64,000 bases of DNA from the NCBI GenBank assembly GCA_963559365.1, contig CAUWKC010000004.1, forward strand, positions 8,431 through 72,430, written 5' to 3'. Positions 1 to 64,000 of this stretch are shown here, in pieces. The DNA is from an uncultured Clostridia bacterium. Lineage in GTDB: Bacteria; Bacillota; Clostridia; TANB77; CAG-508. How positions within the stretch are numbered: position 1 is the first letter of the stretch; the number at the start of each line of letters is the position of its first letter. The position numbers were made by a program, and so were the translations under genes. Below the pieces are notes generated by a model, which was not told where the DNA came from, searched no databases, and worked only from the letters and a program-made list of their open reading frames with translations.

Positions 1-288
1 AACAAAATTGAAGGTGTTAAAGAAAGTTTTGTTTATGGAAAACCAGAAGATGATGGAGATTATAAAATTTGTGCCAAAATAGTATATGATGAAGAATTAG
101 TAAAAGACATTTACGGAACAAAAGATGAAGAAAAAATAAAAGAACTAATCTGGCAAGAAGTAAAAAAAGTAAACAAAACCATGCCAGCTTACAAATATGT
201 AAGAGAAATCAATATAACAAAAGAAGATTTAATAAAAACAACAACCCAAAAAATAAAAAGATTTGAAGAAATAAAAACTGTATTATAA
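1..288 (+). CDS. AMP-dependent acyl-CoA synthetase/ligase, C-terminal fragment (5' end outside window)
   Basis: Frame 1 is open from base 1 to TAA at 286-288. It translates as ...GVKESFVYGKPEDDGDYKICAKIVYDEE...MPAYKYVREINITKEDLIKTTTQKIKRFEE, a typical C-terminus for long-chain acyl-CoA ligases. Confidence 0.5.
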   Translation, partial: NKIEGVKESFVYGKPEDDGDYKICAKIVYDEELVKDIYGTKDEEKIKELIWQEVKKVNKTMPAYKYVREINITKEDLIKTTTQKIKRFEEIKTVL

Positions 289-400
289 GAAATTTAGCTT
301 AGGGAATAATGGAAAATTGAACTCCAAGACTAATAAAACAATGTAATAAAACTGTAATATAAATGTAATAAAAAAGTAAAATAAAAATAAACAAAACCAC

Positions 401-429
401 TTGTAGTTTTTTGTAAGTTCATGTATAAT
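401..429 (+). promoter_or_regulatory. sigma-A type promoter (TTGTAG-17 nt-TATAAT with TG extension)
   Basis: TTGTAG at 401-406 and TGTATAAT at 422-429. It is preceded by phased A-tract repeats (349-400) and lies upstream of ORF 485. Confidence 0.4.
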
Positions 430-484
430 AATAAAAGAAAAGGTAAAAAGCAAGCATGCGTAAGATAAAAGGAGGTACATTACA

Positions 485-1333
485 ATGTCAAAATCAGGCA
501 TAGTAAATGTGAGAATGGTTATCACAGAAGAAAAAATATTATCAAATATAGATAAAGTACAAAGATTAATAAATCCTAAAAGTAAGAAGCAAATAGTACA
601 ACTAGAAGACGACTCTTACTTCAAAGACTTAGTTGAATCAATAAAAATGTACTTAATTGAATACCCAAAAAAGAAAAATTTCCCAGCAAGCGTATATAAA
701 GCATCATATGGGTTAGTTGAATTTGCAACAAACCAATTCGAAGAAAATACCAAAAAAATAGAAGAACTAATCAGACAAAGAGAACAAAATATAGCAGCAG
801 CGGGAGAACTAAAAGATTTACTAGAAATAACAGAAAACAAAGAAAAAGACTGGAAAGAACAAGTAAAAAAAGCAGAAAATACATTTTCTGAAGACATAAT
901 AGAAACATTAACAATAGTAGGAAAATCAAAAGGAAAAACATCAGAAAACTATCAAGACGCAATAAAACTATTAAATGCAAGAATAAACAATTTAGAATCA
1001 AACTTACATATAGAAATTGACATGGAAAGAATCGAAGACAGATCGAAAGCATTAAGCTATATAGGAATTGAAATAGCAGACGCACTAAAATCAATACCAA
1101 CACCAATAGAAGAACCAGTAGTAAACATAGTAGAAGAACCACAACAAATAGAACCAATAGAAGAAATACAACAACAATACGTACAAGAAACAACATTTGA
1201 AACAAAACCAAGCTTGTGGGAAAGAATAAAACAAAGCAAAATAGTAAGAGCCATAAAAGCAATTACAAGAATTAGAATAGTATTAGATTACTCAGACGCT
1301 CTTCCAGAAGGTAGAGGAGAAAATAACCAATAG
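485..1333 (+). CDS. hypothetical acidic coiled-coil protein
   Basis: 282-aa ORF with SD AAAGGAGG 7 nt upstream of the ATG. Lys/Glu-rich heptad-like sequence; no recognisable motif. Confidence 0.6.
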   Translation: MSKSGIVNVRMVITEEKILSNIDKVQRLINPKSKKQIVQLEDDSYFKDLVESIKMYLIEYPKKKNFPASVYKASYGLVEFATNQFEENTKKIEELIRQREQNIAAAGELKDLLEITENKEKDWKEQVKKAENTFSEDIIETLTIVGKSKGKTSENYQDAIKLLNARINNLESNLHIEIDMERIEDRSKALSYIGIEIADALKSIPTPIEEPVVNIVEEPQQIEPIEEIQQQYVQETTFETKPSLWERIKQSKIVRAIKAITRIRIVLDYSDALPEGRGENNQ

Positions 1334-1371
1334 TGAGACAAGTGGGACAGTCAAAAGTGTCTCACTTTTTG
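1332..1371 (+). terminator. rho-independent terminator; copy of the dispersed GTGAGACA/GGGACAG hairpin repeat
   Basis: AGTGAGACA (1332-1340) pairs with TGTCTCACT (1358-1366) and is followed by a T-run. The loop contains GTGGGACAGT. Confidence 0.75.
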
Positions 1372-1563
1372 TTTATTTGACTTTTATGGAAAAATATAGT
1401 ATAATGCAAAACAGTGATATGAGATTTTAGAATAAATAAAAATTTTTGTATGAAGAGATAAAACAAAGCAAATAATAATAAAAAGTGCGGATTTATAAAA
1501 ATTTTACACTATGTAGGTAAGAGAAAAAAAGCCACATAGGAAGAAAAAAAGAGAGGAGAATTT

Positions 1564-3465
1564 ATGACAGAAGAAAATTTAGAAAAAAGAAAAAGACAAA
1601 ACAAAGAGAAGGGAGAAAGACAAGCAAAAAGCAACACAAGAACAACAAGACCATATCATAGAAAAAATAATAAAGAAAAAGAAAAAAAAGTTTCCACACC
1701 AAAAGCAGAAATTGAGGAAACAGTAGAAAAAAAACCAATAAATAAAACAAAAAGAAGAACAACAACAAACAAAGGAAAAGTATCAAGAGCAAAAAAAATA
1801 TTCAAAGAATCCAAATTAAAAATTATCCCATTAGGGGGATTACATGAGGTAGGAAAAAACATTACCGTTTTTGAATACGAAAATGAAATAATTGTTGTAG
1901 ACTGTGGATTATCTTTCCCAGAAGATGACATGTTAGGAATCGACTTAGTTATACCAGATATAACATATTTAGAAAAAAATGTTGACAAAATAAAAGGATT
2001 AATCATAACACATGGACACGAAGACCATATAGGAAGCGTACCGTATTTATTAAAGAAAATTAATATTCCAATTTACGCACCAAAACTAGCAGCAGGATTA
2101 ATCAGAAACAAGTTAGAAGAACACAAATTATTAAGAAGTACAAAAATGACAGAAGTAATGCAAGGGCAAACGATAAGCTTAGGACAAAACTTCAAAGTAG
2201 AATTTATTCGAAGTTCTCATAGTATACCAGATTCTGTAATGCTAGCCATAACTACACCAGCAGGAACAATATTACACACAGGAGATTTTAAAGTAGACTA
2301 TACACCAATTGATGGGAAAGTAATGGACTTTGGAAGAATTGCTGAAATCGGAAATCAAGGAATTTTAGCATTAATGTCAGACAGTACAAATGCTGAAAGA
2401 AAAGGATTTACAATGTCAGAAAGTTCTATTGGTGAAGTATTTGACAAACTATTTTTACATTGTACTAAAAGAATAGTAGTAGCAACATTTGCGTCTAATG
2501 TTCACAGAGTACAACAAATTGTAAATTCAGCAATTAAATATAATCGTAAAATTGCAGTTTGTGGTAGAAGCATGATAAACATGATAGAAACAGCAAGAGA
2601 ATTAGGATATATTGAATGTCCAGAAAATATTTTTATTGATATAGACCACATTAATAATTACACAGACGACCAATTAGTTATCATTACAACAGGAAGCCAA
2701 GGAGAACCCATGTCAGCACTAACAAGAATGGCAGCTGGTGACCATAGAAAAGTAAAAATAACATCAAATGATTTAGTTATTATATCAGCTACACCAATAC
2801 CAGGAAACGAAAAATTTGTATCTAAAGTCATTGATGATTTAATGCAAATTGGAGCAGAAGTAGTTTATAGTTCGCTAGAAACAATTCACGTTTCTGGGCA
2901 TGCTTGTCAAGAAGAGCAAAAATTAATTTTGGCTTTAACAAAACCAAAGTATTTTATACCAATACATGGAGAATATAGACAACTAATTGCACATAGCGAA
3001 ACAGCACAAAGCATGGGAATTGATAAAGATAATATAATTATGATGTCAAATGGTAGAGTTTTAGAAATTAATGAACAAGGAGCAGCTTTAACATCTTCTG
3101 TTCCAAGTGGTAGAGTTTTAGTAGATGGATTAGGCGTTGGAGATGTAGGAAGCATTGTTTTAAGAGATAGACAGCATTTATCACAAGATGGATTGATAGT
3201 TATTGTTTTAACTATGGATTCATCAACAGGAGAAGTAATAGCAGGACCAGATATCATTTCAAGAGGATTTGTTTATGTAAAAGAATCAGAAAATCTAATG
3301 GATGATGTAAAATCAGTGGTAAGACATGAAATTAAAAAATGTGAAGAAAGAGGCATTACGGATTGGGCAACAATAAAATCAACAACAAGAGAAAATTTAA
3401 GAGATTATATATTTATGAAAACTAAAAGAAATCCGATGATAATCCCAATTATTATGGAAGTATAA
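1564..3465 (+). CDS. rnj: ribonuclease J (MBL/beta-CASP) with a Lys/Arg-rich N-terminal extension of about 85 aa
   Basis: KIIPLGGLHEVGKNITVFEY, ITHGHEDHIGSVPYL, HTGDFK and HVSGHA motifs. Length and order match RNase J. Confidence 0.9.
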   Translation: MTEENLEKRKRQNKEKGERQAKSNTRTTRPYHRKNNKEKEKKVSTPKAEIEETVEKKPINKTKRRTTTNKGKVSRAKKIFKESKLKIIPLGGLHEVGKNITVFEYENEIIVVDCGLSFPEDDMLGIDLVIPDITYLEKNVDKIKGLIITHGHEDHIGSVPYLLKKINIPIYAPKLAAGLIRNKLEEHKLLRSTKMTEVMQGQTISLGQNFKVEFIRSSHSIPDSVMLAITTPAGTILHTGDFKVDYTPIDGKVMDFGRIAEIGNQGILALMSDSTNAERKGFTMSESSIGEVFDKLFLHCTKRIVVATFASNVHRVQQIVNSAIKYNRKIAVCGRSMINMIETARELGYIECPENIFIDIDHINNYTDDQLVIITTGSQGEPMSALTRMAAGDHRKVKITSNDLVIISATPIPGNEKFVSKVIDDLMQIGAEVVYSSLETIHVSGHACQEEQKLILALTKPKYFIPIHGEYRQLIAHSETAQSMGIDKDNIIMMSNGRVLEINEQGAALTSSVPSGRVLVDGLGVGDVGSIVLRDRQHLSQDGLIVIVLTMDSSTGEVIAGPDIISRGFVYVKESENLMDDVKSVVRHEIKKCEERGITDWATIKSTTRENLRDYIFMKTKRNPMIIPIIMEV

Positions 3466-3474
3466 AAATAATAA

Positions 3475-3506
3475 AAAAGGTATCCTAAAATAACAGGATA
3501 CCTTTT
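3475..3506. terminator. bidirectional rho-independent terminator
   Basis: AAAAGGTATCCT-aaaataac-AGGATACCTTTT perfect 12-bp stem between convergent genes. Confidence 0.75.
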
Positions 3507-3524
3507 TAGAAAGGTTTAACTAGT

Positions 3525-3725
3525 TTAAGATAAAAGACTAGCAATAGAAGGCAACAACTTTTGTAGTATGTCTCTTTGAAATTCACAATAATGAATCACT
3601 TTTGCGTCATCATTTTTGCGGTTATAACTTATAATACCAAGACGTTTAGTCTGAAAGAAAACGTCATAATAGTTATTACCTACTTTCCGCAATTCCAAAA
3701 ATCCTCCACGTATTACTTTACTCAT
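3525..3725 (-). CDS. hypothetical small protein (66 aa)
   Basis: Good SD (AAAGGAGA) 5 nt upstream of the ATG on the minus strand. No recognisable motif. Confidence 0.5.
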   Translation of the reverse strand: MSKVIRGGFLELRKVGNNYYDVFFQTKRLGIISYNRKNDDAKVIHYCEFQRDILQKLLPSIASLLS

Positions 3726-3870
3726 AATAGTCTCCTTTCATTTAATTAATCAACAAGTAACAATAAAATTATAACATAATAAACATAAAAAAACAAGAAA
3801 GATACTTGAGTATTAAGCAAAAATGTAGTATAATAAGCCAAAATCAAACTTGAAAAGAGGAGAAAAATCA

Positions 3871-5532
3871 ATGGATTATAAAGAATTAGCAAATTTAATA
3901 TTTCCAGAGGTAAAAGAGATTACCTATTATGAAGAAAAATATCCTAGAAGACAATTAAAAGAAGGAGCAATTGTTACAAGATTTGCCCCAAGTCCAACAG
4001 GATTTGTACACATAGGAGGATTATATCAATCTTTAATAGCTAGAAAATTAGCAAATCAAACAGAAGGAGTGTTCTTTTTAAGAATAGAAGATACAGATCA
4101 AAAAAGAGAAGTAGAAAATGGAATTACAGGAATAGTAAATGCATTAAATGATTTTGCTATTGTACCAGATGAAGGAATGATTTCACAAACAGAAGAAAAA
4201 GGAAATTATGGACCATATAAGCAATCTTTAAGAAAAGAAATTTATCAATCATATGCAAAACATTTAATAGAAGAAGGAAAAGCCTATCCATGTTTTTGCT
4301 CACCAGATGAAATAGAAAAAATAAGAGAAAAACAAGAAGCTGCAAAAATAAGACCAGGTTATTATGGAGTATGGGCTAAATGTAGAAACCATACTGTAGA
4401 AGAAATGGCAGAAAAAATAAAAAACGGAGAATCTTATATTATTCGTTTCAAATCACCAGGAAGAGAAGACAAAAAAATAAAACATCATGATGTAATTAAA
4501 GGAAATGTAGACTTTCCAGAAAATGACCAAGATATTGTTATTATCAAAGCAGATGGATTACCTACTTATCACTTTGCCCATGTAGTGGATGACCATTTAA
4601 TGGGAACAACACATGTAATTCGTGGAGATGAATGGCTTTCATCAATACCACTTCACTTGCAACTATTCCATGAAATGGGATTTAAAGCACCTAAATATGC
4701 ACATATTGCACCAATAATGAAAAATGACAATGGAAATAAAAGAAAACTAAGTAAAAGAAAAGATGCAGAAGCAGCAGTTAGTTATTATGAAGAAGAAGGT
4801 GTGCCAGAAGATGCTGTAAAAGAATATTTATTAAATATTGCAAACTCAAATTTTGAAAATTGGAGAAGAGCTAATCCAGAGAAAAAAATGGAAGAATTTG
4901 AATTACAATTTAACAAAATGAGTGTAAGTGGAGCATTATTTGATATGATAAAATTATTAGATGTAGGAAAAACAGTTATATCTAGAATGACAGCAGAAGA
5001 AGTTTATCAAAAAACTTTAGAATGGGCAAAAAGACATGATGAAGAACTAGTAAAAATGTTACAAGATAAAGAATATGCTTTACAAGTATTAGGAATAGAA
5101 AGAGGAAATAAAAAACCAAGAAAAGATATTGCAAAATGGTCTGAAGTAAAAGAAAATATTGACTATATGTATGATGAAGAATTTTATAAAAAAGCAAAAG
5201 AATATCCATATCAAGTAATTAAAGAAAAAGAAGAAATAGAAAAAATTCTAAACCTATATATAGAAAAATATTATGATGAAACTGATGACAAACAAACATG
5301 GTTCGATAAAATCAAAGAATTAGCAGGAGAAATGGGATATGCAAAAGAAGTAAAAGAATTTAAAGCAAATCCTGATAAATACAAAGCACATGTAGGAGAT
5401 GTAAGCACAGTATTAAGAATAGCTTTAACAGCAAGAACAAATACACCAGATATGTATGAAATAATGAAAATTTTAGGAAAAGAAAGAATATCAAAAAGAT
5501 TTGAAAAAGCAAAGCAAGAATTGGGGAAATAA
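3871..5532 (+). CDS. gltX: glutamate--tRNA ligase
   Basis: PSPTGFVHIGG (HIGH) and KLSKR (KMSKS) motifs. ATG at 3871 follows AGAGGAG; the track start (TTG 3850) is probably too early. Confidence 0.9.
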   Translation: MDYKELANLIFPEVKEITYYEEKYPRRQLKEGAIVTRFAPSPTGFVHIGGLYQSLIARKLANQTEGVFFLRIEDTDQKREVENGITGIVNALNDFAIVPDEGMISQTEEKGNYGPYKQSLRKEIYQSYAKHLIEEGKAYPCFCSPDEIEKIREKQEAAKIRPGYYGVWAKCRNHTVEEMAEKIKNGESYIIRFKSPGREDKKIKHHDVIKGNVDFPENDQDIVIIKADGLPTYHFAHVVDDHLMGTTHVIRGDEWLSSIPLHLQLFHEMGFKAPKYAHIAPIMKNDNGNKRKLSKRKDAEAAVSYYEEEGVPEDAVKEYLLNIANSNFENWRRANPEKKMEEFELQFNKMSVSGALFDMIKLLDVGKTVISRMTAEEVYQKTLEWAKRHDEELVKMLQDKEYALQVLGIERGNKKPRKDIAKWSEVKENIDYMYDEEFYKKAKEYPYQVIKEKEEIEKILNLYIEKYYDETDDKQTWFDKIKELAGEMGYAKEVKEFKANPDKYKAHVGDVSTVLRIALTARTNTPDMYEIMKILGKERISKRFEKAKQELGK

Positions 5533-5534
5533 AA

Positions 5535-5717
5535 ATGGAATATCAGATAGGAGATATTGTAAGAACCAAAAAAACACATCCATGTGGTAGCAAATTATGG
5601 GAAATAACAAGAGTAGGAGTAGACTTTAAATTAAAATGTCAAGGATGTGGACATGTGGTTACATTAGAAAGACAAAAAGCATTAAAAGCAATAACAAAAA
5701 AGATAGAAAAACAATAG
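5535..5717 (+). CDS. DUF951-family small protein
   Basis: GDIVRTKKTHPCGS..W.I.R.G.D.KLKCQGCGH pattern typical of DUF951 (about 60 aa). Confidence 0.65.
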   Translation: MEYQIGDIVRTKKTHPCGSKLWEITRVGVDFKLKCQGCGHVVTLERQKALKAITKKIEKQ

Positions 5718-5778
5718 GAATTTTACAAAGTCACCAAACGACAAAAAATAGCATAAAATACCATAGGAGGTGACTGTT

Positions 5779-6063
5779 ATGGAACCACAAGAAGTTATTG
5801 ATTGTTATGATAACAAAGAAGAAAAATGCAACAGAAAAAGAAATTGTTTAGGAATAATAGCTATTATACTATTAGCTTTGTTTACTCTGGTAATTGGATT
5901 ACTAATAGGAGCAGCTATTTCAGCAACAATTTTGGTAGCATTACCAGCTATTATTGTATTAGCCATTGTATTAGGAATATTATTGATACTAACAGTAATA
6001 CTAATGCTTTGTGGAAATAAAAAAGAAAAGAAAAACAAATGTAAGTGCAAATGTTGTTGTTAA
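5779..6063 (+). CDS. small two-TM membrane protein with poly-Cys/Lys C-terminus
   Basis: AGGAGG at 5765-5770, ATG at 5779. Long hydrophobic core; the C-terminus is GNKKEKKNKCKCKCCC. Confidence 0.5.
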   Translation: MEPQEVIDCYDNKEEKCNRKRNCLGIIAIILLALFTLVIGLLIGAAISATILVALPAIIVLAIVLGILLILTVILMLCGNKKEKKNKCKCKCCC

Positions 6064-6095
6064 AAAAAGTCAGTATGCATAATGCGTACTGACTT

Positions 6096-6683
6096 TTATG
6101 AATTTATGTAAGAATCAATAATTTCCCAAACAGCTTCCTGATAAATTTTTCTTTCAGAAGAAAAAGGAAGTGTCTTAATATCACCTAAAGGATTTAATTG
6201 TTTTTGCAGATTAATAACAACATCATCTACTTTTGTTTTTGCAATTTTATCAGCCTTATTAGCTAAAATCAAACAAGGTAATCCAGAAGAAATAATATAA
6301 CGATACATTAACTTGTCATTCTCTGTTGGATTGTGCCTAATATCAATCAAAAACACAACTAAAGAAATTTCTTTGCGATGAAACAAATATTGCTCAATAA
6401 ATTTACCTACTTTTTCTTGTTCTTTTTTGGACATTTTACTATAACCATAACCAGGTAAATCTACAAAATAGAAAGTATCATCCATATTATAAAAATTGAT
6501 TTGACGAGTTTTGCCAGGTTCACTACTAGTTCTTGCTAACTTTTTTCTATTAATCATAGTATTAACAAAACTAGATTTTCCGACATTAGATTTACCAACT
6601 AATACGATTTCAGGTAATCCTTGAGAAGGATATTGTTTGGGGTGCACCGCAGATATTTCAAATTTAGGATTTTTAACTAGCAT
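6096..6683 (-). CDS. engB: ribosome-biogenesis GTPase YsxC/EngB
   Basis: GKSNVGKSSFVN (G1), DLPGYGY (G3) and NKADK (G4). AAGGAGG precedes the ATG giving MLVKNPKF. Confidence 0.85.
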   Translation of the reverse strand: MLVKNPKFEISAVHPKQYPSQGLPEIVLVGKSNVGKSSFVNTMINRKKLARTSSEPGKTRQINFYNMDDTFYFVDLPGYGYSKMSKKEQEKVGKFIEQYLFHRKEISLVVFLIDIRHNPTENDKLMYRYIISSGLPCLILANKADKIAKTKVDDVVINLQKQLNPLGDIKTLPFSSERKIYQEAVWEIIDSYINS

Positions 6684-6720
6684 AATTAGCCTCCTTTTTA
6701 AAGTTGCCAATAGGTTATCC

Positions 6721-8004
6721 CTATTGGCAAGTTATTTTTTCTAATCCACCCATGTAAGGTCTTAAAACTTCTGGAATAATAACACTTCCATCTGGTTGAT
6801 AGTTATTTTCCATAATAGAAATCAACATACGAGGTGGGGCAACTACTGTGTTATTTAATGTATGAGCAAAATAATTTCCGTTTTCACCTTTAATACGTAT
6901 ACCAAGTCTACGAGATTGAGCATCTGTTAAATTAGAACAACTTCCTACTTCGAAATATTTCTTTTGTCTAGGACTCCATGCTTCTACATCACATGATTTT
7001 GCTTTTAAATCAGCTAAATCACCACTACAACATTCTAAAGTTCTAACAGGAATGTTCATACTTCTGAAAAATTCTACTGTGTATGACCACATTTTATCAT
7101 ACCATTCCCAAGATTGTTCTGGTTCACATACAACAATCATTTCTTGTTTTTCAAATTGATGAATTCTATAAACACCACGTTCTTCAATTCCATGTGCGCC
7201 TTTTTCTTTTCTGAAACATGGAGAGTAAGAGGTCATAGTATATGGCATATTTTCTTTTTTTAGAATTTGATCTTTAAATTTACCAATCATAGAGTGTTCA
7301 CTAGTTCCAATTAAGTATAAATCTTCTCCTTCTATTTTATACATCATAGCATCCATTTCTTCGAAACTCATAACGCCAGTTACTACATCAGAACGAATCA
7401 TAAATGGTGGAATACAATAGGTAAATCCCTTGTTAATCATAAAGTCTCTAGCATAAGTTAAAACTGCTGAATGAAGTCTTGCAACATCTCCTAATAAGTA
7501 ATAGAAACCATTTCCACTAACACGTCTAGCACTGTCTAAATCTAATCCTCCTAATGCTTCTAAAATTTCTCCATGATAAGGAATTTCATAATCTGGAACT
7601 ACTGGTTCTCCAAATTTTTGTACTTCCACATTTTCACTGTCATCTTTACCAATAGGAACAGATTCGTGCATAATATTAGGAATTTTCATCATTCTTGTTT
7701 TTATAGCTTCTGCATATTCATTTTCTAATTTTTCGTTTTCTTCCAATTTCTCATTTATTTGACTTACTTGTAATTTTACTTTTTCTGCTTCTTCATTATT
7801 ACCTGATTTCATTAAGTTACCAATTTGACTACTTAAACTTTTTCTTTCTGATCTTAAATTATCACCATTTAATTTGGCTTCTCTATTTTTTATGTCTAAT
7901 TCAATTACTTCGTCTACTAATACCAATTTCTGGTCTTGGAATTTCTTTTTTATATTTTCTTTTACCACTTCAGGATTTTCTCTTAAAAATTTAATATCAA
8001 TCAT
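6721..8004 (-). CDS. serS: serine--tRNA ligase
   Basis: N-terminal coiled-coil arm plus class II core (FRKEKGAHG.., TLNNTVVA.PR). 427 aa. Confidence 0.95.
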   Translation of the reverse strand: MIDIKFLRENPEVVKENIKKKFQDQKLVLVDEVIELDIKNREAKLNGDNLRSERKSLSSQIGNLMKSGNNEEAEKVKLQVSQINEKLEENEKLENEYAEAIKTRMMKIPNIMHESVPIGKDDSENVEVQKFGEPVVPDYEIPYHGEILEALGGLDLDSARRVSGNGFYYLLGDVARLHSAVLTYARDFMINKGFTYCIPPFMIRSDVVTGVMSFEEMDAMMYKIEGEDLYLIGTSEHSMIGKFKDQILKKENMPYTMTSYSPCFRKEKGAHGIEERGVYRIHQFEKQEMIVVCEPEQSWEWYDKMWSYTVEFFRSMNIPVRTLECCSGDLADLKAKSCDVEAWSPRQKKYFEVGSCSNLTDAQSRRLGIRIKGENGNYFAHTLNNTVVAPPRMLISIMENNYQPDGSVIIPEVLRPYMGGLEKITCQ

Positions 8005-8018
8005 AAGTTACCTCTTTC

Positions 8019-8279
8019 TTATTTTATATAATTTTTTTCAATTTCATTAGATAATTCAAATCTAAATTTTTGTCCAGTAATGTTATCTGGTCTTTCTTGA
8101 ATTTTTTCTAAAAACATTTTTTCTGGTCTTACCCATATTTTTCGACCGTCTTCTCTTTCATATAAAGGTTTATAAACAACCATTCTTTCTTTGGTTTCCG
8201 AGTCATAGGCAATATTTTCAACAAAATAATAGTTCCCTTTGAAATGTCGATAGACTTTTCCAATTTTTACTTCTTCCAT
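8019..8279 (-). CDS. DUF1653-family protein
   Basis: YRHFKGNYY...VVYKPLY...WVRP pattern typical of DUF1653. Confidence 0.65.
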   Translation of the reverse strand: MEEVKIGKVYRHFKGNYYFVENIAYDSETKERMVVYKPLYEREDGRKIWVRPEKMFLEKIQERPDNITGQKFRFELSNEIEKNYIK

Positions 8280-8384
8280 AAATATCGCTCCTTTTAAATA
8301 ATTGTTCCTATTATACCTTATTTTCTAATAAATGGCAAGAAACATGGGTAAAATAAAAGAAAAAGTTATTGGGAGAAAAAAGAA

Positions 8385-9230
8385 ATGTTTTTTGAAATTG
8401 TGAAATTTATAATATATGCAGGTTTAATTGTTTTAATTGCTAAATACATTTTAGTAACAACTTTAAGAAAATTAGCAGAAAATCTTAATTTGAAACCAAA
8501 AACAGTGGGGAATATAGCAGGTTATGCTACTTCTATACCAGAGTTATTAACAGTTGGTGTTTCTAGTATACAAGGTTTGGTTGGTACAAGCATATTTAAT
8601 ATATTAAGTTCTAATATAATTAATTTAACACAATATTTAGCTTCTATTATTATTAATAAAAATAAAAAGGCATTTAATAATCCGGCAATAAGAATTGATT
8701 TGATAATGGTAATGATAACAATAATAATACCAATTTTTTTAGTTTTTAAAAATATAGAAATGAATTTGATTTTTGTTCCACTTTTTTTGATATTATATAG
8801 TTTATTTATTTACTTGAATAAAAATATTCATAAACTTTATTTAGAAAAAGAGGATAAAGAATTAGAAAAGAAAATACAAGAAGAGGAAGAAAAAGAAAGA
8901 GGAAATACAAGAAAAACATTGCTATATACTATGATTTTAATAGGGGCAGGTATACTATTATATGTTGTAGCAGAATTATTAGGTGATACTTTATACCAAT
9001 TGTGCTATAAATTAAATATATCACAAACAGTAATTGGAATTTTACTTGGTTTTATTACTAGCATTCCAGAGCTTATTACTTTTTTTGAGGCACAGAAACA
9101 TTATAAAAAGAAAAAACAGGATGAGATATTAGGAGTTGTAGAAGCCACAAATAATCTTTTGACATCAAATCTTTTGAATTTGTTTATTATTCAATCAATA
9201 GGAATTTTAATATTATATTATAGCAAGTGA
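8385..9230 (+). CDS. CaCA-type (Na+/Ca2+ exchanger-like) membrane protein
   Basis: Two alpha-repeat motifs, GYATSIPELLT and GFITSIPELITF, in a polytopic membrane protein. Confidence 0.55.
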   Translation: MFFEIVKFIIYAGLIVLIAKYILVTTLRKLAENLNLKPKTVGNIAGYATSIPELLTVGVSSIQGLVGTSIFNILSSNIINLTQYLASIIINKNKKAFNNPAIRIDLIMVMITIIIPIFLVFKNIEMNLIFVPLFLILYSLFIYLNKNIHKLYLEKEDKELEKKIQEEEEKERGNTRKTLLYTMILIGAGILLYVVAELLGDTLYQLCYKLNISQTVIGILLGFITSIPELITFFEAQKHYKKKKQDEILGVVEATNNLLTSNLLNLFIIQSIGILILYYSK

Positions 9231-9261
9231 AATCTAAAAAACGAAACTTATTTAAAAATGC

Positions 9262-9291
9262 TTGACAAAATGGATAAAAGTAGTATATAAT
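9262..9291 (+). promoter_or_regulatory. sigma-A promoter of the infC-rpmI-rplT operon
   Basis: TTGACA at 9262-9267 and TATAAT at 9286-9291 (18-nt spacer). Confidence 0.55.
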
Positions 9292-9424
9292 ATAACACGT
9301 TACAAGAAGAAGTCAGCTTCTCACCTTATCCAAATAAGGAAAAAGGTTAGAAATTAAATAAACAATGAGTTCTAAAAGCTCGGATTTATTTTGATTTGAC
9401 TTGTAACAAAGTCAAATTTTTTAT
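9292..9424 (+). promoter_or_regulatory. candidate L20-responsive leader/attenuator of infC operon
   Basis: 130-nt untranslated leader ending in a hairpin (ATTTGACTTG/CAAAGTCAAAT, 9394-9417) plus a T-run just before infC. The position matches the Firmicute L20 leader; the fold was not verified. Confidence 0.45.
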
Positions 9425-9442
9425 ATGATGGAGGTGTTTTCA

Positions 9443-9958
9443 ATAAAACAAGATTTACCAATCAACAGACAAATCAGAGCAAAAGAAGTACAACTAATCG
9501 AAGATAACGGTCAAAAAGCAGGAGTTATTCCATTTGAAGAAGCTTTAGAAAAAGCAGAAAGCAAAAACTTAGACTTAGTATTAGTTGCTCCAAATACAAA
9601 TCCACCAGTTTGTAAAATTATGAACTATGGAAAATACAAATTTGAGCAAGCAAAAAAAGAAAAAGAAGCTAAGAAAAAACAAAAAGTTTTTGAAATAAAA
9701 GAATTAAGAGTAACCCCAAACATTGAAGAACATGACTTTGGTTTCAAATGTAAAAATGCCAAAAAATTTTTAACAGAAGGAAACAAAGTAAAAATAACAG
9801 TTCGATTTAGAGGTAGAGAAGTAAACAATGCCAAAGCAGGAGAACTTGTGTTAAACAAATTCATACAAGCATTAGAAGAAGTGGCAACTGTTGAAAAAGC
9901 ACCAAAGCTAGAAGGTAGAAACATGTTTACCATTTTAGCCAAAAAAACAGAAAAATAA
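9443..9958 (+). CDS. infC: translation initiation factor IF-3, probable non-canonical AUA start
   Basis: IKQDLPINRQIRAKEVQLI... matches the IF-3 N-terminus. GGAGG at 9430-9434 sits 8 nt before ATA 9443. The in-frame ATGs at 9425/9428 have no SD. Confidence 0.85.
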   Translation: MKQDLPINRQIRAKEVQLIEDNGQKAGVIPFEEALEKAESKNLDLVLVAPNTNPPVCKIMNYGKYKFEQAKKEKEAKKKQKVFEIKELRVTPNIEEHDFGFKCKNAKKFLTEGNKVKITVRFRGREVNNAKAGELVLNKFIQALEEVATVEKAPKLEGRNMFTILAKKTEK

Positions 9959-9980
9959 AGAAAACGAAAGGAGAATCATC

Positions 9981-10184
9981 ATGCCAAAATTAAAAACAAA
10001 CAAAGCTGCTAAAAAAAGATATTCATTAACAGCAACAGGAAAAGTAAAAAGAACAAAATCAAACAGAAGACACTTACTAGCAAACAAAACAAAAAGACAA
10101 AAAAAATCAGGAAAAATTCAAAATGCTTATGCAGACAAAACATGTGAAAATACAATCAAAAAATTATTACCATATGGTAACTAG
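9981..10184 (+). CDS. rpmI: 50S ribosomal protein L35
   Basis: MPKLKTNKAAKKRY..TGKVKR. Confidence 0.9.
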   Translation: MPKLKTNKAAKKRYSLTATGKVKRTKSNRRHLLANKTKRQKKSGKIQNAYADKTCENTIKKLLPYGN

Positions 10185-10214
10185 AAGAAAAAATAAAGAG
10201 GAAGGTGAAAATAA

Positions 10215-10565
10215 ATGGCAAGAGTAAAAACAGCAAGAACAACAAGAGCAAGACACAAAAAAGTACTAAAACAAGCAAAAGGATACTATGGAGCAAAAAG
10301 TTATAGATTTAGAAATGCAAACCAAGCAGTATTAAAATCTTTATCATATGCATATGTAGGAAGAAAAGACAAAAAAAGTAATTTCAGAAAACTATGGATT
10401 GCAAGAATCAATGCAGCAGCAAGAATGAATGGAACAACTTACAGCAAAATGATAGCAGGATTAAAAAAAGCAAATGTTACCATCAACAGAAAAATGTTAG
10501 CTGAAATTGCAGTATCTGATCCAAAAGCATTTACAGAAATCGCAGAAATAGCAAAAAAAGCATAA
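10215..10565 (+). CDS. rplT: 50S ribosomal protein L20
   Basis: MARVK....[15 protein letters not shown]. Confidence 0.95.
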
Positions 10566-10593
10566 ATCAATTTTTGGGACGGAGACAAAAAAG

Positions 10594-10629
10594 ACTGCCA
10601 AAGGGTATATCCTTTTTGGCAGTTTTTTG
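10594..10629 (+). terminator. rho-independent terminator after rplT
   Basis: ACTGCCAAAGG...CCTTTTTGGCAGT followed by TTTTT. It is preceded by a TTTTTGGGACGGAGA repeat word (10571-10585). Confidence 0.7.
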
Positions 10630-10636
10630 CATATAA

Positions 10637-11029
10637 TTATTGTTTTTTCATTTTAGGTTTTGAAATTAAAGAAGCTAAATATCCAAAAAATACAGCAGCA
10701 GCAATACCACCAGCAGCAGCCTTAACTCCACCAGTAAAAGCACCAACAAGACCATTTTGCATAACTCCCTCAATTGCACCTTTGGCTAAATTATAACCAA
10801 AACCAGTCAAAGGAACAGTAGCACCAGCACCGGCAAAATCAACTAAATATTGATAAATGCCTAAACCACCAAGAATAGCTCCAGTTGTAACAAAAATAAC
10901 TAAAATTCTAGCAGGTGTTAATTTGGTTTTATCGATTAAAATTTGACCAATTATACAAATAAGACCACCGGTAATAAAACACTTTAACAATATTACCAAA
11001 TCAAATACATTAGCCCAATTAATATCCAT
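10637..11029 (-). CDS. spoVAE: stage V sporulation protein AE
   Basis: Gly-rich 4-TM protein of 130 aa directly downstream of spoVAD. Typical SpoVAE sequence (GFGYNLAKGA). Confidence 0.8.
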   Translation of the reverse strand: MDINWANVFDLVILLKCFITGGLICIIGQILIDKTKLTPARILVIFVTTGAILGGLGIYQYLVDFAGAGATVPLTGFGYNLAKGAIEGVMQNGLVGAFTGGVKAAAGGIAAAVFFGYLASLISKPKMKKQ

Positions 11030-11045
11030 TATAAATTCTCCTTTC

Positions 11046-12047
11046 TTATACCTCTATACTAACTGCATGAGCAATACCAGGAATTGATTCTCCTTGTTGT
11101 GCAGTAGTAGAATTGGTTAAAGCACCAGTAGCAATTAATAATATTTTTTTCATTTTCTTTTCTTTTAATTGTTTAAATAAATATCCTGAAAACACAGTTC
11201 CACAACAAGCACAACCACTACCACCTGAATGAGTATCTTGTGCATTTTTATCATAAATTAAAACTCCACAATCATTATAATTAGATTTTATATTGTAACC
11301 TTGAGATTTAGAAATATCAATAGCAATTTCTTTTCCAACATGACCTAAATCACCACTAATAATCGCATCGTAATAACTAGGATTTCTACCAGTATCCAAA
11401 AAATGGCTAACTAATGTATCAACAAAAGCTGGAGCCATAGCAGCACCCATGTTATTAGCATCTTTAATCCCCATATCAACAATTTTTCCTGGTGTAATAT
11501 GAGTGATATATGGCCCTGAACCATCTTTTGACAAAATAGCTGCTCCAGAGCCAGTTACAGTCCATTGACTTGTAGGTGGTCTTTGATTTCCTAATTCTAA
11601 AGGGAAACGAAATTGCTTTTCCGCACTGCAAAAATGGCTAGAAGTAGCACATAATACATGATTAGCAAAACCTTCAATTGCAATAGCGCCTAAACTTAAA
11701 GACTCAACAAAAGTAGAACAAGCGCCAAATACACCAAAAAAAGGAATACTCAATTCACGCAAACCGAAACTAGTAGAAATACATTGGTTTAATAAATCAC
11801 CAGCAAAAATGCAATCAATTTCATTGGAAGGAACACCAGATTTTGAAACAACTGCATTAACAGTTTCTTTAATAATTTTACTTTCAGCTTTTTCCCAAGT
11901 TTTTTCACCCCAAAATTCATCATCCAAAGTTTGGTCAAAATATTTAGCTAAAGGACCTTGTGCTTCTTTTGGACCAACAATGGAGGCACAATCTAAAATT
12001 GTAGGAGGGGCATTAAATTTAATTGTTTGATTTCCTAACTTTTCCAA
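11046..12047 (-). CDS. spoVAD: stage V sporulation protein AD (thiolase-like fold)
   Basis: 333 aa with ...GDLLNQ..S..F.., GACST. and GGSGCACS-like GGSGCACCG motifs. Confidence 0.85.
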   Translation of the reverse strand: MEKLGNQTIKFNAPPTILDCASIVGPKEAQGPLAKYFDQTLDDEFWGEKTWEKAESKIIKETVNAVVSKSGVPSNEIDCIFAGDLLNQCISTSFGLRELSIPFFGVFGACSTFVESLSLGAIAIEGFANHVLCATSSHFCSAEKQFRFPLELGNQRPPTSQWTVTGSGAAILSKDGSGPYITHITPGKIVDMGIKDANNMGAAMAPAFVDTLVSHFLDTGRNPSYYDAIISGDLGHVGKEIAIDISKSQGYNIKSNYNDCGVLIYDKNAQDTHSGGSGCACCGTVFSGYLFKQLKEKKMKKILLIATGALTNSTTAQQGESIPGIAHAVSIEV

Positions 12048-12079
12048 AAAATCATCTCCAATCTATTTATTAAGATAAA

Positions 12080-12137
12080 ATTCGACATTTATCGACTTAA
12101 AATGTGAGACAAAAGAGAACTGTCCCTGTTGTCTCAT
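12080..12137 (+). repeat. copy of dispersed intergenic repeat (TCGACAT..GTGAGACA..CTGTCCC..TGTCTCA)
   Basis: TTCGACATTTATCGACTTAAAATGTGAGACAAAAGAGAACTGTCCCTGTTGTCTCAT lies between spoVAC and spoVAD and overlaps the spoVAC stop. Confidence 0.7.
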
Positions 12138-12598
12138 ACTAATGTAATGCTTTGTGTGTTGAAAATTAAGAATGTTATTCCGATTAGAATGGATGCTGAG
12201 ATACCGAATACTAAGACTGGTCCTGCTACGGTGAACATTTTTCCGCCTACTCCCATTATATAGCCTTCTGATTTGTATTCCATGGCTGGGGATACTATTG
12301 AGTTGGCAAATCCTGTTATTGGGATTAGGGAACCGGCTCCTGCAAATTTTCCGATTTTGTTGAATAGGTTGAGCCCTGTTAAAAAGGCTGCTATTCCTAT
12401 TAGTAAAATGGAAACAATTGTGCCTGATGTTTGGGTATCAAATCCTTTTTCTTTGCATATATTAAGTATGACTTGTCCTATGGTACAAATTAATCCTCCA
12501 ACCCAGAAGGCATTGAGACAGTTTTTTATTATTGGTGAGTTTGGTGATTTTTTGTCTACATAGTTTTGATAAGTTTGTTTGCTTTCTAATGGATTCAT
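12134..12598 (-). CDS. spoVAC: stage V sporulation protein AC
   Basis: 154-aa 4-TM protein (YQNYVDKKSPNSP..., GAGSLIPITGFANS) upstream of spoVAD/AE. Confidence 0.8.
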   Translation of the reverse strand: MNPLESKQTYQNYVDKKSPNSPIIKNCLNAFWVGGLICTIGQVILNICKEKGFDTQTSGTIVSILLIGIAAFLTGLNLFNKIGKFAGAGSLIPITGFANSIVSPAMEYKSEGYIMGVGGKMFTVAGPVLVFGISASILIGITFLIFNTQSITLV

Positions 12599-12621
12599 TG
12601 TATACCTCCTTATTTTTTTAT

Positions 12622-12840
12622 TTAATTTTTATTTCTGTTTAAGTCAAGGGTGAAGCTTATGTCTAAGTCAACGAAGTATTCGATGATTTTGTCACCATCT
12701 ATTTTTGCTCTTTGTTCTAAAATGGTTATTTCTGATAAATAGTCAATGGTTTTTGAGGCTTCTGAAATTGCTTTTACAATGGCGTCTTTCCAAGAAACCG
12801 TAGAGTTACCAGTTATTTTTAAGTGCTTTTTTATATCCAT
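12622..12840 (-). CDS. dodecin-family small protein
   Basis: KITGNSTVSWKDAI.KAI.EASKTI..L....I......I.GDKI.EY.V.L.ISF.L resembles the dodecin fold signature. Confidence 0.5.
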   Translation of the reverse strand: MDIKKHLKITGNSTVSWKDAIVKAISEASKTIDYLSEITILEQRAKIDGDKIIEYFVDLDISFTLDLNRNKN

Positions 12841-12867
12841 AATCGACCTCCAAATATCTTTTGTTTC

Positions 12868-12897
12868 TATCTTTTCCGAATTTTAGAAAAATTATAC
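12868..12897 (-). promoter_or_regulatory. possible forespore (sigma-F/G-type) promoter of the dodecin-spoVA operon
   Basis: The minus strand reads GTATA-15 nt-GGAAAAGATA, close to the GYATA-N15-GGnnAnAnTn forespore consensus. Weak, by eye. Confidence 0.3.
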
Positions 12898-12984
12898 GAA
12901 AGTGGTGGAAATTTTTGAAAAACAATTATATAATCTTAATTAATAGGTAAGTTAGGTAAGTAAAGTATGAAAAGAGGAATTTTT

Positions 12985-14277
12985 ATGGATAAGGTGAGAG
13001 AAACAGCTCTAAAGGTTTTATATGAAGTGGATAAAAAAGGAGCTTATTCAAATATTGCTTTAAATGAAATATTAAAAAGTGTAAGAAAATCAGGAAATGA
13101 AATTGATAATAGAGATGTTGGATTTATTTCTGAAATTGTTTATGGCACTGTTGCTTGGAAATTAACTATTGATGAAATTATCAAAAAATATTCTACAATT
13201 AAATTAAAAAAAATATCTCCATGGATAATTAATATTTTAAGAATGAGTATTTATCAAATTGTTTTTTTAGATAAGGTACCAAAATCCGCAGTTGTAAATG
13301 AAGGAGTTAATTTAGCTAAACGTTACGGACATCAAGGGAGCAAAAATTTTGTTAATGCTGTTTTAAGAAAAGTAGAGAAAAAAGATTATGAAGAATTTTT
13401 TGCAATAAAAAATGATGCAGAGAGAATTAGTAAAACAACATCTATGCCAGTATGGTTAGTGGAAAAATTAATTAAAGAAACTTCTATTCAAAAGGCGGAA
13501 GAAATTTGTAAAGCGTCTAATTTAAGACCAATATTATGGATTCGTACAAATACATTAAAGATAACGCCAGAAGAATTAAAAAACAGGTTGAATGAAGAAA
13601 AAATAGAAGCACAAATAGATGGTAATTTTTTAATTATACAAGGTATAAAAAATATAGAAAATTTATCACTTTTTAAAGAAGGGTTGTTCACTATACAAGA
13701 TAAAACAGCTGGTTTGATACCAGAAATGTTAAAAACAAAACCAGGAGAAAAAGTGCTAGATGCTTGTAGTAGTCCAGGAGGAAAAACAACATATATGGCA
13801 GAAAAAATGAAAAATCAAGGAGAAATTATTGCATGGGATATACATCCACATCGTGTAAAATTGGTTGAAGAAACATCAAAAAGATTAGGGATTACTATTA
13901 TAAAAACAGAAGAAAAAGATGCAACAAAATATGAAGAAAAATATAGAAATTATTTTGATAAAATTTTGTTAGATGTACCATGTTTAGGATTGGGAGTAAT
14001 TAAAAGAAAGCCAGACATTAAATGGCAAAAACAATCAGAAGATATAGAAGAAATAACTAAAATTCAAAAAAATATATTAAAAAATTGTTCAAAATATTTA
14101 AAAGATGGAGGAGAACTTGTGTATGCAACTTGTAGTATTTTAAAAGAAGAAAATGAAGAAGTAATATATGATTTTTTAGAAAATAATAAAACCTTTGAAA
14201 TGCTAGAAGAAATACAAATATACCCTAGTAAAAAAAATGATGGATTTTTTATGGCAAAATTGCAAAAAAAAGAATAA
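12985..14277 (+). CDS. rsmB: 16S rRNA (cytosine967-C5)-methyltransferase RsmB/Sun
   Basis: NusB-like N-terminus, DACSSPGGKT SAM motif, DVPCLGLGV and YATCS catalytic Cys motifs. ATG 12985 follows AAGAGGA. Confidence 0.85.
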   Translation: MDKVRETALKVLYEVDKKGAYSNIALNEILKSVRKSGNEIDNRDVGFISEIVYGTVAWKLTIDEIIKKYSTIKLKKISPWIINILRMSIYQIVFLDKVPKSAVVNEGVNLAKRYGHQGSKNFVNAVLRKVEKKDYEEFFAIKNDAERISKTTSMPVWLVEKLIKETSIQKAEEICKASNLRPILWIRTNTLKITPEELKNRLNEEKIEAQIDGNFLIIQGIKNIENLSLFKEGLFTIQDKTAGLIPEMLKTKPGEKVLDACSSPGGKTTYMAEKMKNQGEIIAWDIHPHRVKLVEETSKRLGITIIKTEEKDATKYEEKYRNYFDKILLDVPCLGLGVIKRKPDIKWQKQSEDIEEITKIQKNILKNCSKYLKDGGELVYATCSILKEENEEVIYDFLENNKTFEMLEEIQIYPSKKNDGFFMAKLQKKE

Positions 14278-14447
14278 AACAACTAATATTACAAAAATAT
14301 TACGATTTCTTTACAAGTCTGTTAAACATATTGACTTTTTGACAATTAATTATAAAATATAAGTATATTCGAAGCAATATGCAAATTATTCAAGTATGGA
14401 TTTAAAAAAAATGTAAAAAATAAAAATAGATTAAATAAAAGGAGAAA

Positions 14448-16076
14448 ATGATGGCAAAAGGAAGCTGCCTAGGGCTGTATATTGAAGAAAATTTAATTAA
14501 ATATGCAAAAGTTTCAAAAAACCATGATACTATAAAAGTAGAAGCATTTGGAATAAAAGTTTATGAAAAAATAGGAGAAGCAATTCAACAAATAATTCAT
14601 GAAACTTATAGTCAAAAAACACCAATAAGTATTAATTTGTCAGAAGAAATGTACAACTATTTTGATATGTTTTCTTTATTGACAAAAAATGACTTACAAA
14701 AAGCTATAAAAACTGAATTTGAATCTTTCTGTGCAGATAAAGGATATAATCCAAATGTATTTGAAACTCGATATGCCATTGTGCAAAACCAAGAAGACAA
14801 AGAAAAAATTCGAGTAATCCATATTGCAGATAACAAAATAGAAATGAACAAACAAACACAAATTGTAGAAGGATATCACTTAACAAACATATCACCTATA
14901 TCTATGTCAATTCCAAATTTGATAAATATTGATAAAAAAGAAAGTTGTTTAATTGTAAACATAGAAGATAAAACAACAATAACAACAATATTAGACTCTA
15001 AAATTTACAATGTAGATAAATTAGAAGAAGGAAGTGCAGAATTTTTAACAAAAATTAATGCAAGAGAAAATTCTTACTTAAATTCTTATGAAATTTGTAA
15101 AAACACAACAATATATACTTCAGAAGGAATTGAACTACAAGAAGAACAATCTGATTATTTAGAACAAATAATGCCAACATTATATAGTATAGTAGGAAAA
15201 GTAAGAGAAATTGTAAGAAAGAATGGAGAAAAAATCAGTAAAGTATATCTAACAGGAACAGCAGCTCTTATCAACAATATTGACTTATATTTCCAAGAAT
15301 ATTTAGATGATGTAGAATGTGAAATATTGAAACCTTATTTTATACAAACAGTAAGAGATATTAGTATCAAAGATTATATTGAAGTAAACTCTGCTATTTC
15401 TCTAGGATTAATGGGACTAGAAGAAGGAATAGAAGGAATGAATTTCAAACGTCAAACACTTGGCGACAAAATGCCAGATTGGTTGAAAATTGAAATTGGT
15501 TCACCAAAATCTACAGCAGATAAAAATAAATTAAGTGGAATTTTTACTTGGGATTTAGGACAAAAATTAGATGTAATAGAAACAAATTTAATGAGAGGCG
15601 CAATTGCATTAGTATTACTTGTAGTAATTTATAGTACTTTGTCAGGAATTTTAGCTTCTCAAATGAACAAAAAAGAAGCAGAAGCCCAAGAATCTATTGA
15701 TGCAACCAATTCAGAAATCAGTTTAGCTAGAGCTGATAATGAAGCAATTAAAAGTAAAACAAATGATTATACTAATTTATTAAAAAATTTAGAAGAAGCA
15801 AATAATAGAATCACAGATAGAAACAAAACAAGAAATGCAATTCCAAACCTATTAAATCAAATCATGTCAATTGTACCTGAAAATGTGCAATTAACATCAA
15901 TAGAAAACACATCTGATACACATATTGTAATTAATGCACAATCTAACAAGTATGAACAATTAGGTTATTTGAAAGCAAAAATAAAAACAGATGTTATTTT
16001 AACCAATGTAATTTCAACAGCAGGACAAAAAGACAATAATGTTGTTACTGTTAAAATAGAAGGAGATTTGCCATGA
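14448..16076 (+). CDS. pilM: type IV pilus assembly protein, PilM (actin-like) fused to a PilN-like TM/coiled-coil C-terminus
   Basis: N-terminal roughly 330 aa are PilM-like, then a single TM (ALVLLVVIYSTLSGIL) and a coiled coil. It sits at the head of the pilus cluster and overlaps the next gene by 4 nt. Confidence 0.6.
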   Translation: MMAKGSCLGLYIEENLIKYAKVSKNHDTIKVEAFGIKVYEKIGEAIQQIIHETYSQKTPISINLSEEMYNYFDMFSLLTKNDLQKAIKTEFESFCADKGYNPNVFETRYAIVQNQEDKEKIRVIHIADNKIEMNKQTQIVEGYHLTNISPISMSIPNLINIDKKESCLIVNIEDKTTITTILDSKIYNVDKLEEGSAEFLTKINARENSYLNSYEICKNTTIYTSEGIELQEEQSDYLEQIMPTLYSIVGKVREIVRKNGEKISKVYLTGTAALINNIDLYFQEYLDDVECEILKPYFIQTVRDISIKDYIEVNSAISLGLMGLEEGIEGMNFKRQTLGDKMPDWLKIEIGSPKSTADKNKLSGIFTWDLGQKLDVIETNLMRGAIALVLLVVIYSTLSGILASQMNKKEAEAQESIDATNSEISLARADNEAIKSKTNDYTNLLKNLEEANNRITDRNKTRNAIPNLLNQIMSIVPENVQLTSIENTSDTHIVINAQSNKYEQLGYLKAKIKTDVILTNVISTAGQKDNNVVTVKIEGDLP

Positions 16077-16807
16077 AAAAAGTATTAATGGTAGTTCTAA
16101 TTGGGCTGTTACTAGCACTTGGCATTTACATTGCTTTAAACGGTTTTCAAATTGGTAACGTGGAAGTACTTAGTTATCAGGGAATAGTAGAAAGAAATAA
16201 AAAACTAGATGAAAAGATTCAAGAATCTAGTAAATTAGCAGAAAAAGATTTTAAGCAAATTGTAAATGAAGTAAAAGAAAATAGCAAAAAATTAGAACAA
16301 CAGAAAAAAGAATATGAAGATATGACATTAGTTAGTACAGAAGGAGATGTACAAGCAGCAAACCAAATAGAAAGATATGAAGTAGAAACATTATGGGTAA
16401 AGCTAGGAAATTATGCAACTAGTGAAGGTGCTATTATGAGAATGGACATTGTAAAAGGAAGCGAAAACGCAGAAAATACTTACAACTTGAAATTTACTGT
16501 AAATGGTAGCTACATTTCAATAACAGACTTTATATCAGATATTGAAAATGACACTACATTAGGATTCAAAATTGAAGAATTCAAAATGGCACCATCAACT
16601 TCAGGACAAGATTTACAAGCAACATTTGTATGTAAAAATATTGCTATAAAAGATGTATCACAAACTAGTGATCCAAACATTGGATTACCAGAAGACAAAA
16701 ATAACACAACAAACACAACAAATACAACTAATAGCACAAACACAACAAATGACACAAATACGACAAATACTACTAACACAGAAAATACAACAAACACACA
16801 ATCATAA
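16073..16807 (+). CDS. PilO-like bitopic pilus assembly protein with Asn/Thr-rich tail
   Basis: N-terminal TM, coiled coil and C-terminal globular part. Position after pilM/N; ATGA overlap with the upstream gene. Confidence 0.4.
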   Translation: MKKVLMVVLIGLLLALGIYIALNGFQIGNVEVLSYQGIVERNKKLDEKIQESSKLAEKDFKQIVNEVKENSKKLEQQKKEYEDMTLVSTEGDVQAANQIERYEVETLWVKLGNYATSEGAIMRMDIVKGSENAENTYNLKFTVNGSYISITDFISDIENDTTLGFKIEEFKMAPSTSGQDLQATFVCKNIAIKDVSQTSDPNIGLPEDKNNTTNTTNTTNSTNTTNDTNTTNTTNTENTTNTQS

Positions 16808-16827
16808 AGAAAGGAAAGGAGACTAGA

Positions 16828-17283
16828 ATGGCTAAAAATATAATAAAAGAAATTATTATTGTATTATTATTATGTTTGGCAATCATTTTATTATTAGGAA
16901 TTTTATTATATGAATATGTTCCAATGGCAAAAACTATTCCAAATCCAGTTTCTTATACAACACCAGAAAATGTAAAAGAAGAATTAACAGAAGCAGGAGG
17001 AATTGATGAAAGTCAAGTTATTATGACATATGAAGTAGATTCTAATGATTTAAGCAATTACAAAAAAATTCAAGATTATAAGCCAGGAAAAGCAAATCCA
17101 TTTTCTTCTTATGAAACAGCAGGAACAAATCCATCAACTGGAAATGGAGCAACAGGACAAACCAATAGTTCTGCTGGAAGCACAAATACTCAAAATGGTT
17201 CTAGTCAAGGACCATCAACTACAGAGGAAAATACAACATCAACATCAGGAGGACAATTTTTCCAAAATAAAGGAACAAAATAA
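16828..17283 (+). CDS. membrane-anchored hypothetical protein, Ser/Thr/Gly/Asn-rich C-terminus
   Basis: N-terminal TM (IIIVLLLCLAIILLLGILLY), within the pilus cluster. SD GGAGA. Confidence 0.5.
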   Translation: MAKNIIKEIIIVLLLCLAIILLLGILLYEYVPMAKTIPNPVSYTTPENVKEELTEAGGIDESQVIMTYEVDSNDLSNYKKIQDYKPGKANPFSSYETAGTNPSTGNGATGQTNSSAGSTNTQNGSSQGPSTTEENTTSTSGGQFFQNKGTK

Positions 17284-17365
17284 ATTTAGTTTTTAACGTT
17301 ATATTGATGAAAAGTCAATATAAATCAAATATATTTTAAAATCAAAAGAAAAGGAGGAGAAAAAC

Positions 17366-17761
17366 ATGATGAAAAATCAAAAAGGTATTACTTTAATTGC
17401 ACTAGTAATCACTATCATCGTATTATTAATTTTAGCTGGGGTGTCTATAGCTATGCTTACAGGTGAAAATGGTATATTAAACCAAGCAGCTAGTGCTTCT
17501 GATGAAACTAAAATTAGTGAACAAAAAGAAGATGCAATGTTACAAGCTTCTGAATTAGTATCTAAATATTATGAAGAAAAATATGCTAAATCTAATTCAA
17601 CTGTAGAAGCTACAGCTGGAGCATATGTAAAAGCTCAATTCAAAGCAAAAGAAGGATCTTATACTTACTCTAGTCCAACAATCACATTATCAGCAGAGTC
17701 AAAAATAACAGGAGCAATACAAGATGATGGAACAATCAAATGGACAGATGCAAGATCTTAA
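17366..17761 (+). CDS. pilA: type IV (pre)pilin, probable major subunit
   Basis: MMKNQKG|ITLIALVITIIVLLILAGV class III signal. Strong SD AAGGAGGAG; strong terminator downstream. Confidence 0.75.
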   Translation: MMKNQKGITLIALVITIIVLLILAGVSIAMLTGENGILNQAASASDETKISEQKEDAMLQASELVSKYYEEKYAKSNSTVEATAGAYVKAQFKAKEGSYTYSSPTITLSAESKITGAIQDDGTIKWTDARS

Positions 17762-17794
17762 TTATTAAGTAAAATTGAAATAATAATGAAAAAA

Positions 17795-17830
17795 TAGCCA
17801 TACGCACACAAAGTGTGTATGGCTAAAATT
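17795..17830 (+). terminator. terminator/attenuator after pilin gene
   Basis: TAGCCATACGCACAC-aaa-GTGTGTATGGCTA hairpin followed by an A/T-rich tract. Confidence 0.65.
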
Positions 17831-17849
17831 AAAAATAGGAAAGAAAAAA

Positions 17850-18665
17850 ATGAACATAATCTTATACATAGTTATATTTATTATAGGAACTCTTTTTGGA
17901 AGTTTTTATACTTTAGCAGTATATCGTATTCCTAAAAGACAAGATATTATACATACACATTCTTATTGCCCTAATTGTAATCATAAATTAGGTTTTTTAG
18001 ACTTGTTTCCAATTATTAGCTATATATTTTTAAGAGGAAAATGTCGCTATTGTGGGCAAAAAATAAGACCACGTTATTTGTTATTAGAAATTTTATCAGG
18101 ATTATTATTTTTAGTAATGGCATTTGCTATGAAATTCAATATGCAAACATTAACAGTTACAAAAATAGCAGAATACTGCTTTATGGCATTATATTTGACA
18201 TTTATTGTATTAATAGCAGGAATTGATAAAGAAAACAGAAAAATGGACAAATTCGTGTTAGTTTATGGTATTATAATATCTATTATGTATATGTTATATC
18301 TATGCATAGTAGAAAAAGCTAGTATTTATAGATATGGTATATATTTAATTTTTTACATAATTGTTTTACTTTTAGATACAATAACTTTAAAGAGATATGC
18401 AAAAAATAGTTATGTAACAGGAATACTTAGTATGATTATCACTATGGCAATGTTTACTGGTGAATATGTAACAGCAAATGCAATAATATTCACACTTTTA
18501 ATTCTTTCTTTTTATTTATTAATTTATAAAATAAAAGAGAAAAAGAGAACAAGAATTAAAACAGAAAAACAAGTAGGTAATCAAATAAGTATAGGATTTT
18601 ATTTAGGAATTGCAAATGTTACTATGTTATTTGTTGTTTTATTCTTAAATAATTATAGAGGATAG
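17850..18665 (+). CDS. pilD: prepilin peptidase (A24 family)
   Basis: CPNCNHKL...CRYCGQKI zinc-finger-like N-terminus and a polytopic membrane body, adjacent to pilins. Confidence 0.8.
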   Translation: MNIILYIVIFIIGTLFGSFYTLAVYRIPKRQDIIHTHSYCPNCNHKLGFLDLFPIISYIFLRGKCRYCGQKIRPRYLLLEILSGLLFLVMAFAMKFNMQTLTVTKIAEYCFMALYLTFIVLIAGIDKENRKMDKFVLVYGIIISIMYMLYLCIVEKASIYRYGIYLIFYIIVLLLDTITLKRYAKNSYVTGILSMIITMAMFTGEYVTANAIIFTLLILSFYLLIYKIKEKKRTRIKTEKQVGNQISIGFYLGIANVTMLFVVLFLNNYRG

Positions 18666-18677
18666 AAGGAGAAAATC

Positions 18678-19118
18678 ATGAAAAATAAAGGAGAAAATGG
18701 ATATACCGTAATAGATATAGCAATTGCTATTGTAGTTATTTTCATATTTGTTTCTTTAATAGCTATCTTATCTTATAATTTAAATAGTTCATCTAAAGAA
18801 ATAGAACTAAAATCAGAAGCAACTGCACTTGCAGTTGAAGCAATTGAAGAAATGAAAAATATTAATTTTGAAGATATTGCAAATAGAAGTGAAAAAAATG
18901 GAAATAGTCAGTACTTTCCTACAGATACAAGCAAAGAAACTGAAGAAATTCAAGGTAAAGAGGGATTTTTCAAAAGAGTTATTATTCAAGATTATGCAGA
19001 TATTAGTGAAGGAAAAGTGCCAGGACTTGTAAAAAAAGTAACAGTACAAATTCAATATAGATTTAAAAAAGATATACAAACAGTAGAATTGACTACTATT
19101 ATGTCAAAGGAGAAATAA
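18678..19118 (+). CDS. minor pilin/pseudopilin
   Basis: ...GENG|YTVIDIAIAIVVIFIFV prepilin-type N-terminus. Confidence 0.6.
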   Translation: MKNKGENGYTVIDIAIAIVVIFIFVSLIAILSYNLNSSSKEIELKSEATALAVEAIEEMKNINFEDIANRSEKNGNSQYFPTDTSKETEEIQGKEGFFKRVIIQDYADISEGKVPGLVKKVTVQIQYRFKKDIQTVELTTIMSKEK

Positions 19119-19119
19119 T

Positions 19120-19542
19120 ATGAAATCACAAAAAGGAATAAGCCTTATTTCATTAACTGTATATATTATTGTAATGGTTGTTATTGTAGCTATTATATCT
19201 TTGCTTAGTTCTTATTTTTATACTAATTTAAAGGAAACAGAAGGAAATTTAAATCCTTTGACAGAATATACAAAATTTAATAGCTTTTTTGCAGATGAAG
19301 TTAATCATAGCAATATAAAAGTATTAGAATGTGAACAAAATTATGTAGTTTTTGACAATGGTGTTCAATATACTTTTGTTAATGAAAACAGAGCAATTTA
19401 TAGAAATAAAGTAAAGGTATGCCAAGAAGTAGAAAATTGTACTTTTGAATATAAAATAAAAAACGGAAAAACAGTTGTTAATGTAAAATTAAAAATGAAA
19501 AATTCAAATGAAAAGTCAATAGAATACACATTAAAAAATTAG
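19120..19542 (+). CDS. minor pilin/pseudopilin
   Basis: MKSQKG|ISLISLTVYIIVMVVIV prepilin-type N-terminus. Confidence 0.6.
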   Translation: MKSQKGISLISLTVYIIVMVVIVAIISLLSSYFYTNLKETEGNLNPLTEYTKFNSFFADEVNHSNIKVLECEQNYVVFDNGVQYTFVNENRAIYRNKVKVCQEVENCTFEYKIKNGKTVVNVKLKMKNSNEKSIEYTLKN

Positions 19543-19629
19543 TAAATTTATGTAATTCAATAAAAAACAGCAAAAATCAAAAAAATATAGTATAATAAAT
19601 AAGAGAAAATACGAAAGAAGGGAAAAGTT

Positions 19630-21267
19630 ATGGAGGTTAAAAAAAGACAACCAATAGGTGTAGAACTTGTAAAAAGAGGAATTGTAAAAGAAAAAGATAT
19701 CGAAAATGCTATTCAATATCAAAGTGACCATCCTAGTAAGAAATTAGGAGATATTTTATATATATTAAATGCCTGTGAACCAAATAAGCTAATTCAAGCT
19801 ATAGGAGATATTTTAGGTGAAAAAGGAATTCTTTTAACAGGGGATAAAATTAAAGTAAAAATAACCGATTATTTCTCTTATGATATAGCACAAAAAAATA
19901 AAGCTATTCCTTTTGAAGTTGCAGCAGGAAAAATCAAAGTTTGTTTTGCTAATACTGCTAATGTGAAAAATATTAATTCCATAAAAATGCTATTATTGAA
20001 CAAAGGTCTTGTTATGGACAGCTATATTACTTTTGAAAGTGATATTGAAAAGATTTTAGAATCATTAGAGGGAAAAGTAACTGCTGATTTTGCAATGTCA
20101 GAAGAAGGAAATGATACTATTATTGGATTAGTTGATAGTATTATCAAAACAGGAATGAAAAGAAGAGCAAGTGATATTCATATTGAACCAATGGCAAAAG
20201 AAGTTCGTGTTAGATATCGTATAGATGGAGAGCTATTTACAGCTGCAAAAATTAAAAAAGAAAAACAACAACAAATAGTAGGAAGATTAAAAGCAATATC
20301 TAATATGCACCAAGAAAAGCAAGAAGCACAAGATGGTAGAATTTTATTATATGATGATTATAATATTCGTGTATCTTCTCAACCTAATGTATATGGAGAA
20401 AAATTTGTTTTAAGATTGTTAAAGAAAAATGAAAATATCAAAAATATTTTTGATTTAGGTTTTCCAGGAGATGAAGATCAACTAAGAAATAGTATTCAGA
20501 AAAAGAATAGTATTACAATTATTGCAGCACCAACTGGAGAAGGTAAAACAACAACACTTTATAGTATAATGGATTACTTAAATAGTCCAGAAATTAATAT
20601 AACTACAATAGAAGATCCAGTTGAAATTAGGATTCAAGGATTAAACCAAATTGAAATTGATAATCGTTCTTCTTTTTCAAGTTCTCTTAGAACAGTATTA
20701 AGACAAGATCCAGATATAATATTAGTAGGAGAAATTCGTGACACAGAAACAGGAGAAATCGCGATTCAAGCAGGACAGACTGGACATTATGTATTATCTA
20801 CAATACATACAATAGATAGTTTAGAAGTTATTACAAGATTAAGAAAAATGGGACTTTCTGATTATGACATTTCAAGCACATTAGCTACAGCTATTTCACA
20901 AAGATTAGTAAGAAAATTATGTCCAAAATGTAAAAAAGAAAGAAAATTTAATGAAGAAGAAAAGAAAATTATAAATTCTTTAGGAGAAAGATATAATTCT
21001 AAATTTGATTTATCAGGTACTACATATGATGCAGTTGGATGTAAACATTGTAACAATACAGGATATTATGATAGAATAGGTATTTTTGAAGTTTTAAATC
21101 TGAGTGAAGAAATAAAAGAAGCTATTATGGCAGGAAAATCTAGCTTAGAAATTAAAAAATTAGCTTTAGAAGAAGGATATAAACCATTAGTAATTGATGG
21201 CATTAGAAAAGTAGTTAAAGGTTATACTACTTTAGAAGAATTGAATAAAAAATTATTACTATTCTAA
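19630..21267 (+). CDS. pilB: type IV pilus assembly ATPase PilB (GspE family)
   Basis: Walker A APTGEGKTTT, Asp/His boxes, Walker B ILVGEIRD and a tetracysteine CPKC...CKHC motif. Confidence 0.9.
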   Translation: MEVKKRQPIGVELVKRGIVKEKDIENAIQYQSDHPSKKLGDILYILNACEPNKLIQAIGDILGEKGILLTGDKIKVKITDYFSYDIAQKNKAIPFEVAAGKIKVCFANTANVKNINSIKMLLLNKGLVMDSYITFESDIEKILESLEGKVTADFAMSEEGNDTIIGLVDSIIKTGMKRRASDIHIEPMAKEVRVRYRIDGELFTAAKIKKEKQQQIVGRLKAISNMHQEKQEAQDGRILLYDDYNIRVSSQPNVYGEKFVLRLLKKNENIKNIFDLGFPGDEDQLRNSIQKKNSITIIAAPTGEGKTTTLYSIMDYLNSPEINITTIEDPVEIRIQGLNQIEIDNRSSFSSSLRTVLRQDPDIILVGEIRDTETGEIAIQAGQTGHYVLSTIHTIDSLEVITRLRKMGLSDYDISSTLATAISQRLVRKLCPKCKKERKFNEEEKKIINSLGERYNSKFDLSGTTYDAVGCKHCNNTGYYDRIGIFEVLNLSEEIKEAIMAGKSSLEIKKLALEEGYKPLVIDGIRKVVKGYTTLEELNKKLLLF

Positions 21268-21288
21268 AAGTAATAAAGGAGGATACAT

Positions 21289-22386
21289 ATGAACTTAGAA
21301 AAAATATTAGATGAAGCTATAAAATCAGATGCTTCTGATGTACACTTGATTTGTAATAACAAGCCAATGCTAAGAATTGCAAGAACATTAACACCAGTAC
21401 CAAATAGCAAAATATTGACTATAGATGATATGAATGAATTATATGATTTTTTAATAAAAGGAAATATCGATAAAGATGAAGTATTTACTACTACAAGAAA
21501 ATTAGATATGTCTTATGAATATAAAGACATTCGTTTAAGAGTTAATATTTCACTTTCTGATGATGTTCCAATTTGTACACTAAGATTGATAAAAAATGAA
21601 TTACCAAGTTATGAATCATTAGGAGTACCAGACATAGTAAGAAGAATGACATATCAACCACAAGGATTGATTTTAGTTACTGGTAAAACAAATTCAGGTA
21701 AAAGTACAACATTAAATGCTTTAATAAATCATATTAATGAAAATCAAAACAAAAAAATTCTGACTTTAGAAAATCCAGTAGAATATAAACACCATTCAAA
21801 AAAATCACTTATTGTACAAAAAGAAGTAGGAAGAGGAAGAGATAGTTTAACATTTAGTGATGGTGTAAAGAACTCTTTAAGAGAGGACTGCGATATATTA
21901 GTAATAGGAGAGATACGTGATAAAGTAACCATGGAAGCAGCAATAGAAATGGCAGAATCTGGTCACTTAGTTATAGGAACATTGCATACTAAATCTTGTG
22001 CAGAAACAATAGACAGAATGATAAATTTCTATGAAGTAAGAGACCAAGGTATGATTAAATACTTGTTATCAGCTTTATTAAAACTAGTAGTATCTCAAAG
22101 ATTATTACCAGGAACAGATGGAAAATTAGTGCTAGTACCAGAAGTTATGGTTGTAGATAATATAGTAGCAGGAATTATACGTAAAGAAAAATTAAGTGTA
22201 TCTGAAATTGAAGATGCAATACAAAGTAACTTAGAAAAAGGAAGTATTGGATTAATAAACTCATTAGCAGAACTTTTTGTTAATGATAAAATCACATTAG
22301 AACAAGCAAAAGCACAAATTGAGGAAAAGAATTTAGAAACATTGAATAGAACAATTATGCAATTAAAAATAAAACGCAATAAATAA
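21289..22386 (+). CDS. pilT: twitching-motility retraction ATPase PilT
   Basis: ASDVHL, GKTNSGKSTT Walker A, ILVIGEIRD and GHLVIGTLHT. 365 aa. Confidence 0.85.
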   Translation: MNLEKILDEAIKSDASDVHLICNNKPMLRIARTLTPVPNSKILTIDDMNELYDFLIKGNIDKDEVFTTTRKLDMSYEYKDIRLRVNISLSDDVPICTLRLIKNELPSYESLGVPDIVRRMTYQPQGLILVTGKTNSGKSTTLNALINHINENQNKKILTLENPVEYKHHSKKSLIVQKEVGRGRDSLTFSDGVKNSLREDCDILVIGEIRDKVTMEAAIEMAESGHLVIGTLHTKSCAETIDRMINFYEVRDQGMIKYLLSALLKLVVSQRLLPGTDGKLVLVPEVMVVDNIVAGIIRKEKLSVSEIEDAIQSNLEKGSIGLINSLAELFVNDKITLEQAKAQIEEKNLETLNRTIMQLKIKRNK

Positions 22387-22400
22387 AGGAGGACAAAAAA

Positions 22401-23747
22401 ATGCCTGTCTATACCTATAAAGCAATAACAAAAACAGGTGTCATAGTAAGAAACAAAGTAGAATCAAGTAGTAGACAAAACCTAATTAAATCTTTAAAAA
22501 ATGGTAATTTATTACCAATATCAATCGAACAAGTTTCTTACCGTGGTGCTAAAAAACCGAAAAAACAAAAAAGAAATGTTACTGATATTCAAGAAATCAT
22601 GAAAAATGTAAATACTACACAATTGGGAAATAAAAAGAAAACATTAAGTATAAAAGAAAAAGTCAACTTATACTTTGCAAAAACAGAAAAAATAACCCAA
22701 AGAGACATAGTAGTATTCACACAAAACTTTTATCTATTAAAAAAGGCAAACTTCAATAATATACATGCATTAAGTACAATTATTGAAAGTACAGAAAACA
22801 TATCATTCAGAGGTGTTTTAGAAGATATATTAGCTGGAGTAGAAGCTGGAGAAAACATGTATACCACCATGGAATATTATTCTAACATTTTCCCATACAT
22901 CTATATCAATATGATAAAAGTAGGAGAACTATCAGGTTCACTAACAAACTCATTAGAACAAGCAGTAAAATACTTAGACGAAACAGAATCATTAAACAAA
23001 AAACTAAGAGGAATATTAATACCAAACATCATACAATTTGTTTTATTAATAGTCATGTTAGTAGTAGGTACTTTATTTGCTATACCAGCAATACAAAATG
23101 TATTTGACGAATTAGGAACAGAAGAAACTTTACCAGCAATTACATTATGGTTTTCAAACTTTATTGACCAAGCAATGAAATACTGGTATATACCAACCAT
23201 ATTAATAGCAGCAATTGTAGCAGCGGTATTATTTTATATAAACACACCAAAAGGAAAATATAACTTTCACTATTTCAAATATAAAATGCCAATATTTGGA
23301 GAACTAATCTTTGCATTAGACTTTTCAAGACTAATGAAGGCAATGCTATTAAACCTAAAAAACGGAATGAGAATTCAAGAATCAATAGAAGTAAGCAAAA
23401 ACGTAGTAAAAAACTATGTAATGTTATCAATAATAGAAACATCCATAAACAACATCCTAGTAGGAGGATCATGGATAGAACCATTTGAAAAATCAGGTTT
23501 AGCAAAACCAATGGTAACCGAAATGTTAAAAATCGGTATGCAAACCGACCTAACCGAAATGATGGAAAAACTAGTAGAATACATGGAAATTGACATCGAC
23601 AACATAATGACAAAAATAATGAAAGCCTTACCACAAGTAATATATGCAATAGTTGGAGCAGTATTAATCTTCTTCGTATTAGTAGTATTAGTACCATGTA
23701 TCCAAGTATATATGGGTAACTTCTTATTCTCAGCATATGATGTATAA
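22401..23747 (+). CDS. pilC: type IV pilus platform protein PilC (GspF family)
   Basis: Two GspF repeats with 3-4 TM segments, directly after pilB/pilT. Confidence 0.8.
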   Translation: MPVYTYKAITKTGVIVRNKVESSSRQNLIKSLKNGNLLPISIEQVSYRGAKKPKKQKRNVTDIQEIMKNVNTTQLGNKKKTLSIKEKVNLYFAKTEKITQRDIVVFTQNFYLLKKANFNNIHALSTIIESTENISFRGVLEDILAGVEAGENMYTTMEYYSNIFPYIYINMIKVGELSGSLTNSLEQAVKYLDETESLNKKLRGILIPNIIQFVLLIVMLVVGTLFAIPAIQNVFDELGTEETLPAITLWFSNFIDQAMKYWYIPTILIAAIVAAVLFYINTPKGKYNFHYFKYKMPIFGELIFALDFSRLMKAMLLNLKNGMRIQESIEVSKNVVKNYVMLSIIETSINNILVGGSWIEPFEKSGLAKPMVTEMLKIGMQTDLTEMMEKLVEYMEIDIDNIMTKIMKALPQVIYAIVGAVLIFFVLVVLVPCIQVYMGNFLFSAYDV

Positions 23748-23801
23748 TGAGACAGTGGGGACGGTTCCTTTTAATGTTACGTATGCCGTTAGAAAGGATT
23801 G

Positions 23802-24695
23802 ATGTTTAAAATGAAAATAGGAATCGATTTAGGTGGAAGTCACATTGCAATTGGAGTTGTAGACAAAGAAGGAAGAATTTTAGAAAAGATTGAAAAGAGA
23901 TTAACAAAGGTAGAAAAACAAAATATTAAAAAAAGTATAGAGAAATATATAATAGAGCAAGTAAATATATTCCAACAAAAGTATAAAATAGAAGAAATAG
24001 GAATTGGAACGCCTGGAATAGTAAAAGATGGAGTTATTTTGACTGGAGGTAATTTATGTATAGAAAACTATAATATTGTAGAAAGATTACAAAAAAACAT
24101 AAAATTACCAATTAAATTAAGAAATGATGCTAAATGTGCAGCATTAGCTGAAAAGAAGTATGGATGTTTAAAAGAACATGAAAATAGAAGCTTATTTTTA
24201 ACACTAGGAACAGGAATTGGTGGAGCAATTTTATTTAATGATAATGTTTTAGGTGTGAATAATGAGTGTAGTTGCGAATTGGGACATATGGTAATTCATA
24301 ACCATGGTATTCCATGCCATTGCGGAAGAGAAGGGTGTTTTGAAAGATATGCTTCTATGAAAGCTTTGAAAAACAATTTAAGAAAAGCACTATCTTTAGA
24401 TGAAACAACAAGAGGACAAGAATTATTGGAAATGATAAGAGAGAATAGACCAGAAAAAGAAAATTATGAAGTTATTGAAAATACATTAACAGAATATATT
24501 GAAAATTTAAGTTTAGGAATTGACAACTTAATTCGCATTTTAGATCCAGAAAGAATTGGAATTGGAGGAAGTTTTGTTTATTTTGAAGATGTATTATTAG
24601 AGCGATTAGAAAAGGCATTAACTTTTAAAACAAAAGTAATTATTCAAACAGCTATATTGGGAAATGAAGCAGGTATAATAGGGGCAGTGTTATAA
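23802..24695 (+). CDS. glk: ROK-family glucokinase
   Basis: IGIDLGGSHIA, GTGIGGAI and CHCGREGCFE zinc motif. Start ambiguous (23799/23802/23811). Confidence 0.8.
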   Translation: MFKMKIGIDLGGSHIAIGVVDKEGRILEKIEKRLTKVEKQNIKKSIEKYIIEQVNIFQQKYKIEEIGIGTPGIVKDGVILTGGNLCIENYNIVERLQKNIKLPIKLRNDAKCAALAEKKYGCLKEHENRSLFLTLGTGIGGAILFNDNVLGVNNECSCELGHMVIHNHGIPCHCGREGCFERYASMKALKNNLRKALSLDETTRGQELLEMIRENRPEKENYEVIENTLTEYIENLSLGIDNLIRILDPERIGIGGSFVYFEDVLLERLEKALTFKTKVIIQTAILGNEAGIIGAVL

Positions 24696-24707
24696 AAATA
24701 GTAAACT

Positions 24708-24743
24708 AAAAGACATAGAAATATAAATTTTCTATGTCTTTTT
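24708..24743. terminator. bidirectional terminator
   Basis: AAAAGACATAGAAA...TTTCTATGTCTTTT between convergent genes. Confidence 0.7.
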
Positions 24744-24757
24744 ACAAAATAAGAATA

Positions 24758-26011
24758 TTATTTTCTACAATTTGAAATTTGAATAATTTTACCTGCATAA
24801 ATTAGGTTAGGATTAGCAATATTATTTAAAGCAACAATTTCTTGAACTGTAGTATAATAAGTTAGTGCAATTTGACTTAAAGTATCGCCATAACGAATTT
24901 TATAAAGGATTTTACCACAAGAGTTTTGACCTTCGCCATCTATTGAGGTATTAGAAATAATAATACGTTCACCTGGATAAATCAAATTAGGATTACGAAT
25001 ATTATTAATAGAAACAAGCTGATTTACTGTTGTGCCATATCGCAAAGCAATTTGACTTAAAGTATCACCTGATTTCACAACATAAGTTGTAGGATTGCTA
25101 GAAGAACTAACTGTTGAAATTCGTAGTTGTTGGCCAGGATAAATCAAATTAGGATTACGAATGTTATTAATAGCAACAAGTTGATTTACAGTAGTACCAT
25201 AACGAAGAGCAATTTCACTTAAAGTATCCCCAGATTTTACAACATAAGTAATAATATTCTCAGTAGAAGGAACATCTGGAATTTCAGGTGTTGGAAGTGG
25301 AGAAGTAGAAGAAAGAAAAATACCATCTGTAAATTGATTTCTATCTACATTACCAGAAATTCCATTAACACGACCAGTACTCGTATATTGCCATCCGACC
25401 CAAGTATTCCATTTTCCATTTGCACCAGGACTGCTAACACCATAATTAGCTATCCAAAGAGGGTATTTAGTTAATTCATTACTCAAAATAGTACGAGCAG
25501 TATAACTATTACTATAAATAACAGCCTCTGCCTGAGTAACACTTTCTAAAGTTTCCAAAAATGCCTTAGAAATTTCATTAATTTCAAAAATAGACAAACC
25601 ACCAAAACTTTCAAAATCCATAGCTAATCTACAATCTGGCTGTTTACCGCGAACAACACGAGCAAAAAAGTTAGCTTGTTCCTTAGCCTGTTCAACAGAC
25701 CTAGCAGTCACATAATGATAAAAACCTACACGTAAACCATTAGCCTTTGCATTTTTATAATTAATCTCAAAATAAGGATCAATATAAGACCTACCCTCAC
25801 TAGACTTAATATAAACCACATCAATACCAGCCTCTTTAACATCAGAAAAATCAACATTACCTTGCCAAGAACTAACATCAATACCCTGATAAATTTGGTC
25901 ACTAGAAGGACCAAACCCATAAGAAGGTAAAGAACAAGAAACTAGCAAAAAGAAACATAACAAAAAGCAACACACATATTTTTTAAAATTTAAATTTGAT
26001 TTCATACACAA
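24758..26011 (-). CDS. secreted GH25 muramidase with three C-terminal LysM domains
   Basis: Signal peptide, [24 protein letters not shown] (GH25), then 3x [20 protein letters not shown]...[10 protein letters not shown]. Confidence 0.85.
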
Positions 26012-26032
26012 CCTCCTTATTTCATTTTATGC

Positions 26033-26090
26033 TGATACAGTGGGGACGGTCCCAAAATGTCTCACAATTTACAAGAATTATGTCGAAAAA
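26033..26090 (-). repeat. copy of dispersed intergenic repeat (reverse orientation)
   Basis: The reverse complement TCGACATAATTCTTGTAAATTGTGAGACATTTTGGGACCGTCCCCACTGTATCA aligns at about 75-80% with 33246-33301. Confidence 0.7.
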
Positions 26091-26263
26091 TGCGATGAAG
26101 TTTGAAAAAGTTTGCATAAAACACTTGCATTTATATGAAAAATTTGTTAAAATATAGAGCGTATTAATCACACAAAGAGAGTTTAAAGGGATGTGCCTAA
26201 TTATTTAGGTCCTATAAAACGAAGAAACTTTGTGGAAGAAATAACAAAAAAGGAGGAATTAAA

Positions 26264-27052
26264 ATGTCAGTAGTTGCAATGAAACAATTACTAGAAGCAG
26301 GTGTTCACTTTGGACATCAAACAAGAAGATGGGATCCAAAAATGGCAGAATATATATTTCAAGCTAGAAATGGAATTCACATCATCGATTTACAAAAAAC
26401 ATCAAAAAAATTAGATGAAGCATATAGCTTTATCAAAGAACAAGCAGAAGAAGGAAAAACAATTTTATTTGTGGGAACAAAAAAACAAGCACAAGAATGT
26501 ATGAAAGAAGCAGCATTAAAATGTGGAATGTTCTATGTTGACCAAAGATGGTTAGGTGGAATGCTAACAAACTTTGGAACAATTCAAAAAAGAATCCAAA
26601 GATTAAAAGAATTAGAAACTATGGAAGAAGATGGAACATTTGATGTATTACCTAAAAAAGAAGTAATCTTACTAAAAAAAGAAATGGAAAAACTAGAAAA
26701 AAATCTTGGTGGAATCAAAGAAATGGACAAATTACCAGGAGTAATTTTCTTAGTAGATCCTAAAAAAGAAAGAATTGCTATATTAGAAGCAAAAAAATTA
26801 GGAATTCCAGTAGTAGGATTAGTAGATACAAACTGTAATCCAGAAGAATTGGATTACCCAATTCCAGGAAATGACGATGCTATTAGAGCTGTAAAATTAA
26901 TTGCAGATGTTATGGCAAATGCTGTTATTGAAGGAAAACAAGGAGAAAGCTTTGAACCAGAGATGCAAGAAGAACAAGTAGCTGAAGCAGAAGAAGCAAC
27001 TAGCATTGAAGAAGTAGTAGAAGCTGCTGAAGAAAGCAAAGAAAATGCTTAA
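26264..27052 (+). CDS. rpsB: 30S ribosomal protein S2
   Basis: [18 protein letters not shown]. Confidence 0.95.
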
Positions 27053-27122
27053 ATAAGAACAAAGAAGAGTAGAGCTGTTCTGCTCTACTTCTTTTCATAT
27101 AATAGAAAGGGAGGAATAAAAA

Positions 27123-28001
27123 ATGGTTACAGCAAGTTTAGTAAAAGAGCTAAGAGAAAAAACAGGAGCAGGAATGATGGACTGCAAAAAAGTATTAACT
27201 GAAACAGATGGAGACATGGACAAAGCAATTGAATTATTAAGAGAAAGAGGAATTGCAAAAGCAGCTAAAAAATCTGGAAGAATTGCAGCAGAAGGATTAG
27301 TAGAAGCATATATTGCAGAAGACGGAAAAACAGGAGCAGTTGTTGAAGTTAATTCAGAAACAGACTTTGTTGCTAAAAACGAAGAATTCAAAACATTTGT
27401 TATGAATGTAGCAAAACAAATTGTAGAAAAAAATCCAGCAGATGTAGAAGCATTATTAGCACAAGAATCAATTGAAGTAGCAGGAAAAACAGTACAAGAA
27501 GTATTAGTAGACAAAATTGCAACTATCGGAGAAAACATGAATATAAGAAGATTTATAAGATTTGAATCAGAAGGATTAGTAGAAAAATATATTCATGGAG
27601 ATGGAAAAATTGCTGTTTTAGTAAACATGAAAAAAGGAAACAAAGAAGTAGCAAAAGATATTTGTATGCAAATTGCTGCAGCAAGACCTGAATATGTAAG
27701 AAAAGAAGAAGTACCAGAAGAAAGAGTAGCAAAAGAAATGGAAATCCTAAAAGCACAAACTATGAATGAAGGAAAACCAGAAGCAATTGCTGAAAAAATA
27801 GTACAAGGAAGAATTGGAAAATTCTATGAAGAAATCTGTTTAATTGACCAAGCATTTGTAAAAGATCCAAATAAAAAAGTAAGTCAATTATTAAGTGAAA
27901 AAGACGCAGATGTAATAGCATTTGCAAGATTTGAAAAAGGTGAAGGAATCGAGAAGAAAGAAGAAAATTTTGCAGAAGAAGTTATGAACCAATTAAAATA
28001 A
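27123..28001 (+). CDS. tsf: elongation factor Ts
   Basis: [20 protein letters not shown]. Confidence 0.95.
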
Positions 28002-28154
28002 TATTACAAAAAGATTTAGTGATAGATTATCATTAAATCTTTTTTGTTATACTTAAAAATAAATTAAGAAAATCTTAAAAAAAGGGTGTATTTTTTCAAA
28101 AACTATGATAAAATGTGCATGGCTAAAATATAAATTTTAAGGAGAGTGGAAAAT

Positions 28155-28862
28155 TTGTCAGAAGCAAAATATAAAAGAATATTATTAAAACTAAGTGGAG
28201 AAGCACTAGCCGGAGAACAAAAAACAGGAGTTAATGCAGAAATTATTGGGCAAATATGTGACAAAATAAAAGAAGTTGTAGAAATGGGAGTACAGGTTGC
28301 CATTGTCGTAGGAGGTGGGAACTTCTGGAGAGGAAGAAATGGACATGAAATGGAACGAACAACAGCTGATTATATGGGAATGTTAGCAACAGCAATGAAT
28401 GGATTAGCTCTACAAGATGCCTTAGAAGCAAGAGGAATTTATTCAAGAGTACAAACAGCAATTGAAATGAGAGAAATTGCAGAACCATTTATTCAAAGAA
28501 AAGCAGAAAAGCATTTAACAAGAGGAAGAGTAGTAATTTTTGCAGGAGGAACAGGTCATCCTTATTTTACAACAGATACAGCTGCAGTTCTTAGAGCAAC
28601 AGAAATTAAAGCTGACATTATTCTATTAGGAAAATCAATTGATGCAGTTTATTCTGCAGACCCTAAATTAGATCCCACAGCAACACGATATGAAGAAATT
28701 TCTTATATGGACGTTTTAGAAAAAGACTTAAAAGTAATGGATTCTACTGCAACAGCAATGTGCAGAGACAACAATATGCCATTATTGGTATTTGGAATTG
28801 CAGATCCAGAGAATATTGTAAGAGCAGTCAAGGGAGAAAAAATAGGAACAATAGTAAAATAA
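28155..28862 (+). CDS. pyrH: UMP kinase
   Basis: [13 protein letters not shown] and [13 protein letters not shown] 28155 is 9 nt after AAGGAGA; GTG 28146 overlaps the SD. Confidence 0.9.
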
Positions 28863-28879
28863 AAAAAGGAGAGAAAATC

Positions 28880-29428
28880 ATGGATTATACAAATATAAAA
28901 GAAAAAATGGAAAAATCAATTAGCGTATATAGCGAAAAATTAGCAGAAATAAGAGCAGGACGTGCAAACCCTGCAATATTGAACAAAGTAAAAATAGATT
29001 ATTATGGAACACCAACACCAATTAATCAAGTAGCAGGTGTTTCTGTACCAGAAGCAAGATTGATAGTAATTCAACCATGGGATGTAAGTGTATTAAAAGA
29101 AATAGAAAAAGCAATTTTAGCTTCTGACATTGGAATTAATCCAAACAATGATGGAAAAGTAATAAGATTAGCATTTCCTGAATTAAATGAAGAAAGAAGA
29201 AAAGAAATTGTAAAAGATGTTCGTAAAATGGCAGAAGAAGCAAAAGTAGCTATTCGTGCTATTCGTAGAGAAGGAATGGACATAGCAAAAACAGCACAAA
29301 AAGAGGGAGAAATGACAGAAGACGAACTAAAACAAGCAGAAAATGAAATTCAAAAAATAACAGATAAAAATATTGAAGAAATCGACCAAATATTAGAAAG
29401 AAAAGAAAAAGAAGTAATGTCAGTATAA
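28880..29428 (+). CDS. frr: ribosome recycling factor
   Basis: EKMEKSI.....L..IRAGRANP.IL. ATG 28880 follows AAGGAGAG. The track ORF from 28760 overlaps pyrH and is an artefactual extension. Confidence 0.9.
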   Translation: MDYTNIKEKMEKSISVYSEKLAEIRAGRANPAILNKVKIDYYGTPTPINQVAGVSVPEARLIVIQPWDVSVLKEIEKAILASDIGINPNNDGKVIRLAFPELNEERRKEIVKDVRKMAEEAKVAIRAIRREGMDIAKTAQKEGEMTEDELKQAENEIQKITDKNIEEIDQILERKEKEVMSV

Positions 29429-29444
29429 AAATAGTAGGACTAAT

Positions 29445-30350
29445 ATGGGGGAGGAAAATAAAGTGGATTTCAAAGAAGAGCTAAAGAAATATCAGCAACA
29501 GGTTAATCAAGAATTAGAAAAACACATAAGAAAACAAAAATGTGCAGAAGAAAGATTAAACCAATCCATGGAATATAGTCTGATGGCAGGAGGAAAAAGA
29601 CTAAGACCAATTTTAGTTTTAGCTACTTATCAACTTTTCAATAAAGACATAAAAATTTGTATGCCTTATGCAGTAGCAATAGAAATGATACATAATTTTT
29701 CCCTAATTCATGATGACTTGCCAGGAATTGACAATGATGATATAAGGCACGGGAAACCAACAAATCATAAGCAATTTAACGAAGCAACAGCCATTTTAGC
29801 AGGAGATGGATTATTAAACAATGCTTATCAAGTTATAAGCAAAGACTTAATGAAAAGTGAACCAAAAGGGTTACCACAAAAAATAAAAATTTTTGAAGAA
29901 TTTACAGAAGCTGTTGATAGAATGATTGCAGGAGAATATGTAGACACAGAATTTGAAGGAAATAAAATAACACCAGAAGAATTGGAATATATTCACAAAA
30001 ACAAAACAGGAGCCTTATTAAAAATAAGTGTTAGAATGGGAGCAATATTAGGAGGCTGTACAAAAGAACAATTAAAGCAATTAACTGACTATGCAGAAAA
30101 AATAGGATTAGCATTTCAAATAAAAGATGACATTTTATCAGAAGAAGGAAATGAAGAAATTTTAGGAAAACCAGTAGGAAATGATAAAAAACTAGAAAAA
30201 TGTACATATGTATCACAATATGGTTTAGAAAAAGCGAAAGAAAAATTAGCAAAAATAATAGAAGAAGCAATAATTCAATTAAACGAATATGGAGAAAAAG
30301 CAGAATTTTTAAGACAATTAGCATACTATATCCAAAACAGAAACAAATGA
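29445..30350 (+). CDS. polyprenyl (farnesyl/geranylgeranyl) diphosphate synthase
   Basis: FARM LIHDDLPGIDNDDIRHGKPT and SARM FQIKDDILS. Alternative GTG start at 29463 has the better SD (GGAGG). Confidence 0.85.
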   Translation: MGEENKVDFKEELKKYQQQVNQELEKHIRKQKCAEERLNQSMEYSLMAGGKRLRPILVLATYQLFNKDIKICMPYAVAIEMIHNFSLIHDDLPGIDNDDIRHGKPTNHKQFNEATAILAGDGLLNNAYQVISKDLMKSEPKGLPQKIKIFEEFTEAVDRMIAGEYVDTEFEGNKITPEELEYIHKNKTGALLKISVRMGAILGGCTKEQLKQLTDYAEKIGLAFQIKDDILSEEGNEEILGKPVGNDKKLEKCTYVSQYGLEKAKEKLAKIIEEAIIQLNEYGEKAEFLRQLAYYIQNRNK

Positions 30351-30370
30351 TTTTGGAGTCGGAGGGAAAT

Positions 30371-31084
30371 ATGGAATTTAACAAAGAAAATATGCCAAAA
30401 CATATTGCAATAATTATGGATGGTAATAGAAGATGGGCAAAAGCAAAAGGAATGCCAGTTAGTTATGGACACAAAGAAGGAGCTAAAACACTTGAAAAAA
30501 TAGTTCGTTATGCCAATAAGATTGGTTTAGCCCATATTACAGTATATGCTTTTTCAACAGAAAATTGGAAAAGAGCAGAAGAAGAAGTAAAAGCATTAAT
30601 GATGTTACTTCAAAATTATTTAGACGATTATGCCAAAAGAGCAGACACAGAAAACATAAAAGTCAAAATATTAGGAGATATTTCTGCTTTATCACCTAAC
30701 ATGCAAAAAAGCATAAAAAAATGCATGGAAAGAACAAAAGATAATACAGGAGTAACTTTCAATATTGCATTGAACTATGGAGGAAGAGACGAATTAATCA
30801 AAGCGATTCAACAAATAGCAAGCCAAGCAAAAGATGGTAAAATTCAAATTGAAGATATAACAGAAGATAAAATTTCTGAATATTTATATACAAAAGGCCA
30901 ACCAGACCCAGACTTATTAATTAGAACTAGTGGGGAACAACGTTTAAGCAATTTTTTACCATGGCAATTAGTATATACGGAATTTTTATTTATTGATAAG
31001 AATTGGCCAGAGTTTGAAGAAGAAGATTTAGATAAAGCCATAATAGAATATCAAAAAAGAACTAGAAAATTTGGAGCAAATTAG
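30371..31084 (+). CDS. uppS: undecaprenyl diphosphate synthase
   Basis: PKHIAIIMDGNRRWAK and RTSGEQRLSNFLPWQ. ATG 30371 follows GGAGGGA. Confidence 0.9.
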   Translation: MEFNKENMPKHIAIIMDGNRRWAKAKGMPVSYGHKEGAKTLEKIVRYANKIGLAHITVYAFSTENWKRAEEEVKALMMLLQNYLDDYAKRADTENIKVKILGDISALSPNMQKSIKKCMERTKDNTGVTFNIALNYGGRDELIKAIQQIASQAKDGKIQIEDITEDKISEYLYTKGQPDPDLLIRTSGEQRLSNFLPWQLVYTEFLFIDKNWPEFEEEDLDKAIIEYQKRTRKFGAN

Positions 31085-31093
31085 GAGAATAAT

Positions 31094-31897
31094 ATGGATA
31101 TACAAAGAATCACATCTGGACTATTGGGATTTCCATTAGTATTAATAATTTTATTATTAGGGCATAAAATAGTAGTAGACATAGCATTAGCTATAATTGC
31201 TTTATTAGCGATGAACGAATATTTTAATGCCATAAAAAAAGTAGCAAAACCAGTAAAATGGTTAGGATATTTAAGTTGTTTAAGTATAGCGCTAATACAT
31301 GTTGTGCCAGAAGAATATTTAAATATGATAGTTACACTATCTGTACCAACTATTTTATTAATTTTGTTTTCACAAGTAATAGCAACTGATATGAAAACAA
31401 ACTTTAAAGATATAGCTTATACATTTTTAGGTATTTTTTATGTAGTATTTTTCATTATGTTTGTCGCATTTATTGATGGAATGCCAAATGGAAAAATATT
31501 AATTTGGTATGCTATTTTTGCAGCTTGGGGAACTGATATCTGTGCTTATGTAGTGGGAAAATGTTTTGGAAAACATAAATTTAGCAAAGTAAGTCCTAAA
31601 AAATCAATTGAAGGTTGTATTGGAGGAGTTATAGGAGCGGTTTTATTAATGTTAGCTTATACTTATGTAGCAAATCAATTTTGGGGAATGAACTATTCTT
31701 ATTTGTTTATTGGAGGAGTAGGAGTAGTATTAAGTTTAATTGGTCAAATTGGAGACTTTGCAGCATCTACAATAAAACGATTTGTAGATATAAAAGATTA
31801 TAGTAATTTAATACCAGGGCATGGAGGTATGTTAGATAGAATTGATAGTCTTATCTTTTTAGCACCTTTTGCCTATGCATTATTTACATTATTATAA
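31094..31897 (+). CDS. cdsA: phosphatidate cytidylyltransferase
   Basis: Polytopic; SPKKSIEG..GG...... and PGHGGMLDRIDS. Confidence 0.9.
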   Translation: MDIQRITSGLLGFPLVLIILLLGHKIVVDIALAIIALLAMNEYFNAIKKVAKPVKWLGYLSCLSIALIHVVPEEYLNMIVTLSVPTILLILFSQVIATDMKTNFKDIAYTFLGIFYVVFFIMFVAFIDGMPNGKILIWYAIFAAWGTDICAYVVGKCFGKHKFSKVSPKKSIEGCIGGVIGAVLLMLAYTYVANQFWGMNYSYLFIGGVGVVLSLIGQIGDFAASTIKRFVDIKDYSNLIPGHGGMLDRIDSLIFLAPFAYALFTLL

Positions 31898-31912
31898 ACA
31901 AGGAGGACGACA

Positions 31913-33163
31913 TTGTTACCATTTATTATATCAGCCATAAAAATTATTGTATTATTAGGTGTCCTAATTACCATTCATGAATTAGGACATTTTATGATTG
32001 CTAAATTATGCAAAGTAAAAGTAAATGAATTTGCCATAGGTTTTGGACCCGCTATTTGGCAAAAGCAAGGTAAAGAAACTAAATACACATTAAGGCTAAT
32101 TCCTTTAGGAGGATATAATGCTATGGAAGGAGAAGACGAAGTTTCAGAACATGAAAGAGCCTTTTCCAAAGCTAGTATTCCAAAACGAATTGCGATTGTA
32201 TTAGCAGGAGCTGTAGTAAATATTTTATTTGCTATTATTATTTATTTTATAGTAATATCAACATCAGGAACTTACTTATCTAATCAAATAGAAAATGTAT
32301 TAGATGGATATGCGGCACAAACAGTAGGATTGCAAGCAGGGGATAAAATTTTAGAAGCCAATGGCACAACAATAAAAAGTAAAAAGGACATAGATAAATT
32401 ATTAGAAGAATCAAAAGGAAAAGAAATAAAAGCTAAGATTGAAAGAAATGGGCAAGTGCAAGAATTTTCAATTGTACCAAGTGAAATAAAATCCAAAGTA
32501 ACAGGAATTTATTTAGATGAAAAATGCAAAATCATAGCAGTAGAAAAGGGAAGTAGTTCAGAAAAACAAGGGATACAAGCTAATGATAAATTATTAAAAG
32601 TAAATGGAACAGAAATCAATGGAGATAGAAACATAGCTTTACAAGAAATTAGTAAAGAAGATGTGAACATTATGACATTAACAGTACAAAGAGGAAATGA
32701 CGAAATTACAATAGAATTAGAACCAGATTATGCATACCATTATTATTTAGGAGTAACAATGCAACCAGCAGAGGACACATTTATTAATCGTTGTATTTAT
32801 GGTGGAATGCAAACACAAGAGTTTTTATTATCTATAATAGATAATTTAAAACAATTATTTACAGGAAATGTAGGAATAGATCAAATGATGGGTCCAGTTG
32901 GTATATCAGAAGTAGTAGCTAAAACCAATGGAGTTAGAGAATTTTTTGAGATGATGGCATTAATTTCATTATCATTAGGTGTAACAAATTTATTACCAAT
33001 TCCTGCTTTAGATGGAGGGAAAATTTTAATTTTATTGATTGAAGCTATTCGAAGAAAACCAATGAAACCAGAAACAGAGATTAATATTCAATTATTGGGC
33101 TTTTCAATTTTAATTGCTTTATCGATTTATGTGACATATCATGATATTTTAAGAATATTTTAA
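31913..33163 (+). CDS. rseP: RIP zinc metalloprotease RseP/RasP (site-2 protease with PDZ)
   Basis: HELGHF, PDZ-like repeats and NLLPIPALDGG. TTG start 6 nt after AAGGAGG. Confidence 0.9.
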   Translation: MLPFIISAIKIIVLLGVLITIHELGHFMIAKLCKVKVNEFAIGFGPAIWQKQGKETKYTLRLIPLGGYNAMEGEDEVSEHERAFSKASIPKRIAIVLAGAVVNILFAIIIYFIVISTSGTYLSNQIENVLDGYAAQTVGLQAGDKILEANGTTIKSKKDIDKLLEESKGKEIKAKIERNGQVQEFSIVPSEIKSKVTGIYLDEKCKIIAVEKGSSSEKQGIQANDKLLKVNGTEINGDRNIALQEISKEDVNIMTLTVQRGNDEITIELEPDYAYHYYLGVTMQPAEDTFINRCIYGGMQTQEFLLSIIDNLKQLFTGNVGIDQMMGPVGISEVVAKTNGVREFFEMMALISLSLGVTNLLPIPALDGGKILILLIEAIRRKPMKPETEINIQLLGFSILIALSIYVTYHDILRIF

Positions 33164-33170
33164 AAGAACT

Positions 33171-33211
33171 AGTGAGACTAGGGGGACAGTTTAAAACTGT
33201 CTCACTTTTTT
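33171..33211 (+). terminator. terminator after rseP; dispersed hairpin-repeat copy
   Basis: AGTGAGAC-TAGGGGGACAGTTTAAAACT-GTCTCACT followed by TTTTTT. Confidence 0.75.
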
Positions 33212-33245
33212 GTTGTTTTTTGTCGAATATGAGAATTTCCTATAA

Positions 33246-33301
33246 ATCGACATACTTCTACATAAAAAGTGAGACAAATTGAGACTGTCCCTACTGTATC
33301 A
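33246..33301 (+). repeat. copy of dispersed intergenic repeat, inverted relative to 33171-33211
   Basis: ATCGACATACTTCTACATAAAAAGTGAGACAAATTGAGACTGTCCCTACTGTATCA. Confidence 0.7.
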
Positions 33302-33328
33302 AAAAATTAAAAAAAAGGCAAAAAACAT

Positions 33329-33357
33329 TTGACAAATACATTCTTTTAATAGATAAT
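33329..33357 (+). promoter_or_regulatory. sigma-A promoter of glgP
   Basis: TTGACA at 33329-33334, 17 nt, GATAAT at 33352-33357. Confidence 0.5.
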
Positions 33358-33414
33358 ATAACTAGAAAAAATACCAAAAGAAAAAACAATGAAAAAAACA
33401 AAGGAGGATAAAAA

Positions 33415-35982
33415 ATGTATATATTTAATAGAATTACAGTTAATCCACAATTACCAAAAAGAATTGAGAAATTAGCAGAAATTGCTAATAATTTATGGTG
33501 GTCATGGAATACGGAATATTTAAGATTATTTCAAAAAATAGATATAGATTTATGGGAACAATGCAGTAAAAACCCAGTAAAATTTTTAAAACAAGTATCA
33601 CAAGAAAGATTAGAAAAAGCTTCAAAAGATATACTTTTTTTAAAGGAATATGACAAAATTGCAGAAAACTTTGATAGTTATATGAATAGTAAAAACACAT
33701 GGTTTTCAAACAAATATCCAGAAAACAAACATGACTTAATTGCTTATTTTTCAGCAGAATATGGATTAGACCAAACTATACCAATATATTCAGGAGGGCT
33801 TGGAATTTTATCTGGTGATCATCTAAAATCAGCAAGTGATTTAGGAATTCCTTTAGTAGCTGTAGGGCTATTATATAAACACGGATATTTCCGTCAAAAA
33901 ATTAATGGATATGGACAACAAGAAACAGAATATAATGGAATTGATTTATATGATATGCCAATACATCCAGTAAAAGACGAAAAGGGAGAAGACTTAACCA
34001 TTTTTGTCAAATTTCCAAAAAGAAGATTATATTTAAAAGTTTGGCAAATAAATGTAGGAAGAGTAAAATTATATCTACTAGATTCTGATATTGAAAAAAA
34101 TAACCAAGAAGATAGAGATGTAACATTAAAATTATATGGCGGAGACCAAGAAATGAGAATCCGTCAAGAAATAGTATTAGGACAAGCAGGAGTAGAATTA
34201 TTAACAAAATATTTAAAATTAAATCCAACAATATATCATATGAATGAAGGACATTCTGCTTTCTTAAACTTAGAAATTATAAAAAACATTATCAAAGAAA
34301 AACAAGTATCTTTTGAAGTTGCTAAAGATATTGCTAGTTCAAAAACAGTATTTACAACACATACACCAGTACCAGCGGGAAATGATATTTTCCCAATTGC
34401 ACTTGTAGAAAAATATTTTAAGGATTTTTGGCCAAGGTTAGGACTTTCAAGAGAAGAATTCTTAAAATTAGGAATGAAACCAGGAATAGACTTAGATGAA
34501 GGATTCAATATGGGAATTTTAGCTTTAAAAATAGCTGGCAAGAAGAATGGGGTTAGCAAATTACATGGAGCAGTATCGAGAGAATTATTTGGAGATGTGT
34601 GGCCAAACATAGCAGCAAACGAATCTCCAATTGAATATGTAACAAATGGAATCCATACTTGTTCATGGTTAGCACCAAAAATGAAAGAATTATACAATAA
34701 ATACTTAATGCCATATTGGCAAGACAATATGTATCAAGATAAAGTATGGGAAAAAATAAAAAATATTCCGGATGAAAAACTATGGGAAGTACATATAGAA
34801 AGAAAAATTAAATTAATTAAATTAGTAAAAGATAGTACAATGGAACGATTAAGACGTTCTGGTTATAGTTATGATGAAATAACAGAAATTGTTTCAAAAT
34901 TAAATCCAGAAGCACTAACAATAGGATTTGCAAGAAGATTTGCAACATATAAAAGAGCAACTTTAATATTTAAGGATTTAGAAAGAATTACACAAATTTT
35001 AAATAATGTAGATAGACCAGTTCAAATTATATTTGCAGGAAAAGCACATCCAGCAGACAAAGAAGGACAAGACCTAATAAAATATATCCATGAAATATCT
35101 ATGATGCCACAATTCAAAGGAAAGATTTTCATTCTAGAAAATTATAATATTGCTATGTCAAGATATTTAATAAGTGGAGTTGACGTTTGGCTAAATAATC
35201 CAAGAAGACCAATGGAAGCTTCAGGAACAAGTGGTCAAAAGGCTTCTGTTAATGGTGTAATTAACTTTAGTGTTTTAGATGGATGGTGGGCAGAAGGATA
35301 TACACAAGATAATGGATGGACAATTGGAACAAATGCAGAATATGATTCTTATGAAGCACAAGATATGGCAGATAGCCAAAGTATGTATCGTACATTAGAA
35401 GAAAAGATTATACCAACTTATTATCAAAAAGATAAAAATGGTTTATCTAAAAAATGGTTATCTATAATGAAAAATTCTATTATAACAACAGGTGGAAAAT
35501 ATAGTACGGCTAGAATGTTAGTAGATTATACAAATAAACTTTACATACCACTTTGTAATTTAACCAAAAAATATTATCAAGATGTTGATAATGTAGCAGC
35601 TTATAATTCTTGGAAAAAAGATTTATTTATGAATTGGAAAGATATTAAAATTACACAAGTAAATAATTTAGATAATATTACAATGGATGCAGGAAATAAT
35701 ATAGAAGTAGCTTGTGAGGTAGAATTGCCAAACATAAATGTAGAAAATGTAACAGTTGAAGCATATTATGGAAAAATTCTTGAAAATGGAATTGTGGAAA
35801 ATGTCAGCATAATTCCAATGAAATTAGAAGACCAAGATGAAGAAAATAAAAAATATTATTTTACGGCAAAAATAGAGTTAACAACAGGGGGAAATTATGG
35901 TTATACTTTTAGAGTAATGCCAAGACATGAAATGTTGCTAGAACCAGCTAATTTGGATTTAGTGAAATGGATAACAAAATAA
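33415..35982 (+). CDS. glgP: alpha-glucan (maltodextrin/glycogen) phosphorylase, GT35
   Basis: 855 aa; YFSAEYG, SGGLGILSGDHLKSASDLG, FARRFATYKR and EASGTSGQKA (PLP Lys region). Confidence 0.85.
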   Translation: MYIFNRITVNPQLPKRIEKLAEIANNLWWSWNTEYLRLFQKIDIDLWEQCSKNPVKFLKQVSQERLEKASKDILFLKEYDKIAENFDSYMNSKNTWFSNKYPENKHDLIAYFSAEYGLDQTIPIYSGGLGILSGDHLKSASDLGIPLVAVGLLYKHGYFRQKINGYGQQETEYNGIDLYDMPIHPVKDEKGEDLTIFVKFPKRRLYLKVWQINVGRVKLYLLDSDIEKNNQEDRDVTLKLYGGDQEMRIRQEIVLGQAGVELLTKYLKLNPTIYHMNEGHSAFLNLEIIKNIIKEKQVSFEVAKDIASSKTVFTTHTPVPAGNDIFPIALVEKYFKDFWPRLGLSREEFLKLGMKPGIDLDEGFNMGILALKIAGKKNGVSKLHGAVSRELFGDVWPNIAANESPIEYVTNGIHTCSWLAPKMKELYNKYLMPYWQDNMYQDKVWEKIKNIPDEKLWEVHIERKIKLIKLVKDSTMERLRRSGYSYDEITEIVSKLNPEALTIGFARRFATYKRATLIFKDLERITQILNNVDRPVQIIFAGKAHPADKEGQDLIKYIHEISMMPQFKGKIFILENYNIAMSRYLISGVDVWLNNPRRPMEASGTSGQKASVNGVINFSVLDGWWAEGYTQDNGWTIGTNAEYDSYEAQDMADSQSMYRTLEEKIIPTYYQKDKNGLSKKWLSIMKNSIITTGGKYSTARMLVDYTNKLYIPLCNLTKKYYQDVDNVAAYNSWKKDLFMNWKDIKITQVNNLDNITMDAGNNIEVACEVELPNINVENVTVEAYYGKILENGIVENVSIIPMKLEDQDEENKKYYFTAKIELTTGGNYGYTFRVMPRHEMLLEPANLDLVKWITK

Positions 35983-35995
35983 ACACCAATAAAAG

Positions 35996-36027
35996 AAGAA
36001 ACCTTTTACGAGAAAAGGTTTCTTTTT
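35996..36027. terminator. bidirectional terminator
   Basis: AAGAAACCTTTT-acgag-AAAAGGTTTCTT followed by TTT. Confidence 0.75.
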
Positions 36028-36033
36028 ACCTAA

Positions 36034-36107
<74 letters not shown>

Positions 36108-36116
36108 ATTTTTGAA

Positions 36117-36471
36117 TGGTGGAGATGAGGAGAATCGAACTCCTGTCCATACTACTTTCCAAATAGACTTCTACAAGTTTAGTTTATCTTTTTTATTCAT
36201 TTTATTTTCACCGATAAACAGGTTAAAATAAAATATAGCTTTTATAATACCCTTTACTTTCAAAGCAAAAGTAAATTCGTTTCCCACATATTATGGCACT
36301 TTTCTAAAATTTGTGGGGAATTTTAGAAAAGCGTAGCCGCATCTTAGGCAGCTAATGCTAATTCTTGTTTATCAGCGTTTATATTTAAATTCTCGTTTTT
36401 TTAAGTGGCCAACGAGAATCCACTACTTGCTATCTATTTTTCTGGTAATATGTCGAAACCATTACATCCCC
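36117..36471 (-). ncRNA. ssrA: tmRNA (SsrA)
   Basis: 5' GGGGATGTAATGGTTTCGAC and 3' GGAGTTCGATTCTCCTCATCTCCACCA. Tag reading frame is GCT GAT AAA CAA GAA TTA GCA TTA GCT GCC TAA (36344-36376), giving ADKQELALAA. Confidence 0.9.
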
Positions 36472-36571
36472 ATATACTTATTTATTATACTATATTTTTT
36501 TTTATTAATCAACATTTATGACTTTTTAAATTTTTATTGCTTTATATCATAAAAAAAGATATAATATAATT

Positions 36572-37444
36572 ATGAAAAAATTAATTGTACCTAATAAATA
36601 TAATGGAAAAAAATTGAATAAAATTATTTTTGATGAATTTCCGAACTTAAATACTAATCTTTTTTACAAAACATTAAGAAAAAAAGATATAAAAGTAAAT
36701 GGAAAAAGAATTTCTGAAAATATTACAGTTTATGAAAAAGATGAAATCTTAATATATATTGCTGATTCTATTTTATCTTCATCTTTTAATTTAGACATTT
36801 TTTTTGAAGATGAAAATATTTTGATATTGAATAAACCTTATCAGCTTGAAGTAACTGGTAAAAATAGTTTGACTTTTTTTGTTCATCAGAAATATGCGAA
36901 TACTAATTATAAACCAATGCCATGTCATCGTATTGATCGTAATACAACTGGTTTGGTTTTATTTGCCAAAAATGAAAAGACTTTAAACATTTTATTGGAC
37001 AAATTTAAAAAACATGAAATTGAAAAACATTATTTAGCTTTAGTTTATGGTATTCCTAATACTAGTTATAAAAGATGTGAAGCCTATTTATTTAAAGATA
37101 CTAAAAAATCTTGTGTTTATATTTCTGACACTTTAAAAAAAGGTTATCAAAAAATTATTACTACTTATAATGTTTTAAAAACTTATGATAATAACACTTC
37201 TCTTTTAGATGTTGAAATTGAAACTGGTAAAACTCATCAAATTCGCGCTCATCTTGCTCATTTGGGATATCCTATTATTGGTGATGGAAAATATGGAATT
37301 AATACAGTTAATAAAAAGTTTGGTAAAAAGTATCAAATGCTTTGTAGCTATGTTTTAAAATTCAATTTCAAAACAGATAGTGGTATCTTAAATTATTTAA
37401 ATGGAAAAAGCTTTACTTTAGATAGTAAAACTTTTATCCATTAA
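36572..37444 (+). CDS. RluA-family pseudouridine synthase with S4-like N-terminus
   Basis: HRIDRNTTGLVLFAK catalytic Asp motif and GKTHQIRAHLAHLGYPIIGD. Confidence 0.85.
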   Translation: MKKLIVPNKYNGKKLNKIIFDEFPNLNTNLFYKTLRKKDIKVNGKRISENITVYEKDEILIYIADSILSSSFNLDIFFEDENILILNKPYQLEVTGKNSLTFFVHQKYANTNYKPMPCHRIDRNTTGLVLFAKNEKTLNILLDKFKKHEIEKHYLALVYGIPNTSYKRCEAYLFKDTKKSCVYISDTLKKGYQKIITTYNVLKTYDNNTSLLDVEIETGKTHQIRAHLAHLGYPIIGDGKYGINTVNKKFGKKYQMLCSYVLKFNFKTDSGILNYLNGKSFTLDSKTFIH

Positions 37445-37453
37445 AATATAAGA

Positions 37454-38584
37454 TTATTGAAATTTTGTTATATCGTCAACTCTTCCTGCAAAATATGGCT
37501 TTGATTTTCCTTTTTCTCTTAAAAATATTGCAAAAGTATCATCAACATAAAAATATCTTGGCTCATCTTTTTCAGTTTCTGGTTTAAGTGAAACAATGTC
37601 TATTTTGGTATCTATGGCAGCTTCACTTTTAATTTCTCCACCTTTTTCATCTAAAGAAAATTTTATAGTTTGGATTGCTTTTTGTATTTCTGCAGTATCA
37701 TATTTTGGATCTGCTGTTTTAAATTCGTTGTTTGCTAATTCTGTATATTCTTTTTCTTGATTAAAAGTTAAATTTGGAGCTTTAAATTCATCTAAATATT
37801 CAAAAGATCTACTTCCTGTATATTTATCAGATTCATTATTCATATTTTCATATATTTCATTGAAACATTTTCCTTTAGGATTCTTACAAAATATTACCTC
37901 ATCATTAGTTGTGGTATTTATTAATAGTGCAAAGTCATTTTTTGAATTATAATATAGAACTTGAATTTGATTTCCTACTGATGCTTCGGTTTCATCATCT
38001 ATTCCAAAATATTCTACATCTTTGTATTTATTTCCGAATTTGTCATTATCTAATTTATCAAATTCTTTTAAAAATTCAAATTTTCTATATAACATTGTAT
38101 AAAAAAAGTATCTTCTAGAATCACTATTATTAGGATTATCTAATCCGTTTTCAGACCAATCAATTTTATTTAATATATCACTTGTTTGGTTAAATTTTTT
38201 CTTTATTTCACTTTCTATTGTTTCTTTTAATTTTAGATTTTTTATTCCATAAATTTTGAAATAGTAGTCTTCTGAAAGCATGGATTCATTAAAATCTTCT
38301 TTATTTAAATTTTTTACCATATCTAATTGTGGATTAAATACTATATCTTGTTTTACGACTTCGTTTTTCATGTCATTCCATATTAATTGAAATGTTCCAC
38401 ACCAACTGCTATCTTCTGTTATTGTATCATTCATTGTAGGTACAACTGTCATTTCTTTAACTGATTGTAATTTTGTTGTTGCAGTATTGCTAAATAAATT
38501 TGCTTTATTTAGCAGAATAATTCCAATTGTAAATATTGTTAATAAAATTATAAATACTATTAATATTTTCACTTTTTTGTCCAT
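37454..38584 (-). CDS. membrane-anchored serpin-like protein (divergent)
   Basis: N-terminal TM. C-terminus FYVDDTFAIFLREKGKSKPYFAGRVDDI matches the serpin signature F.VD.PF...I.E.....ILF.GRV. Hinge-like DEKGGEIKSEAAIDT lies upstream. Confidence 0.5.
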   Translation of the reverse strand: MDKKVKILIVFIILLTIFTIGIILLNKANLFSNTATTKLQSVKEMTVVPTMNDTITEDSSWCGTFQLIWNDMKNEVVKQDIVFNPQLDMVKNLNKEDFNESMLSEDYYFKIYGIKNLKLKETIESEIKKKFNQTSDILNKIDWSENGLDNPNNSDSRRYFFYTMLYRKFEFLKEFDKLDNDKFGNKYKDVEYFGIDDETEASVGNQIQVLYYNSKNDFALLINTTTNDEVIFCKNPKGKCFNEIYENMNNESDKYTGSRSFEYLDEFKAPNLTFNQEKEYTELANNEFKTADPKYDTAEIQKAIQTIKFSLDEKGGEIKSEAAIDTKIDIVSLKPETEKDEPRYFYVDDTFAIFLREKGKSKPYFAGRVDDITKFQ

Positions 38585-38640
38585 ATATAAATTCTCCTAA
38601 TTTCTATTTGATTATACTTTAACATATATTTTAAAGTTTT

Positions 38641-39106
38641 TCAACTTAAAATTGCACCTAAAATTAATATACCTAAATTATTATTATAAATTTCATCGAA
38701 TTGAGAAATAGGTAAAGGATTTTTTCCAATTCCTGCTTCGATAGTATAACCAGGGCGTTGATAAGTTTGGATAAACCAATCTTTATAACCAGCAAAACTA
38801 GAATTGTAAGGAGTATCAACTAATGAATAACCACTTGAGTTATCAAATTGTTGACCAATTTCAAGAGCATTGGAAGGATTAAAGTTTTGGAATTTCCAAT
38901 ATATTTCTTTGCCTTGTGTATGATAAGCAAGTACAAGTTTAAAATCATGTGATAAAGTGAAATTATAAATGGCTAGTGCTTCAGGCTCTGTTAGTGGACC
39001 GATATCCAACAAAATCTCGTGGAGCTGGACGATTAAATCCTTGTGAATATTTGATTTCTTTGGCATTTTCCCATCCGGCAGGAAATTGTAAGTTTAAGTC
39101 CACACC
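38641..39106 (-). pseudogene. 3' part of M14 gamma-D-glutamyl-(L)-meso-diaminopimelate peptidase gene (YqgT/ENP1-like), split by the island and frameshifted near 39001
   Basis: The minus strand reads GVDLNLQFPAGWENAKEIKYSQGFNRPAPRDFVGY in one frame. It then reads GPLTEPEALAIYNFTLSHDFKLVLAYHTQGKEIYWKF...GYKDWFIQ...PGYTIE in the next frame. Confidence 0.8.
39093..39106. repeat. attL core (TTTAAGTCCACACC)
   Basis: 13/14 identical to 49561-49574. Sits exactly where homology to the peptidase stops. Confidence 0.8.
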
Positions 39107-39242
39107 TGTGGTATTAAAAATATACCAACCACAAAATAAAATGAATAAAATGCAGTAATCATCTATATTACAGAGTATTTCAAATTAGTTGAAGTATTCT
39201 GTATTTTTTATTGGATTTTTACTGCTAGAATTGGAGTGGTAT

Positions 39243-39725
39243 ATGAAAGAAAAAGAAGAGAATGTTGGGTATTATTCAATAATTCCAGCAACAGTTTTAT
39301 ACAATAAAGAACTAAAAGCAAATGAAAAATTACTATATGCAATTATAACATCACTAGCTTGTAAAGAGGGATATTGTTTTGCAACTAATAAATATTTAGC
39401 AGAGAAATTAGGAGTAAATCCTAAAACAATTTCAAGCTGGATTTCTGATTTAAAGGATAAAAATTTTATAGTTGTTGAACTAATTAGAAATGAAAATAAT
39501 CAAATAATTCAAAGAAAAATTTATATAAATGATGCACTATATCCATTAAATAATGGATGCCAGTATCAATCAAAAAATGGACAGGCTATCTATCAAAAAG
39601 TGGAAGATAATAATATAAGAGATAATATTAAAAATAATAATAATTGTCGTAGAAAATTTATATCAAATTATGAAAATCAAAGAGAATATTCTAAAGAATT
39701 TTTGGAAAGTTTGTATGCGAATTAG
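39243..39725 (+). CDS. helix-turn-helix protein (DnaD/replication-initiator-like N-terminal HTH; possible island regulator or Rep)
   Basis: GYYSIIPATVLYNKELKANEKLLYAIITSLA.KEGYCFATNKYLAEKLGVNPKTISSWISDLKDKNFI. ATG 39243 follows GGAGTGG; the track start TTG 39189 is unlikely. Confidence 0.55.
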   Translation: MKEKEENVGYYSIIPATVLYNKELKANEKLLYAIITSLACKEGYCFATNKYLAEKLGVNPKTISSWISDLKDKNFIVVELIRNENNQIIQRKIYINDALYPLNNGCQYQSKNGQAIYQKVEDNNIRDNIKNNNNCRRKFISNYENQREYSKEFLESLYAN

Positions 39726-39826
39726 GATAAAGCATATTTTTGATTATTTATAATCTTAATAATATTTTTTCTAATAAGAAAACAAAATAAAGATTAAAAT
39801 AGCTAAAAAATAAATGCAAAGCAAGT

Positions 39827-39873
39827 AGTTATTAGAAAAAATAGAATAAGTTATTAGAAAAATCATAATAACT
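39827..39873 (+). promoter_or_regulatory. operator-like repeats (2 direct AGTTATTAGAAAAA, 1 inverted TAATAACT)
   Basis: Direct copies at 39827-39840 and 39849-39862 (22-nt phase). The inverted copy at 39866-39873 abuts the -35 box. Confidence 0.45.
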
Positions 39874-39874
39874 A

Positions 39875-39903
39875 TTGACAAGCATGAAAAAATATAGTAT
39901 AGT
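39875..39903 (+). promoter_or_regulatory. sigma-A promoter of the ATPase gene
   Basis: TTGACA at 39875-39880, 17 nt, TATAGT at 39898-39903. Confidence 0.55.
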
Positions 39904-39927
39904 AATTAAAAATGAAAGGAGAAGAAT

Positions 39928-41247
39928 ATGTTTACAAGAATTTTTATTGATAATTTTCTAGGAATATCAGCTCCAGTAAAATTTGATTTTATTTCTCAAA
40001 GTAGAAATAAGGATAAGTTAAATTCAGTAATCAAAATAGAAGATGGAATATATGTAAATAAACTTATTGGAATAATTGGTGGAAATGCAAGCGGAAAAAC
40101 TAGTATTCTTACTGCAATAAATATGATTGGTCAAATATTAACATCTCCTATTTTACAGTTTGATTTAAATGATAAAATGGATAGTATACGTGAATTATTA
40201 GAAAAAGACAATAATATTGAAGAGAGAAAATTACTTAGAGATATGATAGATAGTATAAATTCAAGTACTGATATTGCAGTACAAAATTTACGACGAAAAG
40301 ATGAAGATACAAAAATAGAAGTTGAAATGTATATAACATCAAATGAAGAAGAGTTGACAGGATATTACACATATAAAGTAAAACTAAATGGAAAAAGTAA
40401 AAAAATAAAAAATGAATTTTTAGGATTTAGAAAAAAATATAAAGATAAGATTGAACCGATTATTCAAATAGAAGATGCAAGAGAGGGACAAGTATATTAT
40501 ATAAATAGATTTTTTAGAAACATAACAGATATTGATAGGAAAAGTAAAACTGAATTAGAGAGAAAATACAAATATTGCAAAGTTTTTGTTGAACACTATA
40601 TAAAGAATTCTGCAACAATTGATACTAGCGAAGATTGTAATTATAAAGAATTAAAATATATTGATTGGTATAAAAAATCACCTGAATCTTTAAGAACTTT
40701 AGTAAGAGTTGTTGATCCAAAAATAAAAGATGTAAAAATAGAAAATGACAGTAAGTATGAGGAATTAGTTTTTGTTTTAAAAGATGGAAGTAATATTACA
40801 AGGAGCATGCTATCTACAGGTACAGAAAGATTTTTAAATTTAATACGATATGTTAATGAAATAATAGACAAAAATGGTGTATTAGCAATTGATGAAATTG
40901 AACAAAATTTGCATAAAGATTTAGTAGAATTAATAATAAAACTATTTAGTGAAATGACACATAAAAATGCTCAAATTATTTTTACCACATTAAGCCCAGA
41001 AATTTTTGATATTGTAGATGAAAATAATAAAAAGATTTTTAAACAAGATACTATTTTTATCATTAATTGTGATAGTGATGATATTCAAATTGATAAATTA
41101 ATTGATTTACAAATTGATGGTGCAAGAGTGAATGGAGATGCTTCGGTAGCAAATCTTTATAAACGCAAAAAAATCTCATGTCATCCAGATAAAGAGCAAA
41201 TAGATTTATTTTTAAATAATTTCAAAAACAATACAATTGACTTTTAA
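39928..41247 (+). CDS. ABC-type/AAA_21-like ATPase (defence-associated family)
   Basis: Walker A GGNASGKTS, signature-like LSTGTERFLNL, Walker B/D-loop VLAIDEIEQNLH. Long helical insert between the lobes. Confidence 0.7.
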   Translation: MFTRIFIDNFLGISAPVKFDFISQSRNKDKLNSVIKIEDGIYVNKLIGIIGGNASGKTSILTAINMIGQILTSPILQFDLNDKMDSIRELLEKDNNIEERKLLRDMIDSINSSTDIAVQNLRRKDEDTKIEVEMYITSNEEELTGYYTYKVKLNGKSKKIKNEFLGFRKKYKDKIEPIIQIEDAREGQVYYINRFFRNITDIDRKSKTELERKYKYCKVFVEHYIKNSATIDTSEDCNYKELKYIDWYKKSPESLRTLVRVVDPKIKDVKIENDSKYEELVFVLKDGSNITRSMLSTGTERFLNLIRYVNEIIDKNGVLAIDEIEQNLHKDLVELIIKLFSEMTHKNAQIIFTTLSPEIFDIVDENNKKIFKQDTIFIINCDSDDIQIDKLIDLQIDGARVNGDASVANLYKRKKISCHPDKEQIDLFLNNFKNNTIDF

Positions 41248-41394
41248 ATAGTTAGTCGTTAAAGAAACAAAAGAAAAAGAGCCATACGAATATAGCCCAT
41301 AATAAGTATAAATTCCGCCAAGAATTCAATACATACTTATTATATAACAAATGATAATTTTTGTAAAGTAGCGAACTTTTGTATTGGTTCTTGG

Positions 41395-41480
41395 AAGGAG
41401 GACCATATGTTTTTAAAAATAAAATTTCAGAAACAGGAATAAATGGTCTAGAACAAATATGTTTTAGACCATTTTAAAAT
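41395..41480 (+). promoter_or_regulatory. leader: 11-codon uORF with strong SD plus 9-bp hairpin upstream of the MBL gene
   Basis: GGAAGGAGG then ATG 41408 (MFLKIKFQKQE, stop 41441-41443). AATGGTCTA (41443-41451) pairs with TAGACCATT (41466-41474). Confidence 0.35.
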
Positions 41481-41506
41481 TTGAATGATGAAAGGATTGA
41501 AGTAAA

Positions 41507-42391
41507 ATGAAAATTTATGTTTTAAGTTCGCAACAATGCGAGGATAGTAGTAAAAATAATGGGGATTGTTTTGTAATAGATAGTAGTAAGGAAATAGTAA
41601 TATATGATTGTGGTTGTGAGGAGTATGCTGATTGGGTAATGGATTATATGAAAGAGCATAATTATTCAAAAGCAAAAGTTGTATTATCACATAATGATGG
41701 TGATCATTTTAAAGGAATTCCAGTATTGGTGAATAACGAGAAAACATCTGAAATAACAACAGTGTTATTGTTAAAATATGTTGATGACATTTTAGATATT
41801 ATAGATGATGGAAGAAAGAATAGAGAATCTTTGAAAAGACAAATAAAAGATACATATGATAATATAGAACAACTATCAGGGCATAATTTGCAGGACGCAT
41901 TTGAACATGTAGAAATTGCAGAAGGAATTAAAATTTCTGGCCCTGGTAAAGATTATATTTTAAATGCTGCAGCAAAGGGATTAGATACTACAGAAGGAGA
42001 TACTATAGATAGTTCAACAATTACTAACGCTACAAGTATTCATTTAGAAATTAGTGCTGGAAATAAAAAAGTATTATTAACCGGAGATTCATCTTTTGAA
42101 TCAGTAATGAAAGAGAATTTAGAAGAGTTCAAAGTAATACAATTGCCACATCATGGAAATGCAGACATAGGAGAAAAGATATTTGAAGAAACAAAAGACG
42201 ATTTAGAAAAACAATATATAATTTCTGATAATACTGGAAATTCAAATGGAGGATCAGATAAATTAGATACAAAAGGGTATAGGGTAATGAGTACAAAAGA
42301 AAAAGGAATGCTAACTTTGGACGAAAATCAAATTTCACAAAATAGAAAAACTATTGGAAATTTAGGAATTTATGAGATATTTGATTTGTAA
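41507..42391 (+). CDS. cytoplasmic MBL-fold hydrolase of the ComEC/Rec2-type subfamily (putative nuclease)
   Basis: VLSHNDGDHFKG (H.D.DH metal motif), VLLTGDSS and QLPHHGN, in the order found in ComEC-type MBL domains. No signal peptide or TM. Confidence 0.6.
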   Translation: MKIYVLSSQQCEDSSKNNGDCFVIDSSKEIVIYDCGCEEYADWVMDYMKEHNYSKAKVVLSHNDGDHFKGIPVLVNNEKTSEITTVLLLKYVDDILDIIDDGRKNRESLKRQIKDTYDNIEQLSGHNLQDAFEHVEIAEGIKISGPGKDYILNAAAKGLDTTEGDTIDSSTITNATSIHLEISAGNKKVLLTGDSSFESVMKENLEEFKVIQLPHHGNADIGEKIFEETKDDLEKQYIISDNTGNSNGGSDKLDTKGYRVMSTKEKGMLTLDENQISQNRKTIGNLGIYEIFDL

Positions 42392-42827
42392 GAAAGATGT
42401 ATCAAATCAAGAAATTAATGCTAGAATGAAGTATATATATGATTTATTTCATATATATACTTTCAAAGACAGCAAAAATTCTGATGAAAACATAACTGTA
42501 TTAGTGAGTATTCCTACAAATGAATTAGATGCTTTAATACTAGTTGGTCATGATCCTATAACCAATAATTATATTATAAATAATATAGATTATATTCCAG
42601 AAAATAATATTATAGTTATTTCTTGTAACACAGGAAAAATAAGAAATTTAAAAGACATCAGAAATAAAAAAATATTTTTACCTAAAAAAACAGGAGAAAT
42701 AGATTATTATGATGGAGCTGAGATAGGCTTTGATTTTGACATTACTGATGAAGAAAATATACTGTATAGAAGTAGAAAGATGGATTTTTATACAATGATA
42801 ACAACTGCATTAGAAAGGATAGAATAA
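42372..42827 (+). CDS. hypothetical 151-aa protein with strand-His / strand-Cys pattern
   Basis: Overlaps the MBL gene by 20 nt. Contains ALILVGHD and NIIVISCNTGK; no known family recognised. Confidence 0.5.
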   Translation: MRYLICKKDVSNQEINARMKYIYDLFHIYTFKDSKNSDENITVLVSIPTNELDALILVGHDPITNNYIINNIDYIPENNIIVISCNTGKIRNLKDIRNKKIFLPKKTGEIDYYDGAEIGFDFDITDEENILYRSRKMDFYTMITTALERIE

Positions 42828-43301
42828 ATGGAAAAAATAATTGAGAAGATAGAGATTTATCACTTTATAAATTACCTTTTACCAGGTACTATATTTGTAG
42901 CAATATTTAATAAAATTTGCGGAAATGAATTTATAGACAGTAATGTTGTAATTGCAGTTATTGAATATTATTTTATAGGGTTGATATTAAGTAGAATTGG
43001 TTCAGTAATATTGCAACCAATATTTAAAAAGGCAAAACTAATAAAATATGCTGATTACAATAAATATATTAAAGCTAGTGAAAGTGATAATAAATTAGAG
43101 ATATTACAAAGAGAAGCTAATCAATATAGAACATATATAGCTACATTTATCATATTGGCAATTATTCAAAGCTATACTTGTATTGTAAATAAAAATTTTT
43201 CAATAATTTTAATACTTTTTGTTGGACTAGTTACATTATTCACAGTAGCATATAAAAAACAAATAAAGTTTATTGTAGATAGAGTTGAAAAAATATATTA
43301 G
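42828..43301 (+). CDS. hypothetical 4-TM membrane protein
   Basis: The ATG immediately follows the upstream TAA (42825-42830). Four hydrophobic segments. Confidence 0.55.
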   Translation: MEKIIEKIEIYHFINYLLPGTIFVAIFNKICGNEFIDSNVVIAVIEYYFIGLILSRIGSVILQPIFKKAKLIKYADYNKYIKASESDNKLEILQREANQYRTYIATFIILAIIQSYTCIVNKNFSIILILFVGLVTLFTVAYKKQIKFIVDRVEKIY

Positions 43302-43371
43302 TTTGTTGAAAAAAATAAAAAAGTATGATAGTATAACTTTGGCGTAATAGAAAAGAAAGGATGATTAAAAT

Positions 43372-44223
43372 TTGAACAACAATATTTTAAAAGCAATTAT
43401 TAATTTGGTGCAAACACCTTCATTTGAATTAAAAGAATATTATAGTAATCGTAATAGAGCAAATAGTATGGGAGATGCACTTGAAGAATATATAAAAGAT
43501 ATTTTTGCAGGTACATATGCAATAGCAAATGAACAAGAACGATTAGAAAAAATAAGTGAAGTATTTAGCTATTTAGGTAACAATTCTAATCCACCAGATG
43601 CAATGCTAAAGAAAGGTGATGCAATAGAAGTTAAAAAGATAGAAAATAATAATGCTTCATTAGCTTTGAATTCATCATATCCAAAACATAAATTGTTTGC
43701 AGATAGTCCAATGATAAGTTTACATTGTAGAGATGCAGAGGAATGGGATGAGAAGGATATAATTTATGCGGTTGGTGTAGTAGATAACAATAAATTGATG
43801 AATTTAAGTCTTGTTTATGGATTAGATTATTGTGCGAGTGAAGAAACATATACTAAAATAAAAACAAAAATTAAAGATGGAGTTGAAGCAATACCAGGAG
43901 TAGAGTTTTCAGAAACTAGAGAACTAGGTAGAGTTAATAAAGTAGATCCATTAGGAATTACATATTTAAGAGTTCGTGGAATGTGGGGAATAGAAAATCC
44001 ATGGACAGTGTTTAAATATATATATGAAAAGGATTTAAGTAAAGAGTTTAATTTTTTTGCAATAATAAATGAAGAAAAATATGCAGATTTTAGTAAAGAA
44101 GATAGAAAAGAATTTGAGGATTTTGTTAATAAAAGTGATTTAAATATGACAAAAGTAAAAATAAAAAATCCAGATAATCCAGCTATATTAAATGTAGCAT
44201 ATTTAATAACGTACAGCAAATAA
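43372..44223 (+). CDS. type II restriction endonuclease, NgoPII-like (predicted GGCC)
   Basis: [10 protein letters not shown]...[18 protein letters not shown]...[28 protein letters not shown] resembles my recollection of R.NgoPII. Adjacent to a HaeIII-like methylase. Confidence 0.6.
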
Positions 44224-44233
44224 GGAGGAATTT

Positions 44234-45211
44234 ATGAAAGTTATTAGTCTTTTTTCAGGGGCTGGTGGATTAGATTTAGGTTTTGAAAAAGCTGGTTTTG
44301 AAATAGAATGGGCAAATGAATTTGATAAATCAATATGGGAAACTTATGAGAAAAACCATAGCAATTATTTAGATAAAAGAGATATAAGAAAAATACCATT
44401 AAATGAGATTCCTGAATGTGATGGAATAATTGGAGGACCACCATGTCAAAGTTGGAGTGAAGCTGGAGCATGCAAAGGTATTAATGATGATAGAGGAAAA
44501 TTATTTTATGAATTTATAAAAATTTTAAATGACAAAAAACCAAAATTTTTTGTTGCAGAAAATGTATCAGGAATGCTTGCAGAAAAACATAAGGATGCAG
44601 TACAAAATTTTATAAAGATGTTTAAAGAAACAGGTTATGATGTTAATTTATATTTGGTAAATGCTTCTGATTATGGAGTGCCACAAGACAGAAAAAGGGT
44701 ATTTTACATAGGATTTAGAGAAGATTTAAATATAAAATTTGAATTTCCAAAACCATTATGTAAGAAAGTAAATTTAAAAGAGGCTATTGGAGATTTACAA
44801 GATACAGCTATTCCTGCATTAGAAAAAAATAAAACAAATGGAGCTTATTGTAAATTTCCCAATAATGAGTATATGACAGGGGGATTTTCTACTATATATA
44901 TGTCAAGAAATCGTGTTAGAAGTTGGGATGAACAATCATTTACAATACAAGCTGGAGGAAGACATGCTCCTATACATCCTCAAGCACCCAAAATGACATT
45001 TGTAGAAAAAAATAAGAGAGAATTTGTAAAAGGAAAAGAAGATTTATATAGAAGATTAACAGTTAGAGAATGTGCAAGAATTCAAACATTTCCAGATAAC
45101 TTTCAATTCTATTATACAGATGTAGCTGATGGATATAAGATGGTAGGCAATGCAGTTCCTGTTAAATTAGCTAATGTAGTTGCTAATGCAATAAAAAATA
45201 GTTTAGATTAA
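44234..45211 (+). CDS. DNA (cytosine-5)-methyltransferase, M.HaeIII-like (predicted GGCC)
   Basis: Motif [50 protein letters not shown]. The TRD ([11 protein letters not shown]...[31 protein letters not shown]) is collinear with M.HaeIII as I remember it. Confidence 0.85.
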
Positions 45212-45683
45212 TTTCAAAAAATTCGTGAACTGTGAATTAAATTTCATAGTGTTTTTATAAAAGACATTCTTCCGGCGGGCTAAAAAATGGTTTAGTAAAA
45301 ATTATCCGAACAGCAAAAATACTGTCAAAACATCAACCTGTTAGATTTTGAAAATTAAAATTTTAGATGATCAGAAGTGATTAAATAATTTATTAATAAT
45401 ATTATTACAAGAAGAAGTAAGGAATTTAATATTTTTATTAATTTTTTTACTTCTTTAATTTTAAATAAATTTATTGTATAAATTAATCAGTAATTATTGA
45501 AGAAATTTACAAAATATGGTATAAAATAAACAGTTATCTCATTTTAAAAATTTATTTCTTAATTGTTTGTATTCTAATCTTTTTATGGTTCTATTATTTC
45601 TATTGATATTAGAGTTGAAAAATTTCCAGTATTATAATATTATAATGTAAAATAATTATGAAGAATTGTTGCCAGGGGGAAAC

Positions 45684-46463
45684 ATGAATAATAATAAAGA
45701 GGATATAAAAGAGAAAAACTTAAAACAAATAGGAATAATAGTAAGTTTAATAATATTATTAGCTTTAATTGGTTATGCAATATTTCCAAACAGAGAAGAA
45801 TTATCAAACAATATTTCAACCGAAAATACACAAACAAATATAGTAAATAATATTCATACTAATGTTAGTATAAATGATATTCCAGAATATTCTGGACAAA
45901 TAGTTATTGACATTAATAATAATGTACCATATTTTAAAGATACAGAAATAACTACTGAAAATTTTGAATATTATTCACAACTTGATGAAATTGATAGAGC
46001 AGGTGCAGCTTTTGCAAATATATGTAGATATACAATGCCACCAGAAGGAACTAAAAGAGGAAGTTTATCATATAAGCCTACTGGTTGGGTTCAATATTTA
46101 TATGGAGAAAATAACAGAAAACATTTATATGAGAGATGCCATCTAATTGCATGGCAATTAGGAAATGAAAACAATAATAGACAAAATCTACTAACAGGCA
46201 CTGCACAGCTAAATGATGCTATGGTAGAATATGAAAATATAGTTGCAAATTGGATTAAACAAAAAAATAAGCAAAATAAAGATTATCATGTTTTATATAG
46301 AGTAACACCTATTTATGAAGATGAAAATAAGTTGGCAACTGGTGTAGAAATAGAAGCAAAATCTGTTGAAGAAGATGGAGTGTCTTTTAATAAATTTATA
46401 TATAATGTACAAGACAATTTTGAAATTGATTATAGAACAGGAGAAGCTAAATTATTAGAATAG
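45684..46463 (+). CDS. membrane-anchored DNA/RNA non-specific endonuclease (EndA/Endonuclease_NS_2-like)
   Basis: N-terminal anchor IGIIVSLIILLALIGYAIF. Also YYSQLDEIDRAGAA, YERCHLIAWQLGNENNNRQNLLTGT and YRVTPIY.. .LATGV.IEA.S. Confidence 0.7.
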   Translation: MNNNKEDIKEKNLKQIGIIVSLIILLALIGYAIFPNREELSNNISTENTQTNIVNNIHTNVSINDIPEYSGQIVIDINNNVPYFKDTEITTENFEYYSQLDEIDRAGAAFANICRYTMPPEGTKRGSLSYKPTGWVQYLYGENNRKHLYERCHLIAWQLGNENNNRQNLLTGTAQLNDAMVEYENIVANWIKQKNKQNKDYHVLYRVTPIYEDENKLATGVEIEAKSVEEDGVSFNKFIYNVQDNFEIDYRTGEAKLLE

Positions 46464-46478
46464 ATAAGGAGGAATAAT

Positions 46479-46955
46479 TTGAATTTAGGCTTAGATACAA
46501 TAATAGAAAAATTGGAACAAAATGATTTTATAAAAAATTTTATGCAAGAATTAAGTGAGACATTAGAAAAAATTAATAGTAGAAATGAATTAAAAGGTGA
46601 AAAAATGGATGATATTAAATTAACTCCTGAAGAAGATATGGAACTTTATAGAAAAAAATGGTCTTTTTTGGAAGGTTATTTTAGCAAGGAATTATCAGAC
46701 TTAAGTAAAGGTGATACATTTATTGTTACAGATAAGTATGAAAATGATTACGAATATCATAGATACAAAGTAACTCAATACAAAAATAATAAAGAATGTA
46801 AATATATTGCTTTTGAAAAAGATTTGCCAGAAAATATAAAATTAGGAGATGTCGTTAGAAAAGTTGATGGAAAATATATTTATGATGAACAGGCTACAAA
46901 ATATGTTACAGATTCTATAAATAAAATTAAAGAAGATATAATAAACAAACGCTAA
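46479..46955 (+). CDS. hypothetical acidic 158-aa protein (possible nuclease partner/inhibitor)
   Basis: TTG start 6 nt after AAGGAGG, 15 nt after the nuclease stop. No motif recognised. Confidence 0.45.
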   Translation: MNLGLDTIIEKLEQNDFIKNFMQELSETLEKINSRNELKGEKMDDIKLTPEEDMELYRKKWSFLEGYFSKELSDLSKGDTFIVTDKYENDYEYHRYKVTQYKNNKECKYIAFEKDLPENIKLGDVVRKVDGKYIYDEQATKYVTDSINKIKEDIINKR

Positions 46956-47208
46956 ACTATTAGTAAAAGCAAATTAAATAAATTTATACATAATGTAATA
47001 TACCAAAAAATGAACAAAATACCGAAGTGGGAATGATATATTCCTCTGTGTTTTTTCTGTGTTTTTTAAATACTTGTACAGGACTAGAAAACTTGGTTTT
47101 CTAGGTGTTTATGAGATTCACTCTGTATCTCTTTCCTGCCTTTTAGCATAAAAATAAAATTTGTTTTAAATGTCCGACATTTCCAAAATAAAAATTTTTA
47201 AATAGGTC

Positions 47209-47237
47209 TTGACAAAATATGTAAATGTATATAAAAT
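47209..47237 (+). promoter_or_regulatory. sigma-A-like promoter inside the 890-bp non-coding stretch of the island
   Basis: TTGACA at 47209-47214, 17 nt, TAAAAT at 47232-47237. Confidence 0.4.
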
Positions 47238-47378
47238 ATGAAAAGAAAGTGTGATGACATAGGCATTACACGGATTTTCTAATTAAGAAAATGTGTTAGC
47301 AGAAAGTTAAGTAAAAATATAGCAAAATTTTAGTATTGTAAAGATATAATAACAAATAACAAAATATGAATAAAAATA

Positions 47379-47418
47379 ACACCTAATAGTGTGAGAACAT
47401 TATTTGGTGTCTTTTTTT
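47379..47418 (+). terminator. rho-independent terminator (ends a putative ~180-nt non-coding transcript)
   Basis: 13-bp stem ACACCTAATAGTG/CATTATTTGGTGT (one mismatch, one GU), loop TGAGAA, then CTTTTTTT. Confidence 0.55.
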
Positions 47419-47845
47419 ATGAAAAAAATTATTTTAATACTTTTTTTGCTATATGAAACCGACTTCTATATAGAAGAAGTTAAAAAAGTACATTGACAAA
47501 TACACTTGTTTTAAGTGTCATAACAAGCCATTTTCTTTAATATTCTGTATTAGATAATTTTATTAAAAACAGTAAGGAGATGATGCAAATATGTGTGAGA
47601 AAATCAAAAATCCAAAAAATAAGTCAGAATTTAATACATATTGCATATTTACAGAAGAAAAAAAGGATGTGAAAGAAACAATCGGATTAATTTTTAAAGA
47701 TTATTTAGAAAATATAAAAATAAAAATTAAGTAGTTATTACATATTATTGCAAAATAATTTTGAGCACGTTACAATTTAAACATAGATGATTACAGATAG
47801 GAGGTCAGATGCTAGATTTAAAAAGCCAGAATTTTAAAGTACGGA

Positions 47846-64000: not shown

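What the first reader, a model, noticed from the sequence alone, without database searches (positions are those of the whole stretch)
39928..41247. Orphan ABC/AAA_21-type ATPase without a canonical nuclease partner, directly upstream of the MBL cassette
Seen: Walker A GGNASGKTS, signature-like LSTGTERFLNL and Walker B VLAIDEIEQNLH, separated by a roughly 230-aa helical insert. The gene has its own promoter with operator-like repeats.

Established: ATPases of this type are the sensor or motor subunits of Septu (PtuA), PARIS (AriA), Gabija (GajA) and OLD-family systems. They are normally paired with HNH, Toprim or DUF4435 nucleases.

No such partner is present here. The next gene, 260 nt downstream, is an MBL-fold putative nuclease.

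Inference: this may be a Septu-like ATPase-nuclease pair in which an MBL enzyme replaces HNH. The intervening hairpin and uORF mean the two may equally be independent units.
Basis: partly seen in the sequence, partly recalled or inferred. Interest (0 to 1): 0.65.

Follow-up and report, generated by a model that had tools for sequence, protein, structure and literature searches.

The report
ATPase-plus-leader dock for swappable defence cassettes
The ATPase is real, but it is not a dedicated partner of the MBL enzyme: it heads a conserved "ATPase plus structured RNA leader" unit that in gut Clostridia sits in front of many different, interchangeable anti-phage gene cassettes.

Summary
ORF 39928-41247 encodes a 439-aa ABC ATPase (AAA_21/AAA_15) with its own sigma-70-type promoter. 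No HNH, Toprim or DUF4435 gene lies beside it, and an MBL gene starts 259 nt downstream.

The Septu-like ATPase-MBL pair is not supported. In 16 ATPase lineages (31-100% identity), all from uncultured gut Clostridia, the gene is always followed on the same strand by a defence cassette, but the cassette varies. It is the MBL/150-aa/TM cassette (PADLOC PDC-M48-like) in 10 lineages, CBASS variants in 6, a TIR cassette in 1 and a PDC-M36A-like cassette in 2. Near-identical ATPases carry different cassettes. The MBL cassette also occurs behind an HTH gene instead of the ATPase.

What stays constant is the roughly 250-nt spacer. It contains:
- a pseudoknot-like motif at the ATPase stop;
- a convergent small RNA on the minus strand, with a TTTACA-17-TATAAT promoter and its own terminator;
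- a hairpin that sequesters the ribosome-binding site;
- an 8-11-codon mini-ORF;
- a terminator abutting the mini-ORF stop codon.

The window has no good plus-strand promoter inside the spacer. My best reading is one operon in which an AbiLi-related ATPase and a regulated leader gate a plug-in defence cassette. The ATPase's own biochemical role is unresolved.

The parts
39827..39873 (+). Operator-like repeats directly upstream of the -35 box: AGTTATTAG twice (39827-39835, 39849-39857) and the inverted arm ATAATAACT (39865-39873).
   Evidence: Sequence. A palindrome at the same position, with arms that differ between ATPase clades, appears in 15 or more homologous loci.
39875..39903 (+). ATPase promoter, TTGACA-17-TATAGT.
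   Evidence: 11 of 12 matches. Conserved with 17-nt spacing in nearly all homologous loci.
39928..41247 (+). AbiLi-related, PtuA-like ABC ATPase of 439 aa with no fused nuclease.
41239..41268 (+). Motif A, GACU..AGUC GUUAAAGAA. A candidate H-type pseudoknot or hairpin with a conserved loop, overlapping the ATPase stop codon.
   Evidence: Conserved in different reading frames. Stem covariation. The same motif occurs in 19 T4-like viral contigs.
41272..41334 (-). Predicted small antisense RNA of about 63 nt: 5' hairpin (about 41301-41334) plus intrinsic terminator (41279-41298) and a U-run.
   Evidence: Covariance model R1 gives one minus-strand hit per ATPase locus, E 1e-7 to 1e-13. Hairpins are more stable on the minus strand. 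Fold z-scores are -1.7 to -6.1.
41339..41367 (-). Promoter of the antisense RNA, TTTACA-17-TATAAT.
   Evidence: The same hexamers (at most one mismatch in the -10 box) and 17-nt spacing occur in 18 of 20 leader types.
41385..41405 (+). Hairpin F, which sequesters the Shine-Dalgarno sequence (GGAGG) of the mini-ORF.
   Evidence: (more stable on the plus strand in 19 of 20).
41407..41442 (+). Mini-ORF (leader peptide MFLKIKFQKQE*).
   Evidence: Present in 16 of the 20 aligned leaders, of which 14 are 8-11 codons; twelve of the thirteen distinct 8-11-codon peptides end in Glu-stop.
41441..41475 (+). Plus-strand terminator or attenuator hairpin H, starting 1 nt into the mini-ORF stop codon, just before the MBL ribosome-binding site.
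41507..43301 (+). Plug-in cassette in this window: MBL (41507-42391), 151-aa protein (42372-42827) and 157-aa TM protein (42828-43301). PDC-M48-like.

Best explanation
The ATPase is the invariant first gene of a portable transcription unit: promoter, AbiLi-related ABC ATPase, roughly 250-nt structured leader, then an interchangeable defence cassette. In this window the cassette is the PDC-M48-like MBL/151-aa/TM set.

Shown by comparison: the ATPase and leader are conserved while the cassette is swapped, and the ATPase allele can itself be swapped independently of the cassette.

Inferred mechanism: transcription starts at the ATPase promoter and runs into the leader. There a hairpin hides the ribosome-binding site and start codon of an 8-11-codon mini-ORF. 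A terminator whose 5' arm abuts or overlaps the mini-ORF stop codon ends most transcripts, keeping the toxic cassette low. When the mini-ORF is translated, the terminating ribosome occludes the terminator arm and transcription reads through into the cassette. A convergent antisense RNA of about 63 nt, fully complementary to the leader's 5' half, adds a second negative layer through duplex formation, processing or transcriptional interference. This resembles plasmid copy-control leaders.

The ATPase is generic, not MBL-specific. It most likely acts as a nucleotide-dependent sensor of the PtuA/AriA/AbiLi type. Its output is either autonomous or feeds into this expression switch; that step is not resolved.
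For: - Constant synteny with variable cassettes. There are 16 ATPase lineages. The MBL cassette follows in 10, CBASS variants in 6, TIR in 1 and PDC-M36A-like in 2. None is solo and none has an adjacent nuclease partner.
- Identical or near-identical ATPases with different cassettes.
- Mosaic breakpoints: window vs L034 shows 90% nucleotide identity over 41232-41400, while the ATPase body (36% aa identity) and the cassette are unrelated. Identity resumes at 43306.
- Leader conserved down to 36% ATPase identity.
- Strand asymmetry: hairpins B and C are more stable on the minus strand (18 of 20 and 15 of 20). Hairpins F and H are more stable on the plus strand (19 of 20 and 14 of 19).
- Minus-strand promoter TTTACA-17-TATAAT in 18 of 20 leaders.
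- The R1 model hits once per locus and nowhere else in 535 kb.
- Pair statistics: 78% of cells paired against 32-52% when the partner is slid; covariation score exceeded by 0 of 500 shuffles; many G:U pairs.
- Mini-ORF and terminator geometry: in the 14 leaders that have both a mini-ORF and a terminator hairpin, the stem starts 12 nt before to 1 nt after the first base of the stop codon.
- Fold z-scores of -3 to -9 for the plus-strand leader.
- No good plus-strand promoter between 41248 and 41506 in the window.
- ATPase classification: best model is AbiLi, at 127-134 bits for all clade members against 231-251 bits for AbiLi proteins that have an AbiLii neighbour. Foldseek top hits are PtuA, OLD and Rad50. 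All full-length relatives are 405-440 aa with no fused domain.
Against: - No transcript data exist. Co-transcription, the antisense RNA and attenuation are all inferred from sequence.
- Covariation statistics are moderate because the sequences are related and the alignment was fitted to the model.
- One lineage (L042/L043) lacks the mini-ORF and terminator and uses the conserved ribosome-binding site directly for the cassette gene. The P0111 loci have a shortened version. The attenuator is therefore not obligatory.
- Nothing links the ATPase protein physically to the leader.
- The H-loop histidine is absent in most members (QIIFTTL), so ATP turnover may be atypical.
- Constant adjacency could simply reflect homologous-recombination swapping at a hotspot.
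Confidence: 0.55

Rival explanations
1. Septu-like two-component system. The ATPase and the MBL-fold enzyme form a dedicated sensor-nuclease complex, with MBL replacing HNH.
For: The two genes are adjacent on the same strand in this window and in 10 ATPase lineages. The ATPase has a PtuA-like fold. The MBL protein has a ComEC-like HNDGDH motif (seen in the translation) and matches Pfam Lactamase_B.
Against: The same or near-identical ATPase precedes CBASS or TIR cassettes instead. The MBL cassette occurs with an HTH gene in place of the ATPase. There is no cassette-specific co-variation of the ATPase. The PtuA equivalog scores 33 bits against a cut-off of 500. PADLOC pairs the MBL protein with the TM protein as PDC-M48 A/B.
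Confidence: 0.04
2. Two functionally unrelated neighbours. The ATPase is an autonomous single-gene (partner-less AbiLi-like) defence or abortive-infection protein. The leader is simply the regulatory region of a cassette slot. ATPase and leader persist as the left homology arm of a recombination hotspot, like the PeSL promoter-terminator cassettes that mediate modular shuffling in T4-type phages.
For: The cassettes (CBASS, TIR, PDC-M48) look like complete known or candidate systems on their own. Breakpoints map to the leader, and ATPase alleles are exchanged independently of cassettes. ATPase alleles are very divergent within one element (36% identity), as expected for an independently evolving immunity gene. 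The PeSL concept is documented in PMC4122927.
Against: None of the 16 lineages has the ATPase without a downstream same-strand cassette. No plus-strand terminator lies between the ATPase stop and the leader, and no good internal promoter is seen in the window. The leader tracks the ATPase family across at least four different element backbones. Where the MBL cassette follows an HTH gene the leader is different.
Confidence: 0.27
3. The ATPase is a regulator or sensor that licenses the cassette. On sensing infection it acts on its own palindromic operator or on the leader RNA to allow read-through. It would be functionally analogous to the CapH/CapP, CapW or DdvS/DdvA regulators found upstream of CBASS.
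For: The ATPase occupies the position that an HTH regulator holds in related MBL-cassette loci. A palindrome abutting the -35 box changes in step with the ATPase clade. One invariant gene fronts many self-sufficient abortive-infection cassettes. Regulator modules upstream of CBASS are documented (10.1101/2022.04.27.489752 and PMC11506125, listed).
Against: No DNA- or RNA-binding domain is recognisable in the model or in profile searches. I know of no precedent for an AAA_21 ATPase acting as a transcription or attenuation factor. There is no direct evidence.
Confidence: 0.14

Closest known systems
AbiL (AbiLi ATPase + AbiLii TOPRIM/OLD-type nuclease; Lactococcus)
   Same: AbiLi is the best-scoring defence model for every member of the clade (2e-37 to 1e-39). 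Both are Rad50/SMC-type ABC ATPases of about 440 aa.
   Different: Bit scores are about half those of AbiLi proteins that have an AbiLii neighbour (127-134 vs 231-251). No AbiLii, RloB or TOPRIM gene is adjacent. AbiL is defined as ATPase plus TOPRIM (PMC13064643). Here the gene is followed by a structured leader and a variable cassette.
Septu PtuA/PtuB and retron type I-A PtuAB effectors
   Same: The top structural matches are PtuA chains (Foldseek E 4e-13, TM about 0.45). The best PDB sequence hits are retron Ec78/Eco7 PtuA.
   Different: Identity is 12-15%. The NCBIfam PtuA equivalog scores 33 bits against a cut-off of 500. There is no HNH PtuB, no reverse transcriptase and no msDNA gene.
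PARIS AriA/AriB, Gabija GajA, OLD
   Same: AAA_21/AAA_15-type ATPase core.
   Different: No DUF4435 or Toprim partner and no fused Toprim domain. All full-length relatives are 405-440 aa. Only generic-domain-level scores were obtained.
PADLOC candidate system PDC-M48 (the downstream cassette)
   Same: The 157-aa TM protein matches PDC-M48A (1e-46) and the MBL protein matches PDC-M48B (5e-19).
   Different: The ATPase matches neither model. The cassette also occurs without the ATPase. PDC-M48 appears in no paper of the searched library.
Antisense-RNA and leader-peptide control of plasmid replication genes (R1 copB-CopA-tap-repA; pT181/pIP501 countertranscript attenuation). Cited from my own knowledge.
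   Same: The gene order matches: upstream gene, convergent short antisense RNA with stem-loops, leader ORF, terminator or ribosome-binding-site control, then the regulated gene. Most apical loops of the antisense hairpin carry a YUNR-type sequence (CUGG or UUGG).
   Different: The controlled genes are defence cassettes, not a replication initiator. The upstream gene is an ABC ATPase. No sequence homology was tested or claimed. The resemblance is functional only.
PeSL composite promoter-terminator cassettes of T4-type phages; integron expression platforms
   Same: A conserved regulatory sequence flanks variable genes and coincides with recombination breakpoints (concept in PMC4122927 and PMC2839356).
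   Different: There is one copy per locus, not many. The unit includes a protein gene and an antisense RNA. No integrase or attC-like site was identified.

Membership tests
Septu (PtuA/PtuB) | The ATPase reaches the curated PtuA model threshold. | tested here: not met
   NCBIfam NF041760 scores 32.9 bits against a cut-off of 500. PADLOC PtuA models give 1e-8 to 1e-9 and are partial.
Septu (PtuA/PtuB) | An adjacent HNH nuclease (PtuB). | tested here: not met
   Flanking genes are HTH_36 and MBL/151-aa/TM. No HNH domain in Pfam or PADLOC scans, and none in any homologous locus.
Septu (PtuA/PtuB) | PtuA-like ABC ATPase fold. | tested here: met
   Foldseek top hits are PtuA chains, E 4e-13, TM 0.42-0.46.
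AbiL | AbiLi-type ATPase. | tested here: inconclusive
   PDLC02335 is the best hit at 126.9 bits. AbiLi proteins with an AbiLii neighbour score 231-251 bits. This points to a sister clade rather than a clear member.
AbiL | An adjacent AbiLii (RloB, TOPRIM/OLD-type nuclease). | tested here: not met
   None in the window's flanking genes. Among homologous loci it appears only as part of a separate, complete AbiL pair upstream in L019-L023.
PARIS (AriA/AriB) | AriA ATPase plus an adjacent DUF4435/Toprim AriB. | tested here: not met
   The AriA model PDLC02980 scores 3.9e-17 over a 304-position profile with the same coordinates as Pfam AAA_21. No AriB or DUF4435 was found.
Gabija / OLD | ATPase fused to, or paired with, a Toprim nuclease domain. 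| tested here: not met
   The protein is 439 aa and is the ATPase only. The Old model matches at 2.5e-8 over aa 304-370 only. Relatives are 405-440 aa and match end to end.
PADLOC PDC-M48 | The A (TM) and B (MBL) proteins are encoded together. | tested here: met
   42828-43301 matches PDC-M48A at 1.1e-46 and 41507-42391 matches PDC-M48B at 5.2e-19. This applies to the cassette, not to the ATPase.
Antisense-RNA / leader-ORF attenuator (functional class) | A convergent promoter and a terminated short antisense RNA inside the leader. | tested here: met
   Sequence-level evidence only.
Antisense-RNA / leader-ORF attenuator (functional class) | A leader ORF whose translation competes with a terminator. 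| tested here: inconclusive
   The geometry fits: in the 14 leaders with both a mini-ORF and a terminator hairpin, the stem starts 12 nt before to 1 nt after the first base of the stop codon, and the ribosome-binding site sits in a hairpin. The arrangement is absent in L042/L043 and reduced in the P0111 loci.
Antisense-RNA / leader-ORF attenuator (functional class) | Demonstrated transcripts and regulation. | not testable with these tools
   No transcriptome data are available.

The most novel reading that the evidence does not exclude
One sensor, many weapons. The partner-less AbiLi-like ATPase would be the infection sensor of a plug-and-play platform. On activation it would relieve the leader block (antisense RNA, sequestered leader ORF and terminator), so that whichever abortive-infection cassette is docked downstream (MBL/TM, CBASS or TIR) is induced. 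The pseudoknot-like motif at the ATPase stop codon is shared with intergenic elements of T4-like phages. It would be a phage-type RNA signal that couples the switch to infection.
Probability: 0.15. Interest if true: 0.9.

Novelty: new variant of a known kind. Interest (0 to 1): 0.68.

Why it matters
CBASS, TIR and membrane-effector systems kill or arrest the cell, so how their expression is restrained and released is an open question. So far only protein regulators are known (CapW, CapH/CapP, sigma/anti-sigma pairs).

This locus family suggests an RNA-based control layer: an antisense RNA plus a leader-ORF attenuator, and possibly a pseudoknot. That layer is tied to an ABC ATPase and reused in front of at least four unrelated cassette types on several kinds of mobile element in gut Clostridia.

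It also defines a compact clade of AbiLi/PtuA-like ATPases that has lost the nuclease partner (about 40 clusters at 50% identity). That raises the question of what such sensors do without an effector.

Practically, the conserved ATPase and leader make a good genomic bait for discovering new defence cassettes in uncultured Firmicutes.

Tried and rejected
- Rfam at E<=1 over 35000-48000 found only the tmRNA and tRNA, with nothing in the spacer. Rfam on six phage loci carrying motif A found nothing at the motif.
- tblastn of the ATPase and the MBL protein against PLSDB plasmids and INPHARED phages gave no match. The IMG/VR protein scan found only distant relatives at 21-38% identity.
- RNAalifold on the whole-spacer MAFFT alignment returned 0 pairs, because the arms were misaligned. 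I replaced it with per-element folding and a covariance model.
- I tested whether the apical loop of the plus-strand copy of hairpin C pairs with the anti-SD arm of hairpin F (7 nt in the window). Cognate pairs are no better than non-cognate pairs (-7.19 vs -7.09 kcal/mol, p=0.42). They are only slightly better than shuffled loops (-7.0 vs -5.4). This is inconclusive, so I did not use it.
- Motif A as a frameshift or readthrough stimulator: rejected, because the stop codon lies anywhere from 8 nt upstream of the motif to 20 nt inside it.
- Motif A as a repeated phage promoter (T7/T3-like core or PeSL): rejected, because each phage contig has a single copy and its flanking stems covary like RNA.
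- A plus-strand promoter in the leader: the only consensus-like site (41481-41508) overlaps the MBL start codon.
- Literature: PDC-M48 appears in no paper. Nothing was found on an ATPase or antisense RNA fronting CBASS.
Full report
**1. The observation**

The window is low-GC (24-32%). ORF 39928-41247 (+) encodes 439 aa with GGNASGKTS, LSTGTERFLNL and VLAIDEIEQNLH. Pfam assigns AAA_21 (6.4e-16) and AAA_15. Across 49 homologues the Walker A lysine, Q-loop glutamine, signature Ser/Gly and Walker B Asp-Glu are invariant. The usual H-loop histidine is mostly absent (QIIFTTL).

The roughly 235 aa between Walker A and the signature motif are mixed alpha/beta in an AlphaFold model (pLDDT 85.4, pTM 0.84). 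They are not simply helical.

The promoter TTGACA-17-TATAGT (39875-39903) is one of the best consensus matches in the region. It is preceded by AGTTATTAG twice plus an inverted arm. The flanking genes are an HTH_36 protein (39189-39725) and an MBL-fold protein (41507-42391). No HNH, Toprim, DUF4435 or RloB domain was found.

**2. What the ATPase is**

Among defence models the best hit is AbiLi (PDLC02335, 2e-37, 127 bits). It is followed by generic AriA/AAA_21, mad3, HEC-01A, retron I-A ATPase, PtuA and Old models. Curated NCBIfam equivalogs are far below threshold: MAD3 scores 37 against 420 and PtuA scores 33 against 500.

AbiLi proteins that do have an AbiLii neighbour (L019:5758-7083, L037) score 231-251 bits on the same model. 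Every member of this clade, from 31% to 100% identity, scores 127-134 bits. It is therefore a sister clade of AbiLi.

PDB profile hits and Foldseek top hits are PtuA of Septu and retron I-A, then OLD and Rad50, with TM about 0.45 and 12-15% identity.

A profile search of 1.84 billion cluster representatives finds only 40 clusters with E<=1e-30. All full-length ones are 405-440 aa and match end to end, so no nuclease is fused.

All genome hits are uncultured gut Clostridia MAGs. None was found in PLSDB or INPHARED.

**3. Co-occurrence test**

I examined gene neighbourhoods of 16 ATPase lineages.

| Downstream cassette | Lineages (% identity to the window ATPase) |
|---|---|
| MBL / ~150 aa / TM protein | 100, 94, 81, 75, 69-70, 62, 47 (MBL frameshifted), 45, 44 |
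| DUF6602 + SMODS-AGS_C | 63, 44 |
| SAVED + CD-NTase + E2 | 56 |
| SUa-2TM + CD-NTase + E2 + trypsin | 47 |
| CD-NTase + Cap15-type 2TM | 42 |
| S_4TM + CD-NTase + E2 | 36 |
| DUF6414 + PDC-M50A + ThsB_TIR | 47 |
| PDC-M36A-like | 66, 31 |

- The identical protein P0111 precedes either a CBASS or the TIR cassette at the same chromosomal site.
- L031 and L033 share the ATPase, the whole leader and the flanking backbone at about 93% nucleotide identity, but carry the MBL cassette and the DUF6602-SMODS cassette respectively.
- MBL-cassette relatives at 50-52% identity are preceded by a 244-249-aa HTH-type gene with a different spacer, not by the ATPase.
- In PADLOC the MBL protein (PDC-M48B) pairs with the 157-aa TM protein (PDC-M48A).

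Yet in no lineage is the ATPase alone. A same-strand cassette always follows at 140-300 nt.

**4. The spacer is the most conserved part**

Aligning the DNA after the ATPase stop shows blocks shared by loci whose ATPases are only 36-75% identical and whose cassettes are unrelated.

Window vs L034 shares the same serine-recombinase element, HTH_36 gene and NgoPII R-M system. Its identity pattern is: 77% over 38669-39721, 71% over 39915-40119, nothing over the ATPase body (36% aa identity), 90% over 41232-41400, nothing over the cassette, then 95% from 43306. ATPase allele and cassette are thus exchanged independently around a retained leader.

The elements, in order:

(a) **Motif A (41239-41268).** GACU..AGUC GUUAAAGAA overlaps the stop codon in different reading frames. 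Its closing stem covaries: UA/GC, CG-AU-GU-AU-UA, CG-GC-UA-UA and others. There is one compensatory change in the GACU:AGUC pairing (GCCU:AGGC in L032). G:U pairs place it on the plus strand. The topology is that of an H-type pseudoknot.

(b) **A minus-strand small RNA.** Hairpin B (41279-41298) followed by a U-run is more stable on the minus strand in 18 of 20 leaders (-8.2 vs -3.3 kcal/mol). Hairpin C is more stable on the minus strand in 15 of 20. A minus-strand promoter with the hexamers TTTACA and TATAAT (at most one mismatch in the -10 box) and invariant 17-nt spacing is present in 18 of 20 leaders. The 61-78-nt RNA folds into two hairpins with z-scores of -1.7 to -6.1. A covariance model finds exactly one minus-strand hit per ATPase locus (E 1e-7 to 1e-13) and nothing else significant in 535 kb. 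On the resulting alignment 78% of cells pair, against 32-52% when partners are slid. Ten pairs show double changes, the covariation score is exceeded by 0 of 500 shuffles, and G:U pairs are frequent.

(c) **Hairpin D** and the conserved AACAUUUGU segment.

(d) **Hairpin F (41385-41405)** holds the GGAGG of a mini-ORF. It is more stable on the plus strand in 19 of 20 leaders.

(e) **The mini-ORF (41407-41442).** It is present in 16 of the 20 aligned leaders, and in 14 of them it is 8-11 codons long. Twelve of the thirteen distinct 8-11-codon peptides end in Glu-stop.

(f) **Terminator hairpin H (41441-41475).** In the 14 leaders that have both a mini-ORF and a terminator hairpin, its 5' arm starts 12 nt before to 1 nt after the first base of the stop codon. 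It is followed by a U-rich run and then the cassette's ribosome-binding site. Plus-strand leader z-scores are -3 to -9.

Within the window there is no credible plus-strand promoter between 41248 and 41506.

**5. Mechanism**

*Shown by comparison:* a portable unit (promoter, ATPase, leader) precedes interchangeable cassettes on at least four backbones.
- A serine-recombinase element inserted in a Peptidase_M14 gene. In this window the halves are at 38641-39066 and 49582-50031, and the recombinase is at 47846-49474.
- A tyrosine-integrase ICE/IME.
- A conjugative element.
- A chromosomal island next to an AbiL pair.

*Inferred:* the cassette is transcribed from the ATPase promoter. Expression is held down by terminator H and by sequestration of the leader ORF's ribosome-binding site. 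It is released when the leader ORF is translated, because a ribosome at the stop codon covers the terminator's 5' arm. The convergent antisense RNA adds repression by pairing with the leader's 5' half. This is the logic of plasmid R1 (copB-CopA-tap-repA) and pT181/pIP501 attenuation, which I cite from my own knowledge.

The ATPase is generic with respect to the cassette. Whether it is an autonomous AbiLi-like sensor or feeds into the switch is open.

Two points suggest a regulatory position. An HTH regulator occupies the equivalent position in related MBL loci. A palindrome abutting the -35 box varies with the ATPase clade.

Two points argue against a regulatory role. No nucleic-acid-binding domain was found. 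ATPase alleles are also exchanged independently of the leader.

**6. Comparison with known systems**

The nearest protein family is AbiLi. AbiL is defined as an ABC ATPase plus a TOPRIM nuclease (PMC13064643), and the nuclease is absent here. At fold level the nearest is PtuA. The Septu, PARIS, Gabija and OLD membership tests fail on the nuclease partner and on curated thresholds.

The cassette itself is PDC-M48-like. Conserved regulatory sequence mediating module shuffling has a precedent in the PeSLs of T4-type phages (PMC4122927, PMC2839356). Upstream regulators of CBASS are known as proteins (10.1101/2022.04.27.489752 and PMC11506125). I found no description of an ATPase-plus-RNA-leader platform.

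**7. Unexpected side result**

The pattern GACTTT-N9-AGTCRTTAAAGAA, derived from motif A, hits 19 IMG/VR contigs in 6 sequence groups with GC of 35-49%. At least one group carries a T4-type dsbA homologue immediately downstream, and its cultured relatives show the rnh-dsbA-gp59-gp32 order.

In those contigs the motif is single-copy and intergenic. It forms the loop of a covarying GC-rich hairpin followed by a U-run and a gene start. Rfam has no family for it. I do not know why a phage intergenic RNA motif recurs at the 3' end of this ATPase gene.

**8. Verdict**

The Septu-like pairing is not supported, and strict independence is unlikely. The finding is better described as a new clade of partner-less AbiLi/PtuA-like ATPases that heads a conserved, RNA-regulated docking platform for swappable defence cassettes. 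I score interest at 0.68 and class it as a new variant of a known kind.

Noticed in passing
window 41239-41268; L080-L098: The pseudoknot-like motif at the ATPase stop codon (GACTTT-N9-AGTCRTTAAAGAA) also occurs once per contig in 19 IMG/VR viral contigs (at least one group T4-like) with GC of 35-49%. There it is the invariant loop of a covarying GC-rich hairpin followed by a T-run, upstream of various genes. It is not in Rfam and its function is unknown.
   Followed up: partly
window 38641-39066 (-) and 49582-50031 (-): These are the two halves of one Peptidase_M14 gene, split by an insertion of about 10.5 kb (roughly 39067-49581). The insertion ends with a large serine recombinase (47846-49474). 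The whole defence island is therefore an integrative element. The same element and insertion gene recur in many metagenomes (L001-L008).
   Followed up: partly
window 39827-39873 and homologous loci: A palindrome abutting the -35 box of the ATPase promoter changes sequence in step with the ATPase clade: TTATTAG/CTAATAA, TTATGCC/GGCATAA, ACTGAATACG/CGTATTCAGT and TGCAATACG/CGTATTGCA. The arms of 8-10 bp with a 7-8 bp A-rich spacer would suit either an operator or a recombinase core site. The binding protein is unknown.
   Followed up: partly
L064 4043-5001; L068 3993-5001: MBL-cassette relatives (50-52% identity) are headed by a 244-249-aa HTH_3-like protein instead of the ATPase. Tandem AATGTAAA repeats sit in that gene's promoter, and a different spacer of about 225-260 nt also contains a hairpin that reads as a minus-strand terminator.
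   Followed up: partly
window 43372-45211: An NgoPII-type restriction endonuclease (1e-113) and a C5 cytosine methyltransferase lie directly after the cassette. They are shared at 95% identity with loci that carry a different ATPase allele and a CBASS cassette.
   Followed up: partly
window 45666-46955: An Endonuclea_NS_2 (DNA/RNA non-specific endonuclease) gene is followed by a 158-aa protein with a weak DUF3006 match. This may be a toxin-immunity or secreted-nuclease pair. It is conserved in the element family.
   Followed up: no
window 36034-36471 (-): A tmRNA gene (tag peptide ADKQELALAA) and tRNA-Gly(UCC) lie about 2.6 kb upstream of the island. They are separated from it by a pseudouridine synthase gene and a serpin-like gene.
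   Followed up: no
L042 7309-7520; L043: One lineage (66% ATPase identity, from JGI metagenome contigs) keeps the antisense-RNA module and the conserved ribosome-binding site but lacks the mini-ORF and terminator. The ribosome-binding site directly starts a PDC-M36A-like gene.
   Followed up: partly
L019-L023 5758-7681: A complete AbiL pair (AbiLi at 251 bits plus AbiLii/RloB) sits immediately upstream of the partner-less ATPase in one species. The two ATPases are only 21% identical.
   Followed up: yes
ATPase aa 349-357 (window about 40972-40998): The position of the ABC H-loop reads QIIFTTLSP. The histidine is replaced by Leu or Asn in most members and kept in a few (P0107, P0109). This suggests slow or atypical ATP hydrolysis.
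   Followed up: no

Follow-up and report, generated by a model that had tools for sequence, protein, structure and literature searches.

Analysis of a 64,000-nucleotide stretch of DNA from an uncultured Clostridia bacterium (hereafter the window) revealed that three adjacent genes, ORF1 to ORF3, form a real and widely conserved cassette that is carried on a small mobile island. Judging from its sequence relationships, the cassette is most likely a new three-gene variant of PDC-M48, a catalogued two-gene "guilt-by-embedding" candidate in PADLOC whose definition rests on genes lying inside BREX, DISARM and type I R-M loci (Payne et al., bioRxiv 10.1101/2024.01.29.577857). In the literature searched, "PDC-M48" appears only in a table in the supplement to the PADLOC paper. 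A prior sequence-only reading of this DNA had proposed the three genes as an undescribed module, a view that our results modify in that the MBL and TM part is catalogued as a PDC-M48 candidate, while the three-gene form containing ORF2 is new.

The cassette comprises ORF1 (41507–42391, + strand, 294 aa), encoding a cytoplasmic ComEC-type MBL-fold hydrolase that is a putative Zn-dependent nuclease; ORF2 (42372–42827, + strand, 151 aa), encoding an orphan cytoplasmic alpha/beta protein; and ORF3 (42828–43301, + strand, 157 aa), encoding a membrane protein of the PDC-M48A family. Direct reading of the sequence confirmed the coordinates and junctions reported earlier, with ORF1 and ORF2 overlapping by 20 nt (42372–42391) and the ORF2 TAA (42825–42827) abutting the ORF3 ATG (42828–42830). 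The close spacing of the trio was seen again in about 80 other genomes. Among 81 loci, the MBL gene and ORF2 overlap or lie no more than 7 nt apart, with a single exception, the commonest junction being a 4-nt ATGA overlap, and the spacing between ORF2 and the third gene is mostly −4 to +14 nt. The recurrence of this spacing indicates that the packing of the trio is not due to chance. ORF2 was found directly downstream of the MBL gene in every one of the 77 loci that extend past that gene, and the third gene encodes a multi-TM protein in nearly all trio loci, even where that protein is non-homologous. The proposal that the three genes are one operon is therefore upheld by co-occurrence as well as spacing, and the genes do occur together in other genomes, the lack of such co-occurrence having been set beforehand as a possible refutation.

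ORF1 had been described as an MBL of the ComEC/Rec2 type based on its metal motifs SHNDGDH, LLTGD and LPHHGN, all of which are present, and fold, profile and ligand conservation agree with that description. The protein carries the HxDxDH, NxxS, D and HHG motifs that make up the ComEC/Rec2 MBL-domain set, and a 36-sequence family alignment showed that the ligand positions D20, H62, D64, D66, H67, D194, H215 and H216 are all invariant, the absence of metal ligands on proper alignment having been named in advance as a way in which the claim could fail. The best PDB fold match obtained by Foldseek with the AF2 model of ORF1 (pLDDT 85) was the ComEC beta-lactamase-like domain (9ic4, E 6.7e-10), ComEC was also the best profile match, Pfam Lactamase_B matched at 6.6e-8, and the name given by PGAP to a phage/E. 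coli relative is "ComEC/Rec2 family". Foldseek also found phosphorylcholine esterase Pce and a phosphodiesterase, and some ORF1 homologs have faint Apyc1 Pfam matches. As previously noted, ORF1 has neither a channel nor a signal peptide: no hydrophobic segment was detected (maximum 19-residue Kyte-Doolittle mean 1.06), no Pfam or NCBIfam match to the competence channel (PF03772) or the N-terminal OB fold was obtained, and the score against TIGR00361 was 26.7 bits versus a cut-off of 190. Relative to ComEC, ORF1 has ~30 additional residues between motifs 2 and 3, a region that includes a conserved acidic loop and in which AF2 confidence is low at residues 161–170.

Among PADLOC models, ORF1 matched PDC-M48B (5.2e-19), RTasMBL (4e-14), LmuA (6e-12) and Avs1a (3e-9), and its match to the NCBIfam Avs1a model was weak and partial (1.9e-12, 46.6 bits versus a cut-off of 420). 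The match to the PDC-M48B model PDLC04676 consists of two partial stretches (16–172 versus 15–182 of 357) that account for about half of the model, and hhalign comparisons of ORF1 with M48B alignments gave probabilities of 99.0–99.8% over residues 16–275. By these sequence criteria, ORF1 is a divergent relative of PDC-M48B belonging to a distinct MBL subfamily.

The relationship of ORF3 to PDC-M48A (PDLC04670) extends over almost the full length of the protein (1.1e-46, residues 1–155 versus model positions 1–159 of 164). ORF3 also matches phrog_11864 (4.5e-31), and no PADLOC models other than those of PDC-M48A matched it. Of the four TM helices originally attributed to ORF3, three are supported by hydropathy, comprising two strong C-terminal segments and one clear segment at about residues 38–60, and the fourth, at about residues 10–30, is weaker; ORF3 is thus a protein with three to four TM segments in a 2+2 layout. 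Its family has invariant polar residues, and a relationship to SLATT, holins or other known membrane effectors was rejected, as there was no recurrent Pfam match among 52 members and no PDB match. In some loci the third gene instead encodes a ~235-aa 4-TM protein, whose hhalign probability of homology to the ORF3-type protein is below 1%, indicating that it represents an analogous replacement.

The canonical MBL and TM pair is itself widespread. It was found in over 505 metagenome loci, with the two genes side by side at almost every one of 90 independent metagenome and viral loci, in 45 of 5426 E. coli genomes, on C. perfringens plasmids, and in the gpA–gpQ anti-phage hotspot of P2-like phages. 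ORF2 is absent from the canonical loci, its profile matching none of the 739 ORFs in the 90 loci.

ORF2 is an obligate partner of the ORF1-type MBL, and is retained after that MBL even where the TM protein is replaced by the unrelated 4-TM protein. Its family consists of 205 clusters, all of standalone proteins with no fusions, and no members were found in viral contigs and plasmids. The His and Cys motifs LILVGHD and IIVISCNTG pointed out in the sequence-only reading are both present, and the Gly-His and the Cys each end a hydrophobic strand. Among 82 family representatives, Cys85 is invariant, and R18, G59, H60, G115, F122 and E128 are at least 90% conserved. Conservation of His60 differs by genomic setting: it is kept in all 66 loci that are not linked to CapH/CapP genes and in 67 of 81 loci overall, including one CapH/P-linked locus, and is Asp or Asn in the other 14 of the 15 CapH/P-linked loci, the replacement extending over a whole clade. 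The suggestion that these motifs hint at a caspase or CHAT-type dyad found no support in our searches: no ORF2 family member among the 82 matched Peptidase_C14 or CHAT at E ≤ 1, and a PDB profile search with ORF2 returned no match. Similarly, Pfam, PADLOC, PHROG and NCBIfam profiles did not match ORF2. The AF2 model of ORF2 is unreliable (pLDDT 52), and Foldseek on this poor model gave a best E of 0.11, with generic Rossmann-like fragments and no caspase. We also considered ORF2 as a detached domain of the longer PDC-M48B proteins and rejected this based on an hhalign probability below 1%.

Upstream of the cassette lies a gene (39928–41247, + strand) for an AbiLi/AriA-like ABC (AAA_21) ATPase, identified by Pfam AAA_21 (6.4e-16) and by the PADLOC AbiLi (2e-37) and AriA (3.9e-17) models, the AbiLi match reaching 4e-65 in relatives. 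A homologous ATPase adjoins the cassette in 39 of 68 loci (57%), either co-oriented or, often, divergent, and CapH/CapP regulators adjoin it in 12 (18%). The remaining 17 loci have neither upstream, which shows that the cassette does not require the ATPase. The window ATPase is 36% identical to that of locus L001, with synteny conserved, and in loci L057 and L059 the TM gene has been relocated beside the ATPase, linking all four genes. Matches to a TOPRIM/DUF4435 (AbiLii/AriB) partner were not obtained for ORF1–3, and no consistent extra gene was found beside the ATPase in the loci of relatives. A terminator-like hairpin stands between the ATPase gene and the trio, and so the two may be independent units. 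The ATPase had been viewed as part of the context of the trio; its adjacency is confirmed, and its recurrence beside the cassette argues against a mere neighbor and suggests that it is probably a facultative fourth component or sensor partner.

The leader preceding ORF1 contains features indicative of regulated expression. A first hairpin (41385–41405, + strand), detected by a terminator scan and RNAalifold, encloses the Shine-Dalgarno (SD) sequence of a mini-ORF; eight of its pairs were recovered by RNAalifold, three with compensatory changes, and it folds in every lineage. The mini-ORF (41407–41442, + strand) has 11 codons (MFLKIKFQKQE and stop) and a conserved SD and ATG, which, together with a length of 10–11 codons, are kept in five lineages despite sequence divergence, the chance of such a length being ~0.07 per lineage. 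Overlapping its stop codon is a second, terminator/attenuator-like hairpin with a U-rich tract (41441–41483, + strand; 15-bp stem at 41441–41474), whose arms vary between lineages yet remain complementary. The fold of the window leader has a z of −4.9, and per-lineage values for the leader hairpin are −2.4 to −7.3 in five of six lineages. An Rfam search with the leader gave no match, and a sigma-70 promoter scan was uninformative in this AT-rich DNA (86 sites versus 96.5 expected).

An M14 peptidase gene is interrupted by the 10.5-kb serine-recombinase island on which the cassette is carried. The island is bounded by an imperfect direct repeat whose 8-bp core, TCCACACC, occurs at the left (39099–39106) and right (49567–49574) junctions, and deletion from core to core rebuilds the M14/MpaA motif across the joint. 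A large serine recombinase (47846–49474, + strand; Pfam Resolvase, Recombinase and Zn_ribbon_recom) adjoins the right junction and is predicted to mobilize the ~10.5-kb island. The island also carries an NgoPII-type type II R-M system (43372–45211, + strand; REase 43372–44223, C5 MTase 44234–45211) that was identified by Pfam RE_NgoPII (1.3e-113) and DNA_methylase (2.5e-103) and by PADLOC REase_II and MTase_II, and which is a separate defense system from the cassette. The earlier placement of the trio in a mobile island, with an AAA_21 ATPase on one side and a type II R-M system on the other, is consistent with the junctions, the recombinase and the Pfam matches. A near-identical island was not found among sequenced phages or plasmids. 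More broadly, integrases, transposases, R-M and AbiE genes abound in the flanks of trio loci, although the counts are modest; these flanks are not housekeeping operons, which had been named in advance as a context that would count against a defense role. No trypsin-, caspase- or subtilisin-like protease was identified by profile in ORF2 or the flanking genes.

We give a slightly better than even chance to the trio being a Firmicute-specific three-gene variant of PDC-M48 that acts as an anti-phage or anti-plasmid module borne by mobile elements. The defense role, which was also put forward in the sequence-only reading, is plausible through guilt by association, based on homology to PDC-M48, the ATPase and CapH/P partners and the mobile context. 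The core of such a module would be the ComEC-like MBL phosphodiesterase together with the small multi-pass membrane protein. ORF1 would be the enzymatic effector, presumably a Zn-dependent DNase of the broad ComEC-like class of defense pro-nucleases. ORF3, or the unrelated 4-TM protein, may tether or co-activate ORF1 at the membrane, or may be a second, membrane-damaging effector. ORF2 would be a regulatory subunit specific to this MBL subfamily, its invariant Cys being used to silence or license the nuclease, the overlapping start and stop codons potentially keeping the ORF2:ORF1 ratio fixed. The AbiLi/AriA-like ATPase may be an infection sensor or a sequestering scaffold, by analogy with PARIS, AbiL and Septu-type systems. 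Given the probable toxicity of the cassette, its expression is expected to be gated, possibly by the leader mini-ORF and terminator hairpin in the window lineage and by CapH/CapP-type repressor/protease regulators in another. The substrate of the MBL could be other than DNA.

Several other explanations were weighed. One is that the cassette is a nuclease-protease pair in miniature, in which ORF2 is a Cys85/His60/Glu128 protease or covalent enzyme that cleaves ORF1 as a latent pro-nuclease. The defense MBLs related to ORF1 are zymogens that are activated by linked trypsin-, caspase- or subtilisin-like proteases (PMC12642450, PMC12799240), those of one clade being caspase-like; ORF2 is strictly coupled to the ORF1-type MBL subfamily and has an invariant Cys, a near-invariant Gly-His, and invariant Arg18 and Glu128; and the insert of ORF1, with its acidic loop, would suit a latent enzyme. 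We nevertheless consider this unlikely, since no protease profile of any kind matched the 82 ORF2 family members, a PDB search and Foldseek on the poor model likewise gave no protease, a length of 151 aa would be short for clan CD proteases, His60 is replaced in nearly all CapH/P-linked loci, and canonical PDC-M48, if functional at all, does without ORF2. That two-gene form similarly indicates that ORF2 is not a universal antidote, and so counts against the cassette being an addiction or stabilization module, with the MBL and/or TM protein as toxin and ORF2 as antidote, that serves the upkeep of islands and plasmids and has no direct anti-phage role. Occurrence on mobile islands, small plasmids and prophages, the translational coupling of a small protein to a potentially toxic enzyme, and tightly gated expression would all fit such a module, which we also regard as improbable because the AbiLi-like ATPase, CapH/CapP and the P2 defense hotspot are typical of defense systems; the two readings also overlap, many defense systems being TA-like.

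A more elaborate proposal is that ORF2 represents a new class of minimal Cys-dependent activator, either a protease or another covalent catalyst, that licenses a ComEC-like pro-nuclease held at the membrane by its 4-TM partner, the cassette as a whole being switched on by a leader attenuator that senses translation and/or by the AbiLi-like ATPase. We consider this quite unlikely; if true, the "nuclease-protease pair" logic reported in 2025 would have a fourth solution, unrelated in structure to the others, and the cassette would be a defense operon induced by translation perturbation. It is very unlikely that the cassette encodes a small-molecule hydrolase with a membrane transporter or anchor, acting on a cyclic nucleotide, phosphocholine ester, antibiotic or quorum signal in anti-defense, resistance or an envelope role. 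The chemical diversity of MBL-fold enzymes, the Foldseek matches to Pce and a phosphodiesterase and the Apyc1 matches are compatible with that possibility, but the best fold and profile matches of ORF1 are to ComEC and beta-CASP nucleases, its motif set is of the ComEC type, ORF3 is too small and too readily swapped for an unrelated protein to be a good specific transporter, and the ABC-ATPase and CapH/P links do not fit. Finally, a split ComEC-like apparatus for DNA uptake or processing, suggested by the closest solved fold and the PGAP name, is essentially refuted by the missing channel domain and OB fold, the patchy distribution on mobile elements and the non-housekeeping flanks.

The preferred reading, a PDC-M48 variant with a defense role, is relevant to recent findings on bacterial immunity. 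Work published in 2025 established MBL-fold pro-nucleases as recurrent death effectors that are always paired with a protease, whereas here a related ComEC-like MBL is paired with a membrane protein, in a widespread candidate that sits in the P2 phage defense hotspot and that, in gut and rumen Firmicutes, additionally carries a small orphan protein whose cysteine is invariant. Should the cassette prove active, the catalogued candidate PDC-M48 would be validated, the contribution of the membrane partner to a nuclease effector would be defined, be it tethering where DNA enters or action as a second effector, and a function would be provided for ORF2, a protein family without relatives. In addition, its interchangeable controllers (the AbiLi-like ATPase, CapH/CapP and the leader attenuator) would make it a compact model of one effector cassette placed on different sensors.

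The cassette was compared with several known systems. Rst_Hydrolase-3Tm (DefenseFinder; Rousset et al. 2022) likewise has a hydrolase and a membrane protein as partners, in prophage or satellite hotspots, an architectural resemblance to hydrolase-plus-TM systems that had been raised earlier and which holds as an analogy only, its hydrolase being HAD-like and having no homology to the MBL-fold ORF1. 6A-MBL was also rejected as a relative, being an unrelated ubiquitin-like system. ComEC/Rec2 provides the closest solved fold and motif set for ORF1, which differs in being a standalone cytoplasmic protein that is encoded on a mobile island and lacks the channel and OB domains. AbiL and PARIS share an AbiLi- or AriA-like sensor ATPase beside a nuclease effector (putative here), but have a TOPRIM/OLD nuclease partner in place of an MBL with two accessory genes, and the ATPase of the cassette is optional and often divergently transcribed. 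The ComEC-like defense effectors HamM (HamMAB), the Avs1a/Avs2/Avs4-linked MBL and the DRT and ABC-3C MBL modules are alike to ORF1 in fold, and related defense MBLs are Zn-dependent dsDNases by experiment (PMC12642450, PMC12799240); as in the cassette, the MBL gene of these systems is coupled to a neighboring gene for a dedicated partner and to a variety of sensors, ABC ATPases among them. The cassette differs from them in having an orphan protein and a membrane protein as partners in place of a recognizable protease, and in the weakness of the similarity of ORF1, which is far below family cut-offs. Similarity to PDC-M48 is the most extensive: ORF3 matches PDC-M48A along its full length, ORF1 shares homology and the HxDxDH motif with PDC-M48B, and the MBL and TM genes co-occur in mobile and defense contexts. 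The canonical pair is directly adjacent, as A-B or B-A, whereas the order here is MBL-ORF2-TM, with ORF2 between the two in all relatives, and the TM protein of the trio is interchangeable with an unrelated one. The AbiLi-like ATPase further distinguishes the two forms, being linked to more than half of the trio loci and to only 2 of the 90 canonical loci.

The three genes of the trio lie on the plus strand exactly where the sequence-only reading had placed them, and encode a ComEC-type MBL protein (ORF1, 41507-42391, 294 aa), a small protein (ORF2, 42372-42827, 151 aa) and a transmembrane (TM) protein (ORF3, 42828-43301, 157 aa). That ORF1 and ORF2 overlap by 20 nt and that ORF2 abuts ORF3 (TAA/ATG) could both be read off the sequence, as could a purine-rich Shine-Dalgarno-like element upstream of each start. 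This arrangement was compared with 80 ORF1-family loci from reference genomes, for which ORFs were called anew and HMMs iterated. The loci are mostly from metagenome-assembled genomes of gut or rumen Clostridia, Lachnospiraceae, Oscillospiraceae and Bacilli, with others from Blautia, Sellimonas, Anaerocolumna and a few non-Firmicutes. The trio genes co-occur consistently: an ORF2 homolog directly follows the MBL gene in all 77 loci with sequence past it, and the third gene encodes a multi-TM protein in nearly all. That protein is of the ORF3 type in 41 loci and in 28 an unrelated ~235-aa protein, also with a 2+2 TM layout (no homology between the two families, hhalign below 1%); the remaining third genes encode other multi-TM proteins, and a co-oriented third gene is missing from only four loci. 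Among 81 loci, only one has a gap of more than 7 nt between the MBL and ORF2 genes; the others have an overlap, most often ATGA, or a shorter gap, and the spacing from ORF2 to the third gene is usually -4 to +14 nt. The close packing is thus conserved rather than accidental, and the trio is real and well conserved.

A different picture emerged from loci anchored on ORF3, which number at least 505 in metagenomes (soil, sediment, fresh water and sea water) plus 10 on viral contigs. In the 90 that were fetched, the TM gene directly adjoins an MBL gene, in either order; the ORF2 profile matched none of their 739 ORFs and the ATPase was present at only two loci. The MBL and TM genes therefore form a widespread core, and ORF2 is an extra component that goes with one MBL subfamily, the ORF1 type. 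This core corresponds to PDC-M48, a PADLOC candidate comprising a TM protein (A) and an MBL (B). ORF3 matched PDC-M48A over its full length (1.1e-46) as well as phrog_11864, and no relatives were found in Pfam, NCBIfam or the PDB. By hydropathy ORF3 has three to four TM segments, arranged 2+2 on either side of a hydrophilic loop (residues 63-100), so that the four helices previously proposed may be only three. ORF1 gave a partial match to one PDC-M48B model (5.2e-19), and profile-profile comparison found it homologous to both the long (99.8%) and short (99.0%) M48B groups; an HxDxDH motif is common to 65 of 86 M48B-type proteins. At four ORF1-family loci (L001-L003 and L016), ORF2 and the TM gene are separated by a second MBL gene, a canonical PDC-M48B.

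ORF2 represents an orphan family, with no matches in Pfam, PADLOC, PHROGs or NCBIfam. When 1.84 billion representatives were searched with its profile, 205 clusters emerged, whose members are all about 140-170 aa long and standalone, without fusion to another domain. In an 82-member alignment Cys85 is invariant and R18, G59, H60, G115, F122 and E128 are at least 90% conserved. The hint of a caspase/CHAT-type dyad taken from the sequence is unsupported, because no member matched Peptidase_C14, CHAT or another protease family even at E<=1, no PDB chain matched the ORF2 profile, a structure search with a poor AlphaFold2 model (pLDDT 52) returned only generic Rossmann-like fragments (best E 0.11), and His60 is variable. 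Asp or Asn replaces His60 in one clade (14 of 15 loci), and the 66 other loci all retain it. ORF2 may still have a Cys-dependent activity; that it might be a novel minimal Cys protease or activator we regard as improbable. ORF2 was also considered as a detached PDC-M48B domain and rejected (hhalign below 1%).

The ATPase and ORF1 are separated by 259 nt (41248-41506), a spacer conserved in relatives with a co-oriented ATPase. On its plus strand are a hairpin (41385-41405, three compensatory pairs) that encloses a Shine-Dalgarno sequence, GGAGG, an 11-codon mini-ORF (41407-41442), and a second, 15-bp hairpin (41441-41474) that overlaps the mini-ORF stop and precedes a U-rich tract (to 41483). 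These elements are preserved in five lineages with covarying arms, and there the mini-ORF keeps a length of 10-11 codons and an (L/I/Q)E ending before its stop although the sequence diverges; the window leader folds with z = -4.9, and the second hairpin is significantly stable in five of six lineages, its arms differing yet staying complementary; no Rfam match was found for the leader. We infer from these features an attenuator-like terminator, controlled by a leader peptide, that would gate the trio, a ribosome finishing the peptide covering the 5' arm of the second hairpin. Such a gate, together with the CapH/CapP control of another clade, suggests that toxicity is the reason for keeping the cassette off. 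That the cassette is instead a pure addiction module we consider unlikely. The spacer also contains a conserved palindrome (~41345-41368; ACAAA-N8-TTTGT in the window, TACAAAT-N6-ATTTGTA in relatives) beside a TATTATA box, a candidate promoter/operator of the trio.

ORF1 has an MBL fold (Pfam Lactamase_B, 6.6e-8), and D20, H62, D64, D66, H67, D194, H215 and H216 are invariant in 36 homologs of 49-97% identity. The closest structure to its AlphaFold2 model (pLDDT 85) is the ComEC beta-lactamase-like domain 9ic4 (E 6.7e-10, TM-score 0.58/0.63), also the best PDB sequence match of the family profile, in which hnDdDH, NatS and LPHHG align with HPDADH, NNNS and VPHHG; ORF1 differs in having ~30 additional residues between motifs 2 and 3. 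Hydropathy showed no hydrophobic segment in ORF1 or ORF2. The description of ORF1 as ComEC-type and cytoplasmic, with ligands intact, is therefore correct. The next-closest structures are type VII CRISPR Cas14, Pce and the RNase J/CPSF/IntS11 nucleases. That ORF1 is a small-molecule hydrolase we regard as quite unlikely.

Upstream partners were counted at the 68 loci for which 1.8 kb or more of upstream sequence was available. At 39 of these there is a homolog of the AAA_21 ATPase in the window (39928-41247), co-oriented at 13 and divergent at 26; at 12 there is a divergent HTH_3 and M78 peptidase pair matching PADLOC CapH/CapP, and at 17 neither. The ATPase is AbiLi-like (2e-37 in the window, 4e-65 in L020) and also AriA-like by PADLOC. 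At two loci (L057 and L059) the ORF3-type TM gene lies beyond a divergent ATPase, both on the minus strand, instead of 3' of ORF2, with the MBL and ORF2 genes on the plus strand; that the TM gene is relocated but all four genes are kept together argues that they function together. In the L060-L079 group (e.g., L063:5829-6798) a divergent CapH/CapP-like pair replaces the ATPase and DpnII R-M systems are immediately 3' of the cassette, a clade coinciding with that in which ORF2 His60 is replaced. The 150 proteins flanking 24 non-redundant loci are chiefly integrases, transposases, RepA, type I/II R-M, AbiEi/AbiEii and Schlafen/AlbA_2 proteins. Of 5,426 complete E. coli genomes, 45 have the canonical pair, which also occurs on C. 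perfringens plasmids of 12-14 kb and, between gpA and the genome end, in P2-like phages (P2_4E6b, D8, 11W, 12W); this gpA-gpQ region is an anti-phage hotspot described by Rousset et al. PGAP names the MBL of the E. coli copies "ComEC/Rec2 family competence protein", but a competence or housekeeping role is very improbable, as mobile-element and R-M/AbiE genes dominate the flanks. In P2-like phages, a gene of the gpA-gpQ hotspot annotated as "tail protein" (Peduovirus P24E6b, L176:4504-5589; NC_049389.1, 29621-30706) in fact encodes a ComEC-like MBL with a PDC-M48A TM protein as its partner, and phrog_7043 bears the same label.

The proposed location of the trio on a mobile island, between the ATPase and a type II R-M system, is borne out by direct repeats, a serine recombinase and the gene order. 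An imperfect repeat, TTTAA(G/A)TCCACACC, flanks the region, with identical 8-bp cores at 39099-39106 and 49567-49574, 10,468 bp apart. Core-to-core deletion restores a minus-strand sequence aligning across the joint with the M14 amidase MpaA, so the region is a 10.5-kb serine-recombinase island inserted in an M14/MpaA-like peptidase gene, whose outer fragments lie at 38641-39093 and, N-terminal, 49582-50031 (both minus strand). The reading frame of the restored centre matches that of neither fragment, reflecting either at least two extra frameshifts (decay after insertion) or assembly indels. Frameshifting may also explain same-strand ORF pairs that overlap by 100-150 nt (28146-28862/28760-29428 and 29445-30350/30200-31084), in keeping with the M14 frameshifts if indel errors are present in the assembly. 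The cargo comprises a Rep/HTH_36-like gene, the ATPase, the trio, the NgoPII R-M system (43372-45211), an Endonuclease_NS_2 gene with a small downstream gene, and the large serine recombinase; no near match to the island was found among sequenced phages and plasmids. The Endonuclease_NS_2 product (45666-46463, 2e-20), a DNA/RNA non-specific endonuclease with an N-terminal hydrophobic segment, and the 158-aa protein encoded 3' of it (46479-46955, weak DUF3006 match) may be a secreted nuclease and its immunity or partner protein. The 376-aa product of 37454-38584 (minus strand), encoded beside the insertion site, has a TM/signal segment at its N terminus; its weak serpin C-terminal match (3.8e-5) falls short of the Pfam cut-off. 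A tRNA-Gly(tcc) and a tmRNA gene (tag ADKQELALAA) at 36034-36471, ~2.6 kb left of the island, are not the insertion site.

A mobile defence-type module is a reasonable general reading of the trio. On the account that we find somewhat probable as a whole, with its single steps less so, ORF1 would be the nuclease effector, the membrane protein would tether or co-activate it or be a second effector, ORF2 would be a regulatory subunit specific to the ORF1-type MBL subfamily, and the ATPase, in loci that have one, would be the sensor. In two studies of 2025, defence-associated ComEC-like MBLs (HamM and the Avs- and DRT-linked MBLs) proved to be pro-nucleases that become Zn-dependent dsDNases once cut by an adjacent protease (PMC12642450, PMC12799240); in contrast, ORF1 matches the corresponding models weakly and has no recognisable protease nearby. 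ATPases of the AbiLi/AriA type are paired with a TOPRIM nuclease in AbiL and PARIS, whereas the trio loci lack a TOPRIM partner. The suggested likeness to a "hydrolase + TM" prophage-hotspot system is one of architecture only: the system that Rousset et al. validated has a HAD-like hydrolase, which is not related to ORF1. The closest counterpart is PDC-M48, entered in PADLOC-DB as a two-gene "phage defence candidate" (CAS_00157, FAM_01875>>FAM_00178, 63 RefSeq occurrences), which was derived from genes embedded in BREX, DISARM and type I R-M loci ("guilt-by-embedding") and is explicitly among 145 candidates that its authors list as untested (10.1101/2024.01.29.577857); the string "PDC-M48" was not found elsewhere in the searchable literature. 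The MBL and TM pair is thus already catalogued, and the module that the sequence-only reading took for a candidate undescribed one is not wholly so, although the three-gene form with ORF2 does differ. The trio is a three-gene, ATPase-linked Firmicute variant of the candidate PDC-M48 rather than something categorically new.
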